This document shows positions 1 to 18,658 of a stretch of 18,658 bases of DNA, in pieces (positions within the stretch are counted from its first letter, which is position 1; the number at the start of each line of letters is the position of its first letter). Made by a program: the position numbers and the translations under genes. The stretch comes from a virus (Duplodnaviria > Heunggongvirae > Uroviricota > Caudoviricetes). The notes beneath the pieces are model-generated. The model searched no databases. It was not told the DNA's origin and was given only the letters and a program-made list of their open reading frames with translations. The stretch is from the IMG/VR virus record IMGVR_UViG_3300028453_000031. One strand, given 5' to 3'.

Positions 1-586
1 TTTCCACCCGGCGCGCAGAAAGCATACGCAGCAGACGTTCACGGCTGAGAATTTCGCCCGGATTGGTCACAAATGCCACCAACATTTCATACTCTGCGCG
101 GGTTAGTTTAATCGGTTCGCCATCAAAACCTTTCAGGCGCGAATACACCGTCACCACCACAAACGGCAGGCAGAAGGTGATATGCGAGAACAGCAGCGAC
201 CAGAAGCAAAGCTGAATACCCAGCAGCATAAACAGCACCAGAAGCGAAATCGCCATCACAATATCTGGCGACATCATCACCACAAACAGCATTCCGCTAA
301 CGAACGGCTTACCACGAAAGCGATAACGGTACAACGCAACTGCCGTCAGTGAACCGATAAGCGTAGCAAACGTCGCCGAAAACACCGCCATCGTCAGTGA
401 ATGCTGAGCTGCCTGCAACAGACTGTCGTTGTTCATCAGCAGGCTATACCATTTGGTGGTAAAACCCTGCCAGTTGATGCCAAAGCGCGAGCTGTTGAAA
501 GAGTTCACAATCAAAATAATGATTGGGATATACAGGTACGCGTAGATAGCGGTCATAAAACCGCCGCGAAGCAGTCGACCGATCAT
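1..586 (-). CDS. potC: Host ABC transporter permease, PotC-like N-terminal region; apparently disrupted and chimeric at its 3' side
   Basis: Minus-strand ATG at 584-586 translates to MIGRLLRGGFMTAIYAYLYIPIIILIVNSFNSS..., which matches my recollection of the PotC N-terminus. As displayed, the frame hits TGA at 347-349 while PotC-like sequence continues in another frame. The last ~40 codons (1-121) encode GEPIKLTRAEYEMLVAFVTNPGEILSRERLL, an OmpR-family winged-helix segment. Confidence 0.5.
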   Translation of the reverse strand, partial: MIGRLLRGGFMTAIYAYLYIPIIILIVNSFNSSRFGINWQGFTTKWYSLLMNNDSLLQAAQHSLTMAVFSATFATLIGSLTAVALYRYRFRGKPFVSGMLFVVMMSPDIVMAISLLVLFMLLGIQLCFWSLLFSHITFCLPFVVVTVYSRLKGFDGEPIKLTRAEYEMLVAFVTNPGEILSRERLLRMLSARRVE

Positions 587-752
587 TCGAGTTCCACCTT
601 CTTATTCATAAGGCGGGGTACTTTCAGGATTTTGAATTTATTCAATTTTTTCCTTTCTCCAAAATCTCTCCAAAACTTTTCCCCAAAACAAGGCCACGCA
701 TTTTACAACACTTTTTTCCTGCGATGGTGACGGATATTCCATATAGTGTTTG
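587..752. other. Probable attL arm: AT-rich intergenic region between host gene start and integrase 3' end
   Basis: A/T tracts between the PotC-like start and the int stop; int is oriented toward it. The core sequence cannot be fixed without the other prophage end. Confidence 0.4.
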
Positions 753-1871
753 TCAAATAACCAACTTAACCCATTCCTGACCTCGGGTATCGTTATAGCG
801 ATCGGTGGTTGCCTGGACTTTATGTCCTAGTAAGGTTTTTGTATCGATACCCTGTGCACGGTACAGCCGTTCAGATAGAGAGCGTTGTTCATGAAATGTG
901 GGCGGTGTTTTTCCTGCTGGTGGAATTATTCCAGCCAGATCCCGCGCTTTGGCAAAGTAGTCGCTCAGGTTGTCTTTACTCATCGGCTTTGGTTGTTTCT
1001 GGTGCCGACTATGGATTAGATATGGACTTAATATTCTGTCTCGGCATCCATCAATAACGTCTTTTAACGTTATCCCAATGGCATCACAGCGTAGTGTAAG
1101 CGGTAACGCCAGACGCATTCCGGTTTTTCCCTGGGTGATATGCAAGTGTTCGTTCCACACATCTGAAAAACGCATGTGGCAAATGTCATCACGGCGCTGA
1201 CCAGTGACAATCGCAAGAAGCATTGCGTTACGGATAAAGTGTTTTTCCGGTGTTGCGTTGTAAATTTTTTGCCAGTCTTCCAGGGCGAGCCTGGCTCTGG
1301 TTACTTTAGGGATCGGTTTACGGGTAGCCTCCGGAGGATTCCATCCAGGAGGAACTTCCCCTGCATGTTGTGCTTCTTTATAAATATCAACCCATAATCC
1401 GCGATTTACTCTCGCTGTGCTGACCATGTCTTTATCCAGCCATTCATCCAGTATTAATGCAAAGTCTCTTACTTCCAGGTCTTTCAATGGGTGATTTCCC
1501 AGGCGGGAAACTAGGTATGCAGCCATTCGCGCCTTTTCTTTGTGGGTTGTAGCTGCAATATCTCCATTTTTCAGTCGTGAGTCCTGTATTTTCAGATATC
1601 GATCAACCCATGCTTTTAATCTGATACCCCGACGTTTTGTTGCTGATGGACTTTCATCAATTTTGCGCATGAAATATTCTGCTTCTGCTGCAGCTATTCG
1701 TTGATTAGCCGTGGAAGCGATTTTTTCTGCCTTGCCTTTGTCTGTTCCGAGTCCGTGAAATTTACCAGTCACTGGATTTTTATACTGGTAGTAAACCTTG
1801 CCAGTTCTGCGATCAAACTTTTCGTAAAGACATGCTATGTCAGTGCTGTTTTTTCGTGGCCTCGGTGACAT
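753..1871 (-). CDS. int: Tyrosine site-specific integrase (lambda Int family)
   Basis: 372-aa ORF with C-terminal catalytic motifs HEQRSLSERLY and LLGHK...DRYND, and an R-containing box (TGQRRDDI). Its start overlaps the xis stop region. Confidence 0.95.
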   Translation of the reverse strand: MSPRPRKNSTDIACLYEKFDRRTGKVYYQYKNPVTGKFHGLGTDKGKAEKIASTANQRIAAAEAEYFMRKIDESPSATKRRGIRLKAWVDRYLKIQDSRLKNGDIAATTHKEKARMAAYLVSRLGNHPLKDLEVRDFALILDEWLDKDMVSTARVNRGLWVDIYKEAQHAGEVPPGWNPPEATRKPIPKVTRARLALEDWQKIYNATPEKHFIRNAMLLAIVTGQRRDDICHMRFSDVWNEHLHITQGKTGMRLALPLTLRCDAIGITLKDVIDGCRDRILSPYLIHSRHQKQPKPMSKDNLSDYFAKARDLAGIIPPAGKTPPTFHEQRSLSERLYRAQGIDTKTLLGHKVQATTDRYNDTRGQEWVKLVI

Positions 1872-2109
1872 GAGTTAAAATCTCCTTCAGTGCGTCATCA
1901 TCGTCAGTATGAATTTCCGGCGCAATTCCTGTTTCACCAGGACCCACAAATACTGCTCGGCGATCTATCAGCCAACGCCCACGGATTTTTTGTGGCCTTG
2001 GAACGATGTATCCCAGTTTTCCGTATTTCACCAGGGTAGAGTTTGTTATTGGGAGACTGAACCGTTTAGGCTTCCACTCGTCGAGCGTTATCAGGTACTG
2101 TTCGCTCAT
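1840..2109 (-). CDS. xis: Excisionase (Xis-like)
   Basis: MSEQYLITLDEWKPKRFSLPITNSTLVKYGKLGYIVPRPQKIRGRWLIDRRAV resembles lambda Xis (YLTLQEWNARQ...PPPVKDGREYLF). ATG at 2109 has a GGAG 8 nt upstream; the 3' end overlaps the int start. Confidence 0.8.
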   Translation of the reverse strand: MSEQYLITLDEWKPKRFSLPITNSTLVKYGKLGYIVPRPQKIRGRWLIDRRAVFVGPGETGIAPEIHTDDDDALKEILTHVTEATKKQH

Positions 2110-2170
2110 GGCCATCACTCCGGAATGCGCCAGTTGCAGAATAGCAACTACAACTGGCGACGGTTGAACA

Positions 2171-4627
2171 TTAAAAATCAGCCTGACTCGGGATCAGTTT
2201 TTGCCAGATGGCTGAAACGTATTTTGCCTGGTAACGCGCATCGTGCAGGGCGTTATGGCGTTCACCTTCGAATGGAATAGTCGTTCTTGCGTCGAAATCC
2301 ATCACCAGTCCCAGAGCAACCATCGTTCTTACATCGCGATCATTGGTATAACGCCACGGGCAGGGGATCCCCTGCCGTTCATATGAACGGCGTAAAATCA
2401 CGTTGTCGAAAGTTGCACCGTTACCCCAGACCTGAACAAAAAATTCACCGGAGTTTTCGTCGATAAATTCCCGCAATTGTAACAGTGCATCATCTAACGG
2501 GATTTCATCGGTCATAATGGCAGATTGCGCTTCGCGTGATTGCTTAAGCCACCATTTAATGGTGTCCCGATCAATGACTCCGCCAGCAGTTTCCAGATCG
2601 ACAGTCTTACTAAATTCCGGTCCCATATCTCCGGTTTGCGGATCGAAAAATATTGCACCTATTGAGATAATCGGGGCATCAGGATTTTTTCCCATGGTTT
2701 CAAGGTCGATCATTAGATGGTCACACGTCCTGCTGGTGGATGTGATAACGTGATGACCGTTCACCGTAATTAAGGGATCTGCCGTCTCGTCAGTTTCACT
2801 ATCGCTGGCGTGGTCCTGAGCGCTGCCAGCATTCTCCTTGCGTGGATGTTCAGCGCCTTCCATTTTCTCCGAATCGTCTTCCTGAACTTCAACCTGGTTC
2901 TTGTCATCGAATGTTTCCTGGTATGTTGCGTCGCCCATCACCGCACCACAATCAGGGCAGTTGCCGCCACCGCTCTGACCGCAGGCGGTGCAGATCTTTT
3001 CCGGTTCTTGTTGCACTACTGGTTCAGGTTGTTTCGTTTCTGGCTCGTTTTGTTGCGTATTTGGGCTGTTTTGTTCCGCTTTCTGGTCGTTCTGTTCCGT
3101 TTCTTGCTGGTTCTGGTTCACAGAATCGCGGGTTTCAATCCCCTTCACCCATTTAGGATCATTCGGATCGCTAATCCCTTCAACAAATTCACCACGCGAT
3201 ACAGCAAGCAACTTATCGGCATCAGGCTGGCTGATACTGGCTGCCTGCATAGTTTTGTTTACTTCGTCAGCGGTGACTTTTAATTGGTTAGCGGAACTCA
3301 CCTGCGACTGAGCATCCAGCGACTGCGCGTCCTGGCAATGTTCAGTTGTATCCGGTTCCATTCTTTCAGTTGTTGCCTGTTCACCTGCCATTGCGTCAGA
3401 TGGTTGTGGTTTTTCTTTTTCTGTTTCACGCTCAGTAACCACCTCGCGGTTAATTTCTTCCAGGATATCTTTTTCCGGCGTATGCCGGGCAGCTGTGAGA
3501 GTTTCCTTGCTGGGGTTCTCGTGATCAGTTTCCGTCAAATAGGCGTTGATATACCCCTGAAGGCGTCCCGGGTAGTGATAAAATTCAGGGTGTGCGCTTC
3601 GGATAAGTGCAAAAATAGCGGCGCGGGAATAGTCCAGAATACCCGGGGTTGCACGAAGTTCTGCGGACCATTCTTTGAACGGACTTTCTTTTTTCAGGAC
3701 GACTTCTTTTGCGCGACGATAAATGCTGCCCGGAATTTCATAAATATTAAAATCCATCGGAAGTGTGGCTGCTGCAATCTCCACATCCAGTGTGTCGAGG
3801 GTGTGTACTAAATTCGGATTGCGATCGGTTTTGTTCCCTCCACCGGCATTAGCACCGGAAGTCGTGCGGGTGATGCGTGAAACACGATTTCCTTTCATCC
3901 ACTCTTTTGTCAGCAGACCGCGATCGGTGTAGTCAGCGCCCAGGTATGCTTCGAAAAAAGCAGTCATCAGCCCCAGGTCTGAATTACCAGGATTAGGGAA
4001 AACCTTGTCAGTGTCACGAACCAGTTTGTGGAGATCGCGAATTTCCAGCGGTTCGAGTTGCGCAGCTTTATTTGAGATGGCCAGCGCGGTAACGGCGGGA
4101 AGTTTTTCATCCTGTGCGTTATGTAATGCACGCAGTTCGCCCCGCGAAACGTGTGTGATCGGTTTTTCGCTGCCGTGCTGTGCCAGCCATTGAACAGGCA
4201 GAATCTGACCTGAAACCGGCAGGAGCATATTCTCCTCAATCTCAGTCATGTCTTCGCTGTTGACGTTGGTATTGTCAGTGCTGGCTGGTTTGTCCTGAAC
4301 AGAGGATGAGGGCGCGATAGGTGAGGGCGCGATAAGTACCATTGTGATACCATCTTCCCCGCCTTTTTCGTATCGGTTGCAGAATTCGGTATCAAACACG
4401 CCTTCCGGAGGAAGGTCATTCACAACGGGTAAATGGACGCGAACAGGTTTTTTAAAATCCTCTTCGTCAAATCCAGCATCGTCCATTGCGACAACACCGC
4501 GTGATATTGCAACCGATAATTTTTTTGCTGTGCGCCAGTAAAAACCGCCTTTAATCCCAAGACGTTTTCTGACTTTGTCATTTTTGGCTTCGTAATATAG
4601 TGCAATTTCTTCTTTATCAGCGCTCAT
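2171..4627 (-). CDS. Large early protein with C-terminal DnaQ-like (DEDDh) 3'-5' exonuclease domain
   Basis: 818-aa ORF. C-terminal motifs: Exo I MIDLETMG, Exo II WGNGATFDNVIL, Exo III HNALHDARY. Central acidic/Gln-rich low-complexity region with CTACG...CPDCG zinc-ribbon-like pairs. GAGG 8 nt upstream of ATG. Confidence 0.8.
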   Translation of the reverse strand: MSADKEEIALYYEAKNDKVRKRLGIKGGFYWRTAKKLSVAISRGVVAMDDAGFDEEDFKKPVRVHLPVVNDLPPEGVFDTEFCNRYEKGGEDGITMVLIAPSPIAPSSSVQDKPASTDNTNVNSEDMTEIEENMLLPVSGQILPVQWLAQHGSEKPITHVSRGELRALHNAQDEKLPAVTALAISNKAAQLEPLEIRDLHKLVRDTDKVFPNPGNSDLGLMTAFFEAYLGADYTDRGLLTKEWMKGNRVSRITRTTSGANAGGGNKTDRNPNLVHTLDTLDVEIAAATLPMDFNIYEIPGSIYRRAKEVVLKKESPFKEWSAELRATPGILDYSRAAIFALIRSAHPEFYHYPGRLQGYINAYLTETDHENPSKETLTAARHTPEKDILEEINREVVTERETEKEKPQPSDAMAGEQATTERMEPDTTEHCQDAQSLDAQSQVSSANQLKVTADEVNKTMQAASISQPDADKLLAVSRGEFVEGISDPNDPKWVKGIETRDSVNQNQQETEQNDQKAEQNSPNTQQNEPETKQPEPVVQQEPEKICTACGQSGGGNCPDCGAVMGDATYQETFDDKNQVEVQEDDSEKMEGAEHPRKENAGSAQDHASDSETDETADPLITVNGHHVITSTSRTCDHLMIDLETMGKNPDAPIISIGAIFFDPQTGDMGPEFSKTVDLETAGGVIDRDTIKWWLKQSREAQSAIMTDEIPLDDALLQLREFIDENSGEFFVQVWGNGATFDNVILRRSYERQGIPCPWRYTNDRDVRTMVALGLVMDFDARTTIPFEGERHNALHDARYQAKYVSAIWQKLIPSQADF

Positions 4628-4717
4628 TGATAAACCTCATAACCATTTTTAGGGTGAACAAGTCCCTGCCATTGCTGGCATATAAAAATGAAACCGGATA
4701 TTTATTACGGTGCTGGT

Positions 4718-4909
4718 TTAAAGCCCTGCCGGGACTTCGTTATTATCCATGCGAATAACTTTATCTACCGGATAACAGTTACCGGGAATTTTCTGTTCAT
4801 CTGCGGCAGCCATGCATTCTTCCATTGAGTCACGTATATCAACAATAAGATCAAGTGGTTCGCCGGTATTAAGAAAAACTGTCAGAACGAGTGCGAATGC
4901 TGTATTCAT
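4718..4909 (-). CDS. Small hypothetical early protein (63 aa) with hydrophobic N-terminus
   Basis: MNTAFALVLTVFLNTGEPLDL...; start is coupled by an ATGA overlap to the stop of the upstream small gene. The ORF track's longer version (4718..4963) uses an upstream start I consider less likely. Confidence 0.5.
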   Translation of the reverse strand: MNTAFALVLTVFLNTGEPLDLIVDIRDSMEECMAAADEQKIPGNCYPVDKVIRMDNNEVPAGL

Positions 4910-5094
4910 TGCCAGTATCCTTTTTGCATCAGACGTAAACGGGCCAGCATTGAAACAATGCATATTTGATTTAATAACTCCCGTTCGTGTTTTCTCTTAT
5001 TAATGGCATCTTCAGTAAATGCAGGGTTACTGATACTGACACCAATTTCAAAACAACCTTCAGACGTATTAACGTTTGGTAATAACGTTTCCAT
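4906..5094 (-). CDS. Small hypothetical early protein (62 aa)
   Basis: ORF METLLPNVNTSEGCFEIG... with a GAGGA Shine-Dalgarno ~7 nt upstream of the ATG. Confidence 0.55.
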   Translation of the reverse strand: METLLPNVNTSEGCFEIGVSISNPAFTEDAINKRKHERELLNQICIVSMLARLRLMQKGYWQ

Positions 5095-5270
5095 TATCGC
5101 GTCCTCAACAATGAATTTTGTGATGCGGTGCCTGGTGCCTCCAGATGACGTTAACCAGTTAACAATTAACGCCGGATTGTTAGTTGATGTCTGTTACGGA
5201 AGTAAAAGACCGCTTGTTTTAACTGTTCCGCGTGCGCATAGCCGCATTCACCGCATCACAAAATTCACTT

Positions 5271-5297
5271 TAAAAAGGGCGGATATCCATTTCCGCC
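5271..5297 (-). terminator. Rho-independent terminator candidate for leftward early transcription (tL-like)
   Basis: Inverted repeat GGCGGA / TCCGCC (5278-5283 and 5292-5297) with an 8-nt loop; on the minus strand it is followed by a U-run (plus-strand A-run 5272-5276). Confidence 0.5.
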
Positions 5298-5617
5298 GAA
5301 TCACCAGAAAAGTGATAACAGAGGTTGTTGTGGCTGGGGTGTCACTTAAGCGTATGGTCAACCTGACAACCCGGTGTCCTCAATGGGGGAAGGAATAACC
5401 CCGCCATACTTACCGCCGCGCCATTTCGCGGATTGCCACAACCGGAAGCGCACGGTCGAATTAAATTTAACGACAAAGTACAGAGAGACGAACTTCGCCG
5501 AGCGCTTTCGTGTTGTGTGCCTGCTTTTAACCACGTCAGGTGAGGTGGACCTGTTATTCCCCAACAACAAGGATCTTGTTAATCTGGATATCCACAACAA
5601 CAATAAGAGTATTGAAT

Positions 5618-5797
5618 GTGATCGCTGAATTAACGGCAGCAATGACGGCTATTCGTGAAACCGCTCAGATTGCAAAACTAATGAACGAGGCAAAAACTCA
5701 AGCTGAAGTAAATGCGGCTATTGGTGAACTGAACTCAAAGCTTGCATCTATTCAGCGCGAATGCGTGTCTCTCGTTGAGCTGGTGGGCACTTATTAA
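5618..5797 (+). CDS. Small coiled-coil-like ORF on the plus strand, ending at an in-frame TAA
   Basis: Frame encodes ...VIAELTAAMTAIRETAQIAKLMNEAKTQAEVNAAIGELNSKLASIQRECVSLVELVGTY*. Start is uncertain (GTG 5618 with weak AAGAG, or ATG 5645). The same frame stays open after the stop through 6133. Confidence 0.35.
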   Translation: MIAELTAAMTAIRETAQIAKLMNEAKTQAEVNAAIGELNSKLASIQRECVSLVELVGTY

Positions 5798-5917
5798 GAA
5801 ATAAATGCTTCTCTCAAAGCTAAAATTGCAGAATTTGAAAACTTTGAGGCTCAGACGGAAGGTTATATCCTTAACCAACTTGAGTCGGGAACTTTTGTGT
5901 ACTCGAAGGAGGTAACC

Positions 5918-6133
5918 GTGAACGGCGGCAGCATAATCATGCATCTTTGTCCAAAATGTTTTGGACAAAATATAGTATCGATACTTCAACCATTCCCGGT
6001 TAGAGAATATGAGTTTTTTCATAAAAGCAGGTGCCTATACTGTGAAAATCAGTTTATTATGAATAAAAATCCGGATTATGTATCGCCTCCATCTATTGAG
6101 AAGTTGGCCAGAAAACTGAACGGCAATCTGTAG
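5918..6133 (+). CDS. Small zinc-ribbon protein (CxxC...CxxC) on the plus strand
   Basis: Strong Shine-Dalgarno AAGGAGG at 5906-5912, 5 nt before GTG 5918. Product VNGGSIIMHLCPKCFGQN...RCLYCENQF... has two CxxC pairs. Confidence 0.5.
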   Translation: MNGGSIIMHLCPKCFGQNIVSILQPFPVREYEFFHKSRCLYCENQFIMNKNPDYVSPPSIEKLARKLNGNL

Positions 6134-6246
6134 ATTGTTACTGTTATGGATATCCAGATTGTTAAAGAGCATGCCGGATGCTTGCTTGTGTCCGGCGCGT
6201 GTGCACCAGTTCTCCCCGTGGAGGATTCCTTAACTACCAGACTTCA

Positions 6247-6480
6247 TTAGTTAGAGTTTCTTGCTAACCAGCGATGCGCGCCAGCTGCGGTTTTAAACGT
6301 TTTACTTTTGGTATACGTCATCGCGGTGAAGGTGCCGTCCTGGTTAGGGAACACACCGCATACCAGAGATTCGTTGTTACCAAGATTGAGCGTATCCATG
6401 TTGACCTCATTTCCCCTTAACGCCGGGGGAGCGGAACAAAAACCTGCTGCATAGTTATTAATGTTGAACCCTGCCGTCAT
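6247..6480 (-). CDS. Hypothetical protein, first gene of the leftward (pL-like) operon
   Basis: 77-aa ORF with GAGG ~9 nt upstream of the ATG, immediately downstream of the left operator pair. Not Arg-rich, so not obviously N-like. Confidence 0.5.
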   Translation of the reverse strand: MTAGFNINNYAAGFCSAPPALRGNEVNMDTLNLGNNESLVCGVFPNQDGTFTAMTYTKSKTFKTAAGAHRWLARNSN

Positions 6481-6585
6481 GTTCTTACGCCTCAGGCTGG
6501 CTACTTAACCCCTGACCACTGCCGGGTAACTCGAAGTATTGCCCTGCGTTCTGTGGGGCGGGGTGGGTTGGTATGAAAAGAAGGA

Positions 6586-6621
6586 TACCCATAGGTATTT
6601 AAAAAGTAAATACCCATGGGT
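6586..6621. promoter_or_regulatory. Left operator pair (OL-like): two copies of ATACCCAYRGGT
   Basis: ATACCCATAGGTAT at 6586-6599 and ATACCCATGGGTA at 6609-6621 (TACCCATGGGTA is a perfect palindrome). The same motif recurs on the other side of the repressor gene. Confidence 0.5.
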
Positions 6622-6666
6622 AACTTTTTTTACGGTGTCTTAACTGGTGACTGGTTGTTTGGTGAG

Positions 6667-7086
6667 CTATGATGCGTTTTGCGCTTTCTTTTTACGGATT
6701 TCTTCGTAGATCATATTGTAATACTGTTTTTTCTCTTCAAGAGTTTTTAATAAGTTATCCGCTTCACTTTCTGGCAGTTCGTCTAAGAGATCTAAAAAAA
6801 TACGTTGTCGTGGCGTTAGAACCCTTGTTTCATAACTGGAGGCTGTGTTCGTTGATGATGAAACGATACCATCCATCCATCCCCGGGGTAACCCAAAGGA
6901 CTCTTCGATAATCTCCACCATATCATCAGCGATCCGTTTTTTTCCCTTTTTCCCCTCTGGGTACAACATTCTTGATACATAAGAAGGCTCGCGCCCGATC
7001 TTTCTGGCCACGTTAACCGCTTTACCATCGCATTTCTCATCACGAATTTTGATGAGTTGCTGTCGTCTAAATTCATATTTGTCCAT
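6667..7086 (-). CDS. Prophage repressor, RacR-like, HTH, without a LexA-type peptidase domain
   Basis: 139-aa ORF divergent from the cro-like gene, with an HTH-like segment AVNVARKIGREPSYVSRMLY and no S24 peptidase motifs. No obvious Shine-Dalgarno, so possibly leaderless like lambda cI. Confidence 0.8.
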   Translation of the reverse strand: MDKYEFRRQQLIKIRDEKCDGKAVNVARKIGREPSYVSRMLYPEGKKGKKRIADDMVEIIEESFGLPRGWMDGIVSSSTNTASSYETRVLTPRQRIFLDLLDELPESEADNLLKTLEEKKQYYNMIYEEIRKKKAQNAS

Positions 7087-7122
7087 AGGTAAATAATAGA
7101 TGCGATTACTGCAAGGTAAACA

Positions 7123-7158
7123 ACCTGTGGGTATTGACTTTTGTTTACCTGCGGGTAT
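7123..7158. promoter_or_regulatory. Right operator pair (OR-like) in the divergent promoter region
   Basis: ACCTGTGGGTAT at 7123-7134 and ACCTGCGGGTAT at 7147-7158 are reverse complements of the ATACCCAYRGGT motif seen at 6586-6621, within direct repeats TTGTTTACCTG. Confidence 0.55.
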
Positions 7159-7186
7159 TCTTTGCTGTGTTTACTAAGGAGTAGCT

Positions 7187-7468
7187 ATGGAAGAATTAAG
7201 AATATTTCTCAATTCTCTTTCGTCAGATGAACAGCGTATGTTTGCATGCGAGTGCGGTACCAGCATCGGTTATCTAAGAAAGGCATTGAGTAAAGGTCAA
7301 GTGTTAGGGGCATCGTTATGTGTCCTTATTGAGCGAGCCAGTAATGGTGAAGTTACACGTCAGCAACTAAGGCCTTTTGATTGGATGAATATTTGGCCCG
7401 AGCTGGAAGATACCAAAACGTTAACACAACCACTTTCTAGGAGCTTGATTCATGAAAATCAAGCATGA
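7187..7468 (+). CDS. Cro/CI-type HTH regulator, YdaS-like
   Basis: 93-aa ORF with AAGGAG Shine-Dalgarno, divergent from the repressor. HTH-like CGTSIGYLRKALSKGQ. Position and size match Rac ydaS. Confidence 0.75.
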   Translation: MEELRIFLNSLSSDEQRMFACECGTSIGYLRKALSKGQVLGASLCVLIERASNGEVTRQQLRPFDWMNIWPELEDTKTLTQPLSRSLIHENQA

Positions 7469-7877
7469 ACACATCTGTATGGCGATGAATGCCTGGGCGC
7501 GTCCTGATGGCGAAAAAGTTCCAGTAGCTGCAATAACCCAGGCTTATTTTGAGTTGGGTATGACGTTTCCTGAACTGTATGACGACAGCCATCCGGAAGC
7601 CCTGGCTCGCAATACCCAGAAAATTTTCCGCTGGGTAGAGAAGGACACCCCTGATGCTGTTGAAAAAATTCAGGCGTTGTTACCGGCGATCGAAAAGGCG
7701 ATGCCGCCTTTGCTGGTGGCCCGTATGCGCAGTCACAGCTCTGAATATTACCGTGAGATCGTCGAACGGAGGGATCGACTGGTGAAGGATGTCGATGATT
7801 TTGTTGCGTCAGCGGTTGTTTTGTATGACCAGATGAATCGCGGCGGCCCGGCAGGGAATGCTGTGGTGATGCACTAA
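7452..7877 (+). CDS. YdaT-like protein
   Basis: 141-aa ORF overlapping the YdaS-like 3' end, AGGAGC before the ATG. Order and size match Rac ydaS-ydaT. Confidence 0.7.
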   Translation: MKIKHEHICMAMNAWARPDGEKVPVAAITQAYFELGMTFPELYDDSHPEALARNTQKIFRWVEKDTPDAVEKIQALLPAIEKAMPPLLVARMRSHSSEYYREIVERRDRLVKDVDDFVASAVVLYDQMNRGGPAGNAVVMH

Positions 7878-7899
7878 AAGCACGGTGTTCGGGGGTTTT

Positions 7900-8862
7900 A
7901 TGAGCAGCAAGCTTCATGGTCTTGTCTGGGAAGGGTGCGCCTTCACCGGCATGATCTTATCCAGGGTGGCAGTTATGGCCCGTCTTGCAGACTACAGCAA
8001 TGACGAGGGCGTGTCATGGCCTGCCATTGAAACTATCCGGCGTCAGATCGGTGCAAGAAGTGAATCTACCGTGAAATCTGCTATTGCAGAACTGGCGAAA
8101 GAGGGCTGGCTGACGAAGGAAGAGCGTAAGGTCGGTGGGCGTAACGTAAGCAATATCTATCGGCTTAATGTGGAAAAACTCGAAGCAGCTGCAGCTGCGG
8201 CCCGTGAGGCATATAAACCGAAAAGAAAAATTAGCCCGGCAAAAAATGACCCGTTAACAGTTGACCCGTCAAATATTGACCCCTCAACTGTTGACCCGTC
8301 AAATTTTGATGGATCAACTGTTGATAAAAAACTGCCGATTAGGGGGGCGATGATTGACCCCGATCCGTCAGTATTAAAACCTGATCCGTCAGATAAAAGA
8401 TCTTCTTGTCCGGACGTTTCGCAACCGGACCCGCAGACGGCTGAACAGGATTTTTTAACCCGACACCCTGACGCGGTTGTGTTCAGTGCGAAAAAACGCC
8501 AGTGGGGAAGTCAGGAAGATTTGGCGTGCGCACAGTGGATCTGGGGACGAATCGTGAGTCTTTACGAGCAGGCGGCCAGCGATGATGGCGAGATCACGAG
8601 ACCGAAAGAACCCAACTGGACAGCATGGGCCAATGATGTGCGCACAATGCGGATGCTGGATGGCAGAACTCACAGACAAATTTGTGAAATGTTTGGGCGT
8701 GTCCAGCGGGATTCGTTCTGGGTAAAAAACATCATGAGTCCGGCAAAACTCCGGGAAAAATGGGATGAACTGGTTATCCGCCTGGGGCGTTCGCCCGCGC
8801 AGCGTTGCGTGAATCACATTTCTGAACCGGACACTGAAATACCGCCGGGATTCAGGGGGTGA
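7900..8862 (+). CDS. Replication initiator (O-like / YdaU-like) with N-terminal winged helix
   Basis: N-terminal HTH region (ARLADYSNDEGVSWPAIETIRRQIGARSESTVKSAIAELAKEGWL); internal tandem iterons; immediately upstream of the DnaC-like gene. ATG 7900 preferred over the track's GTG 7885 (G-rich SD-like stretch upstream). Confidence 0.8.
   Translation: MSSKLHGLVWEGCAFTGMILSRVAVMARLADYSNDEGVSWPAIETIRRQIGARSESTVKSAIAELAKEGWLTKEERKVGGRNVSNIYRLNVEKLEAAAAAAREAYKPKRKISPAKNDPLTVDPSNIDPSTVDPSNFDGSTVDKKLPIRGAMIDPDPSVLKPDPSDKRSSCPDVSQPDPQTAEQDFLTRHPDAVVFSAKKRQWGSQEDLACAQWIWGRIVSLYEQAASDDGEITRPKEPNWTAWANDVRTMRMLDGRTHRQICEMFGRVQRDSFWVKNIMSPAKLREKWDELVIRLGRSPAQRCVNHISEPDTEIPPGFRG
8246..8320. repeat. Iterons (candidate ori): five tandem ~15-bp repeats inside the initiator gene
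   Basis: Units TGACCCGTTAACAGT / TGACCCGTCAAATAT / TGACCCCTCAACTGT / TGACCCGTCAAATTT / TGATGGATCAACTGT with 15-bp period, encoding DPLTVDPSNIDPSTVDPSNFDGSTVD. This is the lambda O-type arrangement. Confidence 0.65.
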
Positions 8863-8868
8863 CGTGTC

Positions 8869-9606
8869 ATGAAAAACATTGCGGCAGTTGGGGTTCTTGA
8901 ACGTATTCGCAGAATTGCACCACAGGGGGAGGTTCCACCGTACCGTACGGTGGAGGAGTGGCGGGAATGGCAGCTTGCTGAAGGGCGTAAGCGCAGCGAG
9001 GAGGTTAATCGCCTGAATCATCAGACGCGGGTTGAAAAAATCATTAACCGCTCCGGTATCCAGCCGCTTCACTGGAAGTGTACGTTCGGTAACTACCGGG
9101 TGCAGAACGATGGTCAGCGCCATGCCCTGAGTCAGGCGAAATCCATTGCGGCAGAGCTGGAAGGCGGCTGTACGAATTTTGTTTTCAGTGGCCGACCTGG
9201 CACAGGGAAAAACCACCCGGCGGCGATAGGCAATCGGCTGATGGAGAAGGGGCGCAGCGTAATTATCATCACTGTGTCTGATGTCATGAGTGTGTCGCAC
9301 GACAGTTACGACAACGGCAAATCAGGTGAAAAATTTTTACAGGAGCTTTGCGAGGTGGATTTGCTGGTCCTGGATGAAATTGGCATGCAGCGGGATACGC
9401 GCAATGAGCAAGTCACGCTTAATCAGATTGTTGACCGCAGAACGTCATCATTACGCAGTGTAGGGATGCTGACGAACCTGAATCATGTCGCAATGAATAC
9501 GCTTGTAGGCGAAAGGGCAATGGACCGCATGTCCATGAACGGTGGTCGCTGGGTGACTTTTGACTGGGAGAGCTGGCGTCCGAACGTCAGCCAGCACAGG
9601 AACTGA
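8869..9606 (+). CDS. DnaC-like helicase loader (AAA+ ATPase)
   Basis: SGRPGTGKNHPAAIGN (Walker A as in E. coli DnaC GKPGTGKNH), LLVLDEIGMQ (Walker B), and a C-terminal region resembling DnaC (NQIVDRR...GMLTNLN). Start is coupled to the initiator stop. Confidence 0.85.
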   Translation: MKNIAAVGVLERIRRIAPQGEVPPYRTVEEWREWQLAEGRKRSEEVNRLNHQTRVEKIINRSGIQPLHWKCTFGNYRVQNDGQRHALSQAKSIAAELEGGCTNFVFSGRPGTGKNHPAAIGNRLMEKGRSVIIITVSDVMSVSHDSYDNGKSGEKFLQELCEVDLLVLDEIGMQRDTRNEQVTLNQIVDRRTSSLRSVGMLTNLNHVAMNTLVGERAMDRMSMNGGRWVTFDWESWRPNVSQHRN

Positions 9607-9634
9607 GATGTAATTTTTGTCGGAGGAAATTTTA

Positions 9635-10405
9635 ATGGAAACCGTTTTTGACGCACTGAAAGCAATGGGAAAAGCCACATCGGTAGAACTGGCTGCGCGA
9701 CTTGATATCAGTCGTGAAGAGGTTCTCAACGAGCTGTGGGAACTCAAAAGAAATGGCGTCGTTGATAAAACTGGTCACACCTGGTTTCTGGCTGGCGAAG
9801 GTGAATCCCGGGTAACCGAAGAGCAGCCAGCAAAATCTGAAGCACCGGATGTGCTGACCGGGGAGGTCGAACAAAAAGTTACCGCAGACATGATGATTGA
9901 GTTTATCGGTCAGGAGGGGGCTAAAACGTGTGAGGAACTGGCGGGTAAGTTCGGTGTTAGCACTCGCAAGGTTGCTTCCACGCTGGCGGTAGTAACCGCA
10001 ACGGGGCGGTTGGCACGCGTTAATCAGAACGGTAAATTTCGTTACTGCATGCCGGGCGATAATTTACCAGTAGAGCCGAAAGCCGCGCCGGTAACGGAAA
10101 ATGATGGTAAGGCATTTCCTCAGTCAGCAGGTGTTGCGTTACCAGTCCGGGAAGCTGCAACACAGGAAGAAATTAAAACAGAAACTGTGGCGGACATTGT
10201 GCAGTCGTTGCCATCGTTCACCGAAACGCAAACGGATGACCTGGTTTTACCATCGCTGCATATGGCAAACCGCGAACTGCGTCGGGCGAAAAGTCATGTC
10301 CAGAAGTGGGAGCGTGTCTGCGCCGCGTTGCGGGAGCTGAACAAGCACCGGGATATTGTTCGACAGATTGTCGATTCCTCCAGTCGTATTGTGTCGGAAA
10401 AGTGA
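9635..10405 (+). CDS. Hypothetical protein with two winged-helix-like repeats
   Basis: GGAGG 8 nt before ATG 9635 (track start TTG 9617 less likely). Two similar HTH-like segments: [26 protein letters not shown] and [30 protein letters not shown]. Confidence 0.7.
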
Positions 10406-10420
10406 TTGCCGGAGGCGCTT

Positions 10421-10843
10421 ATGGCAAAAGTATTTACACAGGAAGAGCGGGAAAAAATTAAAGGGCAGGTTGTTGAGCTAGTACGCCAGAGTGGGCGCGA
10501 GACGTTACGGCAACTGGAAGCCAAGACAGGTGCGACAAGATATCTGATGAGCGTTCTCGCAAGAGAGCTGGTTGCCAGTGGTGATGTATACAACTCTGGC
10601 TACGGGTTATTTCCCTCTGAACAGGCTCGTAAGGACTGGCAAAACGCCCGCAAAAAACTATCGAGGGCAAAGATGAAGAAATCGGTTGCAGTTGATCCGG
10701 ACCTTATCTGGTCATTACCTGACGGAGAAATACGTCGTTATGACAGGCACCAAAACATAATTTGCTGTGAGTGCCGGAAGAGTGAAGTTATGCAGCGTGT
10801 ACTGGCTTTCTATCAGGGTAATTTTCAGGAGGCGGTACTGTGA
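10421..10843 (+). CDS. Hypothetical protein
   Basis: GGAGG 5 nt before ATG 10421; 140-aa ORF tightly packed with its neighbours. Confidence 0.65.
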   Translation: MAKVFTQEEREKIKGQVVELVRQSGRETLRQLEAKTGATRYLMSVLARELVASGDVYNSGYGLFPSEQARKDWQNARKKLSRAKMKKSVAVDPDLIWSLPDGEIRRYDRHQNIICCECRKSEVMQRVLAFYQGNFQEAVL

Positions 10844-10900
10844 GTGAAATTAGCTATCAGGCTTCAATTGTCGCTGGCATTCGCATCAAAGGAGAGGAGC

Positions 10901-11257
10901 ATGGAAATAAAACCAGAAGATGAGTTAAGCAATATTGTTTTATTTCCGGTAAAAGAGGATGACCCACGTAATCAGGTTAATTTTCTTTATGAGCCATCGG
11001 AAAGACCATACTGCCATCACGCCTCTGTCCGGGTTGACGAAAAAGAGCGCCAGGTCCGATGCAAAATTTGCGGTGCGGTTGTGGAGCCATTTGACTGGAT
11101 GCTCTCAGTGGCGAAAAGAGAAACCAGACTGGCAGATGATGTAAGGCTATTGCGCCAGGAGGAACAGGAAAGGCGAAAAAATATAGAAAAGCTAATTCAG
11201 ATTGAGCGTAACGCGAAAGCGCGGATACGCAGGGCGACAAAATTTAGCCCCGAATAA
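10901..11257 (+). CDS. Hypothetical zinc-ribbon protein
   Basis: GGAGAGGAG before ATG 10901 (track GTG 10844 is in frame but has a weaker context). CHH...CKICG motif. Confidence 0.6.
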   Translation: MEIKPEDELSNIVLFPVKEDDPRNQVNFLYEPSERPYCHHASVRVDEKERQVRCKICGAVVEPFDWMLSVAKRETRLADDVRLLRQEEQERRKNIEKLIQIERNAKARIRRATKFSPE

Positions 11258-11422
11258 TTAACATTATTATCGGAAATAAAATCCTTAACCGGAGGGATTT
11301 CTGCACCCTCAGAACATCAGGAGGCCACCAGAAATGGCGGTAATGAAAAATTAACCAGAGAGCAATTAATCAAAGAAGCCAAATTAAAAATAGCGGTTGC
11401 GAAATGTCACCCCAATTCAGAG

Positions 11423-11689
11423 ATGGCTAGGGTAGAGGGCGAGCTATTCAAAATTGCACTGGCATCGCTGGAAGCAGAACCGGTGGCATATCAGTATCGC
11501 CTGTGGGATGCGGAATATGATGAATGGGGGGAATGGGAAGATTGCGGAGAATGCGCTTACGAAGGATTTGTTGAGGAAGAGAAACTCCAGGGGGCAGCTG
11601 TTCAGACCCGTAAGCTATACGCCACACCGCCAGTGCCGGTAGTGCCGGAATTTGAAACATGGTTTAACAGCCAGGAGTCAGGGAGATAA
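11423..11689 (+). CDS. Hypothetical acidic protein
   Basis: 88-aa ORF in the same orientation and operon context; weak RBS. Confidence 0.5.
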   Translation: MARVEGELFKIALASLEAEPVAYQYRLWDAEYDEWGEWEDCGECAYEGFVEEEKLQGAAVQTRKLYATPPVPVVPEFETWFNSQESGR

Positions 11690-11692
11690 ATC

Positions 11693-12193
11693 ATGATTAA
11701 TCGTACTAAACTGGAGCACATCCTCGAATATGCCAGGCAGCAGAGGCATATTGGTCAGCATTGTAAAATTCCAGCAGGAGATATGGTTGAAATCGTGGAG
11801 ATTGCCATGTGTAAGACTGGTAACTCTCAGGTAATTCCAGATGAGGTGCTGTCAGCAATTATGAAGGTAGTCAGGATTCGTACCGACTTTGCCGATTTTG
11901 ACGGTGACAGGCGAGGTATCGGTGATTGTCTGGATGAGTCTGAGCAAGAGCTTATCGTTACCATTAACAAATATGCCAGTCAGTTGGTAGTGGAACCGGT
12001 AGTACCTGATGAAGAACGGGAACAGACAGTCACGCCGCCAACACCTGGTAACCAGATTAACGAATTAACCATGTTGGTTAAGCGATTAGCCAGTTCGCTA
12101 AAAAGCGTCAATAAATCAAGCAAGCTACCTGATAAAGCGATGGAATATCTGAAGCAGAACGGACTGGTTGGTGTGGAGGATATTTTACGATGA
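11693..12193 (+). CDS. Hypothetical protein
   Basis: GGAG-rich Shine-Dalgarno before ATG 11693; 166-aa ORF; stop overlaps the next small ORF start (ATGA). Confidence 0.65.
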   Translation: MINRTKLEHILEYARQQRHIGQHCKIPAGDMVEIVEIAMCKTGNSQVIPDEVLSAIMKVVRIRTDFADFDGDRRGIGDCLDESEQELIVTINKYASQLVVEPVVPDEEREQTVTPPTPGNQINELTMLVKRLASSLKSVNKSSKLPDKAMEYLKQNGLVGVEDILR

Positions 12194-12273
12194 CCTGGCC
12201 TGAAGCATTTGCAATTGTAGGCGTTGCTATGGCTATCGCTTTTTTAGTATATGTTATTTGTCGGTGGGGGTAA
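12190..12273 (+). CDS. Small hydrophobic peptide (27 aa), single predicted TM helix
   Basis: MTWPEAFAIVGVAMAIAFLVYVICRWG; ATG overlaps the upstream stop (ATGA coupling). Confidence 0.4.
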   Translation: MTWPEAFAIVGVAMAIAFLVYVICRWG

Positions 12274-12307
12274 AACGTTCGCCGGGATTCACACCAAAGG
12301 AGGGAAT

Positions 12308-12412
12308 ATGTCGGATGATATTTCACTGGCAATGGAAGGCGCTCTGGCTGTTATTGCTGTTGTTATTGTTTACTGCCTGGTTGTGTTTTTGATGGATCGG
12401 CTGGGGAACTGA
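12308..12412 (+). CDS. Small hydrophobic peptide (34 aa), single predicted TM helix
   Basis: MSDDISLAMEGALAVIAVVIVYCLVVFLMDRLGN; strong AAGGAGGG Shine-Dalgarno at 12297-12304. Confidence 0.45.
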   Translation: MSDDISLAMEGALAVIAVVIVYCLVVFLMDRLGN

Positions 12413-12422
12413 ATTCATTGCG

Positions 12423-12656
12423 ATATGGGAATTCCCATATTGGGCAAAAACGGTTTGCTGTAAAGCGAGAGTTAAGTAGAATTGCTGCGGGTGCTTGAGG
12501 CTGTCTGCCTCGGGCATGCCGCCGTAAGGCAGACAGAGAAAAGCCCCAGTTAACATAACGCGTCCTGCAAGACGCTTAACATTAATCTGAGGCCCAATCT
12601 ATGTCTCACAAATGTAGGTTAGCCTCTTACGTGCCGAAGGCAAGGAGAAGCAGGCT
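12423..12656 (+). promoter_or_regulatory. hok mRNA leader region with strong secondary structure; expected location of the antisense (sok-like) RNA
   Basis: 18-bp perfect palindrome ATATGGGAATTCCCATAT (12423-12440); 10-bp perfect stem CTGTCTGCCT / AGGCAGACAG (12501-12510 and 12527-12536); short leader ORF 12601-12660 ending in ATGA at the hok start. Confidence 0.45.
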
Positions 12657-12812
12657 ATGAAGCAGCAAAAGGCGACGTTAATCGCCCTGATCGTCATCTG
12701 TTTAACCGTCATAGTGACGGCACTGGTAACGAGGAAAGACCTCTGCGAGGTACGAATCCGAACCGGCCAGACGGAGGTCGCTGTTTTCACAGTCTACGAA
12801 CCTGAGGAGTAA
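12657..12812 (+). CDS. hok: Hok/Gef family type I toxin
   Basis: 51-aa product MKQQKATLIALIVICLTVIVTALVTRKDLCEVRIRTGQTEVAVFTVYEPEE matches the Hok family pattern (TM helix then TRK.LCE.R.R.G..EVA....YE). AAGGAG 9 nt upstream. Confidence 0.85.
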   Translation: MKQQKATLIALIVICLTVIVTALVTRKDLCEVRIRTGQTEVAVFTVYEPEE

Positions 12813-12878
12813 GAGTGACCTGGGCGGGGTACTGATCCCATCCCCGCCCACCTCTGATGTGTCAGGCATCCTCAATGC

Positions 12879-12902
12879 ACCCGCACTTAACCCGCTTCGG
12901 CG
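12879..12902 (+). terminator. Rho-independent terminator after hok
   Basis: CCCGC-TTCG-GCGGG hairpin followed by TTTGTTTTTT. A further GGGCGGGG...CCCCGCCC inverted repeat lies at 12821-12848. Confidence 0.6.
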
Positions 12903-12986
12903 GGGTTTGTTTTTTCCTGGCATTCTGGTTTACAATTCGCACGTCAGCCTGAACAACTGGCACCTGCTGCGTCACCGGAGATCCCG

Positions 12987-13256
12987 ATGGCGCACGATAC
13001 CAGATTGCACAATTCTGCCGACCTTGCCAGCAGGCATGGGCGGCGTTCTCACACATTCAAATCTGACTGGTTCCAGCATGACCCGTGCACTGAAGAACAG
13101 GCCGAATGGCTGATTCAGTGCTACCGCAGACGTGGTTACGAGTTTCAGAAAGATCTCAGCTTCGATCGTCGTCACTGGATAATCTCCGTCAGGCTCCCTT
13201 ATTCCGAACGCCCACCGCGTTCATCCCGCACATACCAGCAACGTATCTGGAGGTAA
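12987..13256 (+). CDS. Hypothetical protein (89 aa)
   Basis: ATG with GGAG 8 nt upstream; stop lies one base before the GTG start of the next gene. Confidence 0.45.
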   Translation: MAHDTRLHNSADLASRHGRRSHTFKSDWFQHDPCTEEQAEWLIQCYRRRGYEFQKDLSFDRRHWIISVRLPYSERPPRSSRTYQQRIWR

Positions 13257-13257
13257 C

Positions 13258-14316
13258 GTGCGGGTATTACTTCGACCTGTTCTGGTACCGGAACTCGGGC
13301 TGGTGGTCCTTAAGCCGGGCCGTGAATCCATGCCGGTATTTCACAATCCCCGTGTGCTGGTGGAGCCTGAACCGAAAAGCATGAGTGGCCAGCCATCCGG
13401 GATCGTTCCTGTCGTTCGCCAGCCGCTGGCTGAGGATAAATCATTACTGCCATTTTTCAGCGATGAGCGGGTGATCCGTGCTGCTGGCGGTGCTGGTGCA
13501 CTGCCTGACTGGTTATTACGTCACGTGAAATCCTGTCAGTGGCCTCATGGTGATTATCATCACAGCGAAACCGTCATTCACCGTTACGGTACCGGCGCGA
13601 TGGTGTTGTGCTGGCACTGCGACAACCAGTTGCGGGAGCAGACATCTGATTCACTGGAGCAACTTGCTCAGCAGAATCTGGCAGCCTGGATGATTGATGT
13701 CATACGTCACGCAATGAATGGCACACAGGAGCGGGAACTGTCGCTGGCCGAATTATCCTGGTGGGCGGTCTGCAATCAGGTGGCTGATGCGCTTCCGGAG
13801 TCTGTATTGCGTCGTTCGCTGGGATTACCGGTGGAAAAAATCCGCTCCGTATACCGTGAGAGTGACATCATTCCGGGAGCGCAGACCTCCACCAGCATAC
13901 TGAAACAGCGCACAAAAAATATTACGCTACCGCCTCATACCCACCAGCAACAGACCCTACCACAGGAAAAGACGTTAGTAAGCATCGCCGTTGATCCGGA
14001 GTCTCCGGCTCAGTACCTCCAGCGCCAGAAACCACAACGGGAAGAGATGCCCGTATACACGCGCTGGGTAAAAACGCAGAAATGCATGACGTGTGGCAAT
14101 CAGGCAGATGATCCGCATCACATCATTGGTCATGGACTGGGAGGGATGGGAACAAAGGCTGACGATTTGTTTGTTATTCCGTTGTGCCGTAAATGCCATA
14201 ACGAACTGCATGCCGGAGTAAAAGATTTTGAAGAGAAACACGGCAGTCAGCTGTTGTTGCTGATTCGTTTTTTAATGCACGCGAGAAATTCGGGTGTTCT
14301 GAAGTGGAAAGCATAA
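13258..14316 (+). CDS. DUF968/YdfU-like protein with C-terminal HNH/YbcO-like zinc-binding nuclease motif
   Basis: C-terminus CMTCGNQADDPHHIIGHGLGGMGTKADDLFVIPLCRKCHNELH has the cysteine/histidine pattern of YbcO/DUF968-type phage nucleases. GGAGG ~4 nt before GTG 13258. Confidence 0.7.
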   Translation: MRVLLRPVLVPELGLVVLKPGRESMPVFHNPRVLVEPEPKSMSGQPSGIVPVVRQPLAEDKSLLPFFSDERVIRAAGGAGALPDWLLRHVKSCQWPHGDYHHSETVIHRYGTGAMVLCWHCDNQLREQTSDSLEQLAQQNLAAWMIDVIRHAMNGTQERELSLAELSWWAVCNQVADALPESVLRRSLGLPVEKIRSVYRESDIIPGAQTSTSILKQRTKNITLPPHTHQQQTLPQEKTLVSIAVDPESPAQYLQRQKPQREEMPVYTRWVKTQKCMTCGNQADDPHHIIGHGLGGMGTKADDLFVIPLCRKCHNELHAGVKDFEEKHGSQLLLLIRFLMHARNSGVLKWKA

Positions 14317-14553
14317 ATGACCGAACGCATAGAATTTGTTTTGCCTTACCCGCCAACGGTGAACACTTACTGGCGACGTCGTGACCTGGACAACATTCTG
14401 AAAGCGCCACTGGATGCGCTGACGCATGCAGGACTACTTATCGACGACGAGCAGTTTGATGAAATTAATATTGTGCGCGGTCTGCCTGTTCCTGGCGGAC
14501 GGCTTGGTGTGAAAATTTACGAAATAACGCATGGCGGGCAGGCAAAAGAATGA
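14317..14553 (+). CDS. rusA: RusA-family Holliday junction resolvase with apparent internal in-frame deletion (78 aa versus ~120 aa)
   Basis: N-terminus LPYPPTVNTYW and C-terminal part RRRDLDNILKAPLDALTHAGLLIDDEQ...GGRLGVKIYEI align to RusA as I recall it; about 40 central residues are absent. ATGA coupling at both ends. Confidence 0.65.
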   Translation: MTERIEFVLPYPPTVNTYWRRRDLDNILKAPLDALTHAGLLIDDEQFDEINIVRGLPVPGGRLGVKIYEITHGGQAKE

Positions 14554-15371
14554 AACTGGAAGATTTACCAAAATACTATTCCCCAAAATCACCGGGTCTG
14601 ACGGATGCATCGGCCTCAACGTCAAAAGATGCGCTGAGTATCACTGATGTGATGGCAGCGCAGGGCATGACACAGAATCGGGCTGAGATGGGGTTTTCTG
14701 CGTTCCTTGGGAAAATGGGCATTAGTATGAATGACAGAGAGCGGGCAACAGAATTGCTGACAGAATATGCACTCAGTCGGTGTGATCGCGTGGCGGCGTT
14801 AAGAAAACTCCCGGCAGAAATAAAACCGGCAGTGATGCGTATTATGGCTTCGTATGCGTTTGAAGATTATGCCCGTAGCGCGGCGAGCAAAAAACAGTGC
14901 CCCTGCTGTCACGGAAAAAAATTTATTGAAAGCGAGGTTTTTACAAACAAGATCCAGTATCCGGATGGTAAGCCGCCAGTGTGGGCAAAGTGCACAAAAG
15001 GCGTGTATCCGTCTTACTGGGAGGAATGGAAAAAAGTCAGGGAGGTGGTAAAAGTTGCCTGTCCGGAGTGTGGAGGGAAGGGAGAGGTATCCACTGCCTG
15101 TAAAGATTGTCGTGGGCGCGGTGTTGCCATTCATCGTGAAGAGTCGGAAAAACAGGGTGTGCCGGTTTTCAGAAACTGTCAGCGTTGTGGTGGGCGTGGC
15201 TATGAAAGATTACCTTCAACGGAGGCATTTAATGCCATATGTAATGTAACCGATGCCATATCTCTTGATACATGGAAAAAAACAGTTAAACGTTTTTACG
15301 ATACGCTGGTGGTGCAGTTTGATATTGAAGAAGCATGGGCAGAACAACAACTGAAAAAGGTGACCAGATAG
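14550..15371 (+). CDS. Late-gene antiterminator Q-like protein (multi-CxxC zinc binding)
   Basis: Position after rusA and before the late promoter and tRNAs. SPKSP...TDVMAAQGM N-terminal pattern and several CxxC pairs. Family assignment is from memory of Q-type proteins. Confidence 0.65.
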   Translation: MKLEDLPKYYSPKSPGLTDASASTSKDALSITDVMAAQGMTQNRAEMGFSAFLGKMGISMNDRERATELLTEYALSRCDRVAALRKLPAEIKPAVMRIMASYAFEDYARSAASKKQCPCCHGKKFIESEVFTNKIQYPDGKPPVWAKCTKGVYPSYWEEWKKVREVVKVACPECGGKGEVSTACKDCRGRGVAIHREESEKQGVPVFRNCQRCGGRGYERLPSTEAFNAICNVTDAISLDTWKKTVKRFYDTLVVQFDIEEAWAEQQLKKVTR

Positions 15372-15376
15372 CTTTG

Positions 15377-15404
15377 TTGATTTTTCCCGAATCTGTGGTA
15401 AATT
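15377..15404 (+). promoter_or_regulatory. Candidate late promoter (PR'-like)
   Basis: TTGATT (15377-15382), 16-nt spacer, TAAATT (15399-15404), directly downstream of the Q-like gene. Confidence 0.3.
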
Positions 15405-15450
15405 TGCCCTAACGATGGGCGTTTTATGCCTGACGTTAGAAGATTTTTAC

Positions 15451-15476
15451 ACCCGTCGCCAGGCGGGTTTTTTTAT
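15451..15476 (+). terminator. Candidate tR'-like terminator in the late leader
   Basis: ACCCG...CGGGT stem (5 bp, 8-nt loop) followed by TTTTTTTA. Confidence 0.45.
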
Positions 15477-15596
15477 GACTGAAATCACGCCAGTACATAA
15501 AATGTGCAGGTGGTTATTAATACCGGTCTTTCAGCTTGCTGGCTTTTTTGACAAGAGTTATTGGTGTGTCACGTTAACCGGAAAAGGGAAAAAGAC

Positions 15597-15794
15597 ATGC
15601 TGAAACAGCAGGATATGACCGAAACCGCCAGAGTGGTGTTTAATGAATTAAGCGTCACCGAACCGGCGACAGTCGGGGAGATTGCGCAGAATACTTACCT
15701 TTCACGCGAACGCTGCCAGTTAATACTGACCCAGCTTGTTATGGCGGGTCTGGCAGACTATCAGTTCGGTTGTTACAGACGCCTTCAGTCATGA
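15597..15794 (+). CDS. Small hypothetical protein (65 aa), possible winged helix
   Basis: MLKQQDMTETARVVFNELSVTEPATVGEIAQNTYLSRERCQLILTQLVMAGLADYQF...; first ORF after the late leader. Confidence 0.5.
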   Translation: MLKQQDMTETARVVFNELSVTEPATVGEIAQNTYLSRERCQLILTQLVMAGLADYQFGCYRRLQS

Positions 15795-15944
15795 AGGCTT
15801 TTTTATTTGTGGTAAATGGGCGGCTGGTGGGTGTTAGGGGCACTCACCAGCCATCTGCTCATGCGTCTGGATCACAAGCAAACCTCAGGCCCACTGCTTT
15901 GCGCAAAAGCAGAATGAGCCTATCAGAGACAGGCTTAATGATCC

Positions 15945-17003
15945 ATGTTTAATACTGTAAAAATATCCAGTTGTGAGTTGATCAACGCTGACTGCCTGGA
16001 ATTTATCCGGTCGTTACCCGAAAATTCTGTTGACCTGATAGTCACGGACCCGCCGTCCTTTAAAGTGAAGCCTGAGGGCTGGGATAACCAGTGGAAGGGC
16101 GACGATGATTACCTGAAATGGCTGGACCAGTGTCTGGCGCAGTTCTGGCGGGTGCTGAAACCTGCCGGAAGTCTTTACCTGTTCTGTGGCCATCGCCTGG
16201 CATCTGACATTGAAATCATGATGCGAGAACGCTTCAGTGTGCTGAACCATATTATCTGGGCGAAGCCGTCCGGACGCTGGAACGGGTGCAACAAGGAAAG
16301 CCTGAGGGCGTATTTCCCCGCCACAGAGCGCATTCTGTTCGCGGAACATTATCAGGGGCCGTATCGTCCGAAAGATGCCGGGTATGAGGCGAAGGGCAGG
16401 GCACTGAAACAGCATGTGATGACACCGCTGATTGCTTACTTTCGTGATGCGCGTGCTGCCCTGGGGATAACGGCAAAACAGATTGCTGATGCCACAGGAA
16501 AGAAAAACATGGTGTCGCACTGGTTCAGTGCCAGTCAGTGGCAGTTACCGAACGAAAGCGATTATCTGAAATTACAGGTGCTGTTTGCCCGGGTGGCAGA
16601 AGAGAAGCATCAGCGGGGTGAACTGGAAAAGCCCCACCACCAGCTGCTGGAGACGTATACTTCACTGAACCGGCAGTATGCGGAACTGCAGAGTGAATAT
16701 AAGCATCTGCGGCGGTATTTTGGCGTGACGGCGCAGATGCCGTACACGGATGTGTGGACGCATAAACCGGTGCAGTACTATCCCGGGAAACATCCGTGCG
16801 AAAAACCGGCAGAAATGCTGCAGCAGATAATCAGCGCGAGCAGTCGTCCGGGTGACCTGGTTGCAGATTTTTTCATGGGGTCGGGTTCGACAGTCAAAGC
16901 CGCGATGGCGCTGGGGCGGCGTGCAACTGGCGTTGAGCTGGAGACTGAACGTTTTGAGCAGACGGTCAGAGAAGTTCAGGATTTAGTCAGTCAGAACGGA
17001 TGA
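15945..17003 (+). CDS. Orphan DNA methyltransferase, beta-class amino-MTase (N6-adenine or N4-cytosine)
   Basis: Motif IV-like LIVTDPPSF near the N-terminus and motif I FFMGSGST near the C-terminus (beta-class order). No adjacent restriction endonuclease gene. Confidence 0.85.
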   Translation: MFNTVKISSCELINADCLEFIRSLPENSVDLIVTDPPSFKVKPEGWDNQWKGDDDYLKWLDQCLAQFWRVLKPAGSLYLFCGHRLASDIEIMMRERFSVLNHIIWAKPSGRWNGCNKESLRAYFPATERILFAEHYQGPYRPKDAGYEAKGRALKQHVMTPLIAYFRDARAALGITAKQIADATGKKNMVSHWFSASQWQLPNESDYLKLQVLFARVAEEKHQRGELEKPHHQLLETYTSLNRQYAELQSEYKHLRRYFGVTAQMPYTDVWTHKPVQYYPGKHPCEKPAEMLQQIISASSRPGDLVADFFMGSGSTVKAAMALGRRATGVELETERFEQTVREVQDLVSQNG

Positions 17004-17043
17004 TATTGCAGGATTAGTTACGTACCGTTATTATCCTGCGCCC

Positions 17044-17119
17044 GGCCCTTTAGCTCAGTGGTGAGAGCGAGCGACTCATAATCGCCAGGTCGCTGGTTCA
17101 AATCCAGCAAGGGCCACCA
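17044..17119 (+). tRNA. ileZ: tRNA-Ile (anticodon CAU, lysidine type), ileX/ileZ-like
   Basis: 76 nt, 7-bp acceptor stem GGCCCTT/AAGGGCC, anticodon loop CTCATAA, T-loop TTCAAAT, 3' CCA. Near-identical to E. coli tRNA-Ile2 as I recall it. Confidence 0.85.
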
Positions 17120-17128
17120 TATCACATA

Positions 17129-17205
17129 CCGCCATTAGCTCATCGGGATAGAGCGCCAGCCTTCGAAGCTGGCTGCGCGGGGTTCGAGTCCTCGATGGCG
17201 GTCCA
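17129..17205 (+). tRNA. tRNA-Arg (anticodon UCG)
   Basis: 77 nt, acceptor CCGCCAT/ATGGCGG, D-arm GCTC/GAGC, anticodon stem CCAGC/GCTGG with loop CTTCGAA, T-arm CGGGG-TTCGAGT-CCTCG, 3' CCA. Resembles the rare-codon Arg tRNA (argO-like) of Stx phages. Confidence 0.8.
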
Positions 17206-17483
17206 TTATCTGCATTATGCGTTGTTGGTTCTGATGAGTGAATCATTGTCTTTTGAGCAACAGGCTATCATATAAGATAGCCTCAGACTTCCTTGTTTAT
17301 TCTCGCCGGATGCTTCGTAGATATTTGCAGGCATCTGTATGCAGGGGTATTATTGCGGCATATATCATCCGGAAAAATAAAAACTACATGCTGATCCGGA
17401 GATGATAGTTACAAGTCCTCCCGGATCCCGCATATTTACTATATTTTATAGATAATTGTTCTTGTTAATATGGAGATGGATAA

Positions 17484-17912
17484 ATGTATTGCCGTGCTGT
17501 ACCGGTTCTTGTTTTGATATTAGCCAGTCTGACAACTGGCTGCACAAAAGATGTATCGACAAATAATCATGATGCTTCTCTGTATCACTCAGATAAATTA
17601 ATAAAGTCGCAAAATTTGAGCTCATCGGAACGTACCCCTGATGCCAGTGAAGAAATCCGGCAGTATGCCATTCAGGTCAGGAAAGCCATAGAAGAACAGT
17701 TAAAGGATGCGAGTAAGTATTCAGGAAAAGAGTGTTCACTGAGAATGTATATGGCCCCGAATGGTCTTCTGCTACAGGTTAAAAGAGAAAGCGGTGATCC
17801 CGATTTATGTCGTGAAGCGATGAATGCAGTAAAGAATGCTGATATACCATCACCACCGTCTTCAGGAGTATATAAAGCATTTAGAAATGGCGTGCTGGAT
17901 TTTAAACTCTGA
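17484..17912 (+). CDS. Lipoprotein with TolA C-terminal domain (domain III)-like mature region; moron candidate
   Basis: Signal peptide with lipobox LTTGC. Residues ~57-142 (YAIQVRKAIEEQLKDASKYSGKECSLRMYMAPNGLLLQVKRESGDPDLCREAMNAVKNADIPSPPSSGVYKAFRNGVLDFKL) align with the TolA C-terminal domain, including both cysteines. GGAG 8 nt upstream; markedly AT-rich gene and flanks. Confidence 0.8.
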   Translation: MYCRAVPVLVLILASLTTGCTKDVSTNNHDASLYHSDKLIKSQNLSSSERTPDASEEIRQYAIQVRKAIEEQLKDASKYSGKECSLRMYMAPNGLLLQVKRESGDPDLCREAMNAVKNADIPSPPSSGVYKAFRNGVLDFKL

Positions 17913-17942
17913 CAGGGGGAGAAGATTTTCTCCTGTCCTGAT
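17913..17942 (+). terminator. Hairpin after the lipoprotein gene (weak terminator candidate)
   Basis: GACAGGGGGAGAA...TTCTCCTGTC imperfect inverted repeat directly after the stop. Confidence 0.35.
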
Positions 17943-18202
17943 GATTTTGGGGCGCTGGAAAGATATTGTGCTGTGAAGTGTTAAATCCCTCACAATTCAG
18001 TAAGTTGACAGTTGCCTGTCAGACTGAGCATTTGTTAAAAAAATTTCGCATGGTGAATCCCCCTGTGCGGAGGGGCGACTGGTGAACGGTATGATCTCTT
18101 TGATGATCGTAAGCGAGAATACGCGGGTTTGGTGTCACCGGGCTGAACTCACCGGGAGGCACCCGGCACCATGCTCATGGTGATACAGAAATGCGGCTTC
18201 AG

Positions 18203-18228
18203 CCCCTCTCCGGAGGGGCTTTCTTATG
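18203..18228 (+). terminator. Rho-independent terminator (plus strand)
   Basis: GCCCCTC-TCCG-GAGGGGC perfect 7-bp stem followed by TTTCTTAT. Confidence 0.5.
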
Positions 18229-18232
18229 GACA

Positions 18233-18261
18233 AAAAAAGCCCGCGCTGGGAGACGCGGGCG
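18233..18261 (-). terminator. Rho-independent terminator (minus strand)
   Basis: GCCCGCG...CGCGGGC stem preceded on the plus strand by A7, i.e. a U-run on the minus strand. Confidence 0.5.
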
Positions 18262-18382
18262 GCAAGGAATAAACAATAAAACGTGAAGTAATACTTCAAC
18301 TGGCGAATAATACCCGACAGTAATCACTCTGCGCAATAGCGTGGCCTTTTTCGAATTGCGGGCTGTAGTCTCCCTTCTGCCG

Positions 18383-18543
18383 GGTGTCCTGGTTGCAGAT
18401 TTCTTCATGGGGTAGGGTTCGGCAGTTAAAGCAGCGATGGCGCTGGGGCGTCGTGCAACTGGCGTTGAGCTGGATACCGGGCGTTTTGAACAGACTGCGC
18501 AGGAAATCAGGGATGTATTTAGCGGGAGCGCTTTGCAGAAGTA
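18383..18543 (+). pseudogene. Degenerate duplicate of the methyltransferase 3' end (motif I region) with an in-frame stop
   Basis: Aligns to 16851-17003: CTGGTTGCAGATTTCTTCATGGGGTAGGGTTCGGCAGTTAAAGC versus CTGGTTGCAGATTTTTTCATGGGGTCGGGTTCGACAGTCAAAGC. Encodes LVADFFMG*GSAVKAAMALGRRATGVELDTGRFEQT... with TAG replacing TCG. Confidence 0.7.
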
Positions 18544-18658
18544 ATCTCCCAAAATGCCATTTTTGGAATATACTGGTATTAAGTCTTTTTGCTCAGGTTA
18601 ATTCAAAATGGATGTTGCCTGCTCTGTGGTCCTGATTCGCTATCCGATAGATATTTTT

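Follow-up and report, generated by a model that had tools for sequence, protein, structure and literature searches.

What occupies the toxin slot of a lambdoid prophage that is otherwise built like an Stx2 phage, and what might the product, automatically named 'tolA', do there? This question is raised by the window, the whole stretch of 18,658 nucleotides of a Caudoviricetes virus that was analysed (IMG/VR record IMGVR_UViG_3300028453_000031). Positions 15447–17226 match Stx2a phage AP012536 at 95.6%, and the match resumes at 17990–18227 (89.6%). In Stx2 phages the gene order is MTase-ileZ-argN-argO-stx2A-stx2B. Because homology to AP012536 stops at 17226 and is not seen again until 17990, the intervening 763 bp (17227–17989) stand in for argO, stx2A and stx2B. 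The initial annotation, made from the letters of the sequence, had placed the gene in an AT-rich segment at the position of stx, downstream of Q, the late promoter and the tRNAs. All of this was borne out: the exchange can be followed to the base, the cassette has a GC content of 41% versus 53.5% in the 1.3 kb upstream, and the order of elements is as described, with the nuance that Q lies 2.1 kb upstream of the gene with a methyltransferase gene between them, as in Stx2 phages (Table 1).

The cassette has the marks of a moron in that its composition is unlike that of its neighbours and it is cleanly present or absent in exchange with argO and stx2AB. As to signals of its own, a terminator-like hairpin, not flagged by a consensus scan, follows the stop codon. 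The promoter match is weak and lacks conservation, no −35/−10 pair being shared in the aligned upstream regions of four subfamilies of relatives.

Table 1. Features of the cassette and its surroundings (window positions; RNA folding energy in kcal/mol).
Feature	Position	Strand	Remarks
Antiterminator Q	14550..15371	+	Pfam Antiterm
Terminator-like hairpins	15451-15468, 15781-15798	+	3' of Q
Late promoter-like site	15475-15503	+	3' of Q
DNA methyltransferase	15945..17003	+	97-98% shared with Stx2 phages
ileZ-type tRNA, anticodon CAU	17044..17119	+	ARAGORN: Met; PGAP: Ile
argN-type tRNA-Arg (UCG)	17129..17205	+	tRNA call
AT-rich cassette, 763 bp	17227..17989	+	In place of argO, stx2A and stx2B of Stx2a phages
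Sigma-70-like match TTTGCA-18-TATTAT	17324..17353	+	Sole such match 5' of the gene; weak
GGAG ribosome-binding site	17472..17475	+	8 nt 5' of ATG; read from the sequence
Gene for 142-aa TolA-domain-III lipoprotein (predicted)	17484..17912	+	ATG start, stop codon included
Signal peptide, lipobox LTTG/C	17484..17543	+	PS51257-like rule; Cys20 is the predicted lipidated residue
Disordered tether, residues 21-53 (~33 residues)	17544..17642	+	pLDDT <50, without secondary structure
TolAIII-like domain, residues 54-142	17643..17909	+	Helix, two strands, two helices, strand
Terminator-like 12-bp hairpin, then CUGAUGAUUUUGG	17911..17937	+	Directly 3' of the stop codon; RNA fold -26.1, z=-2.0
Remnant of the 3' end of a second methyltransferase gene	18380..18522	+	83% direct repeat of 16848-16990; PGAP: pseudogene

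The N terminus of the product, MYCRAVPVLVLILASLTTGC, satisfies the lipobox rule of PROSITE PS51257, applied here as a regular expression of our own coding. The stretch MYCRAVPVLVLILASLTTG followed by C shows a basic n-region, a hydrophobic core and a lipobox Cys within residues 15–35; Thr stands at −3, where Leu is commonest. Cys20 is invariant in three subfamilies whose signal peptides are otherwise divergent (LTTGC, LTAGC and IIIGC). The lipoprotein signal that had been read in this 142-residue product was in this way upheld. At +2 the window protein has Thr, which predicts sorting of the lipoprotein to the outer membrane, and Asp was found at +2 in none of 40 family members. The tether that follows is the region that varies most across subfamilies.

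[quoted passage not shown] The Pfam profile PF06519 covered residues 52–140 (profile positions 7–96 of 96) with E=5.7e-23 and 81.4 bits against a cut-off of 25, and phmmer searching of the PDB, at E about 1e-25, retrieved the E. coli TolAIII structures 1s62, 3qdp, 1tol and 9k49 (1.6e-25 to 4.5e-24). Residues 54–141 align without a gap with residues 333–420 of E. coli TolA, at ∼51% identity over 89 columns. GKECSLR faces GKTCTLR and DPDLCREA faces DPALCQAA, placing Cys84 and Cys109 on TolA Cys363 and Cys388; both cysteines are invariant in the family, and their disulfide is a prediction from the alignment. The β3 motif LDFK is found at residues 138–141. In the AlphaFold2 model, pLDDT was 67–83 for the domain and <50 for residues 1–53, and the best PDB matches found by Foldseek were the TolAIII structures 3qdp, 2x9a_B and 1tol, with target-normalised TM scores of 0.74–0.80 and an rmsd of 2.0–2.7 Å for the first two. 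A residue-for-residue match to TolA that includes both cysteines had been claimed in the initial annotation, and alignment, profile and predicted structure all agree with it.

What the window protein shares with E. coli TolA (domain III ∼333–421; 1S62, 3QDP, 1TOL) is therefore a fold, a cysteine pair and the LDFK strand, but not the rest of the protein. Domain I, the N-terminal transmembrane helix that couples TolA to TolQ and TolR, is absent, its place being taken by a predicted cleavable lipoprotein signal that would anchor the protein in the other membrane. The long helical domain II is absent as well, the 142 residues leaving a disordered linker of 33. The gene is prophage-encoded and lies outside the tolQRA-tolB-pal operon, between the tRNAs and the nanS-p/lysis module. 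The full-length NCBIfam model PRK09510 scored 103.1 bits, below its cut-off of 213, with only positions 297–386 of 387 covered; TIGR02794 scored 75.9 bits, above 59.45, through the C-terminal domain alone, and because that cut-off is passed the gene receives the PGAP name 'tolA'. Together, these results support a genuine TolA domain III borne on a predicted lipoprotein.

Is the ligand-binding surface of TolAIII kept in this copy? Mutations of TolA Y340, I344, I348, F412, D418, F419 and K420 alter colicin sensitivity (PMC4339652, Table 1). Six of the seven residues are identical in the window protein (Y61, I69, F133, D139, F140 and K141), and the position of I344 is conservatively replaced (V65). 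The L-D-F-K of β3 is invariant in the E. coli family, and D418 is conserved in 74% of 52 short lipoproteins versus 30% of 43 full-length TolAs. Judged from these residues, the window protein keeps the site at which TolB, g3p and colicin N bind by strand addition. The face that contacts colicin A is variable across the family and is changed here (K368 to Y, D377 to Q and P380 to R). For TolAIII itself, affinities of ∼1 μM have been reported for colicin N and g3p versus ∼40 μM for TolB (PMC4339652).

The gene is not a singular one, and its scale had been underestimated. A family member is present in 897 of 5,426 complete E. coli genomes (∼16%), with the open reading frame covered to ≥80% in 894 of these, and short homologues, 28–34% identical, occur on at least 1,329 plasmid records, including pO157 and Klebsiella IncF and bacteriocin plasmids. 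In the viral survey, which was made by close-family alignment and so covers close relatives only, the gene lay between Q and the lysis genes in 80 of the 80 IMG/VR contigs examined, a median of 801 bp upstream of the holin gene. IMG/VR proved far richer than the phage GenBank collection, where one record, mEp460_ev081, has the protein (67% identity). Some relatives are chromosomal without mobile-element marks, one of them in a Klebsiella chromosome, and truncated and frameshifted alleles occur in cryptic prophages. Lineages are 28–50% identical to one another. The dN/dS ratio between subfamilies A and C was 0.33 overall and 0.28 in the domain, showing that the family is under purifying selection. 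By identities on the 90-residue domain, the nearest neighbour is another short protein for 35 of the 52 short proteins, while the window protein is equally near to E. coli TolA and to a Salmonella prophage copy, values compatible with one capture as well as with several.

On a 10-kb Klebsiella plasmid encoding a colicin-like tRNase, the gene for a TolA-C lipoprotein is directly followed by that for a secreted TonB_C protein, the pair occupying 9206–9939 of NZ_CP044260. The two domains are also joined in single lipoproteins, TonB_C being fused to TolA_C in three separate cluster representatives, and a Salmonella copy adjoins a microcin V cluster. A tandem paralogue, TolA2 (pO157 type), has lost LDFK and ends in FDMRG; in mEp460_ev081 TolA1 and TolA2 lie in tandem at 40533–41507, and the pO157 gene is represented by WP_001453090. 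F-type plasmid copies adjoin psiB/psiA in the leading region or follow a thioredoxin-fold gene.

Family members bear automatic names only, such as "TolA", and the window protein belongs to PHROG 5772, annotated as 'unknown function'. Among the catalogued anti-phage defence families of PADLOC-DB 2.0, none was matched at E≤0.1. Full-text literature searching found no publication on a natural TolA-domain lipoprotein, in line with the earlier remark that no TolA-mimic exclusion system had been described; matches that seemed promising were 'Tolar' citations or concerned chromosomal tolA, as did a paper on O157 in soil and water.

What could such a protein do for its carrier? The reading that we favour, at about even odds, is that it would act as a decoy of the Tol import hub, tethered to the outer membrane and making its carrier tolerant of Tol-dependent colicins and of filamentous phages. 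The copy of domain III would hang on its flexible ∼33-residue tether in the outer periplasm and would offer the same β3 strand-addition site at which genuine TolA binds the TolB N terminus, g3p N1 and colicin N. Because domains I and II are absent, it would lie beyond energising by TolQR. The translocation domains of group A bacteriocins and of g3p would meet the decoy first and end in dead-end complexes, leaving the carrier cell tolerant. Since the invaders bind at ∼1 μM and TolB at ∼40 μM, a moderate quantity of decoy could titrate the invaders and still leave Tol-Pal working. For this scheme we infer lipidation, the outer-membrane location, the binding partners, expression in the lysogen and a protective phenotype.

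The support for a decoy or for Tol-Pal modulation, the two functions put forward in the initial annotation, is circumstantial, consisting of the kept strand-addition site, the loss of the energy-coupling parts, the spread on plasmids and prophages and the TonB_C and bacteriocin neighbours. Because the 1,329 plasmid records are non-lytic elements, a role in living carrier cells can be argued, and the TonB_C pairing and fusion together with the bacteriocin loci favour the decoy, since they point to bacteriocin ecology and to the other import hub. So does the retention of the lipobox Cys despite divergent signals, with +2 never Asp and dN/dS ∼0.3. Periplasmic overproduction of TolAIII reportedly made cells colicin tolerant in the work of Levengood-Freyermuth et al. 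in 1993. The reciprocal case is also known and favours the same reading: when TolA is sequestered by periplasmic g3p-N1, cells resist colicin A and their phage uptake falls by 4 logs (PMC10424213). Other observations weaken it. The one promoter-like match is weak, and as the gene lies in a Q-dependent late transcript, the protein may be made mainly after induction, when protection of the cell is less useful. The colicin A face is altered, some relatives are chromosomal without mobile-element marks, and truncated or frameshifted alleles exist. A TolAIII copy should moreover compete for TolB, and interference with Tol-Pal brings detergent sensitivity, which is costly in the gut. The plasmid homologues, at their low identity, could do something else.

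In the main rival reading, interference with Tol-Pal is itself the purpose. A tethered TolAIII would capture the TolB N terminus (or Pal) and thereby keep genuine TolA from pulling TolB away from Pal. Its production from the late transcript, shortly ahead of holin and endolysin, would weaken the outer membrane, favour vesicles or leakage and aid lysis or the release of phage and cargo. We regard this as unlikely, although the constant position between Q and the lysis genes, where co-transcription from pR' is expected as for stx2, and the intact TolB-binding strand both agree with it. Periplasmic TolAIII was reportedly used by Henry et al. in 2004 for vesicle induction. TolA acts through the TolB N terminus as a handle (PMC7066135), and cells in which TolA–TolB is blocked show the full tol phenotype, including leakage from the periplasm (PMC4339652). 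Position, however, is weak evidence for a role in lysis because morons in general favour the Q-to-S gap, and lambdoid phages already have spanins. Proteins of this architecture are often encoded by plasmids, elements that never lyse their host, and also in a Klebsiella chromosome, the affinity of TolB for TolAIII is low (40 μM), and the pairing and fusion with TonB_C are hard to square with lysis.

It is slightly less probable still that the protein serves another partner altogether, the TolA/TonB-like fold being a generic strand-addition module and the likeness to the TolA ligand site ancestral baggage; a tailed-phage receptor, a conjugation component and a host colonisation factor would be candidates. 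The diversity of the lineages, the altered C terminus of TolA2, the psiB/psiA and thioredoxin-fold neighbours of F-type copies and the variable colicin A face would all fit, but in the window protein the residues that matter for binding TolB, g3p and colicin N are the best conserved, and no data suggest an alternative partner. That the gene is a captured host tolA in decay, a fragment without function of its own, is suggested by its PGAP name and by the damaged copies in cryptic prophages, but is largely refuted and very improbable. The lipoprotein signal is new and absent from tolA, the Cys is invariant, dN/dS is about 0.3, and the reading frame is intact in ∼900 genomes. In addition, the DNA of the family is too diverged for blastn to match it to chromosomal tolA, and the family has persisted independently on many kinds of element.

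If the protein is a decoy, it would resemble several known systems without being equivalent to any of them. Llp of T5 and Cor of phi80, N15 and mEp are small phage lipoproteins of the inner leaflet of the outer membrane that bar competing phages or colicins. They plug the outer-membrane receptor FhuA, whereas the window protein copies a periplasmic host hub and would titrate the invader; a Pfam search of the window protein revealed no sequence relation to Llp or Cor. Laboratory periplasmic TolAIII, as in the studies of Levengood-Freyermuth (1993) and Henry (2004), is said to be an anchorless dominant competitor that causes leakiness and vesicles besides colicin tolerance. Those constructs are artificial and soluble, whereas the window protein is natural, predicted to be lipid-tethered, ∼50% diverged and selected on mobile elements. 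Exclusion mediated by g3p (PMC10424213) uses the same TolAIII–ligand interface and gives tolerance to colicins and phages. There the ligand is overproduced and the hub blocked, at the cost of a tol phenotype; the window protein would be the mirror image, with the hub duplicated to soak up the ligand.

A broader proposal, which we advance tentatively and hold somewhat short of an even chance, is that mobile elements of Enterobacterales carry unrecognised 'import-hub decoys'. These would be anchorless copies of the TolA and TonB C-terminal domains, occurring singly, in tandem or as fusions and mostly lipid-tethered beneath the outer membrane, that give broad tolerance to Tol- and Ton-dependent bacteriocins and phages and, in Stx-type prophages, serve as an alternative occupant of the stx slot. 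If so, what is now mislabelled 'TolA' would be a competition or defence factor, present in about one-sixth of sequenced E. coli and on plasmids such as pO157 and the IncF and bacteriocin plasmids of Klebsiella. Whatever the function, a gene automatically named 'tolA' that cannot be TolA is present in ∼900 complete E. coli genomes and on >1,300 plasmids.

Enteric bacteria compete to a large extent through Tol-dependent colicins (E1, E2–E9, K, N and A) and filamentous phages, and the use of colicins against STEC has been suggested. A tolerance factor that is mobile and widespread, if confirmed, would alter the interpretation of colicin sensitivity, phage host range and strain replacement, and the copying of a periplasmic hub would join the masking of surface receptors as a principle of exclusion. 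A natural, tuned competitor of TolAIII could also help to dissect the mechanics of TolA–TolB–Pal.

The comparison with stx2AB and the other Q-to-S morons (as well as bor and lom of lambda) brings out the stx locus as a general cargo slot. The slot, the AT-rich cassette and the presence/absence polymorphism between near-identical phages are shared. So is rare-codon usage served by an adjacent phage tRNA, with ATA accounting for four of the window gene's six Ile codons. The cargo differs in that it is not a toxin for the animal host but probably an envelope protein used in bacterial competition, so that this alternative occupant would act on bacterial rather than animal targets. The remnant of a second methyltransferase gene farther downstream (Table 1) is a scar of module exchange.

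The window protein belongs to the TolA C-terminal domain family, as its profile matches, fold and cysteines all indicate. Residues 54-141 align without gaps to residues 333-420 of Escherichia coli TolA (phmmer), with E values of 1.6e-25 to 4.5e-24 against the PDB chains 1s62, 3qdp, 2x9a, 1tol and 9k49, and the score against Pfam PF06519 is 81 bits (cut-off 25). Identity to TolA is ~51%, and both TolA cysteines are retained in the motifs quoted by the initial annotation. In the AlphaFold2 model, residues 1-53 are disordered (pLDDT <50) and the domain is confident (pLDDT 67-83), running helix, strand, strand, helix, helix, strand; Foldseek superposes the model on crystal structures of TolAIII, domain III of host TolA (TM 0.74-0.80, rmsd 2.0-2.7 Å; 3qdp, 2x9a_B). 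GGAG can be read 8 nt 5′ of the ATG. The N-terminus, MYCRAVPVLVLILASLTTG followed by Cys at position 20, carries one basic residue and a 12-residue hydrophobic core, and satisfies a self-coded lipoprotein rule of the PROSITE PS51257 type, with Thr at residue −3, usually Leu. The predicted lipoprotein signal, the similarity to TolA and the two cysteines described by the initial annotation were all recovered, and its observation is right in every particular.

The protein is not TolA: the transmembrane anchor (domain I), domain II and the operon context are missing, and the PRK09510 cut-off is failed. Every name in the sources was assigned automatically, either 'cell envelope integrity protein TolA' or 'colicin import membrane protein'; this systematic misnaming arises because the C-terminal domain by itself takes the 142-aa protein past the TIGR02794 equivalog cut-off. 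PGAP gives the symbol tolA and the first of these names to 120-145-aa proteins on ~900 E. coli chromosomes and >1300 plasmids (RefSeq/PLSDB). PHROGs classes the family as 'unknown function', PADLOC has no model for it, and a full-text search of 8 million papers and preprints, a coverage leaving out most subscription-journal papers, found no description of a natural TolA-domain lipoprotein, in line with the earlier remark that no described TolA-mimic exclusion system was known.

The family proved much more widespread than the single gene first considered. By blastn with the gene alone, it is present in 897 of 5426 complete E. coli genomes, a count free of chromosomal tolA, whose divergence puts it out of reach of the search; ~107 carry the window variant (≥95% identity) and ~774 a variant at ~81%. 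Protein searches distinguished three subfamilies in E. coli/Shigella (65-74% identity), with differing signal peptides and the same Cys. Relatives are encoded by 125 IMG/VR contigs; the order (RusA)-Q-[methyltransferase]-gene-[...]-holin-endolysin was found in 80/80 examined, none of which carries stx2A in the flanks covered, at most 6 kb on each side. A 40%-identical copy in a Salmonella prophage also lies between Q and holin. Exhaustive HMMER searching of 1.8 billion cluster representatives gave 305 matches, and 47 of the best 148 representatives are proteins of 110-165 residues with a lipobox and the TolAIII domain only. Short homologues occur on 1329 plasmid records (tblastn; Klebsiella 672, Escherichia 550, Shigella 38), which are conjugative, mobilizable and non-mobilizable in roughly equal parts. 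A 142-aa member also lies amid genes of ordinary metabolism, where nothing marks a mobile element, in a K. quasipneumoniae chromosome (CP068237; L090 7001-7429); the family is therefore not restricted to mobile DNA. The common prophage variant also has decayed alleles (P0020, P0022-P0029, P0036; L009 7115-7375), in which a frameshift substitutes the last ~17 residues and β3 is lost; one copy, in a Rac-site cryptic prophage, is cut by IS1.

TolA depends on an N-terminal transmembrane helix, which couples it to the TolQR motor, and on a long helix for reaching the outer membrane; TolAIII takes the TolB N-terminus by strand addition, pulling TolB off Pal (PMC7066135). The β3 strand is also exploited by filamentous-phage g3p-N1 and colicin N, and D418P or K420P abolishes all three interactions (PMC4339652, PMC3365938). 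With query residue i equivalent to TolA i+279, L417, D418, F419 and K420 are identical in the window protein, as are six of the seven positions at which TolA mutations alter colicin sensitivity (Y340, I344, I348, F412, D418, F419, K420; PMC4339652), the other being Ile to Val. The opposite face, used by colicin A (375-LLDIKP-380 plus K368, K379 and K396; PMC4339652, PMC3365938), is altered (K368 to Y, D377 to Q, P380 to R), and residue 89, the K368 equivalent, is Y, H or N depending on subfamily. LDFK and the structural core are at least as conserved in 52 short lipoproteins as in 43 full-length TolAs, with D418 in 74% of the former versus 30% of the latter. Position +2 is Thr, and never Asp in 40 relatives, so the protein, predicted to be lipid-anchored, would go to the outer membrane.

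Further genes accompany the family. In 55 of 58 viral loci, the common variant is followed 154 bp 3′ by TolA2, another lipoprotein with a TolA domain but more diverged; for the window variant the figure is 0 of 22. TolA2 has a Cys-rich N-terminal part and ends in FDMRG in place of LDFKP; this type occurs alone on pO157-type plasmids, on pO157 itself 2.2 kb beyond psiB-psiA-hok. A 10-kb Klebsiella ColRNAI plasmid (NZ_CP044260, 6174-9939) encodes a colicin-like tRNase with immunity and lysis genes plus a TolA-C/TonB_C pair, and three unrelated cluster representatives, from separate 50%-identity clusters, have TonB_C fused to TolA_C in single lipoproteins. P0052, P0148, P0110 and P0043 comprise these fusions plus a 323-aa protein in which the TolA_C domain occurs twice. 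In three Salmonella enterica contigs of 15-18 kb (L091-L093), a 128-aa TolA-C lipoprotein adjoins a microcin V-type cluster and a resolvase; the cluster comprises MccV, a CvaA/CvaB-like exporter and Rce1-like immunity. On Klebsiella/E. coli IncF plasmids, a thioredoxin-fold (DsbA/TraF-like) gene always lies 46 bp ahead of the TolA-C lipoprotein, and its product may serve as an oxidoreductase dedicated to the disulfide of the domain.

Coordinates of the principal genes
Feature	Location	Strand	Remarks
TolA-domain-III lipoprotein gene	window 17484-17912	+	ORF, ATG start, 142 aa
Antiterminator Q	window 14550-15371		
DNA methyltransferase	window 15945-17003		
TolA2, mEp460_ev081	L002 6580-6975		
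TolA2	L009 7547-7921		
TolA2, pO157	L005 5947-6378		
TolA-C lipoprotein, NZ_CP044260	L006 9206-9577		then Sec-signal TonB_C protein 9574-9939; 4-nt coding overlap
Thioredoxin-fold gene + TolA-C lipoprotein	L003 6406-7435; L007 8406-9435; L095 6406-7435		

The ligand-site anatomy and the genomic associations support a coherent putative decoy mechanism, in which a competent-looking site, yet one incapable of energy transduction, would sit at precisely the spot at which the translocation domains of invaders emerge. We consider the chances about even that the protein is a decoy or tolerance factor against Tol-dependent invaders. TolAIII affinities are ~1 μM for ColN and g3p versus ~40 μM for TolB (PMC4339652), so a decoy could capture invaders preferentially. 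In the reciprocal experiment, already published, periplasmic g3p-N1 sequesters TolA; the cells resist colicin A and their phage uptake falls by 4 logs (PMC10424213). Counting against a decoy are the sole promoter-like match 5′ of the gene (17324-17353), which is weak and not conserved, the location of the gene within the late transcript, and the costly competition for TolB that any TolAIII copy should also exert. A 12-bp hairpin and then a U-rich tract immediately 3′ of the stop codon (17911-17937), with the AT-rich composition, are compatible with an autonomous moron, without proving one.

A role in lysis is less favoured than the decoy because the same architecture is common on plasmids, which spare their hosts from lysis, because it is repeatedly paired or fused with TonB_C, TonB being the other energy-transducing hub parasitised by bacteriocins and phages, and because another copy adjoins the microcin V cluster. 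Sabotage of Tol-Pal seems unlikely, and binding to another partner less likely still. That the gene is a relic is highly improbable: dN/dS between subfamilies is 0.33 (0.28 for the domain only), so it is kept by selection. As a decoy, the protein would have an outcome like that of the exclusion lipoproteins Llp and Cor, but these plug a receptor, whereas it would copy a periplasmic hub; to g3p-mediated exclusion it would be the mirror image. It resembles laboratory periplasmic TolAIII constructs, and would be grouped with the exclusion/tolerance lipoproteins and morons of mobile elements.

The window spans the left and central portions of a lambdoid prophage, with genes for an integrase, an exonuclease of the ExoVIII type, replication, a DUF968 protein, Q and a DNA methyltransferase, and with two tRNAs. 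In a 99.8% identical copy in chromosome NZ_CP027312, an AraC-type regulator comes next, then nanS-p esterase, holin, lysozyme, Rz, and the head and tail genes. From the late-promoter region to the second tRNA (15447-17226), identity with Stx2a phage AP012536 is 95.6%; homology restarts at 17990, 46 bp past stx2B in AP012536, and 763 bp (17227-17989; 41% GC versus 53.5% upstream) replace 1446 bp with argO, stx2A and stx2B. The AT-rich segment and classical toxin position proposed initially therefore hold, the latter literally. A 143-nt direct repeat (16848-16990, the methyltransferase 3′ end, and 18380-18522; 83% identity) is the scar of an earlier module exchange; its second copy is degenerate, with an internal stop, and the pair brackets the tRNAs, the cassette and an STnc100 element.

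Stx2 phages carry ileZ-argN-argO (L008 5600-5851; window counterpart 17044-17205), and in the window argO is gone along with the toxin genes, homology stopping 7-8 nt into it. Four of the six Ile codons of the lipoprotein gene are ATA, served by ileZ, and four of its eight Arg codons are AGA/AGG, though the AGA-reading tRNA is the missing one. The STnc100 sRNA family (RF02076) has a full-length match of 172 bits at 18019-18231 (+), just 3′ of the cassette and corresponding to the region past stx2B in Stx2 phages, with ~4 further copies ahead of nanS-p in the complete prophage (L001 22948-24086). The early-right region of the prophage holds a toxin-antitoxin RNA of the hok/sok type at 12489-12662 (+) (Rfam sok, 109 bits), and the equivalent position in L001 bears a Hok/Gef gene in the PGAP annotation.

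Follow-up and report, generated by a model that had tools for sequence, protein, structure and literature searches.

A full-length STnc100-family RNA and a truncated EcOnc08/21/42-type convergent partner gene behind a moron gene in a lambdoid prophage

We analyze a spacer (positions 17943-18300) in a stretch of viral DNA of 18,658 nucleotides (Caudoviricetes; IMG/VR record IMGVR_UViG_3300028453_000031), hereafter referred to in its entirety as the window. Most probably, the spacer is one copy of a convergent sRNA module that, in the late operon of lambdoid and Stx prophages, directly follows the moron gene. On the plus strand it encodes a full-length representative of the STnc100 family, and the minus strand carries the 3′ part of a second known sRNA gene, of the EcOnc08/21/42 type, which a recombination junction has severed from its native 5′ end and promoter. 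The initial annotation of this DNA had proposed that the spacer could encode a small RNA or simply insulate the cassette. The small-RNA reading is borne out by the covarying fold of the plus-strand RNA and by a minus-strand terminator that ends a second known Hfq-binding sRNA, with the amendment that there are two convergent sRNA genes instead of one.

The window is the late region of a lambdoid prophage. It contains a match to sok RNA (12489-12662; hokD is annotated next to the sok match in locus L001), a gene of Q antiterminator type (14550-15371; Pfam Antiterm, 5.3e-52) with a DUF968 gene between sok and Q, a DNA methyltransferase gene (15945-17003), a tRNA(CAT) followed by a tRNA-Arg (17044-17205), and, in the moron slot, a lipoprotein gene (17484-17912) encoding 142 aa with a C-terminal TolA domain. 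The spacer is flanked as previously described, by the lipoprotein gene upstream and a DNA methyltransferase fragment downstream. In a matching genome of identical sequence, an HTH gene, four tandem STnc100 copies, a SASA esterase gene, a holin gene and a lysozyme gene are found past the end of the window. The STnc100 copy in the spacer is thus placed in the late region downstream of Q and the moron, with esterase, holin and lysozyme genes further downstream in the identical genome. In Stx phages, matches to the STnc100 model lie 75-85 nt after stx2B or stx1B, so the TolA-like lipoprotein gene occupies the moron slot that is taken by stx in those phages. The family is also often found in tandem arrays ahead of lysis genes.

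The spacer is unusually rich in perfect inverted repeats. The four repeats of the initial annotation and its TTGACA hexamer were all found, at offsets of 1-3 nt at most: TGACAG/CTGTCA at 18006-18011 and 18016-18021 (previously 18006-18023), CCCCT/AGGGG at 18060-18064 and 18071-18075 (previously 18058-18075), GCCCCTC/GAGGGGC at 18202-18208 and 18213-18219, which lengthens to an 8-bp stem at 18201-18220, (A)GCCCCTC/GAGGGGC(T), GCCCGCG/CGCGGGC at 18239-18245 and 18254-18260, and TTGACA at 18005-18010, exactly as given before. Three further perfect hairpins had escaped notice: CCGGG/CCCGG (18152-18166), CACCAT/ATGGTG (18167-18182) and TGAAGT/ACTTCA (18284-18298). We count 15, 8 and 3 perfect stems of at least 5, 6 and 7 bp, respectively, against 3.4, 0.8 and 0.2 after dinucleotide shuffling (500 shuffles). 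For minimum lengths of 5 and 6 bp, the enrichment is therefore 4-10 times, and none of the 500 shuffles reached the observed counts; the count for at least 7 bp was reached by 0.4% of shuffles. The last two of the previously described repeats had been interpreted as back-to-back terminators, and a consensus terminator scan agrees, calling one terminator per strand in a tail-to-tail arrangement, at 18201-18220 on the plus strand (tail TTCTTATGGA) and at 18260-18239 on the minus strand (tail TTTTTTTGTC), with the two U-tails ending ~3 nt apart.

The identity of the plus-strand RNA follows from an Rfam scan of the whole window, an analysis that had been suggested along with the initial annotation. 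STnc100 (RF02076) matches 18019-18231 on the plus strand with 172.4 bits (gathering score 47, E = 1.2e-39), and the match is not truncated, spanning model positions 1-206 of 206. Our own covariance model (R1) scores the window copy at 226 bits, and the folding z-score of the 18019-18231 RNA is -2.2. The CCCCT/AGGGG hairpin and the terminator at 18201-18220 are internal parts of the STnc100 RNA.

The consensus helices of the family, i.e., the closing helix, the 5′ C-rich hairpin, two 3′ hairpins and the terminator, are all perfect or near perfect in the window. The structured core (18048-18174), whose helices appear in both the Rfam consensus structure and the RNAalifold consensus, is a multi-branch fold closed by H1, an 8-bp long-range helix in which GCAUGGUG (18048-18055) pairs with CACCAUGC (18167-18174). 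Within it lie the 5′ hairpin CCCCU/AGGGG (18060-18075), which is the second repeat of the initial annotation, a variable central region (18080-18124), the hairpin GGGUUUGG/CUGAACUC (18125-18150) and the hairpin CCGGG/CCCGG (18152-18166). The core is followed by a variable single-stranded linker, UCAUGGUGAUACAGAAAUGCGGCUUC (18175-18200), and by the intrinsic terminator (18201-18228), in which the stem AGCCCCUC/GAGGGGCU encloses the loop UCCG and is followed by UUUCUUAU. The aligned family members hardly differ in the core, and variation is greatest in the central loop and in the linker, the latter being the least conserved segment at 28-46% identity. This combination of a conserved core and a variable linker fits a conserved scaffold that bears a variable target-recognition segment.

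The fold was examined by aligning ten copies, deriving an RNAalifold consensus, and building from the alignment a covariance model that was used to search the window, eight related loci and 91 viral-contig loci fetched by a 17-mer of the CCGGG hairpin, giving 93 distinct matches. The initial annotation had reasoned that hairpins lacking covariation or conservation among related sequences would speak against its reading; instead, covariation across the 93 distinct homologues is strong. Of all cells, 96.5% are paired, and in 25 of the 33 pairs both partners have changed. The fold has a covariation score of 0.353 versus a shuffle mean of 0.134, no shuffle out of 500 scored as high, and versions of the structure slid by 1-3 columns scored ~0.05, about 7 times lower. 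The signal is carried by the closing helix, the GGGUU hairpin and the terminator, all 7 modelled pairs of which show compensatory changes, with 98.8% of cells paired. The CCGGG/CCCGG hairpin served as the search anchor, so its invariance within this set is uninformative, but the independently built Rfam consensus also shows it to be highly conserved. The near-invariance of the core among copies could partly reflect recent spread rather than selection on the RNA. The compensatory double changes in 25 of the 33 pairs, which argue for selection on RNA structure, speak against recent spread as the sole cause. A separate scan of the genome collection with the 14-mer ATGGTGAATCCCCC returned almost solely chance matches in unrelated phyla. 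It also returned two enterobacterial loci; the one from Atlantibacter (L061) is a true STnc100 copy (83.5 bits), and the one from Phytobacter (L058) proved not to be one in the covariance-model search.

Close relatives of the plus-strand RNA have been characterized in EHEC, including EcOnc27, also known as sRNA103, which follows stx2B (Sp5/933W), EcOnc05 (Sp4), EcOnc04, EcOnc06 and EcOnc13. They have the same helices and terminator as the window copy and occupy the same slot, immediately behind the moron gene on the 3′ side of Q/PR′. The window copy differs from them in being a distinct mosaic variant behind the gene of a lipoprotein with a TolA C-terminal domain, and not behind stx. EcOnc27 is detected at ~235/247 nt and binds Hfq, as do its relatives, and its 247-nt form is destabilized in a delta-hfq background (Tree et al. 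2014). In our alignment, the EcOnc27 Northern probe sits on the linker of the Stx2-phage copy (phage Sp5). In strain EDL933, STnc100_4 was positive on Northern blots, and 10 of 11 copies had RNA-seq reads in the hundreds to thousands (PMC5331693). Overexpression of sRNA103 raises espA and fimZ, apparently indirectly, and STnc100 variants beside stx2 have been statistically linked to clinical outcome.

A more distant comparison is offered by PasD1 and PasD2 of EPEC E2348/69 (Pearl Mizrahi et al. 2021), which are Hfq-dependent, have RIL-seq targets and carry their seed in the linker 5′ of the terminator. They share with the window copy its prophage context, the H1 helix, the GAAUCC..GGAGGGGC hairpin and a second hairpin, followed by a linker and a terminator. 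However, they match our STnc100 model only distantly (38 bits versus 226 bits), and the H6 hairpin is replaced by a long insertion. A common origin of PasD and STnc100 has been proposed (Zhu, Shabalina and Storz 2026 preprint). In the alignment, the PasD seed UGUGAG falls on the window linker, which differs in sequence and lacks the seed. By the position of this seed, the linker at 18175-18200 is a candidate target-pairing region.

Upstream of the core, the STnc100 unit has a conserved leader (17981-18047, plus strand) that holds one or more promoters, the 5′ part of the RNA, or both. Its motifs are TTAAAT (17981-17986), CTCACAATTCAG (17989-18000), the TTGACA hexamer (18005-18010) with the overlapping TGACAG/CTGTCA hairpin (18006-18021), TTGCCT (18012-18017), and TTAAAA with an A7 tract (18035-18043), and the general pattern can be written as TTAAAT-N2-CTCACAATTCAG-N4-TTGAC-N-GTTGYCTG ... 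GTTAAAA. Among 81 distinct homologues, unrelated in the rest of their upstream sequence, 25-34 have these motifs at fixed distances from the core, and 19 of 25 leader-bearing copies begin right after another terminator. A consensus sigma-70 scan returned no promoter for either the plus-strand or the minus-strand RNA. TTGACA has no acceptable consensus -10 element at 16-18 nt, is not conserved outside the closest STnc100 subfamily, and is deleted in Stx1-phage copies. The TGACAG/CTGTCA hairpin was rejected as an RNA structural element, since it is not maintained outside that subfamily. Wrong spacing led us to drop two other readings, CTGGAAAG..TGTGCT as a sigma-54 element and TGTGAA..CTCACA as a CRP-like site.

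Two candidate 5′ ends can be considered, as the Rfam boundary at 18019 is the edge of the model and not a mapped end. The Northern sizes of relatives (~235/247 nt for EcOnc27 and ~222 nt for EcOnc05) fit a start near 17992, which would place the TGACAG hairpin inside the RNA. On the other hand, the 5′ end of PasD1 as defined by RNA-seq is the first G of the closing helix, equivalent to window position 18048, which lies downstream of TTGCCT (18012-18017), a 17-nt spacer and TTAAAA (18035-18040). Neither candidate promoter, for the start near 17992 or for that near 18048, passes the consensus scan. The two starts conflict, leaving the length of the plus-strand RNA ambiguous between ~180 nt (from 18048) and ~236 nt (from 17992).

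On the opposite strand, the intrinsic terminator (18260-18232) consists of a stem running from 18260 to 18239 (GCCCGCGU/GCGCGGGC) and a U7 run from 18238 to 18232. Each variant type retains a perfect GC stem of 6-8 bp followed by T6-T9; the covariation in this terminator is weak, with 2 pairs changed on both sides in an alignment that is sensitive to register. Immediately 5′ of the stem (18267 to 18261) is CCUUGCC, a seed complementary to GGCAAGG that is identical in the window, EPEC, Sakai Sp4 and phage Stx2_12E129. The minus-strand gene body spans 18232-18391, over which blastn (160 nt) gives 92.5% identity to Sakai Sp4 and 93.8% to Stx2_12E129. Across EcOnc08, EcOnc21 and EcOnc42 of EHEC Sakai and the EPEC sRNA of the same type, identity to the minus arm is 92-94% over 150-160 nt, with the same terminator, the same seed and the same tail-to-tail position against an STnc100 copy. 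In addition, the EcOnc08/21/42 Northern probe of Tree et al. matches the plus strand of the window at 18306-18340 in 34 of 35 positions, so the RNA it detects is the minus-strand one.

The convergent arrangement itself has precedent. A "convergent sRNA pair" at the moron insertion site has been described for eight Sakai prophages (Tree et al. 2014, PMC4104026; review PMC7873438), and in Sakai Sp4 the Hfq-CRAC peaks EcOnc08 and EcOnc21 directly follow an STnc100 copy whose own peak is EcOnc05 (Tree et al. 2014). In the window, the plus-strand terminator (18201-18228) and its minus-strand counterpart lie between the moron coding sequence and the next conserved phage ORF. Of 134 distinct STnc100 copies, only 25 are accompanied by a convergent minus-strand partner. 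The homologue in EPEC E2348/69, E2348C_1409.E2348C_1408.IGR, was reported as a new sRNA of 182 nt and noted as a homologue of EcOnc08/21/42 (PMC8550237 supplements). Its RIL-seq partners include the leaders of cfa (767 chimeras) and dppA (197 chimeras), and tir and emrA are among its motif-bearing target sites, the target motif being GGCAAGG/GGCAGGG (PMC8550237). Targets of RNAs of this type are known from interactome data only.

A different minus-strand family fills the same position in other phages: STnc100 of Stx2 phage I faces AsxR (RF02703, 88 bits) on the opposite strand, with 1 nt between their ends. AsxR, AgvB and EcOnc03 (RF02703, RF02702) share with the minus arm of the window the slot, the orientation and a build of variable 5′ part plus terminator. 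The AsxR and AgvB models, however, have no match at E <= 1 in 17200-18658, with the same tool that gives AsxR its 88 bits in Stx2 phage I; the window lacks the 42-nt 3′ region conserved in the two RNAs (GUAUCUCAUGC.AUUGCCCGAACCCAYUCGGGC), and the terminator sequence is also different. We therefore reject an AsxR/AgvB identity for the minus arm. The minus-strand Rfam matches to OmrA-B (20 bits) and anti-hemB (19 bits) were likewise set aside, being far under threshold and reflecting a generic hairpin-plus-U-tail shape.

The minus-strand gene is cut off on its 5′ side. The methyltransferase fragment downstream starts at 18380 (18380-18495, plus strand) and copies the 3′ end portion of the methyltransferase gene further upstream (16848-16963, 89.7%), as shown by alignment and by a blastn comparison of the end of the window with the window itself and with related loci. 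The sRNA block and this fragment overlap by 12 nt (18380-18391), which marks a recombination junction. Homology to Sp4, EPEC PP6 and Stx2_12E129 ends at 18391, from where the sequence of these three runs on into the ribosome-binding site of an esterase-like gene. The EPEC 5′ end maps ~30 nt past this point of divergence, so that the window falls ~30 nt short of it and well short of the ~271-nt Sakai species. The window copy has therefore lost its native promoter: a complete EcOnc08/21/42 transcription unit would include the native 5′ end and the promoter beside the esterase gene, both of which are absent from the window.

A shorter minus-strand transcript is conceivable. A candidate internal promoter with conserved hexamers, TTGCGC (18336 to 18331) and TATTAT (18312 to 18307) separated by 18 nt, could yield a transcript of ~70 nt (18301 to 18232), which is predicted to consist of a 5′ hairpin, a U-rich linker, the seed and the terminator, and which has a folding z-score of -4.65. 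The 5′ hairpin (18298 to 18284) has its 6 bp in the window copy only and contains a mismatch in most relatives. As the published probe overlies this putative promoter, the characterized long form starts upstream of it.

Both arms of the module are common. Among 5426 complete E. coli genomes, 2729 have the plus arm, in as many as 10-11 copies each, and 995 have the minus arm. The window variant occurs in identical form in ~80 genomes, mostly of non-O157 STEC; its identity is ~86-87% to the best copies from O157:H7 and 91.7% to the closest phage record. Its sequence is mosaic, with a leader resembling that of Stx2 phages, a central region resembling that of the Stx1 phages CP-1639 and Ss-VASD, and a 3′ part resembling that of Stx2_12E129.

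By analogy with EcOnc27/sRNA103, EcOnc05 and PasD, the plus-strand RNA would most likely be an Hfq-bound trans-acting regulator, if the window copy is expressed as its relatives are. Base pairing with host or prophage mRNAs would fall to its variable linker, and stability and a scaffold for protein binding to its conserved core. The minus strand carries the 3′ 150-160 nt of an EcOnc08/21/42-type sRNA, with seed and U7 terminator, that may act on GGCAAGG sites if expressed; its expression would require either that the internal TTGCGC-18-TATTAT promoter works or that transcription enters from the methyltransferase fragment. The tail-to-tail terminators may in addition stop ordinary transcription from both sides, insulating the moron and the downstream genes in the lysogen, and Q-modified polymerase from PR′ would read through both of them. 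Insulation is thus a plausible side effect of the terminators.

A reading close to the second half of the original proposal, namely that the module is mainly a transcriptional insulator with short RNAs as by-products, deserves the most attention among the alternatives, although we consider it the less probable reading by some distance. According to this explanation, the terminators, together with those of the tandem STnc100 copies downstream, shield the lysis genes from the moron and tRNA promoters and the moron from antisense transcription. The two strong unidirectional terminators only ~3 nt apart, the start of most leader-bearing copies right after another terminator, the arrays of 3-5 terminator-bearing STnc100 units just upstream of esterase and holin genes, and the constant location of the module between moron and lysis cassette are all consistent with it. 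However, a terminator requires only ~30 nt, which leaves unexplained a 130-nt multi-branch core with compensatory changes far from the terminator, as well as the Hfq binding and RIL-seq partners of the homologues and the conserved seed of the minus-strand RNA. The insulator and sRNA roles are compatible and not mutually exclusive.

It seems unlikely that the conserved blocks are chiefly recombination linkers for the swapping of cargo cassettes at moron boundaries, with any RNA function secondary. The mosaic make-up of the window copy from Stx2-phage, Stx1-phage and Stx2_12E129 segments would fit such a role, as would the presence of the same module behind stx2, stx1, tRNAs or a TolA-like gene in different phages, the junction at the edge of the module, and the high number of copies per genome. 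Yet recombination substrates need identity and not base pairing, whereas most pairs of the fold have changed in a compensatory manner, and the homologues are abundant, discrete, Hfq-bound transcripts.

There is a similarly small chance that the nearly invariant STnc100 core, with its closing helix and the hairpins GAAUCCCCCUGUGCGGAGGGGC and CCGGGAGGCACCCGG, is more than a stabilizing scaffold of an Hfq sRNA and has a dedicated and as yet undescribed role in the late operon, either as a structural switch or by specifically binding a factor of the phage or the host that is not Hfq. Two features make a switch conceivable: the 5′ hairpin and the terminator, at 88% identity, are able to pair with one another, and the local CACCAU/AUGGUG hairpin competes with the closing helix.

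Finally, a small protein encoded instead of or besides an RNA regulator is highly improbable: ribosome footprints on some EDL933 STnc100 copies, with coverage values up to 3.2 (PMC5331693), and several ORFs of 31-54 codons in the window could be cited for it, but we reject the protein-coding reading, and uphold the earlier statement that the spacer holds no credible ORF, because its six small ORFs have no Pfam match at the family threshold (the sole listed match scores 14.5 bits against a cut-off of 27, E = 0.027), no frame is open throughout the 93 distinct homologues or through either conserved core (the shortest stop-free stretch is 4-16 codons in each measurable frame), the indels of the central region are not multiples of three, and RefSeq annotates no gene over the spacer in a genome that is 100% identical across it.

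We thus favor the convergent sRNA module as the explanation of the spacer. Both of its RNAs belong to already described families, present in between one fifth and one half of the complete E. coli genomes, and among the prophage sRNA families of pathogenic E. coli, STnc100 ranks with the most abundant. In published work, no direct target has been established for any member of STnc100 proper, the reported effects coming from overexpression and being apparently indirect, and a single further copy adds nothing new on targets. The present copy stands apart only in following a TolA-like moron and in having a truncated minus-strand gene. For annotation, the hypothetical-protein calls over the module in several phage records are probably spurious, and the value of the finding is in recognizing that this prophage bears the sRNA module that is found behind stx in Shiga-toxin phages.

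Directly 3' of the methyltransferase gene, the window carries two tRNA genes, tRNA(CAT) and tRNA-Arg(TCG), at 17044-17205; the former is named tRNA-Ile by RefSeq but tRNA-Met by ARAGORN. Their counterparts in Stx phages are ileZ and argN, whereas argO (TCT), the third tRNA of Stx2 phages and of the Sakai prophage Sp4, is missing from the window. The gene at 17484-17912 encodes a putative lipoprotein of 142 aa in which Pfam identifies a TolA C-terminal domain (5.7e-23); the product is named “cell envelope integrity protein TolA” in RefSeq, and it holds exactly the moron slot, the cargo position of the late operon, that stxAB occupies in Shiga-toxin phages. At 12489-12662, in the early-right region of the prophage, an Rfam match (108.9 bits) identifies sok, the antitoxin RNA of a type I toxin-antitoxin locus of the hok/sok type.

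The sequence at 18380-18495 is an 89.7% copy of 16848-16963, the 3' part of the intact methyltransferase gene 1.5 kb upstream. This fragment overlaps the sRNA block by 12 nt (18380-18391) and no longer matches the intact gene past 18495. Judged from the sequence, the join between the fragment and the sRNA block looks like a scar from the recombination of two late regions.

In the E. coli RM10466 locus, past the position of the window's 3' end, STnc100 occurs four times in tandem, repeating every ~260-270 nt (locus positions 11049-12136). Between this array and a SASA esterase gene lies a second EcOnc08-like element, which is just 5' of the esterase gene. Tandem arrays of 3-5 STnc100 copies also occur in several viral contigs (e.g., L200, L147, and L163). 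“Hypothetical protein” genes are annotated over the module of STnc100 and the minus-strand sRNA in several deposited phage genomes, namely in phage CP-1639 (2522-2845 of the extracted locus) and in the records H26, H28, H31, H32, and H58; these calls are probably spurious, because a conserved reading frame is absent. In prophage PP6 of EPEC E2348/69, the STnc100 copy opposite the RIL-seq-validated minus-strand sRNA (1321-1497 of that locus) has an incomplete 5' hairpin and a closing helix that is missing its 5' arm, and it adjoins an IS4-family (ISEc13) transposase gene. The degenerate member of the pair in this strain is the plus arm.

Within the window copy of STnc100, the 5' hairpin (18060-18076) and the terminator (18203-18219) form an 88% direct repeat, and therefore the arms of each can pair with the other hairpin, as a 22-nt inverted repeat that is 73% complementary. 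The long-range closing helix shares its 3' arm with a local perfect hairpin, CACCAT-gctc-ATGGTG (18167-18182), which would compete with it. The copy in phage Stx2_12E129 has this hairpin, as does the window, whereas the Sp4 and CP-1639 copies are without it. The minimum-energy fold of a 240-nt version of STnc100 adopts the cross-pairing between 5' hairpin and terminator, and this prediction suggests that STnc100 may be a structural switch.
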